Positions 1 to 64,000 of a stretch of 64,000 nt of DNA are shown in pieces. The position numbers and the translations under genes were made by a program. This DNA is from Gemmatimonadota bacterium (GTDB lineage: Bacteria; Latescibacterota; UBA2968; UBA8231), in the NCBI GenBank assembly GCA_038153405.1, contig JAYOYH010000002.1, positions 1 to 64,000 on the forward strand. The letters are read 5' to 3'. Positions within the stretch are counted from its first letter, which is position 1, and every line of letters starts with the position of its first letter. The notes beneath the pieces were generated by a model. That model was not told the origin of the DNA. It saw only the letters and a program-made list of their open reading frames with translations, and made no database searches.

Positions 1-210
1 GATCCTGCTGATCCTGCTGATCCTGCTGATCCTGCTGATCCTGCTGATCCTGCTGGTCCTGCTGGTCTTGCTGGTCCTGCTGGTCCTGCTGATCTTGCTG
101 GTCCTGCTGATCTTGCTGGTCCTGCTGATCTTGCTGATCTTGCTGGTCCTGCTGGTCCTGCTGATCCTGCTGATCCTGCTGGTCCTGCTGGTCTTGCTGG
201 TCCTGCTGCT
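1..210 (-). repeat. 9-bp coding tandem repeat (CAGCAGGAT / CAGCAGGAC / CAGCAAGAT-type units) encoding (QQD)n
   Basis: More than 20 consecutive gatcctgct/ggtcctgct/gatcttgct units on the + strand, in frame within batC. Confidence 0.95.
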
Positions 211-640
211 CTAACTGTTTTAAGGCCAACTCTAAATTGACCTTGGCATCTACATTATCCGAGTCGATTTCCAGTGCTTGGCGGTAGGCGTCGACGGCCT
301 GTTGGTACTGCTGTTGCTGGTAGAGCGCATTGCCCATATTGTAGTGGGCATTGGCCTTTAGCAGATCGTTGGCTTCCCGAGTCGCCTGGGCAAACTCGCG
401 CAGGGCAGACTCATAATCCCCGTTTTTGAAAAGCGCTCCCCCGACGTTAAAGTTGAGCTCTGGGGCACCGGGCCGTTCTAACTGCGCATCGCGATATAGC
501 TGCAGGGCTTGGGAGAATTCCCCGCGCTCGTAGTGCTCTAGTGCCTGAGCGCTCTTGCTGGCGGCCGGGTCGCCTATATGGGCCGCCGTTAGGGTCACCC
601 ACGCTGCACATAGTGCCCCATAGCGCCTTCGACTACTCAT
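1..640 (-). CDS. batC: BatC-like TPR protein with Gln/Asp-rich tail (runs off the window edge; not in ORF track)
   Basis: Manual translation from ATG 640, which overlaps the batB stop (ATGA): MSSRRRYGALCAAWVTLTAAHIGDPAASK...ELNFNVGGALFKNGDYESALREF...ANAHYNMGNALYQQQQYQQAVDAYRQALEIDSDNVDAKVNLELALKQLEQQQDQQD. TPR pattern; position directly after batA/batB. Confidence 0.85.
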   Translation of the reverse strand, partial: MSSRRRYGALCAAWVTLTAAHIGDPAASKSAQALEHYERGEFSQALQLYRDAQLERPGAPELNFNVGGALFKNGDYESALREFAQATREANDLLKANAHYNMGNALYQQQQYQQAVDAYRQALEIDSDNVDAKVNLELALKQLEQQDQQDQQDQQDQQDQQDQQDQQDQQDQQDQQDQQDQQDQQDQQDQQDQQDQQDQQDQQDQQDQQDQQD

Positions 641-1662
641 TCAAAACGCCCCTTCCATTCGCCGCTCCGCGCGCGCTTTTCCCCGAGAAAGGCCTCCAAA
701 AAAAAGCAGCACAGCGCCAGCAGCAGCGGTAATTGAAAGCGCTCTTCGTATTGGGTAAAGCGCGTGGAAGAAAATTCTTTTTGATCCATTTGTGCAATCT
801 GCTCGCCGATGGCAACGAGCTCTCTCCCTCCGAGCGAAGAGCGAAAATAATCGCCATCCGTGGCCAAGGCGATCTCTCTTAACGCCCCCTCATCGAGGCG
901 CGTCTTGACGTAGTTACCGCGCTCATCCTTATGATAGCTCGTGCCTCCACCCTCTTGCCCTTCGGGTATGAGTTCGCCGTCGGACGTTCCCAACCCCACC
1001 GCGAAGACGTGTACGCCCTGTTCGGCGGCCTGCTCTGCTGCCGCCAGAGGTTGGCTGATGTGATCTTCTCCGTCGGTAAAAAGAACGACGACTTTATGCT
1101 GTTCATCCTCTTCGTCAAAACAGCGCGTCGCCAAGCGCAGCGCGTCGCCTATGGCCGTCCCCTGCACGGGGATCATGCCGGCGTCGAGAATATCGAGAAA
1201 CATGTCGATGGCCCCGTAGTCAAGCGTGAGCGGACACTGGACAAAGGCCTCGCCGGCAAAGACGACCAGTCCCACTCGATCGCCCTCGAGTTGATCGACG
1301 AGTTCGCGTATTTGCTGCTTAGCCCGCGCTAAGCGACTGGGCTTGAGGTCTTCGGCGAGCATGCTGCGCGATACGTCGAGTACTAGCATGACGTCAACTC
1401 CCTTGCGCTGTGCCATTTCGAGTTTGGCACCGAACTGCGGCCCACACAGCGCCAGCAGCGCAAAGAGGACGCCCAACACCAACAGGACGTACTTGCCGTG
1501 CTGGCGGCGACGGCTCAGATCGCGCGTTAGTTTTTCGGCCAGCGGACCGCCAACAAAGCGCAGCAGCGCGCGACGGCGCGCCAGCGCGGCCCAAGTGAAG
1601 AACGCACACAGCACGGGAACCAACAGCAACAACCAAAACGCATCGGGCGTGGAAAAGCGCAT
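637..1662 (-). CDS. batB: BatB-like vWA domain membrane protein
   Basis: N-terminal TM segments, MIDAS DVSRSM, QCPLTLD, GTAIG, FTDGEDH, C-terminal TM. Confidence 0.9.
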   Translation of the reverse strand: MRFSTPDAFWLLLLVPVLCAFFTWAALARRRALLRFVGGPLAEKLTRDLSRRRQHGKYVLLVLGVLFALLALCGPQFGAKLEMAQRKGVDVMLVLDVSRSMLAEDLKPSRLARAKQQIRELVDQLEGDRVGLVVFAGEAFVQCPLTLDYGAIDMFLDILDAGMIPVQGTAIGDALRLATRCFDEEDEQHKVVVLFTDGEDHISQPLAAAEQAAEQGVHVFAVGLGTSDGELIPEGQEGGGTSYHKDERGNYVKTRLDEGALREIALATDGDYFRSSLGGRELVAIGEQIAQMDQKEFSSTRFTQYEERFQLPLLLALCCFFLEAFLGEKRARSGEWKGRFE

Positions 1663-1674
1663 CGGAGACTCTCC

Positions 1675-2679
1675 TCAGGGCAGGCGCCGAAAGCGCGTGT
1701 TGGCCAGAGCCGTTTCGGCAAGGAGCAGGGCCAGCCCGATCCAAAGAAAGTAGGCATAGCGTTCCGAGTACTCCACGTGCACTTCGGACGTAATCTCCGT
1801 GGCTTCTAATTCGCCGATTTCTCGGTAGATCTCCTCGAGCTTTTCTTCGCTAGTCGCACGGTAGTACTGGCCCCCCGTGCGCTTGGCCACTTCGCGCAGC
1901 GTATCCTCGTCTATCTCCACCTGCACGGTCTGGTAGCGCGTGCCGAAAATCCCCTGAACTGGACGGCGTATCGATCCGTCGCTGCCCACTCCAATCGTAT
2001 AGACGCGAATGCCAACAGCCTGGGCGACGTCGGCGGCCGTAAGCGGCTCAATCTCGCCGGCGTTATTGACCCCGTCCGTCAGCAGTATAACAACTTGGCT
2101 GCGGCCTTCAGACTCGCGCAGGCGGTTTGTCGCGTTGATCAAGGCCATGCCAATGGCAGTGCCGTCCCAGCTCTGATCGGCGATCTGAATCCCCTCCATA
2201 AAGGAGTGCAATACGTCGTAGTCGAGCGTCAGCGGGCACTGCGTAAAGCTCTCGCCGGCAAAGACGACCATGCCGATGCGGTCGCTGTGGCGACCGGCGA
2301 CAAAATCGGCGACTACTTCCTTGGCCACCTCGAGTCGACTGCGCTCTCCGTTGTCCAAATCGTTGAGCTCCATGCTGGATGACACGTCGAGCGTCAGCAT
2401 GATATCGATGCCTTCAGCAGACAGCTCGCGCTTCTCGCGACCGGCCTGTGGGCGGGCCATAGCCATAACCAGCAGAGCCAAACCAAGCAGCTTAAACGCA
2501 ATGAGCAAGTGGCGCAGGCGCGTCCATACGCTCGCACCCGCACTGCGCAGGCTGGCCAAGTCTGAATACTGCACGCTGCCCTGGCGCTGACGCCCTCGTA
2601 TGATGTAGAAGTACACCAACAGCGGCAGCAATAGGAGCAGCCACAACCACTCGGGATTTTCAAAGCGCAGGTTGTGCAT
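1675..2679 (-). CDS. batA: BatA-like vWA domain membrane protein
   Basis: FENPEWLWLLLLLP N-terminus, ALARPQ-like AMARPQ, MIDAS DVSSSM, LLTDGVNNAG, VYTIGVG. Start placed at ATG 2679. Confidence 0.9.
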   Translation of the reverse strand: MHNLRFENPEWLWLLLLLPLLVYFYIIRGRQRQGSVQYSDLASLRSAGASVWTRLRHLLIAFKLLGLALLVMAMARPQAGREKRELSAEGIDIMLTLDVSSSMELNDLDNGERSRLEVAKEVVADFVAGRHSDRIGMVVFAGESFTQCPLTLDYDVLHSFMEGIQIADQSWDGTAIGMALINATNRLRESEGRSQVVILLTDGVNNAGEIEPLTAADVAQAVGIRVYTIGVGSDGSIRRPVQGIFGTRYQTVQVEIDEDTLREVAKRTGGQYYRATSEEKLEEIYREIGELEATEITSEVHVEYSERYAYFLWIGLALLLAETALANTRFRRLP

Positions 2680-3613
2680 GCTCCTCTTCGCTCGCCGCAC
2701 TCTCCGTCGAGCGCAGGCGCTGCAGTTGTTCTAGTTCGCGCAGAATGGCCAAGCCGGCTTCCGGCATATGCCGCGCGCTGTCGAGTTCGGGATGAAAACG
2801 CGCAAACTTGACCAAGTCCGCCGTCGAAAAATAGCCCGAAATACGCCGAATGAGATCGTTGGCCAGCGCCTGCTGACGCAGCGCCGCTTCAATCTCCTTC
2901 GTCGTTTTTTCCATGGCATCAGCGACCAAAGCGCCTTCCATATAGCGCCGCAAATTATCAGCCAGCAGCGAATAGTACGCCTTGTATTCACCGCGCTCGA
3001 GCAGGCCCATGGAGGCAATGCGCTCAAATTCCGCCGCGAAATCGATGGGCTCTGGGGCAGCTTCCGACAGCGCGGGCGCGCGCCGATAGCGACGCACCAG
3101 GTACCAGATGAGAACGCCGATCAGCGCCAGCGCCAACGCGCCGGCGACCACTGCCATCCACAGCGGTATACCGCCGACCAGCACGACCGGTGGCTTGATA
3201 TCGCGCAGCTGTTCGTCGCCTTCATCCAACACGCTCACCACCTCTACTCCCAGCGAACGGGCGCTGGCCAGTACGGTATCGCCACCGGCCTTTACAAAGG
3301 CGACGTCTAAGGCGGGAATGGTCTGTGCACCCAGTTCGAAGTAGCGCACCTCTCCAACCAGAGTGAGCCGCATCGACTCGTCTGAAGACTGCGGACCAAT
3401 GCGCGGACGAGGGCGGTAAGAGGCGGGGGCCAACAGCGCGGACACATCGGGTTCGTCGGGCCTCAGATCGGACGAATACACCATCACGAGTTCTAGGCGA
3501 ACCGGTTGACCCAGACTGACCTGCGTCGTGTCGGCACGCCAGTATACCTCAGCATCGGCCCAGGCACCAACGCAGCCCAGCATCAGCAGACTCAGGGATA
3601 GAGCCGCCCACAT
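2660..3613 (-). CDS. Bat-operon membrane-anchored protein (BatD-like Ig-type N-terminal domain, LRDIKPP motif, TM, C-terminal helical domain)
   Basis: Signal peptide, LRDIKPPV before the TM, AMEKTTKEI and ADLVKFA motifs typical of the conserved gene between DUF58 and batA. Confidence 0.75.
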   Translation of the reverse strand: MWAALSLSLLMLGCVGAWADAEVYWRADTTQVSLGQPVRLELVMVYSSDLRPDEPDVSALLAPASYRPRPRIGPQSSDESMRLTLVGEVRYFELGAQTIPALDVAFVKAGGDTVLASARSLGVEVVSVLDEGDEQLRDIKPPVVLVGGIPLWMAVVAGALALALIGVLIWYLVRRYRRAPALSEAAPEPIDFAAEFERIASMGLLERGEYKAYYSLLADNLRRYMEGALVADAMEKTTKEIEAALRQQALANDLIRRISGYFSTADLVKFARFHPELDSARHMPEAGLAILRELEQLQRLRSTESAASEEEHAQPAL

Positions 3614-3616
3614 ACG

Positions 3617-4996
3617 CTATTCATCGCTGCGGGTGGAATCGACCGGCACCGGCGCCGGCGCCTGGCGCACGTCGTCGAGCTGTAGGTCGAAATCGGCAAA
3701 CGCATCGCCGTCGATGCGATAGGCATTTTCATCGCCGTCCTGCTCGAGGAATACATCGCCGTCGCGAACGTAAAAACGCACAGTGTGCATGGGCGCACCG
3801 GCGGCCAATAGGTGCACGCTAATATGGGCATCGCCCCCCTGGGCCAGCGCAAAATCCACCGCTTCTACGTTTTGTAGATCGGTCAGCAGCGCGCTGAGCT
3901 TCCACGACTTAGCCTCTTCGGACGCGGGTTCGCCAAGGCGCCACGTGCCCGATGTATCCCGGTCTGCGGCAAAGGCACGTTGGCCGCTGCGGCGCAGTTC
4001 GATGCGGTCTATCGCATCGCGGTCGAACTGCAGCGGCTTTTTGTCGCGCAGCCCATGGACGTCGATGAGCAATTTCTGCACCAGCGTCGAGTCGACGAGA
4101 AATACCTGCGGGCGGCTCGCATCCCGCGCGTAGTAGCGCCCCTCCGCGTCGGCGCGCCCTATCGACAGACGCTTTTCGGCGCGGTCTGGCCCCACCCGCA
4201 GCGACCACTGCAGGGCGTCCCCATCGACTAGCCCATAGTCGGCCAGTGCCTCGGCGTCGGGTGCTTCGTCTACGAACGACTCCACTTCGCTCGACTCGAT
4301 CTTGCCCAGCAATCCGTCGACCGCTTCGTTGGAAGCACGCGCAGCGACCGGCGCCTGCAGGCGCCACTGTGCATCTTCTTTGCGCAGCGCCAGCGGTGCA
4401 TTCCCGCTGCGCTGGGCCTCTACGGCGTCGCCTTTGGCAAGAGCCAAAACGCGGCGATCACGCAGGTCGAAAACGCCCTTGTCGAGATTGTCAAAGCGCC
4501 AAGCGCGCACGACAAAGATCTCTGGATTGGCGCCGCTCTTCTGGACGTAGGTATAGCGATCGGTCGGCGCATCGGAACCAAAGAACAGCGTGTCGAGCAG
4601 TCCACTTTCGGTCTCCAGCAGCACCTTGAGCCGCGGATCGGCCAGCCCGTAGCGTCCGGCGACCTCGGCCGACTGCGCCTCGGCGCTGTCGACGACGACT
4701 TTCTCGCGCTCCGATTCGGCGATATTGCGCAGGTAGCGCTCTACGGCTTCCGCATCGGCGCCATCGTCTACCGGAACCAGCAGGCGCCACTGCGCTCCAC
4801 TGCGTTCGATTTCTATTTCACCGTCGGTGCGGACGAGCACCAGCCGTTTTACTTCCGACTCCTTGAAGGCGAGCAATTGCTTTGAGCGCTCAGCCTCTTG
4901 GCGCCGCTCTTGACCACCCTTTATTTCGTAGAAGTAGACAAAGGCCAGCAGCAGCGCAAAAACGGCCCCAATAACGAGGTTAGTTTTGAACTTCAT
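3617..4996 (-). CDS. DUF4340-like protein (three repeated units)
   Basis: N-terminal TM; repeated W-R-L-x2-P...A...V units, YGLADP, and LRDRR / LRDKK linkers; lies downstream of the GldG-like gene. Confidence 0.75.
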   Translation of the reverse strand: MKFKTNLVIGAVFALLLAFVYFYEIKGGQERRQEAERSKQLLAFKESEVKRLVLVRTDGEIEIERSGAQWRLLVPVDDGADAEAVERYLRNIAESEREKVVVDSAEAQSAEVAGRYGLADPRLKVLLETESGLLDTLFFGSDAPTDRYTYVQKSGANPEIFVVRAWRFDNLDKGVFDLRDRRVLALAKGDAVEAQRSGNAPLALRKEDAQWRLQAPVAARASNEAVDGLLGKIESSEVESFVDEAPDAEALADYGLVDGDALQWSLRVGPDRAEKRLSIGRADAEGRYYARDASRPQVFLVDSTLVQKLLIDVHGLRDKKPLQFDRDAIDRIELRRSGQRAFAADRDTSGTWRLGEPASEEAKSWKLSALLTDLQNVEAVDFALAQGGDAHISVHLLAAGAPMHTVRFYVRDGDVFLEQDGDENAYRIDGDAFADFDLQLDDVRQAPAPVPVDSTRSDE

Positions 4997-7900
4997 GCAC
5001 TATCTCCCCGAACTTCAAATACGCGGCGGATCCACACCAATATGGCTGCATTGGTTATAAATGCAGCGGCGTAGAGCAGTTGAATGGTATCGTTGGGTAT
5101 GATCCAAAAACAGCCCAGCGCGCTCAGCAGCGCACCGATCAGTGCGGGCAGCCAAACCTGCGCGGCGCGCCGGTATAGGCCGAAGCCAATTGCGCCGGAC
5201 AGCAGCCCCGCGATGAGGTTGATCTGCCCTTCGAGCCCCTTGGCTTCGCTGAGCGCAACGGCGGCGGAAATCAGCAAGAAGACCGCGTTGGCGGCAAACG
5301 AGTAGATCAGCCAGCCCACAAAGCCGTCCGCGTAGTTTTGATAACCGCGCTTGAGCACCATGACCAAGCCGGACAGCGCGACGGCAAAGGGCAGCACGAA
5401 GACGGAGACCCACAGCACGACGGATCCCTGGTTGCCGATTAGGTTAATCGGATTGTAGGCCGGTCTGCGGTCGGCAATGTCCAGTCGATCGTCTCCCTCC
5501 GTCAGCCACTCGACGCTGTGGGCCACGAGTTCGCCGTTGGCCTGTTGGGAGAAATACTCGTTCGAGGTAAAGTCGGCGTCGCCGAAAACCACGATGCGCA
5601 CCTGCCCATCGCGCGCCAAGCTCGTATCGGCGTCTGCCTGCACGGCCACGGCCAGCGAAACAGGGCCGCGCAAGTCCATCTCGGGATCGAATTCAACCTG
5701 TCCTCCTTCGCCGGTCACGGGCGACAGATCGCTCTCACCCCAGCTGCTCTGATGGGTGAGCGCCAGCGCCGTCACCTGCGGATTTTTCAGCCGGTGAGCG
5801 GCCGGGCGCACGGAGCGAGCCAGCGGGAAGAAGCTCATAGTGCCCGAAGACAGGCGCTCGGAAATCGGATGATCGCCATAGTTAATCACTACCGGCACCG
5901 ACACGTCGGCGCCAAAGAGCTGGCCCAAGCCGCTCAGATCGACGACGAAATCCTGCCCCAGCTCAATGGAGTAGGAATCGAGCAGCGCCTCCAGTCCTGT
6001 GGGCGCGCCGGGATCCAGCAGAAATAGCGCCCGCCCGCCGCTATCCAGGTAGCGCTGAACGATTTCAACATCGGCTGCGGCAAAGCGCTCTTTCGGCGCC
6101 AGAACGACCACCAGCGTGGCATCGTCGGGTATGCCGTCTTGCACTTGGAGCCCACTAATCACTTCAAAGTTGAGCTCGCGCAGGCGCCCCTTAAGCAGCG
6201 AATAGCCCTTGCCATCGACCTGGTCGAGTTCGGCTTCGCCGTGGCCAGTGGTGAAATAGGCTTTCATATCGCGGGCCTGCAGCGCCTTGAGAATGGCGTT
6301 GCTCAGCGCCTCTTCGCTCATTTGCGTAATGCGTTCGCTGCGCACCTGCCCGTCGCCGCGCACTTCGACGATTGAAGTGCCGCGCTCGCGGATATTGTTT
6401 TGCTTGACCTGCAGCGCGTTTTTCTGCGGGTCGACCAATTCATAGTCGAAATGCGCCGAGATGTGCTGATACTCCTTCATCAGGTCCTGAAAGCGCATGC
6501 CCTCCATTTCGCTCATAAAGGTCTTCACCTGCACGTATTGGCCCTGTTCTTCAACCGTGCGCAGCAGGCGCTTGCTATCATCGGAGAGCGTGAAGAGCGC
6601 ATCCGCCGTCATATCGTGGCGGATATTGTAGCGGTCGCCCAAAAAGTTAAGCAGGGCTGCAATGCCCAGCGATAGCGCAATGCCTAGGCCCGCTCCCACC
6701 AGTTCGGGCAGGCTCCAACGCCCCTTGCGCGACACGACGAGGAGGCCGATCAACGCAATGACAAGCGGATAGATCACGACGCTGATCCAAAAGATCCATT
6801 CGCCCTGGCTATCGGTCAGCGCAATCGGATTGTAGCCAGCCTGACGCGGGCGAATGGATATGAGGCTCTCGTCCTCGGCCAGCCAACTCAGGGCATTGAG
6901 GGCGAGATCGCCGTTACCCTGGTAGTCGAAGTACTGGTTGGTAGCAAAGTCGGAGTCGCCAAAGACGACCAACCGCCCGCTCCCGCGCTCGGCGGCAACG
7001 GCCAGCGAGACGGGGCCGGCGGTATCGACACCATCGTCCAACTTGACGGTGTTATCGCCCTCGCCGCGCAGCACGCTCAAATCGGTCTCGGCCCAACCCG
7101 CTTCGGAAGTCAACGCCAGTGCACTACCTTCCACCGGACCGTCTGCCGCTTCTGCGTCAAAGCGCACGGAACGGCCCAGCTGGTAAAACGTCATCACGCC
7201 GCGGTGCTTGCGCGTGATCGGGTGGTCTCCATAGGAGACGGATACCGGGGTGGTAAAGTCGAGTCCAAACAGCGAGCCAATACCGCTGGTATCGATGACA
7301 AAGTCGTCGCCCAGCGCGATGCCCCACGGCGAAAGCATTTCCTCTAAGCCGCTTTCATAAAGCGGGTCGAGCAGCGCCAGAACTGCCCCCCCCTCTTCGA
7401 GGTAAGCGCGCAGCGCGGCGATTTCATTGGGCAAAAAGGGCGTGCGCGGACCGGCTATAATCAGGACGGCGCAGTCGGCTGGCACCCGCTCGGCGCGGGC
7501 CAGAAAGAGCGAATCGTCCACCGCATAATCGATTTCCTGTAGGCGCTCTTTGAGCATGCCCAACCCGCCGGCCGCGTTGCCGGGGTCGCGTTCGCCGTGC
7601 CCCACGCTCAGATAGACTTTTTCCTGGCGTTCGCGCGTCACCTTGAGCAGCGCATTGGTGATTTCGCGCTCTTCCAATTCCGTGATCTGCTGCTGCTTAT
7701 CGCCGCTCTTAAGCAGCAGCGTGTTGTAGCGGCGAATGCCGTTTTCTTCCATGCTCAGCGGATCGCGATCGGGGTCGATCATCTCGTAACTAAAGCGGCT
7801 ACCGCGATTGCTAAACTCGGCCAGCAGCAACTCGAGCTCGGCGTTTTCACCACCGTCCATAAAGGCCAGCGCCTCGACGTCGCGATCGAGGTTTTGCAGC

Positions 7901-8217
7901 GTCTCAATCGTCAGATCGGACAGGCTGTGCAGCTGTCCCTCGGTGAGATCCAGGCGTTCGGCGTAGCGATTGCTGAGAAAGTTGATCATCGCCACGATGC
8001 CAAATACCATAATGCCGCCCCAGAACGCATTGAGCCAGCGCCCGTATTGGCGGAATAGATCGGCGTTGAGAAAACCGGCGCCTACGACCAACAACGTCCC
8101 TACTGCTGCGTTGACCAGTCCGATCGAACCGGTTTCTGGCGAAACCAAATAGGCCAGCCCGCCGACGGCGATCAGAATAGCACCGACTAGGCTGATGGGA
8201 ATAGCATAGTCCCTCAT
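4993..8217 (-). CDS. GldG-like ABC auxiliary protein with two tandem GldG/ABC_transp_aux units
   Basis: Two copies of NF..RY..R.D.T...SLS / KVY..GHGE / HPI / GPVSLAVA / VVFGD.DF.N.YF...NG.L...WL, separated by TM helices. Confidence 0.85.
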   Translation of the reverse strand: MRDYAIPISLVGAILIAVGGLAYLVSPETGSIGLVNAAVGTLLVVGAGFLNADLFRQYGRWLNAFWGGIMVFGIVAMINFLSNRYAERLDLTEGQLHSLSDLTIETLQNLDRDVEALAFMDGGENAELELLLAEFSNRGSRFSYEMIDPDRDPLSMEENGIRRYNTLLLKSGDKQQQITELEEREITNALLKVTRERQEKVYLSVGHGERDPGNAAGGLGMLKERLQEIDYAVDDSLFLARAERVPADCAVLIIAGPRTPFLPNEIAALRAYLEEGGAVLALLDPLYESGLEEMLSPWGIALGDDFVIDTSGIGSLFGLDFTTPVSVSYGDHPITRKHRGVMTFYQLGRSVRFDAEAADGPVEGSALALTSEAGWAETDLSVLRGEGDNTVKLDDGVDTAGPVSLAVAAERGSGRLVVFGDSDFATNQYFDYQGNGDLALNALSWLAEDESLISIRPRQAGYNPIALTDSQGEWIFWISVVIYPLVIALIGLLVVSRKGRWSLPELVGAGLGIALSLGIAALLNFLGDRYNIRHDMTADALFTLSDDSKRLLRTVEEQGQYVQVKTFMSEMEGMRFQDLMKEYQHISAHFDYELVDPQKNALQVKQNNIRERGTSIVEVRGDGQVRSERITQMSEEALSNAILKALQARDMKAYFTTGHGEAELDQVDGKGYSLLKGRLRELNFEVISGLQVQDGIPDDATLVVVLAPKERFAAADVEIVQRYLDSGGRALFLLDPGAPTGLEALLDSYSIELGQDFVVDLSGLGQLFGADVSVPVVINYGDHPISERLSSGTMSFFPLARSVRPAAHRLKNPQVTALALTHQSSWGESDLSPVTGEGGQVEFDPEMDLRGPVSLAVAVQADADTSLARDGQVRIVVFGDADFTSNEYFSQQANGELVAHSVEWLTEGDDRLDIADRRPAYNPINLIGNQGSVVLWVSVFVLPFAVALSGLVMVLKRGYQNYADGFVGWLIYSFAANAVFLLISAAVALSEAKGLEGQINLIAGLLSGAIGFGLYRRAAQVWLPALIGALLSALGCFWIIPNDTIQLLYAAAFITNAAILVWIRRVFEVRGDSA

Positions 8218-8218
8218 A

Positions 8219-9001
8219 TCACCGCCTCCAGCGCCGCGACTCGACGACGCGCGTCGTCAGAAAGAGACAGAAGAAGGTAAAGCTGAGGTAAAATACCACG
8301 TCGCGGCTATCGATTACCCCGCGCTGAAAATCCTCTAAGTGTTCGATAAAGGAGACGTATTGGAGGATTTTGGCGGCCGTTGGCCCGGCGAAACTGGCCG
8401 ACCAGTCGATGAGCCAAAACAGCAGCAGAGTGCCAAACGAGAGCAGCACGGCGACGATTTGGTTTTCGGTCAGGGCCGAGGCGAGAATGCCGACGGATAT
8501 AAAGGTGGCGCCGAGAAAGAGGTAGCCGAGATAGCCAGAGAAAATGGGGCCCCAGTCCGGCGAGCCGTAAGCCTCGAGAATGGCAAAGTAGACCATGGTC
8601 AGACTGACGATGATCGCATACAGAGAAAAGCAGGCAAAGAACTTGCCCAGCAGCACCTGCACCGAGCTAATGGGTGAAGTCATCAGCAATTCGATGGTGC
8701 CGGTTTTTTTCTCCTCGGCGTAGAGACGCATCGTCAGCATCGGCACGATGAGCAGCCAGATAAAATCCATCACCGCAAAAAACTGCGTAACGACCATCTC
8801 GTTCAGGTTGAGTGCCGGCATGCCCCCGCCCATCTGCTGCGCGCGCTGTCCCAACTGCAGGCAAATGAGATTGAACTGCATGAGAATACTGCGAAATAAA
8901 TAGCCGGACAGGAAGAGAAAGACGCCGGCGATGACGTAGGCCACCGGCGATACGAAGTAGGAGCGCATCTCCTTTGAATACACCGCTAAGAAATTGCCCA
9001 T
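8219..9001 (-). CDS. ABC-2 type permease, GldF-like
   Basis: KEMRSYFVSPVAY, LTMRLYAEEKKTGTIELLMTSP, SALTENQIVA, FQRGVIDSRD. Confidence 0.9.
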   Translation of the reverse strand: MGNFLAVYSKEMRSYFVSPVAYVIAGVFLFLSGYLFRSILMQFNLICLQLGQRAQQMGGGMPALNLNEMVVTQFFAVMDFIWLLIVPMLTMRLYAEEKKTGTIELLMTSPISSVQVLLGKFFACFSLYAIIVSLTMVYFAILEAYGSPDWGPIFSGYLGYLFLGATFISVGILASALTENQIVAVLLSFGTLLLFWLIDWSASFAGPTAAKILQYVSFIEHLEDFQRGVIDSRDVVFYLSFTFFCLFLTTRVVESRRWRR

Positions 9002-9933
9002 TACGCATTCACCTCCTCGTTCGTCAAGCGCAGAAAGATGTCTTCGAGCGTCATGTCGAGCCCGCGCAGTTCGCGCAGCGAATAGCCGCTATCGATAACC
9101 TGGCGCGCCAACATATCGCGCACGTCCGTACCCGGAGCGCTGGTTATGATAAATACGCCGTCGCTCCCCTCCGCCGACACGTCGATCACTCCGTCGAGCG
9201 AGCGGATCAATTCGCCCACCGCATCGACTGGACCACCAATCGATGCGCGCAGCACCTCGCCCTCCTTTAGCTGGGCAACCAAGCTTTCCGGCGTCCCTTC
9301 ACCCGCAATGCGCCCGCTGTTGATAATGACAATCTTTTCGCAGGTCATACTGACTTCGGGCAGGATGTGCGTGCTGAGAATAACCGTGTGCTGCCCGGCT
9401 AGGCCCTTGATTACCTCGCGGATCTCGATGATTTGCTTTGGATCCAGACCGACGGTGGGCTCGTCGAGAATCAGCACGTCGGGACTGTGCACCAGCGCCT
9501 GAGCTAAACCCACGCGCTGCTTGTAGCCCTTTGACAGATGGCTTATCACTGTATTCTGATGGTGGGCGATACCGGTTTTCTCCATGGTGTCATCGATGCG
9601 CCCATTCAGTTGCGCACTGCTCACGCCCTTGATCTTGGCGACAAAGCGCAGATAGGAGCGCACCGTCATATCCAAATATAGGGGTGGCTGTTCGGGCAGA
9701 TAGCCGATGCGTTTGCGCACTTCCATCGACTCTTCGACGACGTCAAAACCAGCGACTTTGGCCTGGCCACCGCTGGGCGGTAGATAGCAGGTCAGCATGC
9801 GCATCGTCGTCGTTTTTCCCGCCCCGTTCGGGCCGAGAAAACCGAGAATCGTTCCCTTGTCTACGGCAAAGGATACCCCTTCGACTGCTACGACTTCGCC
9901 GTAGCTTTTTGAAAGCTCATTGACTTCTATCAC
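9001..9933 (-). CDS. ABC transporter ATP-binding protein, GldA-like
   Basis: Walker A GPNGAGKTT, signature LSKGYKQR, Walker B ILDEPT, STHIL. Confidence 0.92.
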   Translation of the reverse strand: MIEVNELSKSYGEVVAVEGVSFAVDKGTILGFLGPNGAGKTTTMRMLTCYLPPSGGQAKVAGFDVVEESMEVRKRIGYLPEQPPLYLDMTVRSYLRFVAKIKGVSSAQLNGRIDDTMEKTGIAHHQNTVISHLSKGYKQRVGLAQALVHSPDVLILDEPTVGLDPKQIIEIREVIKGLAGQHTVILSTHILPEVSMTCEKIVIINSGRIAGEGTPESLVAQLKEGEVLRASIGGPVDAVGELIRSLDGVIDVSAEGSDGVFIITSAPGTDVRDMLARQVIDSGYSLRELRGLDMTLEDIFLRLTNEEVNA

Positions 9934-9974
9934 CGAACTTCCTCCTTGGCTAACGTATTCGCATTACAGAAAAC

Positions 9975-10853
<879 letters not shown>

Positions 10854-10863
10854 GGCCGGCCTC

Positions 10864-11859
10864 TTAGGGAACCTCTATATGGTCAAATAGCTGTTGGACA
10901 ATATGCTCCGAGTCAATTTCCTCGGCCTCGGCCTCGTAGCTGGCAACGACGCGGTGGCGCAGCACGTCGGTGCCAACGGCTTTCACGTCCTCCGGCGTCA
11001 CGTAGGCCCTTTGGCGCAAAAAAGCGTGCGCACGTGCCGCGCGCACCAAGAAGATGGTGGCCCGTGGTGAAGCGCCGTGCTCGATAAGGGGCGCGATTTC
11101 ATCCAGTCCCAGTTCGTCCGGAAAGCGCGTCGCATGGACCAGATCGACTATGTAATCCTTGACCTTGTCGTCGACGTAGACCATCTCCACAACCTGGCGC
11201 AGGCGCAATACGTCGGCCGGCGCCAATACCTGCCGCACTTCAATCGAGCCGCCATTGGCCATGCGATCGAGTATCGCCCGCTCGTCCTCGCGCGAGGGAT
11301 AGCTCACTTTCACTTTCAGCATAAAGCGGTCGATTTGCGCTTCGGGCAGAGGATATGTCCCTTCCTGTTCAATCGGATTCTGCGTAGCCATCACGAGGAA
11401 GGGATCTTCGAGCGCATAGGTCTCGTCGCCTATAGTCACCTGACGCTCCTGCATGCACTCGAGCAGGGCACTCTGCACTTTGGCCGGCGCGCGGTTGATC
11501 TCGTCGGCGAGCACCAGATTGGCAAAGACTGGTCCCATTTTGGGCACAAAGACGCCGTCTTGTGGATTGTAAATCAGCGTGCCCGTCAGGTCGGCCGGAA
11601 GGAGATCGGGCGTAAATTGGATGCGCTTAAAGCTGGCTTGCATAATGCGCGCCAGCGTCGACACGGTAAGCGTTTTAGCCAGTCCCGGCACGCCTTCCAA
11701 GAGGATGTGCCCACTGCAAACCAGGCCGATTAGCAGGCGCTCGACCATGTAGCGCTGTCCGACGATGACGCGATCCATTTCCGCAAATACGCTATCTACG
11801 AGAACGGATTGCTCCTGCACTTTATCGCTAATTGCGTGTATATCGATCGAATGTTGCAT
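10864..11859 (-). CDS. moxR: MoxR family AAA+ ATPase
   Basis: EGVPGLAKT, RIQFTPDLLPAD, DEINRAPAKVQSALLE, ATQNPIEQEGTYPLPEAQIDRF, GASPR. Confidence 0.95.
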   Translation of the reverse strand: MQHSIDIHAISDKVQEQSVLVDSVFAEMDRVIVGQRYMVERLLIGLVCSGHILLEGVPGLAKTLTVSTLARIMQASFKRIQFTPDLLPADLTGTLIYNPQDGVFVPKMGPVFANLVLADEINRAPAKVQSALLECMQERQVTIGDETYALEDPFLVMATQNPIEQEGTYPLPEAQIDRFMLKVKVSYPSREDERAILDRMANGGSIEVRQVLAPADVLRLRQVVEMVYVDDKVKDYIVDLVHATRFPDELGLDEIAPLIEHGASPRATIFLVRAARAHAFLRQRAYVTPEDVKAVGTDVLRHRVVASYEAEAEEIDSEHIVQQLFDHIEVP

Positions 11860-11874
11860 ACGCTCCTACTGAAC

Positions 11875-11959
11875 AAAAAACCGCCTTTGCCCGCTAGGGT
11901 CCCACGCCGCGAATTGGGACCCAAGCTGCATCAGCGGATAGACTGCTCAAACGACGGTT
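11875..11959 (-). terminator. Long stem-loop ending in a U-tract just upstream of moxR (terminator or leader attenuator)
   Basis: Nested pairings AACCGTCGTTTG/CAAAGGCGGTT, CCGCT/AGCGG and GGGTCCCA/TGGGACCC, followed by T-run. Confidence 0.55.
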
Positions 11960-12045
11960 AAGAAAAGAGAGGTCCCCTGTCCACAAGCAGCACACGGCCG
12001 CATGCGTTGTCCTTATACGCGCCCTGGAAACGCGGCATCCAGGCG

Positions 12046-12531
12046 TTATTGCGCCTTGTCCTGAAAACGCACCCATTCTTCGGGGTTCCGCCCAACGTGC
12101 GGCAGCAGCTGTTTGGCGCTGGCGGCCAATTCGGAATCGGGATAGCGATCGATAACGAGTTGGTAGGCACTGCGCGCCTGGTCGGGCTCCTCGAGATACT
12201 CCTCGTAGATAAAGGCAATCATAAATTGCGCTTCATCGCCGTACTCGCTCTCAGGGTACTCTTTAATCAGGCGCCCGTAGAGGGCAATGGCCCCTTGTAA
12301 ATCGCCCTTTTGCTGTTGGATCGCAGCCCAGTTCTTCAGCGCAACCGGAGCTCTCCCGTCCTGGGCAAACTTCGCGACAAAGGCGCCATATGCTTCGACG
12401 GCCTGATCGAGTGCAGCCGGATCGGTCGCCGCGCGTTCTGCTCTGGTCCACAGTTCATCCGGGCTCTCCTCTGCGCAACCCCAAACGGTCAGCAGAGCAA
12501 CGACACATGTTAGAAATCGCAACTTCATCAT
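12046..12531 (-). CDS. TPR lipoprotein (BamD/YbgF-like repeats)
   Basis: Lipobox VWGC; TPR-like LIKEYPESEYGDEAQFMIA and VIDRYPDSELA. Confidence 0.75.
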   Translation of the reverse strand: MMKLRFLTCVVALLTVWGCAEESPDELWTRAERAATDPAALDQAVEAYGAFVAKFAQDGRAPVALKNWAAIQQQKGDLQGAIALYGRLIKEYPESEYGDEAQFMIAFIYEEYLEEPDQARSAYQLVIDRYPDSELAASAKQLLPHVGRNPEEWVRFQDKAQ

Positions 12532-12545
12532 CTACTAAAAGACTC

Positions 12546-12860
12546 TCATTCTGTTTTCGCAGTTCCGGAAGCCGGCGTTTTTTTTGCTTCGGACTTTCCC
12601 TCGCTCTTGCCGGAGTCGGTGCTTCCGCTATCGGCTTTGGCCGCGCTCTTATAGCTTTCGCTGCGGTAGTCGGTTTCGTAGAAACCCGAGCCCTTAAACA
12701 ACAGGCCACCGCCGCTGCTAATCAGCCGTTTGAGGCGGCCGCGTGCACCCCCTTTGGGGCATATGGCTTTGCGACAGGAGCTTAACGGTTTGGCGGTAAT
12801 GCTCTGAAACTCTTCAAAGCGATGACCACACTTCTGACACTCGTATTCGTAGGTTGGCAT
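12546..12860 (-). CDS. FmdB family zinc-ribbon protein
   Basis: MPTYEYECQKCGHRFE...C...CPKGG...FKGSGFYETDY. Confidence 0.92.
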   Translation of the reverse strand: MPTYEYECQKCGHRFEEFQSITAKPLSSCRKAICPKGGARGRLKRLISSGGGLLFKGSGFYETDYRSESYKSAAKADSGSTDSGKSEGKSEAKKTPASGTAKTE

Positions 12861-12935
12861 CTCGTGACCTTTTTATGAAACAAACTTCAAAAATATAGCA
12901 TTAGAGCACAGCTGCGCAACATCTGCTCGCTGCAC

Positions 12936-15050
12936 TCAGTCTTCCAACAGCGCTTCGCCAGTTGGCTGGTCAAAACTGGGTTCGGGGAGCTCCGATTCGA
13001 TGCGCAAGTCGGGTAGGTCGGCAATTCCAAGCGGGCGAAAGCGATCTCCATCGATCTTTAGCAACGTCAGATCGACGTTGGTGCGGCGATCCTCGGCAAA
13101 CGAAATTCGCCCCGAGACGCCGTCGTAATCGCGGACCTGCGATAGCCAGTCGCGCATGGGAGCTGGCCGCCCTCCCGCCGCGCGCCAGGCGTCTAAGACC
13201 AACTGCGCGGCGTCATAGCCGTACGCAGCGTACTGAGGATCGCTGCTAAAGCGCCGGCGAAAGCGATCGACAAACTCCTGCCCTCCTCCGCGCTCTTGCC
13301 GCTTGGCGGAGGTAACAATCGCACCGTCGACGTATTTGCGCTCGCTCAGGCGCATCTGTCGCACGCCCTCGGGATCGTACCAAATGTCGTTGCCGAGGAT
13401 TTGCGTCTCGAGACGATAAAAGGAAATCTGGGGGGCAATGGTCTTGGCGTCATCAAAACTCTCCACGGCGACGGCGATGCCATCGACTGTGTCGATGAAG
13501 ATCTCCGAAGAGTCCGGCGGCGCCTCTTCCTCTTCTTCCGGCAGCTCATCACCTTCTATGCCCTCGAGAAGCTCCGTGAGAAAGGACGGCGCGGTCTGAG
13601 CGCTATCGGCCGCGGACCACTCGAGCGAGTCGGCGGCGGCCAGCGTATCTTCCGGCGCCGGCATCAGTTCAAAGCCAATGGCGCGAATTTCTTCAAATAC
13701 GCGGCGGAAGTCCTTTGTTTGATTGGGCACGTACCAGTCTGAATGAACTACGCGGCCGCCGTTTACTTCGGCCGTGCGGCGAAATGCGCGCTCGAAATTC
13801 CACCCATAGTCGCTCAGCGGCGAGAGGATGACTAGGTTCTGCAAGCCCAACACTAATGTCGCATGCTCGGCCAACAGATGGCCCTGAGTCTCGGGTATTG
13901 CGTTGATTTGGAAGATGAACTGTCCGAGCGAATCGAGCCCACTTTGCTGCGAAAGCGGTGCGATCATGGGCACGCCAGCGGCTTCTGCCACGACGGCTGC
14001 GGCAACGCACGAGCTGCTAAACAGTGGACCAATAATCGCCGCCACGTCGCGCTCGACCAAGCTGCGGGCCCCCTGCACGACGCGCAGCAGACCGCTGCCC
14101 GGATTTTCGCTGAGTGCGCCAATGGCATCGGCATTGATCGGTAAATCGCCAAAATCCAAACCCGTATCGGCAACGATCAAATCAAACGGTTCACCGGCGG
14201 CCTCGTTGGCCATCTTCACACCCGCATATATCTCGTTGGCAATGCGTTGGTATGGGCCGCTCAGCGGCAGCAGCAGGCCTAGTTTTGCCCGCTCCTTCTG
14301 CCCAACCCGCTCGCCCCAGTCCCCATCGGACTCAATGTCGCCAGCGAGATAGGGCACTTCATCAATCGCTTCAACACGGCCAGCCTCTTCTATCAATACA
14401 TAAAAAATGCCCGCGCGGCCGACGCCATCGCGATAGGCCTGGGCCGCCGCCTCAGCTTCCGGCGCCCAGCCCAGGCGACCGTACCAGCGCGCGCGCCCAA
14501 AGAGCAACGACTCGCGCATGCGCTCGACGCCAACGGCCAGACGCACGCTCTCCATCGCCTTAGCGCTGATGTGGCCATTGCCATCGATGGCGGCTAGGCG
14601 CTCGGCCGCCTGGGCCTGCGTAGGCAGCGGGGCGGGAGTGGCCAGCAGGCGACCGTACTCCATGGCCGCTTCGTAGTAGCGCTTTAGCTTGAAATAGGAA
14701 TCTCCGGCGAGCAGACGCGCCTCGGCAACGTAGCGACTATCGGTGTATTTGCGCTGCAGGCCGCGCGCTGCAGCAAGTGCATCCTCGTAGCTACCCAAGC
14801 GGAAATAGCTTTTGCCCAACATGAGCTGCCCGGCGCTCGAGTGCTGGTTCACGTCGTATTCCAACAGGCGCAAGAAGGCGTCGCGCGCCGCCTCAACGTC
14901 ACCTTGGCGGTACGCCCCCAACCCCTTTGAGAATACTTTTTCCGCTTCAGCTGAATAGACGCCCTGGATGGATTGCGCCTGCAGGGCAGCGGGGTCAAGC
15001 GACGCAGGGCCGACCGTCATAAGAAGGAAAAAGACGGCGAAATGACGCAT
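12936..15050 (-). CDS. TPR + periplasmic binding protein type 1 domain protein (LpoA/LppC-like)
   Basis: Signal peptide, N-terminal TPRs, KLGLLLPLSG, AIIGPLFS, AYGYDAA, YDGVSGRISF. Start placed at ATG 15050. Confidence 0.75.
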   Translation of the reverse strand: MRHFAVFFLLMTVGPASLDPAALQAQSIQGVYSAEAEKVFSKGLGAYRQGDVEAARDAFLRLLEYDVNQHSSAGQLMLGKSYFRLGSYEDALAAARGLQRKYTDSRYVAEARLLAGDSYFKLKRYYEAAMEYGRLLATPAPLPTQAQAAERLAAIDGNGHISAKAMESVRLAVGVERMRESLLFGRARWYGRLGWAPEAEAAAQAYRDGVGRAGIFYVLIEEAGRVEAIDEVPYLAGDIESDGDWGERVGQKERAKLGLLLPLSGPYQRIANEIYAGVKMANEAAGEPFDLIVADTGLDFGDLPINADAIGALSENPGSGLLRVVQGARSLVERDVAAIIGPLFSSSCVAAAVVAEAAGVPMIAPLSQQSGLDSLGQFIFQINAIPETQGHLLAEHATLVLGLQNLVILSPLSDYGWNFERAFRRTAEVNGGRVVHSDWYVPNQTKDFRRVFEEIRAIGFELMPAPEDTLAAADSLEWSAADSAQTAPSFLTELLEGIEGDELPEEEEEAPPDSSEIFIDTVDGIAVAVESFDDAKTIAPQISFYRLETQILGNDIWYDPEGVRQMRLSERKYVDGAIVTSAKRQERGGGQEFVDRFRRRFSSDPQYAAYGYDAAQLVLDAWRAAGGRPAPMRDWLSQVRDYDGVSGRISFAEDRRTNVDLTLLKIDGDRFRPLGIADLPDLRIESELPEPSFDQPTGEALLED

Positions 15051-15083
15051 TAAAAATCCTTTATAAACAGTTGTATAAGGCGA

Positions 15084-15112
15084 AATGTAGACCGGATGGA
15101 ACAGAGTGTCAA
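15084..15112 (-). promoter_or_regulatory. sigma70-type promoter for the LpoA-like gene
   Basis: TTGACA-17nt-TACATT on the minus strand. Confidence 0.6.
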
Positions 15113-15118
15113 GCGGGG

Positions 15119-15147
15119 TTGTCGCCATCGTTAAAGGCGGCTATATT
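15119..15147 (+). promoter_or_regulatory. sigma70-type promoter for the ClpX-like gene (divergent)
   Basis: TTGTCG-17nt-TATATT. Confidence 0.45.
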
Positions 15148-15194
15148 ACCTAGCAGTTACTCCATTATCCGCTCGATATCCCACTAGATATCCC

Positions 15195-16703
15195 ATGAAT
15201 ATACGCTCAGAAAAACTGGGGCTCGACCCCGAAAAGCTCCGTCAAATCCTCGCCCAGCAGATGGAGAATCAGCCCCCCGCCCAGCCTGCGTCGGCGGGAG
15301 GCGGCGCCGAACCCGCGCACGAGGACGTCGGCCCTCCTATTGAGTTCAATCTCCTCCCAGAACAATTGGAGGCCTACCTGGACCAGTACGTCATTCGCCA
15401 AAGCGAGGCCAAAGCCGTCCTTTCGACGAAGATCTGCACGCACTTTAACCGCCTAAAGTTGACGACGGACGAAGACGATGACGTCATTGGCAACATCAAG
15501 AACAATGTACTGCTCATCGGTCCAACCGGCGTCGGCAAAACGTATTTAATTAAGCTCATAGCGCGCAAGATTGGCGTTCCCTTCGTCAAGGGCGATGCGA
15601 CCAAATTTAGCGAAACGGGCTACGTCGGCGGCGACGTAGAAGATCTCGTGCGCGAATTGGTGCGCGAAGCCGACGGCGATATTGGCCGCGCCGAACACGG
15701 AATAATCTACATCGATGAAATCGACAAAATAGCTTCGTCGCGCGGCGCGCAGGGGCCGGACGTCTCCCGATCGGGCGTGCAGCGCAACCTGCTGAAGCTC
15801 ATGGAAGAGACGGAGGTGGACCTCAAGGCTCCCCACGACATCGCCTCGCAAATGGAGGCGGTCATGCAGATGCAGCAAACGGGCAAGGTCGAACGCAAAA
15901 AAGTCAATACGCGCAACATCCTGTTTATCGTCAGCGGCGCCTTTGCCGGCCTCGATGAGATTATCAGTCGCCGCCTCAATCGGGGTGCCATCGGCTTTCG
16001 CCTAGGCAATGAGTCGACGGCATCTGAAATGACGCCACAGGACCTCTATCGCAGCGTGCGCGCCGAAGACTTGATGGAGTACGGCTTTGAATCGGAGTTT
16101 ATCGGCCGCCTGCCCGTCGTATCTGTGCTGCACGACTTGGACAAAGACGACCTCCTCTCCATTCTGCGCAATCCAAAGAGCAGCGTCATTCTGTCTAAGA
16201 AGCGCGATTTTCGCGCCTACGGAATCGACGTAGAATTCAGCGACCGCGCACTCGAACTGCTCGCCGAGCGCGCCCACGCCGAGCGCACCGGCGCGCGCAG
16301 TCTAGTCGGCGCGGTCGAACGCGCCCTGCTGCACTTTGAGAAAAAGCTGCCGTCGAGCAAGGTTGCTGCGTTTACCGTTGACGAGGAGGTCATCAACCAA
16401 CCCACGGCGGCGCTGCTCAAGTTGCTGAGCACCTCCTCGCTGGTCCATTTTCGCCAAAGCTTCGCCAATAGACACGCCATCGAGCTGTCGTTTTCTCCCC
16501 AGGCCGAAGCGCTCGTCCGGCAACTGGCGGCCGAGCGCGGCGAGGATCCCAGCGATCTGTGCGAGTCGCTCTTTGCCGACTACGGCCACGGGCTCAAGCT
16601 GGCCGGACTCGCCGAGTACGCCATCTCCGAGGAGGCCGTGCGCGATCCGCAAAGCGTGCTAAACCAACTCATCCGCGAATACTACAGCCGCGGCGCTAGC
16701 TGA
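15195..16703 (+). CDS. ClpX-like AAA+ ATPase lacking the N-terminal zinc-binding domain, with C-terminal extension
   Basis: YLDQYVIRQ, GPTGVGKT, DATKFSETGYVGGDVE, IYIDEIDKI, GAIGF, EFIGRLP, TGARSL. Confidence 0.85.
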   Translation: MNIRSEKLGLDPEKLRQILAQQMENQPPAQPASAGGGAEPAHEDVGPPIEFNLLPEQLEAYLDQYVIRQSEAKAVLSTKICTHFNRLKLTTDEDDDVIGNIKNNVLLIGPTGVGKTYLIKLIARKIGVPFVKGDATKFSETGYVGGDVEDLVRELVREADGDIGRAEHGIIYIDEIDKIASSRGAQGPDVSRSGVQRNLLKLMEETEVDLKAPHDIASQMEAVMQMQQTGKVERKKVNTRNILFIVSGAFAGLDEIISRRLNRGAIGFRLGNESTASEMTPQDLYRSVRAEDLMEYGFESEFIGRLPVVSVLHDLDKDDLLSILRNPKSSVILSKKRDFRAYGIDVEFSDRALELLAERAHAERTGARSLVGAVERALLHFEKKLPSSKVAAFTVDEEVINQPTAALLKLLSTSSLVHFRQSFANRHAIELSFSPQAEALVRQLAAERGEDPSDLCESLFADYGHGLKLAGLAEYAISEEAVRDPQSVLNQLIREYYSRGAS

Positions 16704-16776
16704 TTTGCGAAACCTGCAACCGCGGCAATACCCATAACAGGTGTTCTGGGGGTCGCTCCACTGCGCTGGAGGACGC

Positions 16777-18147
16777 CTAGCGCAGCGCGTACTCCAGCTC
16801 TTTGCGATAGAGCGTGCTAAGGCCAATCTGCAAAATTTCCGCGGCGCGGCGTCGGTCGTTACCGACCGCTTTTAGCGTTTCGCGAATCGCAATTTTCTCC
16901 ATCTCTTTCATCGACATTCCCACGCGAAAATCGACCCCGGGAAAAGTGCGTTCGCGCCGATTGATATAGCGCGGTATATCGTCCATCTGCAAAGGCCCCT
17001 CGCGCGCGCACATGACGACCATACCCTCTATGCAGTTTTTTAACTCTCGCACATTGCCCGGCCACTCGTATTCTATCAGCACGTCGAGCGCGCGCGCGCT
17101 TATGCCGGACACGTTCTTTTGGTTGTCTTCGGCAAACTGGCGCACAAACTCGTCTGCCAGCAGCGGAATATCCTCCCGGCATTCGCGCAGCGGCGGAATT
17201 TCAACCGTCACGACATTGAGCCGGTAAAATAGATCGGCCCTGTATGCGCCGGCTTCGACCATTGCATCCAAATCGCGGTGCGTCGCTGCAATAAGGCGCA
17301 CATCGACACCGCGCGTCTGCGTCGCACCTACCCGTTCAAAGCGACCGTCCTGAATAACGCGCAGCAGTTTGACCTGGGTCGGCAGCGGTATATCGCCCAC
17401 TTCGTCGAGAAAGAGCGTGCCGCCGTCGGCCAGTTCAAAGCGCCCCTTGCGCGCCATCGTCGCGCCCGTAAACGCACCCCTTTCATGCCCGAAGAGCTCG
17501 CTTTCGACAACGCCTTCCGGCAGCGCGCCGCAGTTAACTTCGACAAACGGCTCAACGCGACGACGGCTCTGCTGGTGTATGGCTTTGGCTACTTCGCCCT
17601 TGCCCGTACCCGTTTCTCCGCGAAGCAATACGCTGGTCTTTGACTGCGAGACCTGCTCCACCTGACGGTAGATGCGATGCCAGGCAGAGGAGCGACGAGC
17701 GATGCCGCCAAATCGATAGCGCTCGTCTAAGCGGCGCTGCAGGTTGGACACCTCGCCGACAAGCTGCTGGTACGACAAACCGCGCTGCAATACCGCGCTG
17801 ATTTTTGCGAAGTTTAGCGGCAGCAACTGAAAGTCGTAGGCTCCCTGACGCATGGCCTCTATGCCGAGCTCAATTTCTTCGGGTGTGGCAATAGCGATGG
17901 CGCAGATCGATGCGTTGCGGCTGTGCGCGAGTTTCTGCAGGCGCAGTCCGTCGATGCGCGAATGGCGCAGAGGATAGATCAGCGCGTTGACGATTTCGGA
18001 GTCTAGTATATCGTATGCGCTCTGTCCTTCGCGCACCCATATCACATCGAACTCGGCCCCTTCTAGGTAGGCGACAAGTTCTTTTGCCGAAGTGGACTCG
18101 GGCAAGACAACCACAATCCGCGCGCGCTGAACTGTTGTTTGACTCAA
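16777..18147 (-). CDS. sigma54-dependent activator (NtrC-like) with degenerate receiver domain
   Basis: [41 protein letters not shown]-terminal Fis HTH ([15 protein letters not shown]). Confidence 0.92.
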
Positions 18148-18160
18148 TGACTCCTCCTCT

Positions 18161-20512
18161 TCAGGCAGCGCGCCGCAGCGCGTCGTCTCCTATGCAGGCA
18201 GCAAAGACTTCGGATACTTCCTCGACTAGAACAAAATCGATCTGTCTCCGAATCTTAGCGGGAATATCGTCTAGGTCGCGCTCGTTGTGGCGCGGCAGTA
18301 TGACTTTCGTCACCCCCACTCGATGGGCAGCCAGCACCTTTTCCTTAATACCTCCCACTGGCAGCACGCGTCCACGCAGCGTCATCTCTCCCGTCATCGC
18401 CACGCGTTTATCGACGCTGCGACCGACCAGCAACGAGAGCAGAGCCGTCGCGACGGCAATGCCCGCCGAAGGCCCGTCTTTGGGAATCGCACCAGCCGGC
18501 AGGTGGATGTGAATATCGTGACGATCGAAAAAATCCTCTTTGAGACCGCATTCGACGGCATGCGACCGCACGTAGGATAGGGCGATTTGCGCCGATTCTT
18601 TCATAACGTCGCCGAGTTGCCCCGTCAGCGTCAAGCCCTTTCCGCCGCGCATCTGCGTAGCCTCGACAAACATCACCTCGCCGCCGACCGGCGTCCACGC
18701 CAGTCCCGCGACGACGCCCGGCATCCCTATCTCTTCGAGCGCCGTTTCACGTACCGATTGCCGCCCCAGATAAGCGCTCAACACCTCCTCCGTCACACGG
18801 AATACACCGCGCCGCCCCTCGACGACTTCACGCGCTATTTTGCGGCATAGGCGACCTACTTCACGCTCCAAATTGCGCAGTCCTGCTTCGCGCGTGTAGC
18901 CGCGTATGAGCAGGCGAACTACCCCCTTTTCGAGCACTACTTTGCGCCGCGTCAGACCGTGCTCGCGCAGTTGGCGAGGCAGTATGTGGCGCTGTACTAT
19001 GCCCATTTTCTCATCCTCCGTATAGCCGGATAGCTGAATAATCTCCAGGCGATCGCGCAGAGCTGGCGGTATTGTATCGAGCTGGTTGGCCGTGGCAATA
19101 AAGGTTACCCCAGAAAGGTCGAAAGGAACGTCTAAGTAGTGATCGACAAATGCGTTATTCTGCTCGGGGTCGAGCACTTCCAGCAGCGCGGCGGCGGGAT
19201 CTCCGCGAAAATCCGCTCCGAGTTTATCAATCTCGTCGAGCATAAATACGGGATTGTTGCTACCGACTTTGCGCAGGGCCTGCACTACGCGCCCGGGCAA
19301 CGCCCCCACATAGGTGCGGCGGTGACCGCGAATTTCCGATTCGTCGCGCACTCCGCCCAGCGATATGCGAGCAAATTTCCGGCCCATGGCCCGAGCGATA
19401 GAGCGACCGAGCGAGGTCTTGCCGACGCCGGGAGGACCGACAAAACAGAATATGGGACCGCGGGAAGATTTCTTTAGCTTGCGCACGGAAAGAAATTCAA
19501 GCACGCGCTCTTTTATCTTTTGCAATCCCTCGTGATCGGCGTCGAGTATCCGCCTCGCACGACCGATATCGATGCGGTCCGTCGACTTTTTCCCCCATGG
19601 CATTTCTATCAGCCAATCGAGATATGTGCGCACGACCGCGTATTCGGCTGAACTCTCTGCCATGTGGGCCATGCGCTCGACTTCGCGCTCGGCCTCTTTC
19701 CGCACATCGGCCGGCAGCTTGGCCCCTTTCAGGCGCTCCCGCACGCGCTCCAATTCACCCTCGCCTTCGCCGAGTTCTTTCTGAATCACGCGTATCTGTT
19801 CGCGCAAATAGTGTTCGCGCTGTGCCTGTCCCATCTCCTCCTGAATCTGCCCCTGGATCTGGTTGCCCATCTCTAGCACGGATAGCTTACGATTGAGCTG
19901 CCAATTGAGGCGACGCAGACGCACTTCGACAGAACATTCGGCCAAGAGTTCCTGCTTGTCGGCGATAGAAAGGTCTAGGGCCGATGCGACAAAGTCGGCG
20001 AGCTGTCCGGGATCCTTCTCCAAATTTACCGCCGTTATTTGCAATTCTTCGCCGAGAGAGGCTACGAGGCCGACCATTTTTTGAAACTGCTGCGATAAGT
20101 TGTGCGCCAGCGCCAGCTCTTCTTCGCTATTGCTCAATACGTCTTCTACCGACTGCCCTCGCGCAACGATAAAGGGCTCCTCGCGCACACACTCCATCAC
20201 TTTGACGCGGTGGATGCCGCGCAGCACGACCTGCAATGTGCCGTCGGGCAGCTTGAAGGCTCGGTGTATATGGGCCGCTACACCCACTTCGCACAAATCG
20301 CCAAACGACGGTATTTCCACCTGACCATCTTTCTGTGCAACGGCATAAATCAGCCGATCTCGACCCAGTGCTTCGCCCACTAGGCGCAGCGATCCTTCGC
20401 GTCCAACCAGCAGCTGGGTGGGGACGCCGGGGAACAATACCATATTGCGCAAGGGCAGCACCGGCAGCTCCTGTAGCCTATCATCGCGGCGTAATTTTTC
20501 GACATTCTTCAT
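18161..20512 (-). CDS. lon: Lon protease (LonA)
   Basis: LPVLPLRNMVLFP N-domain, GPPGVGKTS, IRGHRRTYVGALPG, PKDGPSAG catalytic Ser, GGIKEK catalytic Lys. Confidence 0.97.
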   Translation of the reverse strand: MKNVEKLRRDDRLQELPVLPLRNMVLFPGVPTQLLVGREGSLRLVGEALGRDRLIYAVAQKDGQVEIPSFGDLCEVGVAAHIHRAFKLPDGTLQVVLRGIHRVKVMECVREEPFIVARGQSVEDVLSNSEEELALAHNLSQQFQKMVGLVASLGEELQITAVNLEKDPGQLADFVASALDLSIADKQELLAECSVEVRLRRLNWQLNRKLSVLEMGNQIQGQIQEEMGQAQREHYLREQIRVIQKELGEGEGELERVRERLKGAKLPADVRKEAEREVERMAHMAESSAEYAVVRTYLDWLIEMPWGKKSTDRIDIGRARRILDADHEGLQKIKERVLEFLSVRKLKKSSRGPIFCFVGPPGVGKTSLGRSIARAMGRKFARISLGGVRDESEIRGHRRTYVGALPGRVVQALRKVGSNNPVFMLDEIDKLGADFRGDPAAALLEVLDPEQNNAFVDHYLDVPFDLSGVTFIATANQLDTIPPALRDRLEIIQLSGYTEDEKMGIVQRHILPRQLREHGLTRRKVVLEKGVVRLLIRGYTREAGLRNLEREVGRLCRKIAREVVEGRRGVFRVTEEVLSAYLGRQSVRETALEEIGMPGVVAGLAWTPVGGEVMFVEATQMRGGKGLTLTGQLGDVMKESAQIALSYVRSHAVECGLKEDFFDRHDIHIHLPAGAIPKDGPSAGIAVATALLSLLVGRSVDKRVAMTGEMTLRGRVLPVGGIKEKVLAAHRVGVTKVILPRHNERDLDDIPAKIRRQIDFVLVEEVSEVFAACIGDDALRRAA

Positions 20513-20632
20513 AGGACGGCCCCCCTTCTATTGCACCATTTAAACTACTTCGTATCAAGATCCAGCGACAATCTAAGCCCAGTGCATCGCAGCCCTGCGC
20601 TCCAAAGCGATTTGTGCTCCATCGCATACAGG

Positions 20633-20647
20633 GCAATATCCGTGCCC
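20633..20647 (-). promoter_or_regulatory. sigma54 (-24/-12) promoter upstream of lon
   Basis: Minus strand GGGCACGGATATTGC gives GG-N10-GC and closely matches TGGCACG-N4-TTGC. Confidence 0.7.
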
Positions 20648-20768
20648 GACGCTTTGCCACGTTATCCTGCCATTATGACAATGAGCCAATGACATTATGC
20701 ATCATTTACCTGCAAAGAGATCGCAGCTGATGCCGATATATGTCATTGTAGTACAATCACATTCGGAC

Positions 20769-20797
20769 TTGCAACTGCGCGTTTTTTTATATATTAT
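20769..20797 (+). promoter_or_regulatory. sigma70-type promoter for the PilZ-like gene
   Basis: TTGCAA-17nt-TATTAT. Confidence 0.55.
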
Positions 20798-20875
20798 AGA
20801 TATGTTGTACCTATTAGCGCTGAACCTGAGAGATGGGCATCTGCATTTACCATCGAGTATGGAGTTTTCTCTTCG

Positions 20876-22408
20876 ATGTTCGACTTCCTAACTGGGCGAA
20901 AAAAACAGGCTTCATCCTTTAGTCCTCAGCAAGAAGTTAGCAAACTTGCTGAGTTAAGCCCGCCGTCTGCGCTTGTTGCAATGACTAACGACAAAGACGA
21001 CGATTCGCAAGAAGAGTTGGGCAAAGCCTTTTTTCTGCGCCGCGAGAAGAAGCTCTATACCGAAGGCAGCCACCTGTATCTTACCACGCCGGACAATCTA
21101 AAAATAGCGAAGGACCAAAACTTAACGGCTCAGTACGTTTCGCTGCAGTTTATGAACAAGCGGATTCCCTATAGCTTAGACTGCAAGATTATCGGGCGCT
21201 TTCGCCTGCTGCCCGAGATCGTTGAAACCCTGGATTTCAATGCCAAATCTGCCTACAAACTGATCCCGACTAGCACGCTAAAAAAACAGGACAAGCGGCA
21301 GTTCTTTCGCTACACACAAAAAAATTACGGCGATTCGCGCGTACCGCTTACGACGCATATCGGCTTTGACCTCTACGTGCGAAAGACAGATCAGACCTTC
21401 CCCGAAGAAGGGGCTCCGCCCGTAATGCTCAAGGATGTTACGCCGATCGATTTCTCTTCTTCTGAAGAGACGAACCAACCGTTCCTGACGCGAGATGCCA
21501 TCAATGATTTTCGCGCCATAATGCTCAAAAAGCAGGCACACGAGCGCTTGGTGTTCGCGAGTAAAGTAGCAAGGGACGAAACGACTAGTCTCGTTAAGCG
21601 CAAAGATGAAGAGTTGCTGCTGGGCCAACTCAACCTACTAGGCCTTGAGATGGAGTCACTGCGCGATGTGCTCTACCTGAAAAAATCGGCCAAAGCTGCG
21701 CTCAAGAAGGGAAAAGAAAATCCCTTCAGCATGAAACCGGGCGAAAAAGTGATTACGAACTTCATCCACAATCGCGAGTACTACCAGATGCTCGTCGAGG
21801 TGATGGATGCTCGCACCCAGAATGAAACGGTCAGGCCGATTGAATTACCCCGCCCTGAATTCGGCCTCAAACTCGATCTGATCGACTACAGCGTCGGCGG
21901 AGCGCTCATCGAAAGCAGTCCAGATTTCCTCAAGTTTATTCTCGGAGATAAGTGCCCGGACGGCGTAAAGACCGAGACCGATTTTACGGATGATCAGTGG
22001 AAGCAGGCCTTTAGCGACCTGCAGAACTTTATGATACACCTCACCTTCTATCCCAAGCTACACTTCCCCGATGCCGTGCAGCGCTTCAAGCCCGAGCTGC
22101 CATTCAAGATCAGCATTCTCGCTCAGATCGTGCGCACGCATATTACTCAGGCCGGAGACCGCCGCGTCTTGCAGCACGGCATGCAGTTCTGCTATGAGGC
22201 GCAGGGAATTCCGCTAGCTAAAGACGATCCGGTAGACTGGCGTTACAGCCGCTATATTCGCGACAACGAGCACTTCAAAACTGTCCACAGCCATCTGGGC
22301 CAGCTATACGGTTATTTGGAAAACCAGAGCATGTCCAGTGGAGGGGGCGGCGGTAAGCGCAGACGCCGCAAGCCTACAGAGCCGGAAGGTGAACCGGAAA
22401 AGAAATAG
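20876..22408 (+). CDS. Hypothetical protein with split PilZ-like motifs
   Basis: 510 aa ORF with SD (GGAG); RQFFR (RxxxR), IDYSVGGA (DxSxxG), AQIVR...HGMQF. Confidence 0.75.
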   Translation: MFDFLTGRKKQASSFSPQQEVSKLAELSPPSALVAMTNDKDDDSQEELGKAFFLRREKKLYTEGSHLYLTTPDNLKIAKDQNLTAQYVSLQFMNKRIPYSLDCKIIGRFRLLPEIVETLDFNAKSAYKLIPTSTLKKQDKRQFFRYTQKNYGDSRVPLTTHIGFDLYVRKTDQTFPEEGAPPVMLKDVTPIDFSSSEETNQPFLTRDAINDFRAIMLKKQAHERLVFASKVARDETTSLVKRKDEELLLGQLNLLGLEMESLRDVLYLKKSAKAALKKGKENPFSMKPGEKVITNFIHNREYYQMLVEVMDARTQNETVRPIELPRPEFGLKLDLIDYSVGGALIESSPDFLKFILGDKCPDGVKTETDFTDDQWKQAFSDLQNFMIHLTFYPKLHFPDAVQRFKPELPFKISILAQIVRTHITQAGDRRVLQHGMQFCYEAQGIPLAKDDPVDWRYSRYIRDNEHFKTVHSHLGQLYGYLENQSMSSGGGGGKRRRRKPTEPEGEPEKK

Positions 22409-22450
22409 GAGCGCTCGGACAATAGAATCGGGCGCTCCCTTTTTATATTT
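22408..22450 (+). terminator. Intrinsic terminator between the convergent hypothetical genes
   Basis: GGAGCGCTCGG...TCGGGCGCTCC stem followed by CTTTTTATATTT. Confidence 0.7.
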
Positions 22451-22500
22451 ATGAGCCGTTTTCTGCGCACAGAGCACCTCCCCCTGCCTACGGTGCGATC

Positions 22501-23910
22501 TTAGCCCTCGTCTTCCTTTCTCTTTTTTGCCGTCACCCGATCTTGGAATGCTGAGCGAATTTTTTCGTCGGTGAACTTGTGTTTCTGTGCGGCAATGCGG
22601 TTCTGCACGGAAGCAACGAGCTTTTCGCTCTTCAGCTTTTCCTCTTCTGGTTTTTCGTCTTCGCGAAAGCGCTGGCTCAGGGCGATGAGCAGTTTGCTGT
22701 AGGTGTGCTGGTTTTCCGAACCTGGGTGCAAGGTATAAGGCGGCATAAACTGCAGGCCGCGCTCCATGTTGTTGCGCGAACGATCCTCGATCAAATCGCG
22801 CGGAAAAACGCGGAACGTCACGCGATACTGCTCTTTGGCATCAGCAACGCGCTCCAATATCAGCGGCAGATATACCTCGTCTTCTTTTCCCACCTTTTTA
22901 TTAAACGTGCGCATCAGCCCTTCTTTAACGTCCTCGGTCATTCTGAAATAGAGCAAGAAACCAACGATCGTATTGATTTCGCGGAGATAGTCGTTGGGCT
23001 TGGACACCATCACCTGCAGCACTTTATCGTTCTCAATATCAGCTAATAGCGCTTCCTTAATTAGCAGGCTCACATCGCCCAGATTGCCGAATTCATCAAG
23101 GGTCACGTCTTCAATGTGCTTGACCCCTTTCTCGCCAATATACTTGTCTAGTGGATCGCGAATGCTCTTGAAGAAGGGACCCTGCGTGCTGCGCTGTGCC
23201 CAGCCTCCGCCGCCGGGAATGCAGTATAGTTGCGCATTGCTCAGATAGCGCTCCAATACATCCCGCCGCGTGCTACCCGGTCCGTTGGGCATGGACGTCA
23301 CGCTATCGACGCGGACCTCAATTATGTCTTCGCCGCGAACGAAAACGTCTTTGGGCAGCTTCTCCTGTGCTTCTTCGCGCGGTCCAACCCACGGTTTCTC
23401 CGGGTTGTCTGGACTCTCTGCTACGTAAAAGCTCTTGCGCAAAAAATACGCCTTGCCGACGAAGTAGATGGGTCTGGTCGCCCCTTCTACTTCGACCGTG
23501 TAGCTCAGCTGCAGCGGCTCGCCGGGTTTGAGCAAGCGATCGGTCGGTTCGAAGCTGCCGCCGGCCACGCCCTTGGGTGAGGCGATGAAAAATACGGCCT
23601 TGGGCTGGGTCTTAAATTTGCGAAAAGCAAAGTTGCATATCTTCCCGCGGCCCCGACCGTGCTCGACGGACTCCGTTAGCATGCGCGGCCGTATCAGGTC
23701 GCTGAAAACCTCGACGCCGCGAAAGGCAGTAAAGAGCGGCTGCATCTGCCCCGGCTTGATAAATACCTCAACGGTAGAAAAGGGCTCCTTTTCGGTTCCG
23801 CTATCGGCAGCGGCCAATTTATCAGCCTCACTCCTTGCCTTTTCGAGCTTTGCCTTCTTCAACTCGGCACGTCGAGCAGCCGACAGCGGCTTTTTCTTTT
23901 TCTCTTCCAT
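22501..23910 (-). CDS. Hypothetical protein (about 470 aa, Lys/Glu-rich termini)
   Basis: Long ORF filling the space between rlmD and the terminator; has its own upstream promoter. ATG 23910 preferred over TTG 23952. Confidence 0.75.
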   Translation of the reverse strand: MEEKKKKPLSAARRAELKKAKLEKARSEADKLAAADSGTEKEPFSTVEVFIKPGQMQPLFTAFRGVEVFSDLIRPRMLTESVEHGRGRGKICNFAFRKFKTQPKAVFFIASPKGVAGGSFEPTDRLLKPGEPLQLSYTVEVEGATRPIYFVGKAYFLRKSFYVAESPDNPEKPWVGPREEAQEKLPKDVFVRGEDIIEVRVDSVTSMPNGPGSTRRDVLERYLSNAQLYCIPGGGGWAQRSTQGPFFKSIRDPLDKYIGEKGVKHIEDVTLDEFGNLGDVSLLIKEALLADIENDKVLQVMVSKPNDYLREINTIVGFLLYFRMTEDVKEGLMRTFNKKVGKEDEVYLPLILERVADAKEQYRVTFRVFPRDLIEDRSRNNMERGLQFMPPYTLHPGSENQHTYSKLLIALSQRFREDEKPEEEKLKSEKLVASVQNRIAAQKHKFTDEKIRSAFQDRVTAKKRKEDEG

Positions 23911-23960
23911 GTGCGTATATAGACGGTTTATAATTGAGTTATCACCAACCAATTTTTGCT

Positions 23961-23989
23961 ACGATACCGAATGTGTGCTATTTAGTCAA
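23961..23989 (-). promoter_or_regulatory. sigma70-type promoter overlapping the end of rlmD
   Basis: TTGACT-17nt-TATCGT. Confidence 0.5.
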
Positions 23990-25343
23990 GTTTGACCAAT
24001 TCGCACACGACTTCGCAGTGGGGCGTTTGCGGAAACATATCGATCGGCTGAATGCGCTCTATCGCATAGCCGTATTCACTCAACACCAGCAGATTTTCGG
24101 CCAGCGTCTGCGAATTGCACGATACGTATATGATGCGCGCAGACTGCATGCGTCCCAAGGCGTCTAATACCTTCTTGTGCAGCCCAGGGCGCGGGGGATC
24201 AACGACGACTAGGTCAAAAGTCCCCTGCTGCCCCTCGAGCTCTTTGAGCACATCTTCAGCCGCACCTGCAATAAAGGAACAATTCTGCACGCCATTGCGC
24301 TCGGCGTTGACGCGCGCATCGGCCACCGCCTCTTCTACGACCTCGATCCCTATAACTTCCCTTGCCAGCGGCGCCAAGTGTAGACTTATAGACCCCGTGC
24401 CACAGTACAGGTCCAACACGCGCCCCAACTGACGGCCCGCCCATTCGCAAACGAGTGCATAGAGGCGTTCAGCCTGCAGCGAGTTGGTCTGAAAAAAGGA
24501 CTGCGGCGAAATATCAAAGCGAATCCCTCCGCAGGATTCCTCAATAGCACCGCTGCCTGACACCACATACTCGCGTTCGCCCTTGGCGACCTGAGCCTTG
24601 CCGCTGTGCAGCGTTACCACCAAAGAGTCGAGCTCCGACACTTCGCGTATCAAGTGCTGGACCAGCTGATCAACGCCCTCGTCGGGATAGGATGATACGA
24701 CTAGATTGACCAGCGTCTGACCGCTGTTCTTGGCATCGCGAATCACCAAAAACCGCAACAGGCCCTCGTGCGTTTTCAAATTATACGCACAGAGTGCCAT
24801 ATCGTTGGCTGCGCTGCGCACGACGTCGACGATGCGATTGGATAGCTGCGATTGGAGATGGCATTCCTCCACGTCAAATATCCGATTAAATCGACCGCGC
24901 ACGTGCAGCCCCAACTGCACGCGCCCATCCCTATCCGTGCCAAAGGAAAATTCCATTTTGTTGCGATAGAAAAACGGCGCGTCCACTGCGATGGCTGGGA
25001 GCACCTCTAGGCTGGCTATACCTTGATCAGCCAGCGCATTGCGGACCATCTGCTCCTTTAAGCCCAGTTGGTCCACATAAGACAAGTCCTGCCAGCGGCA
25101 GCCTCCGCAGAGGCCAAAGTGCGCACAAACGGGCTCTATCCTCGCCAAGTTGCAGTCCACAATGCGCACTACTTCTGCATGGATTTTGCCACGGCGCTTC
25201 TTCTCAATGCGGGCTTCAACTCGGTCGCCAGGCACGGCGCGGCGAACAACCACTTCTCGCTCTTCGACGAAGCCGCGCCCGTCCCCTTTGGCGTCGATTG
25301 CGCTTATATCCACCGTTATGACATCACCGCGCTTCATCGCCAT
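23982..25343 (-). CDS. rlmD: 23S rRNA m5U1939 methyltransferase
   Basis: TRAM domain, CAHFGLCGGC Fe-S motif, SFFQTN, DLYCGTG, DPPRPG, YVSCN, DMFPQTPHCE. Confidence 0.95.
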   Translation of the reverse strand: MAMKRGDVITVDISAIDAKGDGRGFVEEREVVVRRAVPGDRVEARIEKKRRGKIHAEVVRIVDCNLARIEPVCAHFGLCGGCRWQDLSYVDQLGLKEQMVRNALADQGIASLEVLPAIAVDAPFFYRNKMEFSFGTDRDGRVQLGLHVRGRFNRIFDVEECHLQSQLSNRIVDVVRSAANDMALCAYNLKTHEGLLRFLVIRDAKNSGQTLVNLVVSSYPDEGVDQLVQHLIREVSELDSLVVTLHSGKAQVAKGEREYVVSGSGAIEESCGGIRFDISPQSFFQTNSLQAERLYALVCEWAGRQLGRVLDLYCGTGSISLHLAPLAREVIGIEVVEEAVADARVNAERNGVQNCSFIAGAAEDVLKELEGQQGTFDLVVVDPPRPGLHKKVLDALGRMQSARIIYVSCNSQTLAENLLVLSEYGYAIERIQPIDMFPQTPHCEVVCELVKLD

Positions 25344-25358
25344 GTTCCATATTGATGT

Positions 25359-25400
25359 AAAAAAACAAACGGGACGAGAATCAAATCTCGCCCCGTTTGT
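25359..25400 (-). terminator. Intrinsic terminator of the alpha operon (after rplQ)
   Basis: ACAAACGGGGCGAGA / TCTCGTCCCGTTTGT stem plus T-run. Confidence 0.85.
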
Positions 25401-25424
25401 CTATACGCATTCCTATAATGCGAC

Positions 25425-25844
25425 TTATTCTTCGGCCGCACTCTCTGTCGCGCCGCTGTCTGACGCGCTGTCAGCCACCCCTACACCTGGGCGGTCGACG
25501 AGTTCTATAATACTCATATAGGTCCCATCGCCGCGCCGTGGACCCAGCTTAACAATGCGGGTATAGCCGCCATTGCGTCCCTTGTAGCGCGGACCTAACT
25601 CGTCAAAGAGCTTGGCGACGACTTGCTTGTCGGCGACAAAGCGCAGCACTTGACGGCGCGCGTGCAGATCGCCGCGCTTGGCGAACGTAATCATATGCTC
25701 CGCCGAGCGACGCAGTTCCTTAGCGCGCGTAAGAGTCGTCGTAATGCGCTCTACCGACAGCAGCGAGGTGACCATATTCGCCATCATCGCTTTGCGATGC
25801 GCGTTCCGACGACCCAGCTTTGCTACTTTCTTTCCGTGTCTCAT
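25425..25844 (-). CDS. rplQ: 50S ribosomal protein L17
   Basis: [12 protein letters not shown]...[17 protein letters not shown]. Confidence 0.98.
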
Positions 25845-25865
25845 CTTTTTTCTTTCAATCTACGC

Positions 25866-26882
25866 TTAGAATTCCTCTGCGAGCGGATTGACCGCCTCTT
25901 CGTCAACTTCCACGTTTTCGTAGGGCGCCAAGTCCATTCCCCAGTTGAGTCTGAGCGTGTCCAAGATTTCTCCCAGCTCGTTGAGCGACTTGCGGCCAAA
26001 ATTGCGATACTTGAGCATTTCGGCTTCGCTGCGTCCCACCAATTCGCGCAAATGCGTGATGCCGGCAGCACGCAAACAGTTGGCCGAGCGGACGGACAGC
26101 TCCAATTCTTCGACGGGCATCGCTAGCAGACGCGCAACGCGCTTGGTCTCCTCATCAACCTCTTTTTCTTCGGTCTCTTCGGCCTCCTCTTCAAAGTTGA
26201 TAAAGAGGCTCAAATGCTCCATGAGGATCTTCGCAGCCTGCGCCAGCGCATCCTCTGGATTGACCGATCCATCGGTCCACACTTCCAGCGTTAGGCGATC
26301 GTAGTCAGTTCGACGACCAACGCGGGCGTTCTCGGTATCGTATTTGACCTGAGTAACCGGTGAAAAGGAGCTGTCGATGGGCACCGAACCGATGGGCTGA
26401 TCGGGCAGCTTATTGTCTTCGGCAAAACGATAGCCGCGGCCCTGTCCGACAGTCAGCTCCATCGTCAGCGTAGCGCCTTGGTCCAAGGTGGCAATGTGCA
26501 GGTCTGGATTCATAATCTGCACGTTGGGATCGACGGCCAGATCGCCAGCTTGCAGCACGCCGGCACCGGTCTTCTCAATCCGCAACACCTTATCTTCATC
26601 GCCGGTGTAGCGCAGAGCCACTTCTTTGAGATTCAGTATGACTTCGGGGACGTCCTCGCGGACGCCTTCTACAACGGAGAATTCGTGCTGAACCCCCTGG
26701 ATATTGACTTGCTTTATCGCAGCACCCTGGATGGACGAAAGGAGGATCCGCCGCAAAGAATGACCTAATGTAACGCCAAACCCACGCTCGAGCGGCTGTA
26801 CGACAAACTTGCCGTAGTTTCCGTTCAAGCTTTCCTTTTCGATTTCCACCAGCCTCGGCATCTGGAGACCTTCTAACTTCAT
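25866..26882 (-). CDS. rpoA: RNA polymerase alpha subunit
   Basis: PLERGFGVTLGHSLRRILLSSI, LELSVRSANCL, NFGRKSL. Confidence 0.98.
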   Translation of the reverse strand: MKLEGLQMPRLVEIEKESLNGNYGKFVVQPLERGFGVTLGHSLRRILLSSIQGAAIKQVNIQGVQHEFSVVEGVREDVPEVILNLKEVALRYTGDEDKVLRIEKTGAGVLQAGDLAVDPNVQIMNPDLHIATLDQGATLTMELTVGQGRGYRFAEDNKLPDQPIGSVPIDSSFSPVTQVKYDTENARVGRRTDYDRLTLEVWTDGSVNPEDALAQAAKILMEHLSLFINFEEEAEETEEKEVDEETKRVARLLAMPVEELELSVRSANCLRAAGITHLRELVGRSEAEMLKYRNFGRKSLNELGEILDTLRLNWGMDLAPYENVEVDEEAVNPLAEEF

Positions 26883-26934
26883 ATAGCCCCTTGCTCCCTG
26901 GAATGAGGAGAGATTTTCTACGATTCTCGACGTT

Positions 26935-27561
26935 CTAAACGCGAGAATAGAACTCGATGACTAGTTGTTCTTCCGCAATCGTCGGAATATCTTCGCGACT
27001 GGGGGTTTCGACGACTGAGCCCTGAAGATTGACCTTGTCAACAGATAGCCAGGGCACGGTCTCTCTGGAGCGACGCAGCGACTCGTGGATCGCCTCCAAC
27101 TGGCGACTCGATTCAGCCACCGTGATCGCGTCGCCAACCCTCGTCAGATAGGAAGGGATGTTGACGCGGGAGCCGTTTACAAAAATGTGGTTGTGGCGCA
27201 CAAACTGCCGAGCCGCTTTGCGCGACGCGGCAAAGCCAAGACGGTAAACTACGTTGTCCAGGCGGCTCTCCAACAGGCGCAGCAGGTTTTCGCCGCTAAC
27301 GCCAGGCACGCGCGTTGACTCCTTATAATAGCCGCGAAACTGTCCCTCGCGCACGCCATAGAGGCGAGATAACTTTTGCTTTGCGCGCAGCTGGACGCTG
27401 TAGTCAGACTGCTTGCGACGCAAGCCCTGACCGTGCTGACCGGGCGCATAGCTGCGGCGCTCAAAGGAGCACTTCTCCAGATTGCATCGCTCGCCCTTCA
27501 AAAAGAGCTTCGCACCTTCGCGCCGACAGTAGCGGCAGTTGGGTCCCGTATATCTACTCAT
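26935..27561 (-). CDS. rpsD: 30S ribosomal protein S4 (Zn-binding type)
   Basis: MSRYTGPNCRYCRREG...LESRLDNVVYRLGFA. Start placed at ATG 27561. Confidence 0.97.
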   Translation of the reverse strand: MSRYTGPNCRYCRREGAKLFLKGERCNLEKCSFERRSYAPGQHGQGLRRKQSDYSVQLRAKQKLSRLYGVREGQFRGYYKESTRVPGVSGENLLRLLESRLDNVVYRLGFAASRKAARQFVRHNHIFVNGSRVNIPSYLTRVGDAITVAESSRQLEAIHESLRRSRETVPWLSVDKVNLQGSVVETPSREDIPTIAEEQLVIEFYSRV

Positions 27562-27575
27562 GCCAATATTCTCCT

Positions 27576-27965
27576 CTAAACCCTGCGGCGCTTGGGCGGA
27601 CGACAGCCGTTGTGGGGAATGGGCGTAACATCGCGGATGGCGGAAATCTCCAACCCCGCATTCTGCAGCGCTCGAATGGCGGATTCGCGGCCGACTCCGG
27701 GGCCTTTGACCCATACCTCGACGCGGCGCAGCCCCATGCTCATCGCCTCCTGTGCTGCTTTTTCGGCGGCGATCTGACCGGCAAACGGGGTCGACTTGCG
27801 ACTCCCCTTGATGCTCATCTTGCCAGGTGTAGCCCACGATATCACATTGCCCTCAGTATCGGTTAACGTGATAATCGTGTTATTAAAGGTAGCGAGAATA
27901 TGGGCGACGCCCACGGACTCTACCTGCTTTGACTTCTTGCGTCTTCTGCGTCTTTCGGGTGGCAA
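27576..27965 (-). CDS. rpsK: 30S ribosomal protein S11
   Basis: [42 protein letters not shown] start at 27965 with GAGG SD. Confidence 0.97.
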
Positions 27966-27993
27966 ATGCGTTATCCTCGTTCTTGGCTGTAAT

Positions 27994-28371
27994 TTATCTC
28001 GGAGCTTTTTTCTTGCCCGCAATGGCACGACGAGGCCCCTTGCGAGTACGCGCATTGGTCTTGGTGCGCTGGCCGTTGGCCGGAAGACCGCGGCGATGCC
28101 GAAGGCCTTTGTAGCTGCCAATGTCCATCAGGCGCTTGACGTTCATAGTAATTTCGCCGCGCAAGCTACCTTCGACCTTGTAGTTGGTCTCGATTATCGC
28201 ACGCAGGCTGTTTACCTGATCTTCCGTCAAACTGTTAATCCGCACCTGCGGATCAATACCGGCTTGCTCAATAATGCGTTTGGCTACGGTCTGACCAATC
28301 CCAAAAATGTAGGTGAGTCCGATACCTACCCGCTTGTCGCGGGGCAAATCAACGCCTGCAATACGTGCCAA
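27994..28371 (-). CDS. rpsM: 30S ribosomal protein S13
   Basis: [10 protein letters not shown]...[13 protein letters not shown]. Confidence 0.98.
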
Positions 28372-28383
28372 TGGCTGGCCTCC

Positions 28384-28500
28384 TCATCCTTGTCTCTGTT
28401 TGTGACGCGGATTGCGCTTGCAAATCACGCGCACAACCCCGTGTCGGCGAATGATCTTACACTCAGGGCAGCGCTTGCTAACAGATGCTTTGACTTTCAC
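28384..28500 (-). CDS. rpmJ: 50S ribosomal protein L36 (not in ORF track)
   Basis: Manual translation from [41 protein letters not shown]. Confidence 0.97.
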
Positions 28501-28525
28501 GATATTACTCCAACAAAAAGCGGGA

Positions 28526-29863
28526 TTATCCCCGACGTCCTTGTATGCGTCCCCGCTTCATAAACCCCTCGTAGTGGCGGGTCATCAGCTGGGACTCAAT
28601 TTGCTGCAGCGTATCCAAGGCTACGCCAACTATGATCAACAGACCGGTGCCGCCAAAAAACTGGGCAAATGAGGGGTGGACCTTAAACTGCTGTATGACA
28701 AAGAAGGGGAATATGGCAACGGCCGCTAGGGCGATCGATCCCGGCAGCGTTATCCTCGTCATGATGCCATCGATGTACTGCGCCGTGCGCGGCCCCGGTC
28801 GAATGCCGGGAATAAAGCCGCCATGCTTCTTCATATTATCGGCCAACTGATTCGGGTCCATGACGATGGCAGTATAAAAGTAGGTAAAGAAGATGATCAT
28901 AAGACCGTATATCGTCCAGTAGACCACCGACTCCGTCGAGAATAGCCCGCCGATACTCTGCAAAAATTCGCTGTCGGGAAAGAGCTGCGTTATGGTCCCG
29001 GGTAAGAACATGATGGACTGCGCAAATATAATCGGTATTACCCCTGCCGTATTGATCCGCAGCGGAATATGCGTCGTTTGCCCACCGTAGACCCTGCGCC
29101 CAACGACGCGCTTGGCGTATTGAACGGGAATTTTGCGCAGTCCCTGCGTCAGCAAAATTACAAAGGCCACGACCAGAAACATCATCCCGACCAGGACAAT
29201 TTCCTGAATAATATTCTTGCCCAGGCCGATGTTGTTCAGGTAGTGCTGATACTCGTAGCGAATGGCATTGGGCAGTTCGGCTATAATGCCGATGAAAATT
29301 ATGAGCGAGATGCCGTTGCCGATACCGCGCTCGGTGATCTGCTCGCCCAGCCACATGATGAAGACCGTCCCCGTCGTGATCGTTATGATGGTCTCTATCG
29401 TAAAGCCAATGCCAGGATCGGGAACCGCGGACAGACCGGACGCCGGGCCGCGTATTGTTTCGAGAAAGTAGCTGACGCCGTAGGCCTGTGCTGCAGCCAA
29501 AAATACAGTGCCATAGCGCGTGTACTGGGTAATTTTCTTGCGCCCCTCTTCCCCTTCGCGCTGCAGCTTTTGGAAGTAGGGAATGACGGCGCCCAACAGC
29601 TGCAATATAATAGAGGCGCTGATATACGGCATTATACCGAGGGCAAAAATGGTCGCGCGCGTAAAGGCCCCTCCGACAAACATATCGTACAGGCCGAAAA
29701 GCGTATTACCCGAGTTGCTGAAAAACTCTTGGACGACCTTAACCTCGACGCCGGGAACGGTAATCTGTCCACCGATGCGATACACGACCAACAGTCCTAT
29801 AGTGAATAGGATGCGCTGTCTCAGCTCAGGTATTTTGAAGCAGTTTTGAAAACTCTGCAGCAT
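28526..29863 (-). CDS. secY: Preprotein translocase SecY
   Basis: [58 protein letters not shown]. Confidence 0.98.
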
Positions 29864-29870
29864 TATATCC

Positions 29871-30320
29871 TCAGATTACCTCGGCCTGACCGCCGGCTTT
29901 TTCTATTTTCTCGCGAGCGCTGGCAGAGAACTGGTCTGCCTTAATCGTTAGGCCACGGCTCAGTTCGCCGTCACCCAAAATCTTAATCGGCTGTTTGGCG
30001 CTGCGCACCAAACCCGCAGCAAGCAATTCTTCGGTCCCTACTGTACCCTCCAAACCACGGGCTTCGATATCGGCCAAGTTCACCGTCTGGTACACCACCC
30101 TGAAGTTTTGGTTGGAAAATCCAATCTTGGGCATGTGGCGATAATAGGCCAACGTGCCGCCGATAAAGCCAATGCGGTTACCGCGCCGGGCGCCGGAGCG
30201 CGCGCGCTGTCCCTTATGTCCCTTACCGGCCGTCTTGCCCGTACCCGAACCCGGTCCCTGCCCCAAACGCTTGCGATTGCGGCGCGAGCCCTTCGGGCAT
30301 TTGATTTCACCTAAACGCAT
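29871..30320 (-). CDS. rplO: 50S ribosomal protein L15
   Basis: GSGTGKTAGKGHKGQRARSG, KILGDGEL. Confidence 0.97.
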   Translation of the reverse strand: MRLGEIKCPKGSRRNRKRLGQGPGSGTGKTAGKGHKGQRARSGARRGNRIGFIGGTLAYYRHMPKIGFSNQNFRVVYQTVNLADIEARGLEGTVGTEELLAAGLVRSAKQPIKILGDGELSRGLTIKADQFSASAREKIEKAGGQAEVI

Positions 30321-30338
30321 ATTCGCTTCGCCTTCTGC

Positions 30339-30521
30339 TTAAGCGTCCTGTTCGCTCACGTCGACCAGGTGCTTGACTTTTTCGATCATGCCGCGAATTT
30401 GCGGCGTATCTTCGTGAACGACCTGATGGTGTAGGCGCTTGAGGCCCAACGCCTCAATGGTGGCTTTCTGGTTCTTTGCCCGCCCGATAGCACTGGAATG
30501 CTGCTTAATGACTAACTTCAT
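30339..30521 (-). CDS. rpmD: 50S ribosomal protein L30
   Basis: SAIGR..QKATIEALGLKRL...TPQIRGMIEKVKHLV. Confidence 0.96.
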   Translation of the reverse strand: MKLVIKQHSSAIGRAKNQKATIEALGLKRLHHQVVHEDTPQIRGMIEKVKHLVDVSEQDA

Positions 30522-30535
30522 CGAATTATGCTCTC

Positions 30536-31042
30536 CTAACCACGCAAAACTTCCATTGGAACACCGCGCAAGCGCGCTGTCGACTCGGCATCGCGCAGTT
30601 GGCTCAGCGCTGCCAACGTAGCTTTGATGGCGTTGTGCGGGTTGTTGGATCCCAATGACTTGGTGAGAATGTCGTGCACACCGGCCAACTCCAACACAAT
30701 GCGTATACCGCCGCTGGCGATAACGCCGGTTCCCGGAGAAGCCGGCTTGAACAAGATATGTGAGGCGCCAAAACGGCCTTCTATTTCGTGGGGAATCGTT
30801 CCATTTGCCACGGGTACTTCAACCATGTTTTTCTTTGCCGCTTCGGTCCCCTTGCGAATCGCTTCGGAGATCTCACCGGCTTTACCCGAGCCAGCACCGA
30901 CGCGTCCATTGCGATCACCCACGACAACCATGGCATTGAAGCTGAAGCGACGACCACCCTTACGCACGTGCGAAACGCGCTTGATGCTATTCTGAACGAC
31001 GACTTCGCTCAGCTCCATGCTATTGGGATCTACTTTCGCCAC
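30536..31042 (-). CDS. rpsE: 30S ribosomal protein S5
   Basis: [34 protein letters not shown]. Confidence 0.97.
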
Positions 31043-31057
31043 AGAAGTAATTCTCCT

Positions 31058-31432
31058 CTAAAAATTCAGCCCGCCCTCGCGAGCGCCGTCGGCAACAGCT
31101 TTGATAATACCGTGATACAAATAGCCCCCGCGATCGAAGACCACTTTGTCGATGCCCTTTTCCTTAGCTTTTTCAGCGACGATCTTGCCCACTTCCACAC
31201 CCTGTTCGACGCGATTTGCGAAAGAGCGCCCGCGCAGTTCTTTGCACTGCGTGGAAAGGCCGAAGAGCGAATGGCCAGCACTATCATCGACTAACTGCAC
31301 CTCGATGTGTCTGAGCGAGCGATGCACGACCAGGCGCGGCCTATCGGACGTGCCCGAGACGATCTTGCGCAACCGAAACCGCCGCCGCTGTATGCGAGCT
31401 CGGTTCTTGTTCAGGTGTTTCTTATCCTTCAT
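31058..31432 (-). CDS. rplR: 50S ribosomal protein L18
   Basis: RPRLVVHRS, VVFDRGGYLYHG, AREGGLNF. Confidence 0.97.
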   Translation of the reverse strand: MKDKKHLNKNRARIQRRRFRLRKIVSGTSDRPRLVVHRSLRHIEVQLVDDSAGHSLFGLSTQCKELRGRSFANRVEQGVEVGKIVAEKAKEKGIDKVVFDRGGYLYHGIIKAVADGAREGGLNF

Positions 31433-31434
31433 AA

Positions 31435-31992
31435 TTAGCCCGCTGCGGTTTTGCCTTGTTTCCAGTGGATAACTTCGTTTTCATAGCGAATTCCCTTGCC
31501 CTTATAAGGCTCGGGCTTGCGCTTAAAGCGGATATCAGCCGCCACTTGACCTACGACTTGTTTGTCGACACCACTCACCGTTATGCGTGCCTGGGCGCCG
31601 CCTTCCCCATTGCCGACGGTAATATCGATGCCGTCCGGGGCTTCATAGACCACCGGATGCGAGTATCCTACGTTTAGCGTCAGCTTGCGGCCCTGCGCTT
31701 CGGCTCGCCAGCCAACGCCAAACAGATCCAGATTTTTGCTGAAGCCCTCGCTAACGCCGGTTATGGCGTTGGCGATTAGCGAACGCGTCAGACCGTGCAG
31801 CGACTGGGCGATCTTCAAATCACTCTTGCGCACGACCTGAACGGCATCGCCATCCACCTCGACGCCTATGTGATCGCCGACAAACGGCACTTCCAGAGCG
31901 CCCTTGGGCCCTTTTACGGCAACCTGCACCCCGGCGACTTTAACGTCGACACTTCCGGGTACTGTGATCGGTGCTTTTCCTATGCGCGACAA
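31435..31992 (-). CDS. rplF: 50S ribosomal protein L6
   Basis: MSRIGKAPI, VKGPKG, GYSHPV, PEPYKGKGIRY. Confidence 0.97.
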   Translation of the reverse strand: MSRIGKAPITVPGSVDVKVAGVQVAVKGPKGALEVPFVGDHIGVEVDGDAVQVVRKSDLKIAQSLHGLTRSLIANAITGVSEGFSKNLDLFGVGWRAEAQGRKLTLNVGYSHPVVYEAPDGIDITVGNGEGGAQARITVSGVDKQVVGQVAADIRFKRKPEPYKGKGIRYENEVIHWKQGKTAAG

Positions 31993-32010
31993 CGTGCTTT
32001 TCTCCTCAAT

Positions 32011-32409
32011 CTACCAGACGCTACAGAGTATCTCGCCGCCGACACCGGCCCGCCGAGCTTCTCTATCGGTCATTACGCCTTTCGACGTGGATACAATGGC
32101 AATGCCGAGACCTCGACGAATGCGCGGCACACCCGAATTTGGCGAATACTGGCGCAGCCCTGGACGACTGATGCGCTTGATTCCCTGTATTAAGCTTCTA
32201 CTGTTGCTATCGTAGCGCAAGTAGAGTCGCAGTACTCCCTGTTTATTGTCTTCTATCACCGCAAAGTTATCGATGAAACGCGTCTCAGCTAACACGCGAG
32301 CAATCTCGCGCTTGAGATTGGAAGAAGGGATATCTACGCGAGGATGCTTGGCACGGCTGGCATTGCGAACGCGGGTCAACATGTCCGCGATGGGATCGGT
32401 CATACTCAT
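32011..32409 (-). CDS. rpsH: 30S ribosomal protein S8
   Basis: MTDPIADMLTRVRNA, ISRPGLR, STSKGVMTD, GGEILC. Confidence 0.98.
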   Translation of the reverse strand: MSMTDPIADMLTRVRNASRAKHPRVDIPSSNLKREIARVLAETRFIDNFAVIEDNKQGVLRLYLRYDSNSRSLIQGIKRISRPGLRQYSPNSGVPRIRRGLGIAIVSTSKGVMTDREARRAGVGGEILCSVW

Positions 32410-32422
32410 TTGCGGTATCCTC

Positions 32423-32608
32423 CTACCAGCTGGCCTTAGTGACGCCGGGAATCTCGCCCCTGAGGGCTAACTCGCGGAAACAGATGCGGCAAAGACCAAA
32501 CTTCCGATAATAGCCGCGCGGACGACCACAGCGTTGACAGCGATTATATTTACGCGAGCTGAACTTTGGCGTGCGGCGCGCTTTGGCTATCAGAGACTTT
32601 TTAGGCAT
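32423..32608 (-). CDS. rpsN: 30S ribosomal protein S14, type Z (zinc)
   Basis: RCQRCGRPR...[21 protein letters not shown]. Confidence 0.97.
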
Positions 32609-32627
32609 TCACCAATTCTCCCAAACA

Positions 32628-33173
32628 TTAGTTACTAAAGGGCATGCCGAGCGACTTCAGCAACTCGCGCCCCTCTTCATCGGTCTGAGCCGATGTAACG
32701 ATTGTTATGTTCATCCCGCGGATCTGATCAATTCTATCGTAATCGATTTCGGGAAATATGATCTGCTCTTTGATACCGAGATTGTAGTTGCCCCGCCCGT
32801 CAAAGCCGCGCACGGGCACCCCGCGAAAGTCACGCACCTGCGGTAAGGCCAACGTTATTAGCCGGTCGAGAAACTCATACATGCGGCTACCACGCAGCGT
32901 CACCATGCAGCCGATTGGAATGCCCTCGCGCAGCTTAAAATTCGAGATGGCCTTTTTTGCACGGCGCAGGGCGGGTTTCTGGCCGGTTAGCGCCGTTAAC
33001 TCGCTCACGGCACTTTCCAAGGCCTTTGGCTCACCGACCGCCTCGCCAACGCCCATGTTGACAACGACCTTATCAATGGTCGGAATCTGCATGACATTCC
33101 CGTAAGAGAAACGCTCTTTCAACTGCGACCGTACCTCGTCGCGGTACACCGTCTTTAGTCTGGGCTCGCTCAT
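32628..33173 (-). CDS. rplE: 50S ribosomal protein L5
   Basis: [34 protein letters not shown]. Start placed at ATG 33173. Confidence 0.97.
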
Positions 33174-33186
33174 GACAACCCTTTTC

Positions 33187-33504
33187 TTACTGCGAGTCAA
33201 TCATCTCGCCGCTGCGGGCCGAGACGCGTACGTTTTTACCACTGTCGAGCTTCTTGTGACGGATGCGCGTGGGCTGATCCGTCTTCGGGCAAATAACCAT
33301 CACGTTGGAAAGATGAACAGGCGCTTCCCGCTCAATAATGCCGCCCTGAGGATCGCGCGACGAGGGACGCGAGTGATGCTTGCGCATATTTACCCCCTCG
33401 ACGATAACCCGATTTTTATCCTTTAAAACGGCCAGCACGGTCGAGCGGCGCCCTTTGTCGTTGCCGCTCATAACCTGAACCGTATCCCCTTTTCTGATAT
33501 CCAT
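33187..33504 (-). CDS. rplX: 50S ribosomal protein L24
   Basis: [30 protein letters not shown]. Confidence 0.97.
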
Positions 33505-33530
33505 GTGAATCCTCTATTGACGTTGCCGGC

Positions 33531-33899
33531 CTAGACGACTTCTGGCGCTAACGAGACAATGCGCATGTACTGTTTGTCGCGCAGTTCTCTGGCCACAGGG
33601 CCGAAAATGCGCGTTCCCCTGGGCTCTTTATCGTCGTTGATCAACACCGCAGCGTTTTCATCGAAGCGTATATACGAGCCGTCGGGACGGCGGTATTCTT
33701 TTTTGGTGCGAACGACCACGGCCTTGGCCACTTGGCCTTCCTGCAGCGGGCCGTTGGGCAGCACGTTGTGAACGGCTACGACGATGACGTCGCCGACCGT
33801 GGCGTAGCGCTTGCGCGTTCCGCCGAGCACGCGAATGCACTTAGCCGTGCGCGCACCCGCATTGTCTGCCATTTTCACTATTGTGTATTCGTGTATCAT
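33531..33899 (-). CDS. rplN: 50S ribosomal protein L14
   Basis: [34 protein letters not shown]. Confidence 0.98.
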
Positions 33900-34169
33900 T
33901 TAGACTTGATCCGCGTTTCGCTCCATGATTTCGATCAGGCGCCAGCGCTTGGTCCGACTCATAGGACGGCATTCTTCAATGCGAACCAAATCGCCAACGT
34001 TGGATTCGTTCTTTTCATCGTGGGCGACGAATTTGGCCGTGCGGCGAATAACGCGCCCGTACAGCGGATGCGCGATGCGCTGCTCGACGGCGATCACGCG
34101 CGTCTTAATATTTTTCGCCTTTAACACACGACCTTCAGCCGTACGGCGCTCTGTTGTATTGTTGGACAT
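33900..34169 (-). CDS. rpsQ: 30S ribosomal protein S17
   Basis: HPLYGRVI, AHDEKN..VGDLVRIEECRPMSRTKRW. Confidence 0.97.
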   Translation of the reverse strand: MSNNTTERRTAEGRVLKAKNIKTRVIAVEQRIAHPLYGRVIRRTAKFVAHDEKNESNVGDLVRIEECRPMSRTKRWRLIEIMERNADQV

Positions 34170-34172
34170 CGC

Positions 34173-34391
34173 TTAAGCCTCTCCCCCGGGCAGGCTATCC
34201 TGCTGTAAATCGCGCTCGCGCATCAGGGTGCGTACGCGCGCAATATCGCGCCTGACCTGACGCAGGCGAATGGGACTGGTCAACTGGCCAGAGACGTGCT
34301 GGAAGCGCATATTAAACGCCTCTTCCTCGAGCTCTTCCAGCCTGTTCTTTACATCATCCGCGTTCATGTCGCGCAGTTCACTGGCCTTCAT
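34173..34391 (-). CDS. rpmC: 50S ribosomal protein L29
   Basis: MKASELR...FNMRFQ...VRRDIARVRT. Confidence 0.96.
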   Translation of the reverse strand: MKASELRDMNADDVKNRLEELEEEAFNMRFQHVSGQLTSPIRLRQVRRDIARVRTLMRERDLQQDSLPGGEA

Positions 34392-34393
34392 AA

Positions 34394-34804
34394 CTATGCC
34401 ACCCGCTCTACGAATTTGGTTTTGATCGGCAGTTTGTGACCGGCCTTGCGAAACGCCTCGCGCGCCAACTCAATTGGCACGCCAGACAGTTCGAACATAA
34501 CGCGACCGGGCTTGACTACAGCTACCCACCCTTCGGGGGAACCCTTGCCTTTTCCCATGCGCGTCTCCGCCGGCTTCTTGGTGATGGGCTTGTCGGGAAA
34601 AACGCGAATCCACATTTTTCCGGTGCGGCTCATGGTCCTACTGATAGTGACGCGGACAGCCTCAATCTGGCGGCTCGTTATCCAACCGGGTTCCAGCGCC
34701 TTCAAGCCGTACTCGCCAAAGGAAACCATGTCTCCTCCCTTGGTCTGGCCGCGCATGCGACCGCGAGACTGCTTTCTCCACTTTGCTTTCTTGGGCATTA
34801 ACAT
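34394..34804 (-). CDS. rplP: 50S ribosomal protein L16
   Basis: [30 protein letters not shown]. Confidence 0.98.
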
Positions 34805-34834
34805 GGGTTAAATCTCTTTTCGCTCTCTCTATGC

Positions 34835-35482
34835 CTAGTTGGTAGCTACTTCGTCTGCAACAACTTCGCCGAGGCAAATCCAGACCTTTACACCGACCGT
34901 TCCCGAAACGGTGAAGGCCGTAGACTGCGCGTAGTCAATATCGGCGCGCAGCGTGTGCAACGGCACGCGACCAGCCGGTTCCGAACGCTCGCGACGGCCC
35001 ATCTCCGAACCGCCGATGCGCCCCGAGCACACAATGCGTATGCCCTCGGCCCCCATGCGCATGGAGGACGCGACCGACTTCTTCATGGCTCGGCGGAAAG
35101 AAACGCGCTGCTCCAACTGGCGGGCCAAGTTATCGGCGACCAGCTGCGCATCCAGCTCGGGCTTCTTTACTTCCTGAATGTTCAGGGACACGTCCTTGCC
35201 GGTGAGCTGCTTGAGCTCGTCGCGCAGCTTGTCGACTTCTGCCCCACGACGACCAATGGCGATACCAGGACGAGCCGTGTGGACTTCAACCGTTACGCGC
35301 TTGGGCTGCCGTTCGATATTGATGCGCGAAACGCCAGCGCGCAGCAGGCGCTGCTTGACATAGCGTCGCAGCATCTGATCCTCGTTCAACAGCTCGGCAA
35401 AGTCTTTTTCGGCGAACCAGTTGGAACGCCAGCCCTTGATTACACCGAGCCGAAAGCCGTATGGGTGCGTTTTTTGTCCCAA
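34835..35482 (-). CDS. rpsC: 30S ribosomal protein S3
   Basis: [36 protein letters not shown]. Confidence 0.98.
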
Positions 35483-35492
35483 AGAGAACTCC

Positions 35493-35840
35493 TCAGTTGA
35501 CCTGGTCGCTGACGACCACGGTAAGATGACAGTGGCGTTTGCGAATGCGATCGGCCGAACCGCGAGCGCGGGGGCGAATGCGCTTTAGATCCCGGCCTTC
35601 GTCGGCATAAATCGCCTTGACGTAGAGGTCCTCTGCATCCACTGGATTTTCTTCGTCCTGGTTAATTCCGTTGGCAATGGCCGAGCGCAGCGTCTTTTCT
35701 ACTTCCTGCGCAACGGGGCGCGGCGAAAAGCGCAAAATCGTCAACGCCTCCTCAACCGGCTTGCCGCGCACCAAATCGATCAGCTGGCGCATTTTTGTCG
35801 CGGGAATACCGACCTGCTTTAGTATCGCTCTAGCTTCCAT
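35493..35840 (-). CDS. rplV: 50S ribosomal protein L22
   Basis: MEARA...LVRGK...[17 protein letters not shown]. Start placed at ATG 35840. Confidence 0.97.
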
Positions 35841-35859
35841 AGTTTTATAGATCCACCCT

Positions 35860-36147
35860 TTAGCGCACGCGGCTGCCGCGCTCCGTGAGTTTGCCACCGT
35901 GCCCGCGGAATGTGCGGGTAGGGGAGAACTCGCCGAGCTTGTGGCCTACCATATTCTCAGTTATGTAGACTGGAATGAACTTGTTGCCGTTATGGACGGC
36001 CAGCGTGTGACCGACAAAATCCGGAGTAATCGTGGAGCGACGCGACCACGTCTTTACCACGCGCTTACCACCCGTGCGATTGAGCTCCTCCACCTTTTTC
36101 TCCAGATGGGCATCAATAAATGGGCCCTTCTTGACTGACCTAGGCAT
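35860..36147 (-). CDS. rpsS: 30S ribosomal protein S19
   Basis: [32 protein letters not shown]. Confidence 0.98.
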
Positions 36148-36164
36148 CTATTCGTTCACTCCTT

Positions 36165-37001
36165 CTACTTCGAATTGCGCCGACGCAGGATCATCGCGTC
36201 AGAGCGGTTCTTGTGCTTGCGCGTCTTGTAGCCCTTGGTGGGCTTGCCCCACGGCGTCACCGGATGGCGCCCACCGGACGTCTTGCCCTCACCGCCGCCG
36301 TGCGGGTGATCGACCGGATTCATCACGACGCCGCGCACCTTCGGGCGGCGACCCAACCAGCGCGCGCGGCCGGCCTTGCCGATTACGACATTGCCGTGCT
36401 CTACGTTACCTACCTGACCGAGCGTTGCCATGCACTGCACTGCGACCTCGCGAATTTCACCCGAGGGCAAGCGGAGTTGCGCACGCCCATTCTCACCACG
36501 CCCGAGGAGCTGAACTTCTGCACCTGCACTGCGCGCCAGTTGGCCTCCACCTCCGGGCTGCAGCTCGACGTTGTGAATGGTTGAACCGAGGGGGACATTC
36601 AGCAGCGGCATGGCGTTGCCCACGCTAATCGGCGCGTCGGGGCCAGCAACTACGGAAGCCCCTACAACGAGCCCAGCTGGAGCCAAGATGTAGCGTTTGT
36701 CGCCGTCGGCATAAACCACCAAGGCGATGAACGCAGAGCGGTTGGGATCGTATTCTACGGAAGCGACCTTGCCCGGAACTCCAATTTTGTTGCGCTTAAA
36801 GTCAATGACTCGGTAACGGCGCTTGTGACCACCGCCGCGACGGCGCATGGTCATTCTTCCCTGATTATTGCGCCCGCCGGACTTGCTTACGGCACCGCGC
36901 AGCAGCGATTTCTGTGGGCTGCTGACGCTGATCTCCTCGAATGAGTTAACCGTTTTATAGCGCAGGGTAGGCGTTATGGGACGAAACTTCTTGACTGGCA
37001 T
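36165..37001 (-). CDS. rplB: 50S ribosomal protein L2
   Basis: [29 protein letters not shown]. Confidence 0.98.
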
Positions 37002-37014
37002 AATTTAGTCCAAC

Positions 37015-37302
37015 CTATACGTTTTCAACGAAGTCGATTGAGTCACCGGCCTTGAGCGTGACATAGGCTTTCTTCCAGCCTGCGCGACGCCCAGCGTAGA
37101 GGCCCTGCCTCTTGGGTTTGCTAGGCACCTTGATGGTGCGCACCGATTCGACGCTAACGTCAAAGATGCTTTCTACGGCCTGCCGAATCTGCACTTTATT
37201 GGCCTTTGGATGCACGCGGAAAGCATACTTATTGCCCTCGCGCAAAATCGTGGCTTTTTCAGTGATGACCGGCTTCAATATGATGGAGCGAGGGTTGCTC
37301 AC
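37015..37302 (-). CDS. rplW: 50S ribosomal protein L23
   Basis: PVITEKA, ANKVQIRQAVE, WKKAYVTL. Confidence 0.97.
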   Translation of the reverse strand: MSNPRSIILKPVITEKATILREGNKYAFRVHPKANKVQIRQAVESIFDVSVESVRTIKVPSKPKRQGLYAGRRAGWKKAYVTLKAGDSIDFVENV

Positions 37303-37313
37303 AGGATCTTCTC

Positions 37314-37961
37314 CTAAGCCTCAACTGCAGCGTGGTGCTCTACGAGCTTGTCCAACGCCTGTCGGGTAAAAAGTATCACATCGGCCGAAACGACGTCGTA
37401 CGTCCCCAAGGAGCCAATGTGTGTGGCATTGACCCGCTGGATATTGCGGCTGGATTTGACCAACACAGTCGCATTTTCGGGCGTTACAAAGAGCACCTTT
37501 TGGCCATCGAGGCCGCAAGCGTCAATGACCCCTTTGAACGACTTGGTGCTGGGCTGATCATAGTCGAAATCGTCGATTATTCTGACCTGTCCACCGGTAC
37601 CTTTGAGCGTCAACGCCGAACGAAAGGCCAAGCGTTTGAGTGCCTTGGGCATTTTCGAATAGTAGGAGCGCGGCTCTGGACCAAACGCCACGCCACCCCC
37701 GCGCACCAGCGGAGAACGATTGGAACCGCGACGGGCGCCACCCGTTCCCTTCTGCCGATGGTGCTTTTTGCTCGTCCTTGCGATCTCCGAACGCGTTTTC
37801 ACTTTGGCAGTACCCTGCCGCTGGTTCGCTTCGTAGGTAACAACCGCGCGATAGAGGGCGTATTCGGAAACCTCGGCGGCGAACAACTCATCCGGCAATT
37901 CCACCGAGCCGTTGGGCTTGCCTTCCGTCGTGAGAACTTCTACCTGTGCACCCATGCCCAT
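37314..37961 (-). CDS. rplD: 50S ribosomal protein L4
   Basis: RQGTAKVKTRSE, RQKGTGGARRGS, GGGVAFGPEPR. ATG overlaps the rpsJ stop (TGATG); alternative ATG at 37955. Confidence 0.97.
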   Translation of the reverse strand: MGMGAQVEVLTTEGKPNGSVELPDELFAAEVSEYALYRAVVTYEANQRQGTAKVKTRSEIARTSKKHHRQKGTGGARRGSNRSPLVRGGGVAFGPEPRSYYSKMPKALKRLAFRSALTLKGTGGQVRIIDDFDYDQPSTKSFKGVIDACGLDGQKVLFVTPENATVLVKSSRNIQRVNATHIGSLGTYDVVSADVILFTRQALDKLVEHHAAVEA

Positions 37962-38269
37962 CAAACCTTAATGTCTATGCCAATGCCAGCGGGCAAGTCC
38001 AACTTCATCAGCGCGTCCACGGTCTGCGGCGTCGAATCGTATATATCGATCAGGCGCTTGTGAACGCGCGTCTCGAACTGCTCGCGCGATTTTTTGTCTA
38101 CGTGCGGCGAGCGCAGCACGGTGTAGATACTGCGCGAAGTCGGCAGCGGCACGGGACCCGCGATGCGGGCCCCACTGCGCTTAACCGTCTGCACTATCTC
38201 GTCTACAGACCTATCCAATGCCACGTGATCATAGGCCTTCAGGCGAATTCGAATTCTATCAACAGCCAC
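37961..38269 (-). CDS. rpsJ: 30S ribosomal protein S10
   Basis: [31 protein letters not shown]. Confidence 0.98.
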
Positions 38270-38293
38270 TTGGCGTGTCTCCTAGAGAGTTAG

Positions 38294-39484
38294 TTACTCG
38301 ACGATTTCGGTGACCACGCCCGAACCAATCGTGCGACCGCCCTCGCGAATAGCGAAGCGCAGGTTCGACTCGACGGCAATGGGCTGAATCAGATCAACTT
38401 CCATGGTGACGTTATCTCCCGGCATGACCATCTCAGTGCCTTCCGGCAGCGTGATCGAACCGGTAACATCGGTGGTGCGGAAGAAAAACTGCGGGCGATA
38501 GCCGGTAAAAAACGGCTTCTCGCGACCGCCTTCCTTGCTGGTCAGCACGTAGACCTCAGCCTTAAACTTGGTATGCGGCGTAATCGAACCAGGCTTGCAG
38601 ACGACCATACCGCGCATCAGTTCATCTTTTTCGACGCCGCGCATGAGCAGACCGACGTTGTCACCAGCCTGACCTTCGTCAAGCAGTTTGCGGAACATTT
38701 CGACGCCGGTAATGGTGGTCTTACGCGTATCGCGGATACCGACCAACTCGACCTCTTCGCCAACCTTGACGATGCCGCGCTCAATTCGACCGGTGCCCAC
38801 CGTGCCACGACCAGAGATGCTGAAAACATCTTCGATCGGCATCAGGAAAGGCAGATCGACCGGGCGCTCGGGAAGCGGAATCCACTCGTCGACGGCATTC
38901 ATCAATTCGTCAATGGCACCTGAACCCGTCGGTCCATCGTTTCCCTCGACAGCGGCCAGAGCCGAACCGCGGATAACCGGCGTATCGTCGCCCTCAAAGC
39001 CGTACTCGTTGAGCAAGTCGCGCGTCTCCAACTCGACCAAGTCGAGCAACTCCTCGTCGTCAACCTGGTCGACCTTATTGAGGAAGACGCAAATGCGCGG
39101 TACGTTGACCTGGCGGGCGAGCAAAATGTGTTCGCGCGTCTGGATCATAGGACCGTCGGCGGCGCTCACCACCAGAATGGCGCCATCCATCTGGGCGGCT
39201 CCGGTGATCATATTCTTGATGTAGTCGGCGTGTCCAGGGCAGTCGACGTGAGCGTAGTGACGACTCTCCGTCTCGTATTCTTGGTGCGATACGTTAATTG
39301 TTACGCCACGCGCCTTTTCTTCCGGGGCGTTGTCGATCTCGTCAATGCCCTTGGCCTGCGCCAAGCCCTTGCTGGCCAAGTGCAACGTAATGGCCGCCGT
39401 AAGGGTGGTCTTGCCGTGGTCGACGTGACCTATCGTTCCAATGTTTACGTGAGGCTTATTGCGCTCGAATTGTTCCTTGGCCAT
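38294..39484 (-). CDS. tuf: Elongation factor Tu
   Basis: [31 protein letters not shown]. Confidence 0.99.
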
Positions 39485-39526
39485 TTTCTTCGATCCTCTC
39501 CTTGTGCGTTAATAGCTCGCGCTGTA

Positions 39527-41614
<2,088 letters not shown>

Positions 41615-41631
41615 TTCCCCTTGTTGCCTCT

Positions 41632-42102
41632 TTAAAATCTATAGTGTGCAAAAGCCTTATTGGCTTCTGCCATGCGGTGGACGTCATCGCGCATTCGCAC
41701 GGCGCCACCTTCTCCCTTAGACGCTGCAATAAACTCGTTGGCCAAGCGCTCGGCCATGGTGCGCTCCGAGCGCTCTCGCGCAAAGCGGATCAGCCAGCGA
41801 ATCGAACGGGCCGTGCGCTCATCGGGACGCACCTCCACGGGGACCTGATAGGTCTGCCCGCCCACGCGACGCGACTTAACCATGACGATGGGCTTGGTAT
41901 TCTCCAGCGCCTTCTGAAACACGTCTATGGCACTTTGGCCAGCGCGCGCCTCGACTAAGTCTATCGCGTGATAGAAAATCCGCTCGGCGACACTGCGCTT
42001 TCCCTGCTTCATCAGCGAGTTGATAAAACGAGCTGCCAGGACATTGTTGTACTTGGGATCCGGCAGCAGCTTGCGCTTAATTGCTTTTTTGCGACGCGAC
42101 AT
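41632..42102 (-). CDS. rpsG: 30S ribosomal protein S7
   Basis: [30 protein letters not shown]. Confidence 0.98.
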
Positions 42103-42114
42103 AATTCCCTCTTA

Positions 42115-42492
42115 TTAGCCCTTATCCGGCTTGCGAGCGCCGTATTTGGAACGCCCCTGTTTGCGATCGGCTACGCCCGTGGCATCGAGAACCCCGCGCA
42201 CGATGTGATAGCGGACACCCGGACAGTCCTTGACGCGGCCGCCACGCACCAAAACGATAGAGTGTTCCTGCAGGGTGTGTCCTTCGCCAGGAACGTAGGC
42301 CGTGACCTCAATGCCCGTTGTGAGGCGAACGCGGGCCATTTTGCGCAGAGCGGAATTGGGCTTCTTGGGCGTCGTCGTGAAAACGCGCGTACACACGCCA
42401 CGGCGCTGAGGGCAGTTTTCTAACGCCGGCGCGTCGTTCTTTTTCAGCGTTTTGATGCGGCCCTTTCGGACCAGTTGGCTAATTGTAGGCAA
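42115..42492 (-). CDS. rpsL: 30S ribosomal protein S12
   Basis: [35 protein letters not shown]. Confidence 0.98.
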
Positions 42493-42534
42493 GGACTATT
42501 TTCTCCGTTTATTGCGCATAAATAGCAAACTCAT

Positions 42535-42563
42535 AAGGTAAATCTCAGCTATATAACTGTCAA
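42535..42563 (-). promoter_or_regulatory. sigma70-type promoter of the str operon
   Basis: TTGACA-17nt-TACCTT between rpoC and rpsL. Confidence 0.65.
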
Positions 42564-42567
42564 TAGT

Positions 42568-46674
<4,107 letters not shown>

Positions 46675-46715
46675 ATGAGCCCCCTTTGCGTATAGACCTT
46701 GCGGATCCGCTTCGA

Positions 46716-55004: not shown

Positions 55005-57375
55005 CTTCACGTAGCAAATCGTGCTCTCTCAGCCGGCGATACAGGGTCGCTCTGCTGATCCCAAGCCGCGCAGCGGCTTTGACCACGTCGCCTTCTTCCG
55101 CGCGCAGCGCCTCCAAATACAGGCGGCGCACGGCTTCGCGATGGCCCTTTTGCGCTCCCTCAAAGCCGGAATCCTCGGCACCGCTGGCCAACTCCGCTTC
55201 CTGCAACAGGCTCGGCGGCAAATCTTCCAGCGCAATGGTTCGATCTTTGACTAGGGCGACGGCGTGCTCTATCGCGTTTTCAAGTTCGCGCACGTTGCCC
55301 GGCCACGGGTAGCGGGACAGTAACTGGAGGGTCTCGGGGTCAACGCGCGTAACAACTTTGCCATTGCGCTCGGCAAATACGCGCACAAAGCGCTCGACAA
55401 AGAGGGGGATATCTTCCTGGCGCTCTCTCAGGGGTGGAACGTCCAGCGCGATTACGTTGAGCCGGTAGAGCAGGTCTCTGCGAAAGCCTCCCCCCTCGAC
55501 TTCGCGGTGCAAATCGCGGTTGGTCGCCGCAATCAGGCGACAATCGATGGGGATGGTCCGATCGCCGCCGACGCGAACGATCGTCTTTTCCTGTAGAACG
55601 CGCAGCAATTTCACCTGCACTTCGGGAGGGACTTCGCCAATTTCATCGAGGAATATCGTTCCACCGCTGGCCAACTCAAACTTGCCCAAGCGCCCCTTTT
55701 TGCTGGCGCCGGTAAAGGCGCCTTCGACATAGCCAAAGAGCTCACTCTCGATGAGATCGCGCGGCAGAGCAGCGCAGTTAACTGCGAGGAAAGGCCCCTC
55801 ACTAAAGGCACTCGCATTGTGAATGGCCTGGGCAAACACCTCTTTGCCGGTGCCGGTCTCACCCTGAATGAGAATATTGGAACTCGTCCCTGCCGCGATG
55901 CGCGCCAGCTCTTTGGCCTTTTCTATCACCGAACTGTTGCCGATGATGTCATCGAAGGAATAGGTGCGCTGAACACCGATAACCCGATGCACTAGCCGCC
56001 CCACTTCGCCCATCTCGCGAAAGGTTAACACCGCGCCAGTCGTCTGTCCTTCGCCGTCCATAACCGGCTGTAAATTGGCCATGGCGGCAACGGCACCCAC
56101 GGTGGCGCGCAGCGTTATCACCCTGTTGTTGAACTGCCCCCCCTCGGCCAACCACGAGCGCAGCGGCGGTTTGTCCTCGACCAAGTCATCCGCACGCACG
56201 CGCTCATCGCCGGTGATGCGACGACCGAGAATGCGAGCGGCGACGGCATTGATCTCCTCGACGTAGCCATCGCGATCAATGGCGATCAACCCATCCGAAA
56301 TGGACTGCAGCAGGGCCTGGGAGCGGCTGTAGAGCTGTCGGAGCTGCGCGCCCTGCTGTTTTTCGCTGCGCACGAGCTCCTGCAAGCGCCCCGTCAAGCG
56401 AATGTCTTCAATTTCTGCGGCGATCTGGCTCGACAGGGCAAATAGCATACTGAGATCGTCTATGCTAAAGCGGCGGCGCTCCGTGCCCAGCGGCGCAATT
56501 TTATCAAAGAGCGTCAGCGTGCCAACAATGCGATCTTCCAAGACGAGCGGCACGCAGACCATAGACGCGCCCAGATCTTGGGGATTTCGCGGCGCCCTCA
56601 CGTCGTCTATCATAATCGGCTCGCCGGTCGCAGCGACGTATTCGGCGATGCGCCTTTCGCACTGCAGATCCAACTCGTTTTCCGTCTCGATAACTACCGT
56701 AGCCAAGGCGAGCGAACCATCTTCGACGAGCAGGCGGATGGCTGCTCCTTTCGCCCGCAGCACATCGGCCGCCAAGCTGGCAATCAGCTCTAACGACTCG
56801 TCCAAGCCGAGCCCGGAATTCATCGCCTGCCCCAACTCATTGAGCGCCTGCACTTCGTCGGAACGCCGCTCCATAGTCTGACGCACTTCCACCGCGTTGA
56901 TCAACGCCAGAACGAGGCTGCGCGCAGCTTCTAGGGCGCCCACCTCGTCTGCGCTATAGCGGCGCACGGCTACACTCTGCAGGTTGATTACCCCGCGCAA
57001 CTCGCCGCCATCCTCAATCGGCACGGCGATGATGCTGGCGTAGCTCTCGGCCTGTGCGACCTTCGCCAATACGGCGGAGCGGGGATCGCGTCCCATGTGC
57101 GGAACCTGGACGATTTTCCGGTGCAATCCCGCAGCGCCGGTTATGCCTTGACCGAGTCGCAGTCGGACTGCTTGCCCCTGCACCGGACCGTGCGACGCGC
57201 TCAGAACGAGCTCGTCCATGCGCCCGTCGAGCAAATAGAGCGCACAAAAATCGGCCCCGAAAGTCTCGGCAAAGAGGCGCACGAGCGCATTTAAGCTCGT
57301 TGGATCCGGAGATGCAATATGGGCCAGCGTCTGGCGCCACAGTTCTCGCTCTATATTGAAGGACTCATTTACCAT
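54973..57375 (-). CDS. sigma54-dependent activator with GAF-GAF-PAS sensors and Fis HTH
   Basis: Two GAF-like regions (GQGITG...SIIAVPI; IMIDDV...VCVPL), PAS (SISDGLIAIDRDG..INAVA), [40 protein letters not shown]. Start placed at ATG 57375. Confidence 0.9.
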   Translation of the reverse strand: MVNESFNIERELWRQTLAHIASPDPTSLNALVRLFAETFGADFCALYLLDGRMDELVLSASHGPVQGQAVRLRLGQGITGAAGLHRKIVQVPHMGRDPRSAVLAKVAQAESYASIIAVPIEDGGELRGVINLQSVAVRRYSADEVGALEAARSLVLALINAVEVRQTMERRSDEVQALNELGQAMNSGLGLDESLELIASLAADVLRAKGAAIRLLVEDGSLALATVVIETENELDLQCERRIAEYVAATGEPIMIDDVRAPRNPQDLGASMVCVPLVLEDRIVGTLTLFDKIAPLGTERRRFSIDDLSMLFALSSQIAAEIEDIRLTGRLQELVRSEKQQGAQLRQLYSRSQALLQSISDGLIAIDRDGYVEEINAVAARILGRRITGDERVRADDLVEDKPPLRSWLAEGGQFNNRVITLRATVGAVAAMANLQPVMDGEGQTTGAVLTFREMGEVGRLVHRVIGVQRTYSFDDIIGNSSVIEKAKELARIAAGTSSNILIQGETGTGKEVFAQAIHNASAFSEGPFLAVNCAALPRDLIESELFGYVEGAFTGASKKGRLGKFELASGGTIFLDEIGEVPPEVQVKLLRVLQEKTIVRVGGDRTIPIDCRLIAATNRDLHREVEGGGFRRDLLYRLNVIALDVPPLRERQEDIPLFVERFVRVFAERNGKVVTRVDPETLQLLSRYPWPGNVRELENAIEHAVALVKDRTIALEDLPPSLLQEAELASGAEDSGFEGAQKGHREAVRRLYLEALRAEEGDVVKAAARLGISRATLYRRLREHDLLREVSNLRYLSHN

Positions 57376-57386
57376 AACAACGCAAC

Positions 57387-57419
57387 AAAAAAAACTCCCG
57401 GAGCCTGAGCCCCGGGAGT
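57387..57419 (-). terminator. Intrinsic terminator after greA
   Basis: ACTCCCGGGGC-TCAG-GCTCCGGGAGT followed by a T8 tract. Confidence 0.85.
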
Positions 57420-57442
57420 CGACATTGGGATAGACGGGGTTA

Positions 57443-57913
57443 CTAGCGGCTAATCTTGACGATTCGATAGTGCAACATACCGGCCGGGACCTGAATCTCG
57501 ACTTCTTCGCCTTCGGAATGGCCCAATAACCCTTTGCCAATCGGCGATGTAGTAGAAATCTTGCCCGCATCGAAATCGGCCTCTTCCGGCGCGACGAGCA
57601 TGTAGTTCAGCTCGCGGTCCTTTTTCAAATCGACCAATTCGACCTTGGCTCCAATATACACTTTGTCCTCTGGTATGGCCTCGTTTTCCAACAGGGTCGC
57701 GCGGCTGAGGGTATCCTCCAGCTTGCTTATGCGCTGCTCCAGAAACATGAGGCGCTCTTTGGCGGCCGAATACTCGGCATTCTCCGACAAGTCGCCAAAC
57801 TCGCGCGCGCGCTGCAGCGCCTGACGCACCGTGGGCCGCTCTTTCTCCTTTAGCTCTTTCAGCTCATCTTTGAGCTTCACGTAACCATCTCGGGATAGGT
57901 ATACTTCGCTCAT
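57443..57913 (-). CDS. greA: Transcription elongation factor GreA
   Basis: AREFGDLSENAEYSAAKE, ISTTSPIGKGLLG, VPAG. Start placed at ATG 57913. Confidence 0.97.
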   Translation of the reverse strand: MSEVYLSRDGYVKLKDELKELKEKERPTVRQALQRAREFGDLSENAEYSAAKERLMFLEQRISKLEDTLSRATLLENEAIPEDKVYIGAKVELVDLKKDRELNYMLVAPEEADFDAGKISTTSPIGKGLLGHSEGEEVEIQVPAGMLHYRIVKISR

Positions 57914-57949
57914 TTCCGACCTCAACACGCAATCATATCGACATTATAT

Positions 57950-57977
57950 AAAAAGCGGAAGCGACCGTCGCTTCCGC
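57950..57977 (-). terminator. Leader terminator (attenuator) upstream of greA
   Basis: Perfect 10-bp stem GCGGAAGCGA/TCGCTTCCGC followed by TTTTTAT, between the promoter and greA. Confidence 0.7.
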
Positions 57978-58000
57978 CGGAAATACGATATCTGCCAGAG

Positions 58001-58029
58001 AATATAAACGACCCCATGGACAAATGCAA
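58001..58029 (-). promoter_or_regulatory. sigma70 promoter of greA
   Basis: TTGCAT-17nt-TATATT. Confidence 0.6.
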
Positions 58030-58054
58030 GCATTACTCAAACCCATTTCGGCCG

Positions 58055-58083
58055 TTTACCAAGCCAGTACTGCGTGTTATATT
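58055..58083 (+). promoter_or_regulatory. sigma70 promoter of the sbcDC operon
   Basis: TTTACC-17nt-TATATT with extended -10 TG. Confidence 0.5.
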
Positions 58084-58124
58084 TGGGTCTAGGTAACTCC
58101 TTTTATGCGCATCGCCAGCCATCC

Positions 58125-59390
58125 ATGACCCATACATTTCTACACTTTGCCGACCTGCACTTAGGCGTGGAGAACTACGGTCGGGTGGATCCGACAACGG
58201 GTCTGCACTCGCGCATCGAAGACTTTTCGCGCAGCTTGAGCATCGCCTTTGACTTTGCCATCGAGGAAGAGGTCGACCTAGTCGTCTTTGCCGGCGATGC
58301 CTACAAGACCTGCGATCCCAGCCCCACTCACCAGAGTACCTTCGCACGTCAACTTCGCCGTCTGCAGCAGGCCTCGATTCCCATCGTGCTCATCGTCGGC
58401 AACCACGACACGCCGGCCGCCTTTGGCAAGGCGACGTCTATCGATATTTTCGGCGCGTTGGAATTGGACAATACCCACGTCGTGCGCCGCCCAGAGTTAC
58501 TTATGCTCGACACGCGCCACGGGCCCATACAGGTGGCAGGACTGCCCTGGCCCACGCGCAATATGCTGCGCACACACGACGAGTATAAGCATCTATCGCA
58601 AGAAGATCTCAGTGCGCATATACAGGCCATTTGCGCCGCGCAAATCGATGAATTCGCCCGCTCGCTCGATCCCGATATACCGGCGATCTTAACGGCGCAT
58701 ATCGCAACAGCTGACGCCACCTATTCGGGCAGTGAACGCACCGCCCTGATCGGACAAGACCCCACGTTGCTGACCAGCACGCTGGCCAATCCCGCATTCG
58801 ACTACGTAGCCCTAGGCCACATTCACAAATTCCAAGACGTACACAGGGGCGCAGCGCCGCCCGTCGTCTACTCGGGCAGCATAGAGCGCATCGACTTTGG
58901 TGAAGAGCGCGAAGAAAAGGGATTCTGTATCGGCAGCATCGAACCCACTGACGGCACGGCGCGCGGGCGCACGACGCACTTCGAGTTTGTTCCCGTCCCC
59001 GCGCGCCGCTTTGTAACAATTGAAGTAGACCTTGTCGATGGCATGCCGCCCACCGAGCAAATCGCCAACGCCATCGCCAAAACCGATATCGCCGACGCGG
59101 TCGTTCGCATCCTGTATAATATGCCGACCAGCACGGAAGAGCCCGTCGATCTCGAGCGAGTGCGCCGGGCGCTGGACGCGGCCTTCTACGTTGCCTCGAT
59201 CCAACCGCGCCTACTGCCCAGAGAGCGCCCGCGCCGCGCCGCCATCACCGAAGACCTCGCCCTGAGCGATGCACTTGGACGCTATATCGATAACAACGAC
59301 CATCTCAGCGAGCGCCGTGAAGAACTGCTCAAGCGCGCCCGCGAGTTGGAGCGCGAGTTGGAGCTCAACTCAACAGAGGGAACGCCGTGA
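58125..59390 (+). CDS. sbcD: SbcD/Mre11 nuclease
   Basis: HFADLHLG, FAGDAY, VGNHD, YVALGHIH, YSGSIERIDFGE. Start placed at ATG 58125. Confidence 0.95.
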   Translation: MTHTFLHFADLHLGVENYGRVDPTTGLHSRIEDFSRSLSIAFDFAIEEEVDLVVFAGDAYKTCDPSPTHQSTFARQLRRLQQASIPIVLIVGNHDTPAAFGKATSIDIFGALELDNTHVVRRPELLMLDTRHGPIQVAGLPWPTRNMLRTHDEYKHLSQEDLSAHIQAICAAQIDEFARSLDPDIPAILTAHIATADATYSGSERTALIGQDPTLLTSTLANPAFDYVALGHIHKFQDVHRGAAPPVVYSGSIERIDFGEEREEKGFCIGSIEPTDGTARGRTTHFEFVPVPARRFVTIEVDLVDGMPPTEQIANAIAKTDIADAVVRILYNMPTSTEEPVDLERVRRALDAAFYVASIQPRLLPRERPRRAAITEDLALSDALGRYIDNNDHLSERREELLKRARELERELELNSTEGTP

Positions 59391-62300
59391 TTCCCGTATC
59401 CCTTTCGCTGCGCAACTTTCTGAGCTATGGCGAACAGGTGCCCACACTCGACTTCACCCAGTTTCGCGTTGCTTGCCTCAGCGGAGACAACGGACACGGC
59501 AAGTCGGCCATTCTCGACGCAATGACCTACGCCCTGTGGGGCGAAGCCCGCAAGAGCCAGCACGATCGCAAACCCGACGAAGGCCTGCTGCGCATCGGCG
59601 CCAGCGAGATGAGGGTGGAGTTTTGCTTCGAGTTGGACGAACAGCGCTTTCGCGTCTTGCGCAGCTACCGCAGGCGTGGCAACAGGGGCTCGGCACAGCT
59701 CGAATTACAGGTTTACGACGCCGGCGATCAAGTATACCGCTCGCTGTCGGAGGGCGACTCGCTTACCCGCACCCAAGAGCGCATCAACCAGTTGCTCAGC
59801 ATCGACTATGAGACCTTTGTCAACTCGGCTTTTATCGTGCAGGGCCGCGCGGACGCCTTTACGGAAAAGAGCGCGCGCCAGCGCAAAGATATCCTGGCCC
59901 AAATCCTCGGCTTAGAGCGCTACGATCGCCTGCAGGCCCTTGCCCGCAGCCGCTTTCAAGCGCTCGACCAGCGCAACCGCGAGCGCACGAGGCGCCTGTC
60001 CGAACTGGATGCCGAACTCGGCGAAAGCGCGCAACACGCGCGCGAACTCGGCGAAGTTACACAGCGTTTGGAGCAGCTCGTCGCGGTATTAGAAAAGCGC
60101 GATGCCGATCTGGAATCGCTGCGCCAGAAGCAGCAGAGCCTGCAGAGCGCCAGAGAGAATCAGCAGTCGAGCGAACGCGAGCGCGGCGAACTAGCCCAAC
60201 GCTTATTGCAACTGGCCAAGGAAAGAAACCACCTAGAAAAGCAACAGCGCGACGACGCAGAATTGCTTAAGGCTGAGCAGGACATACAGCGCGACTTTTC
60301 TAACTACCAAAAGCTACAGCTTCGGGTGGTTGAATTCGATCGCGCCATGCATGCACTGCGCGGTCTGGAAACGCGCCGTGGCGACGTGCGCGCGCACATC
60401 ACCGCAGCGCGCCACGAAGTGGAACAGCGCCACCAAACCCATGCTGCGCTGCGCGACGACTACGAAAGACAGTTGGGCGAAATAAGAGAGCTACTGGCCA
60501 AGGAAGACCAGGTTCAGCAGACCTTCAACCAACTGCAGAGCCTGCGCAAAAAATCCCAGCAGTTAGAGAACCAGCGCGTGCGCCACGAAGCACTACGCCA
60601 CGAGCACGTGCAGTTGGAACACGCCATTGCCATGCAGCGCCAGGACATCGGCAACCAGCGCAGCCACATCCAAAAGCAGCTAGTGCAGTTGAGCGCGACA
60701 ACGGCCGAAGGGAGTGCTCTTAACAGCCAGCTACATCAGCTAGAGAGCGACGTGAGCACCCTGCAATTACAGGCGGCTGAGCGCGATCGTCTGAAGGAGC
60801 GCGGCAGCGCGCTGCGCGCGCAGATTGACGAACAGCGCAAGCAGTTGGCTCAAGCGCAGCGCACCTTGGAAGCCGAACGCCAGAGCACGGCAGAGGCCAA
60901 GACCCGCGCCGAAGATCGCTGTCCTCTATGCGGCAGCGCGCTCGATGAAGCACACCGCAAGCAGTTAGACGAGGAACTCGAACGCGTAGAGCGCGAACAG
61001 GAAAGTCGCATTGCCGAGTTAGCGACATCGGCTGACCAGCTCGAGCAGGAATTGGACGGCATGCGCTCAACCTACCGATCGCTGGAAGAGCAAACCGCGC
61101 CGCTAGAGACCCGGCGCACCGAGCTAAACGAATGCCGCCTCCGCCTACAGCAGCTCGACCAGCAACGGCGCGAAGCGCAGGCCCTCGACGCAGCGATCGC
61201 CGCGCTGAGCAGCCAGCTAGAGCAGTGCGCTGCCGCTGAGCGAACACGTCTACAGCAGGTCGAAGAGGAGCTAGTGGCGCTGTCGTATAGCGCAGAGGAT
61301 CATGCGGATCTGCAGCGAATCGTTGAGGAGATGCGCCAGTCTGAACTCGACCACGCGCGCCTGCAGAACGCCCGTGCCCAGGCGGACGAATTGGTGCGCC
61401 AGCGCGACGAAGCCAACAAAAAAATGGAGGCTGCCCAGCAGTATCTTCTCGACAAACGCTACGCCAAGGCAGAGCAAGAGCAGCTGGCTGAACTAGAGCG
61501 CGAAATAGCCTCCCTCGCCTACGACGGCGATGCCCACGCCCAGTTGCGCAAAGACCTAGACGCGCTGAGCGAAGTTTTCACGCTGCAAAACAACCTACAG
61601 GCAGCACGCGAACGGCGCGCGGGCACCAGCGAGGCACTCAACCGCACCGCGCAGCAAGTCTTGGAGTTAAACGAGCGCAGCGACCAGCTTGAGGAGGGAC
61701 TTCGCGCAGCACAGCGCACTATTGAAGAACTCTCTCCAGTAGATCAGCAACTGACACAGCTGGCGCAACAGCAGGCGACAGAGCGCCAGCAGCGCGACGC
61801 GCTCATTGAGCAGCGGGGCTCGTTGCGCACCCTCTGCGAACGCGAGGAACGGCTAGCCCAAGAGCGCCAAACCATGCAGCGGGAAATGCAGGGCGATCGC
61901 GATGACACTTGGCTCTACCAATCCCTCGACGAAGCTTTCGGCAAAGACGGTATTCAGGCGCTCATTATCGAAAGCGCCGTCCCGCAAATTGAAAGCGAAG
62001 CCAACGCTCTGCTAGCTCGCCTGACCGACAACCGGATACAAATATCAATCGAGTCTCTCCGCGACTTGAAAACAGGCGGCACGCGCGAAACGCTGGACAT
62101 AAAAATAGCCGATGAGCTAGGGGAGCGCCCCTACCATCTCTACTCGGGCGGCGAGGCGTTCCGCACCAATTTTGCCCTGCGCATCGCCCTTTCCAAAGTA
62201 TTGGCGATCCGCGCCGGCACCCAACTGCGCACGCTCGTCATCGATGAAGGGTTTGGCACGCAGGACACCGCAGGCATAGAACAGCTCGTCGAGGCCATCC

Positions 62301-62437
62301 AGGAAATAAGCCGCGATTTCGACAAGGTGCTGATCGTGACCCATCTGCCCGAGCTTAAAAAAGTTTTCCCCGTGCAGATCGAAGTCGTAAAACACCCGGA
62401 TATCGGCTCGCGTTTCACCTTGATCGACAACAGCTGA
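59387..62437 (+). CDS. sbcC: SbcC/Rad50 SMC-like ATPase
   Basis: Walker A GDNGHGKS, coiled coils, zinc hook CPLCG, YSGGE, IDEGFGTQD, VTH. Confidence 0.95.
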   Translation: MIPVSLSLRNFLSYGEQVPTLDFTQFRVACLSGDNGHGKSAILDAMTYALWGEARKSQHDRKPDEGLLRIGASEMRVEFCFELDEQRFRVLRSYRRRGNRGSAQLELQVYDAGDQVYRSLSEGDSLTRTQERINQLLSIDYETFVNSAFIVQGRADAFTEKSARQRKDILAQILGLERYDRLQALARSRFQALDQRNRERTRRLSELDAELGESAQHARELGEVTQRLEQLVAVLEKRDADLESLRQKQQSLQSARENQQSSERERGELAQRLLQLAKERNHLEKQQRDDAELLKAEQDIQRDFSNYQKLQLRVVEFDRAMHALRGLETRRGDVRAHITAARHEVEQRHQTHAALRDDYERQLGEIRELLAKEDQVQQTFNQLQSLRKKSQQLENQRVRHEALRHEHVQLEHAIAMQRQDIGNQRSHIQKQLVQLSATTAEGSALNSQLHQLESDVSTLQLQAAERDRLKERGSALRAQIDEQRKQLAQAQRTLEAERQSTAEAKTRAEDRCPLCGSALDEAHRKQLDEELERVEREQESRIAELATSADQLEQELDGMRSTYRSLEEQTAPLETRRTELNECRLRLQQLDQQRREAQALDAAIAALSSQLEQCAAAERTRLQQVEEELVALSYSAEDHADLQRIVEEMRQSELDHARLQNARAQADELVRQRDEANKKMEAAQQYLLDKRYAKAEQEQLAELEREIASLAYDGDAHAQLRKDLDALSEVFTLQNNLQAARERRAGTSEALNRTAQQVLELNERSDQLEEGLRAAQRTIEELSPVDQQLTQLAQQQATERQQRDALIEQRGSLRTLCEREERLAQERQTMQREMQGDRDDTWLYQSLDEAFGKDGIQALIIESAVPQIESEANALLARLTDNRIQISIESLRDLKTGGTRETLDIKIADELGERPYHLYSGGEAFRTNFALRIALSKVLAIRAGTQLRTLVIDEGFGTQDTAGIEQLVEAIQEISRDFDKVLIVTHLPELKKVFPVQIEVVKHPDIGSRFTLIDNS

Positions 62438-62478
62438 CACCCTTTACCAAAACACTAGTAACTTATTGGAGGAACCGC

Positions 62479-63528
62479 TTGACCACGCACGCGCTGCGCG
62501 ATGTTCTAACAGAAGAAGGAGGCCGGTGGGAAGAGCAGGTTGCCGAGGCACCGGCACCGCGCGACTACGGCGATCCCATTGCCGAATACACAGCCGCGGC
62601 GCAGGGCGCTGCCCTGCACTACGGTGGCCACTGGGGACGCCTGCTATTGGGCGGAGCAGACCATCTCGATTTTCTCCACCGCATGACCACCAACGATTTT
62701 ATCGGGCTGCAAAATGGACATGGCCTGCAGGCCGTATTTACGGAGAGCCGCGGGCGCATCGTCGACTTCGGCGCGTTCTATCGCAGGCAAGAGCACACCC
62801 TTGCTATTGTCAGCCCCGCGGCGCGTCAGACAATTCCCGCTTGGCTCGATCGATTTATTTTCTCTGAAGACATGACCATTGACGACATCGGCGAATCGAC
62901 TTCGATGTTCGACGTCATTGGCCCCGACGCACTTTCCACCGCACGCCGCGCGCTGGACCTACCCGCAGAACCGTCTGCGCCGCATCAGCTCATCGATTGC
63001 CCTTCCCAGCCTTCTCTGTGGATCGCCGCACTAGCCAGCCCCTCTGCGGGTCTGCGTCTACTGGGCGAACCGGACGGACTGGCCGTGCTCTGGCGCGCCC
63101 TGCGCGAAGCCGGTGCCCACCCCATCGGCGAAGAGGCGTGGAACGTGCGCCGCATCGAACTCGGCATTCCACTAGCCAACGGCGAGCTAAACGACGAGCA
63201 CAATCCCTGGGAAGCCGGCCTGGGCGATGCAATACACATGAATAAGGGATGCTATATAGGCCAAGAAGTCATCGCCCGCTTGGACACGTACGACAAAATC
63301 AAACAGCACTTGGTCGGCCTTGCCGTCTCTGCGGAGGCCCCCCCACCTCCCGGCACCCAACTGCTCAGCGAGAGGGCCGCCGTCGGCACGGTGACGTCGA
63401 GCGCGCTTTCGCCGACCTTGGGCACGATCGCCCTAGGCTATGTACGCCGAGCCCATGCCGCACCCGGCACACAGCTCTCTCTGGCCGATGGCAACGGCAC
63501 GTGCATCGTGCAGTCGCTACCATTCTGA
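62479..63528 (+). CDS. ygfZ: YgfZ/GcvT-like folate-binding protein
   Basis: FLHRMTTND and the KGCYIGQEVIAR YgfZ signature. Confidence 0.88.
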   Translation: MTTHALRDVLTEEGGRWEEQVAEAPAPRDYGDPIAEYTAAAQGAALHYGGHWGRLLLGGADHLDFLHRMTTNDFIGLQNGHGLQAVFTESRGRIVDFGAFYRRQEHTLAIVSPAARQTIPAWLDRFIFSEDMTIDDIGESTSMFDVIGPDALSTARRALDLPAEPSAPHQLIDCPSQPSLWIAALASPSAGLRLLGEPDGLAVLWRALREAGAHPIGEEAWNVRRIELGIPLANGELNDEHNPWEAGLGDAIHMNKGCYIGQEVIARLDTYDKIKQHLVGLAVSAEAPPPPGTQLLSERAAVGTVTSSALSPTLGTIALGYVRRAHAAPGTQLSLADGNGTCIVQSLPF

Positions 63529-63533
63529 CTGCG

Positions 63534-64000
63534 ATGCAGACCCACGCGCCCAAAGAGCATCGGCGCAAAATTCTCTACCTGCACGTCAATAACCTAGCCG
63601 TGTGCAGCGCTCAGCATCAATCCGAGCGCTGGAATACCCATCCCTGCATCGTCGCCGATCGTATCGTGCGCGCCGCATCGCCGGCCGCTCAACGGCTGGG
63701 CATAGAACAGGGCATGCAGCGCAGCCAAGCCCTCCGCATCGCCCCACGCGTCGAATGCATCGGTCCTGCGACCGACATTAGCGCTGATCTAGGCGGGCAA
63801 TTGGAAGCCATCTTGCTCGAGTACACCGACCTCGTAGAAGCCAAGTCTCCCTGCGAGTACTTCCTCGATATCACCTATAACAAGATGGACATACCCATCG
63901 GTTTGCGCGCCGCACAGCTGCTGCGCGGCGACCTAAGCCGCGAGTTGGCGCTTGATACGACAATGGCGTTAGCGCCGAACAAACTACTCGCTCAAATGGT
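63534..64000 (+). CDS. DinB/Y-family polymerase-like protein lacking catalytic aspartates (partial; not in ORF track)
   Basis: Manual translation: RKILYLHVNNL...AASPAAQRLGIEQGM...EYTDLVEAKSPCEYFLDIT...ALAPNKLLAQM, colinear with the DinB palm and finger regions. Confidence 0.8.
   Translation, partial: MQTHAPKEHRRKILYLHVNNLAVCSAQHQSERWNTHPCIVADRIVRAASPAAQRLGIEQGMQRSQALRIAPRVECIGPATDISADLGGQLEAILLEYTDLVEAKSPCEYFLDITYNKMDIPIGLRAAQLLRGDLSRELALDTTMALAPNKLLAQM

Follow-up and report, generated by a model that had tools for sequence, protein, structure and literature searches.

The S10 operon of this Latescibacterota genome lacks rplC, the gene for ribosomal protein L3, between rpsJ and rplD, and the sole L3 gene of the genome lies intact on the contig and strand that also carry rplD, 45.9 kb upstream of it. 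The split is an old, family-wide trait and not peculiar to this genome. It is likely that the family ancestor copied its own rplC to a nearby site and then lost the operon copy, so that L3 would now be made from a separate, short transcript, as predicted from sequence.

The rpsJ-rplD junction and the relocated rplC

The window, i.e., the whole stretch of 64,000 nucleotides that was analysed, is C2:1-64000, and the numbering of contig C2 continues from it. The following features surround the junction:

37015..37302, minus strand: rplW (uL23), an open reading frame matched by tblastn to relatives, with the rest of the S10-spc-alpha cluster coming after it
37314..37961, minus strand: rplD (uL4), an open reading frame scoring 207.5 bits against TIGR03953 (cut-off 130.1)
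37955..37963, minus strand: the rpsJ-rplD junction, the usual slot of rplC, with the TGA stop, an ATG at 37961 and a second ATG at 37955
37961..38269, minus strand: rpsJ (uS10), 102 aa, an open reading frame scoring 159.2 bits against NF001861 (cut-off 85)
38294..39484, minus strand: tuf, 24 nt upstream of rpsJ, which connects the str and S10 operons; the sole tuf found
42535..42563, minus strand: predicted sigma70-type promoter upstream of rpsL, TTGACA-N17-TACCTT, from a pattern scan

S10 and L4 both score above their NCBIfam cut-offs. At its C-terminal end rpsJ reads IDIKV-TGA, and an in-frame ATG that overlaps this stop (TGATG, with the A at 37961) opens rplD. Judging from the open reading frames of the window and the junction sequence, this leaves no space for an L3 remnant between the two genes. 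The initial annotation had described rplC as cleanly missing here, with neither a remnant at the junction nor an L3-like reading frame elsewhere in the window, and all of this was confirmed: when the entire genome was searched in six frames, there was a single PF00297 match (C2:83938-84201), which falls outside the window.

The junction was bridged gap-free by a DNA contig (runs X4 and X5; 37609-39000, 0 differences) and by an RNA-library contig from a different study (X7; 36900-38689, 4 differences). The figures for X4 and X5 were identical and were therefore counted as one data set; neither of them is the run that was flagged as the possible source. The junction was uncovered in RNA run X9. 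No loss of about 630 bp was seen at the junction, and the earlier view that this is a real rearrangement and not a gap was upheld.

The argument originally offered for that view, the coupled junction, fared less well. In all 23 family rpsJ loci that were fetched (L031-L053), rpsJ runs directly into rplD; the TGATG or TAATG overlap is found in five of them, all five from the window's genus, while in the other 18 there are 1-52 nt between the rpsJ stop and the first rplD codon that aligns. It is the second ATG, at 37955, that matches the rplD start kept throughout the family. Given its occurrence in 5/23 loci and the position of the conserved start, the overlap is weak evidence for coupling of rpsJ and rplD, and it was rejected as a family trait or as proof of coupling.

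A genome-wide profile search for L3 located one intact rplC, which has the following surroundings:

C2:84480-83863, minus strand: rplC, 205 aa, intact, a full-length match of 259.9 bits to TIGR03625, the equivalog profile of bacterial uL3 (cut-off 142.9), over profile positions 2-201 of 202
C2:84580-85488, plus strand: a GT9 gene, heptosyltransferase-like, divergent from rplC
C2:83430-83777, plus strand: a HIT gene, convergent with rplC
C2:84564-84536: predicted rplC promoter, TTGCTG-N17-TAAATT, a pattern match
C2:83802-83850: terminator-like hairpin downstream of rplC

The reading frame of rplC has no internal stop. RNA-library contigs of two studies cover the gene, and these contigs give no strand, level or transcript ends. 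The RNA contigs end near the predicted terminator (L001 1414-1435), but this was not counted as a transcript end, as there are breaks in the DNA contigs as well, at 1438-1459.

The S10 operon genes other than rplC keep the canonical order (from the open reading frame list, with relatives checked through rplP). The rpsL site is the sole match of the promoter pattern between rpsL and the alpha operon in the pattern scan, and str-S10-spc is predicted to form one long transcript without rplC, read through from the rpsL promoter.

Several further departures in gene content were noted in the same genome. The gene infC (IF-3), the second translation gene to be separated from the operon in which it usually lies, stands alone outside the window at C2:73956-74564 on the minus strand, about 9 kb from rplC. 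It is not followed by rpmI-rplT, rplT being located on contig C23, and infC lies in the same region in all four other family genomes examined (L305-L308). At 28384-29863 of the window, rpmJ comes immediately after secY, and the cluster is without adk, map and infA, the last of which is found on contig C6. A tRNA cluster at 53710-54161 of the window contains tRNA-Gly, tRNA-Thr, rpmG, tRNA-Trp, secE and nusG, without tRNA-Tyr and without a second tuf, the genome having one tuf; tuf was likewise not observed here in sister-family stretches.

Distribution and expression signals across the family

The family (f1) comprises 76 genomes in 18 genera of Ca. Latescibacterota. L3 was found in 72 of the 76 and L4 in 73, and in none of the 69 genomes with both genes is rplC adjacent to rplD; the split is thus common to the whole family. 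The two genes lie on different contigs in 30 of these 69 assemblies. They share a contig in the other 39; in 37 of these, rplC lies on the strand of rplD and 28-130 kb upstream of it, and in the remaining two it is about 1 Mb or more away. The rest of the phylum was sampled with 77 genomes of at least 85% completeness from 12 other families; rplC and rplD are adjacent in every one of the 74 with both genes, with 9-153 nt between the matches. The simplest reading is that one relocation event took place on the f1 stem.

The neighbourhood of the relocated gene is also constant. Among 67 family rplC loci, those with enough flank have GT9 upstream (64/65) and HIT downstream (61/64), and pyrK-pyrD usually lies beyond GT9. 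A sister-family genome (G030) carries a carB-TPR-pyrK-pyrD block with ygfZ upstream of rpmG-secE-nusG, and in f1 rplC lies just beyond pyrD in that region, on the strand of the superoperon. Since G030 already has this block, the landing region of rplC appears ancestral and local, although the block was not seen upstream of rpmG-secE-nusG in the other four of the five outgroup genomes examined. An empty insertion site, with HIT adjoining GT9, was not found in five outgroup genomes, in one of which GT9 itself was not found, and none of the 76 family genomes has two intact copies of rplC.

Some individual loci differ from the common pattern. One family rplC (L073:4001-4609, also L025) has an in-frame TGA after codon 183, beyond which L3 similarity continues. 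Another locus (L120) encodes an L3 86% identical to that of the window's genome in the family neighbourhood but without GT9, and its Planctomycetota title is probably a mislabel. In an unrelated genome, about 780 bp lie between rplC and rplD (L121:1110-1888). Four metagenome rplC loci (L274, L278, L283 and L302) have no rplD directly downstream within 1.1-2.5 kb of flank, L278 also being without rpsJ upstream of rplC, and are possible further relocations.

The pattern TTGCNN-N16-18-TANNNT occurs within 170 nt upstream of rplC in 60 of 61 family loci, compared with 2.8% of shuffles and 0/184 coding windows; it was derived from the same loci, which are related, so that these counts overstate independence. 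The count started from 62 loci, one of which was left out for its short flank, and the single miss has the motif further upstream. A genus-balanced sample of 33 loci had the motif in 32, with a spacer of 17 nt in 32/32 (16 genera), the remaining locus being truncated. Sites of this type are also present ahead of rpsL, the tRNA-Gly-Thr cluster and greA in the window's genome, and we infer that the rplC motif fits a housekeeping sigma70-type promoter. A generic promoter and terminator scanner returned 0 promoters and 0 terminators in the rplC region of the window's genome. Downstream of rplC, a hairpin followed by a T-run was found in 50 of 60 loci with our own heuristic, a count made without a shuffle control.

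The predicted rplC leader is about 49 nt long in the window's genome and mostly 37-70 nt across the family, with longer, GC-rich leaders of 70-120 nt in some genera. In one genus (L110, L111 and L106) the leaders of 110-120 nt have GC-rich segments in common that were not found in other genera, and in another the leader is filled with a tandem repeat of about 16 nt (L113, some 150 nt ahead of 4001). The only words shared by the leaders across 16 genera are Shine-Dalgarno words. Folding was no better than in shuffled sequences, with z-scores near or above 0 in nearly all leaders and a single value below -2, that of the tandem-repeat leader. The longest leader matches to the 23S rRNA of the same genome, at 7-12 nt, were scattered and none recurred, and there were no Rfam hits in the eight rplC loci searched. 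On these four grounds, a structured L3 leader or one mimicking rRNA was rejected. As for the earlier suggestion that rplC might be under separate regulation, transcription of its own is predicted from sequence, while a special regulatory leader was sought and not found.

Descent of the relocated L3 and its catalytic-centre loop

The L3 of the family is distinguished by its catalytic-centre loop. In L3 this loop comes close to the peptidyl-transferase centre, and sites of resistance to pleuromutilins and oxazolidinones lie within it. When aligned to a 209-aa solved L3, which we take to be that of E. coli, the family loop reads HGTPDRVRH[GP]GSIGQGTTPGKVWKG, and that of the class sisters HGQSDRHRAPGSIGQSS.PSRV. 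A histidine at E. coli position 142 is present in 61/67 family L3s versus 0/40 from other members of the phylum, and the motif QGT[TSD]PG[KR]VW in 67/67 versus 0/40. The loop was remodelled on the family stem. The histidine was discarded as a general marker of relocation: in a non-random sample of at least 80 metagenome loci there were 12 L3s with RH[GP]G, of which ten were in the operon and one stood alone, the context of the remaining one being assigned to neither.

The initial annotation had left open whether rplC was moved or was replaced by a copy from elsewhere. Family L3s form one clade (100/99) in a careful 40-taxon tree. The unconstrained L3 tree places f1 outside a 91/89 group of the other Latescibacterota, with the class together in 0/200 bootstrap trees, whereas eight concatenated operon proteins place f1 with its class sisters, families f2-f4 (FastTree 88). 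L4, which has never moved, also leaves the class together in 0/200 bootstrap trees, and so this failure is not specific to L3. Class monophyly for L3 was not rejected by the AU test (p = 0.256). Once the loop (alignment columns 130-168) had been taken out, the class formed one side of a branch in a quick tree (SH-aLRT 59, a weak value), and the f1 stem shortened from 0.32 to 0.17. The tree was further extended with 148 of the 150 nearest representatives at 50% identity; the two left out look like pieces of the L3 of f1 itself (82% and 86% identical). In this tree f1 is nested in a 62-row clade (FastTree 99) with 37 other Latescibacterota L3s and three representatives, and none of the 148 representatives is sister to f1 as a foreign donor would be. 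The 17 outgroup genomes from beyond the Latescibacterota are a biased sample, as they were found by patterns from this L3. A protein homolog search returned only close relatives among its best 120 matches. Taken together, the trees favour the relocated rplC being a native gene that moved over a foreign import.

In the preferred scenario, a short-range copy of rplC would have arisen through segmental tandem duplication with reciprocal loss or through single-gene translocation, and the operon rplC would then have been cleanly deleted between rpsJ and rplD, in a single ancient event on the f1 stem. Because L3 is essential, a working second copy would be needed before the operon copy was lost, hence the order of duplication before deletion. 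Such a short-range copy and deletion would explain the position, strand and phylogeny of rplC. We infer this route, since neither the two-copy intermediate nor the empty HIT-GT9 site was seen. Thereafter, rplC would be transcribed from its sigma70-type promoter to an intrinsic terminator and, as it probably lacks an L3-binding leader, promoter strength would set the supply of L3 in place of coupling to rpsJ and rplD. Microhomology between the starts of rplC and rplD (both MGA in the window's genus) was dropped from the scenario, as the starts vary across the family.

The strongest case to be weighed against this native origin is xenologous replacement, in which the family ancestor acquired an rplC of foreign origin, perhaps for its different loop, and the operon copy was then deleted. 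The donor would be a different lineage of Latescibacterota or one that is unsampled. The sharp loop difference and the position of f1 in the free L3 tree are in its favour, as is the level of L3 identity, which for the class sisters (50-57%) does not exceed that for some other phyla (up to 56%). We nevertheless consider this unlikely: vertical descent was not rejected, L4 is equally unresolved, the class is restored, albeit weakly, without the loop, and f1 nests among Latescibacterota with no sister among the added representatives. Xenologous displacement is recognised by a gene tree in significant conflict that groups the gene with its donor, and the L3 tree shows neither, its deep branches being poorly resolved. 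The codon composition of rplC is that of the operon genes (GC3 of 0.72 versus 0.66-0.71 for seven of them), although a gene transferred long ago would no longer stand out in this respect, and the gene has stayed close to its old locus. Of the two options in the initial annotation, "moved" is thus supported by the AU test, L4, GC3, the loop-free tree and the added representatives, and replacement by a foreign copy fits less well.

Selection of the move for L3 feedback, whereby a leader mimicking the L3 site of 23S rRNA would let free L3 repress its own synthesis, is very improbable. The strictly conserved position and spacer of the promoter and the longer GC-rich leaders of some genera could be read in this way, but most leaders are short, and they are no more stably folded than shuffles, share only Shine-Dalgarno words, and have neither a recurring 23S match nor an Rfam hit. 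Even less credence, to the point of being negligible, can be given to an assembly or binning artefact that dropped about 630 bp at the junction and misplaced a distant rplC. The assembly is in 93 contigs and 93% complete, which would leave room for such an error, but the DNA and RNA contigs cross the junction, the 23 family rpsJ loci are alike, several of them from single-contig chromosomes, and rplC is on the same contig in a family-wide neighbourhood.

Beyond this family, it is conceivable, if rather doubtful, that rplC has been excised repeatedly across bacteria, with the uncoupling of L3 from the S10 transcript letting large-subunit assembly be set separately and, here, with a remodelled loop that perhaps alters sensitivity to loop-binding antibiotics. 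L3 is an early assembly protein of the 50S subunit. If such repeated, independent exits hold for other phyla, the long-standing question of whether co-regulation keeps the superoperon together, and why L3 can leave it, becomes testable.

Comparison with known rearrangements

We found no paper on rplC relocation in a literature search whose coverage left most subscription journals outside. The relocation cleanly interrupts a gene order that is among the most conserved in bacteria, and the interruption can be dated. As a derived trait, it is a marker that unites the 18 genera of this family of uncultured Latescibacterota. It also has a practical consequence, as marker pipelines that use one S10-spc contig will miss L3 in f1.

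The E. coli S10 operon and its control by L4 are described in PMC3616713. Compared with that canonical operon, ten of the 11 genes are present here in canonical order, and position 2 is without rplC. The gap between tuf and rpsJ, at only 24 nt, is too short to accommodate an L4-responsive leader of the E. coli type. Most sister-family loci that have kept rplC have a gap of comparable tightness.

Single-gene "deletions" from the ribosomal cluster, with copies elsewhere, have been described for rplJL, rpmJ, rpsN and secY in Gammaproteobacteria and Bacilli, the scope of PMC8046335, and duplication followed by deletion is the route that the same source proposes for such losses; rplC has no occurrence in its main text. 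The exit of rplC is thus a known type of rearrangement, with no new regulatory element or mechanism shown. Like the "deletion" class as it is set out in the main text of PMC8046335, it removed one gene, left the concatenation of the operon intact and is accompanied by a functional copy elsewhere. Unlike the cases given there, the gene that left the operon encodes a large core protein of the 50S subunit and has no second paralogue, and it has stayed near its old locus across a family of 18 genera.
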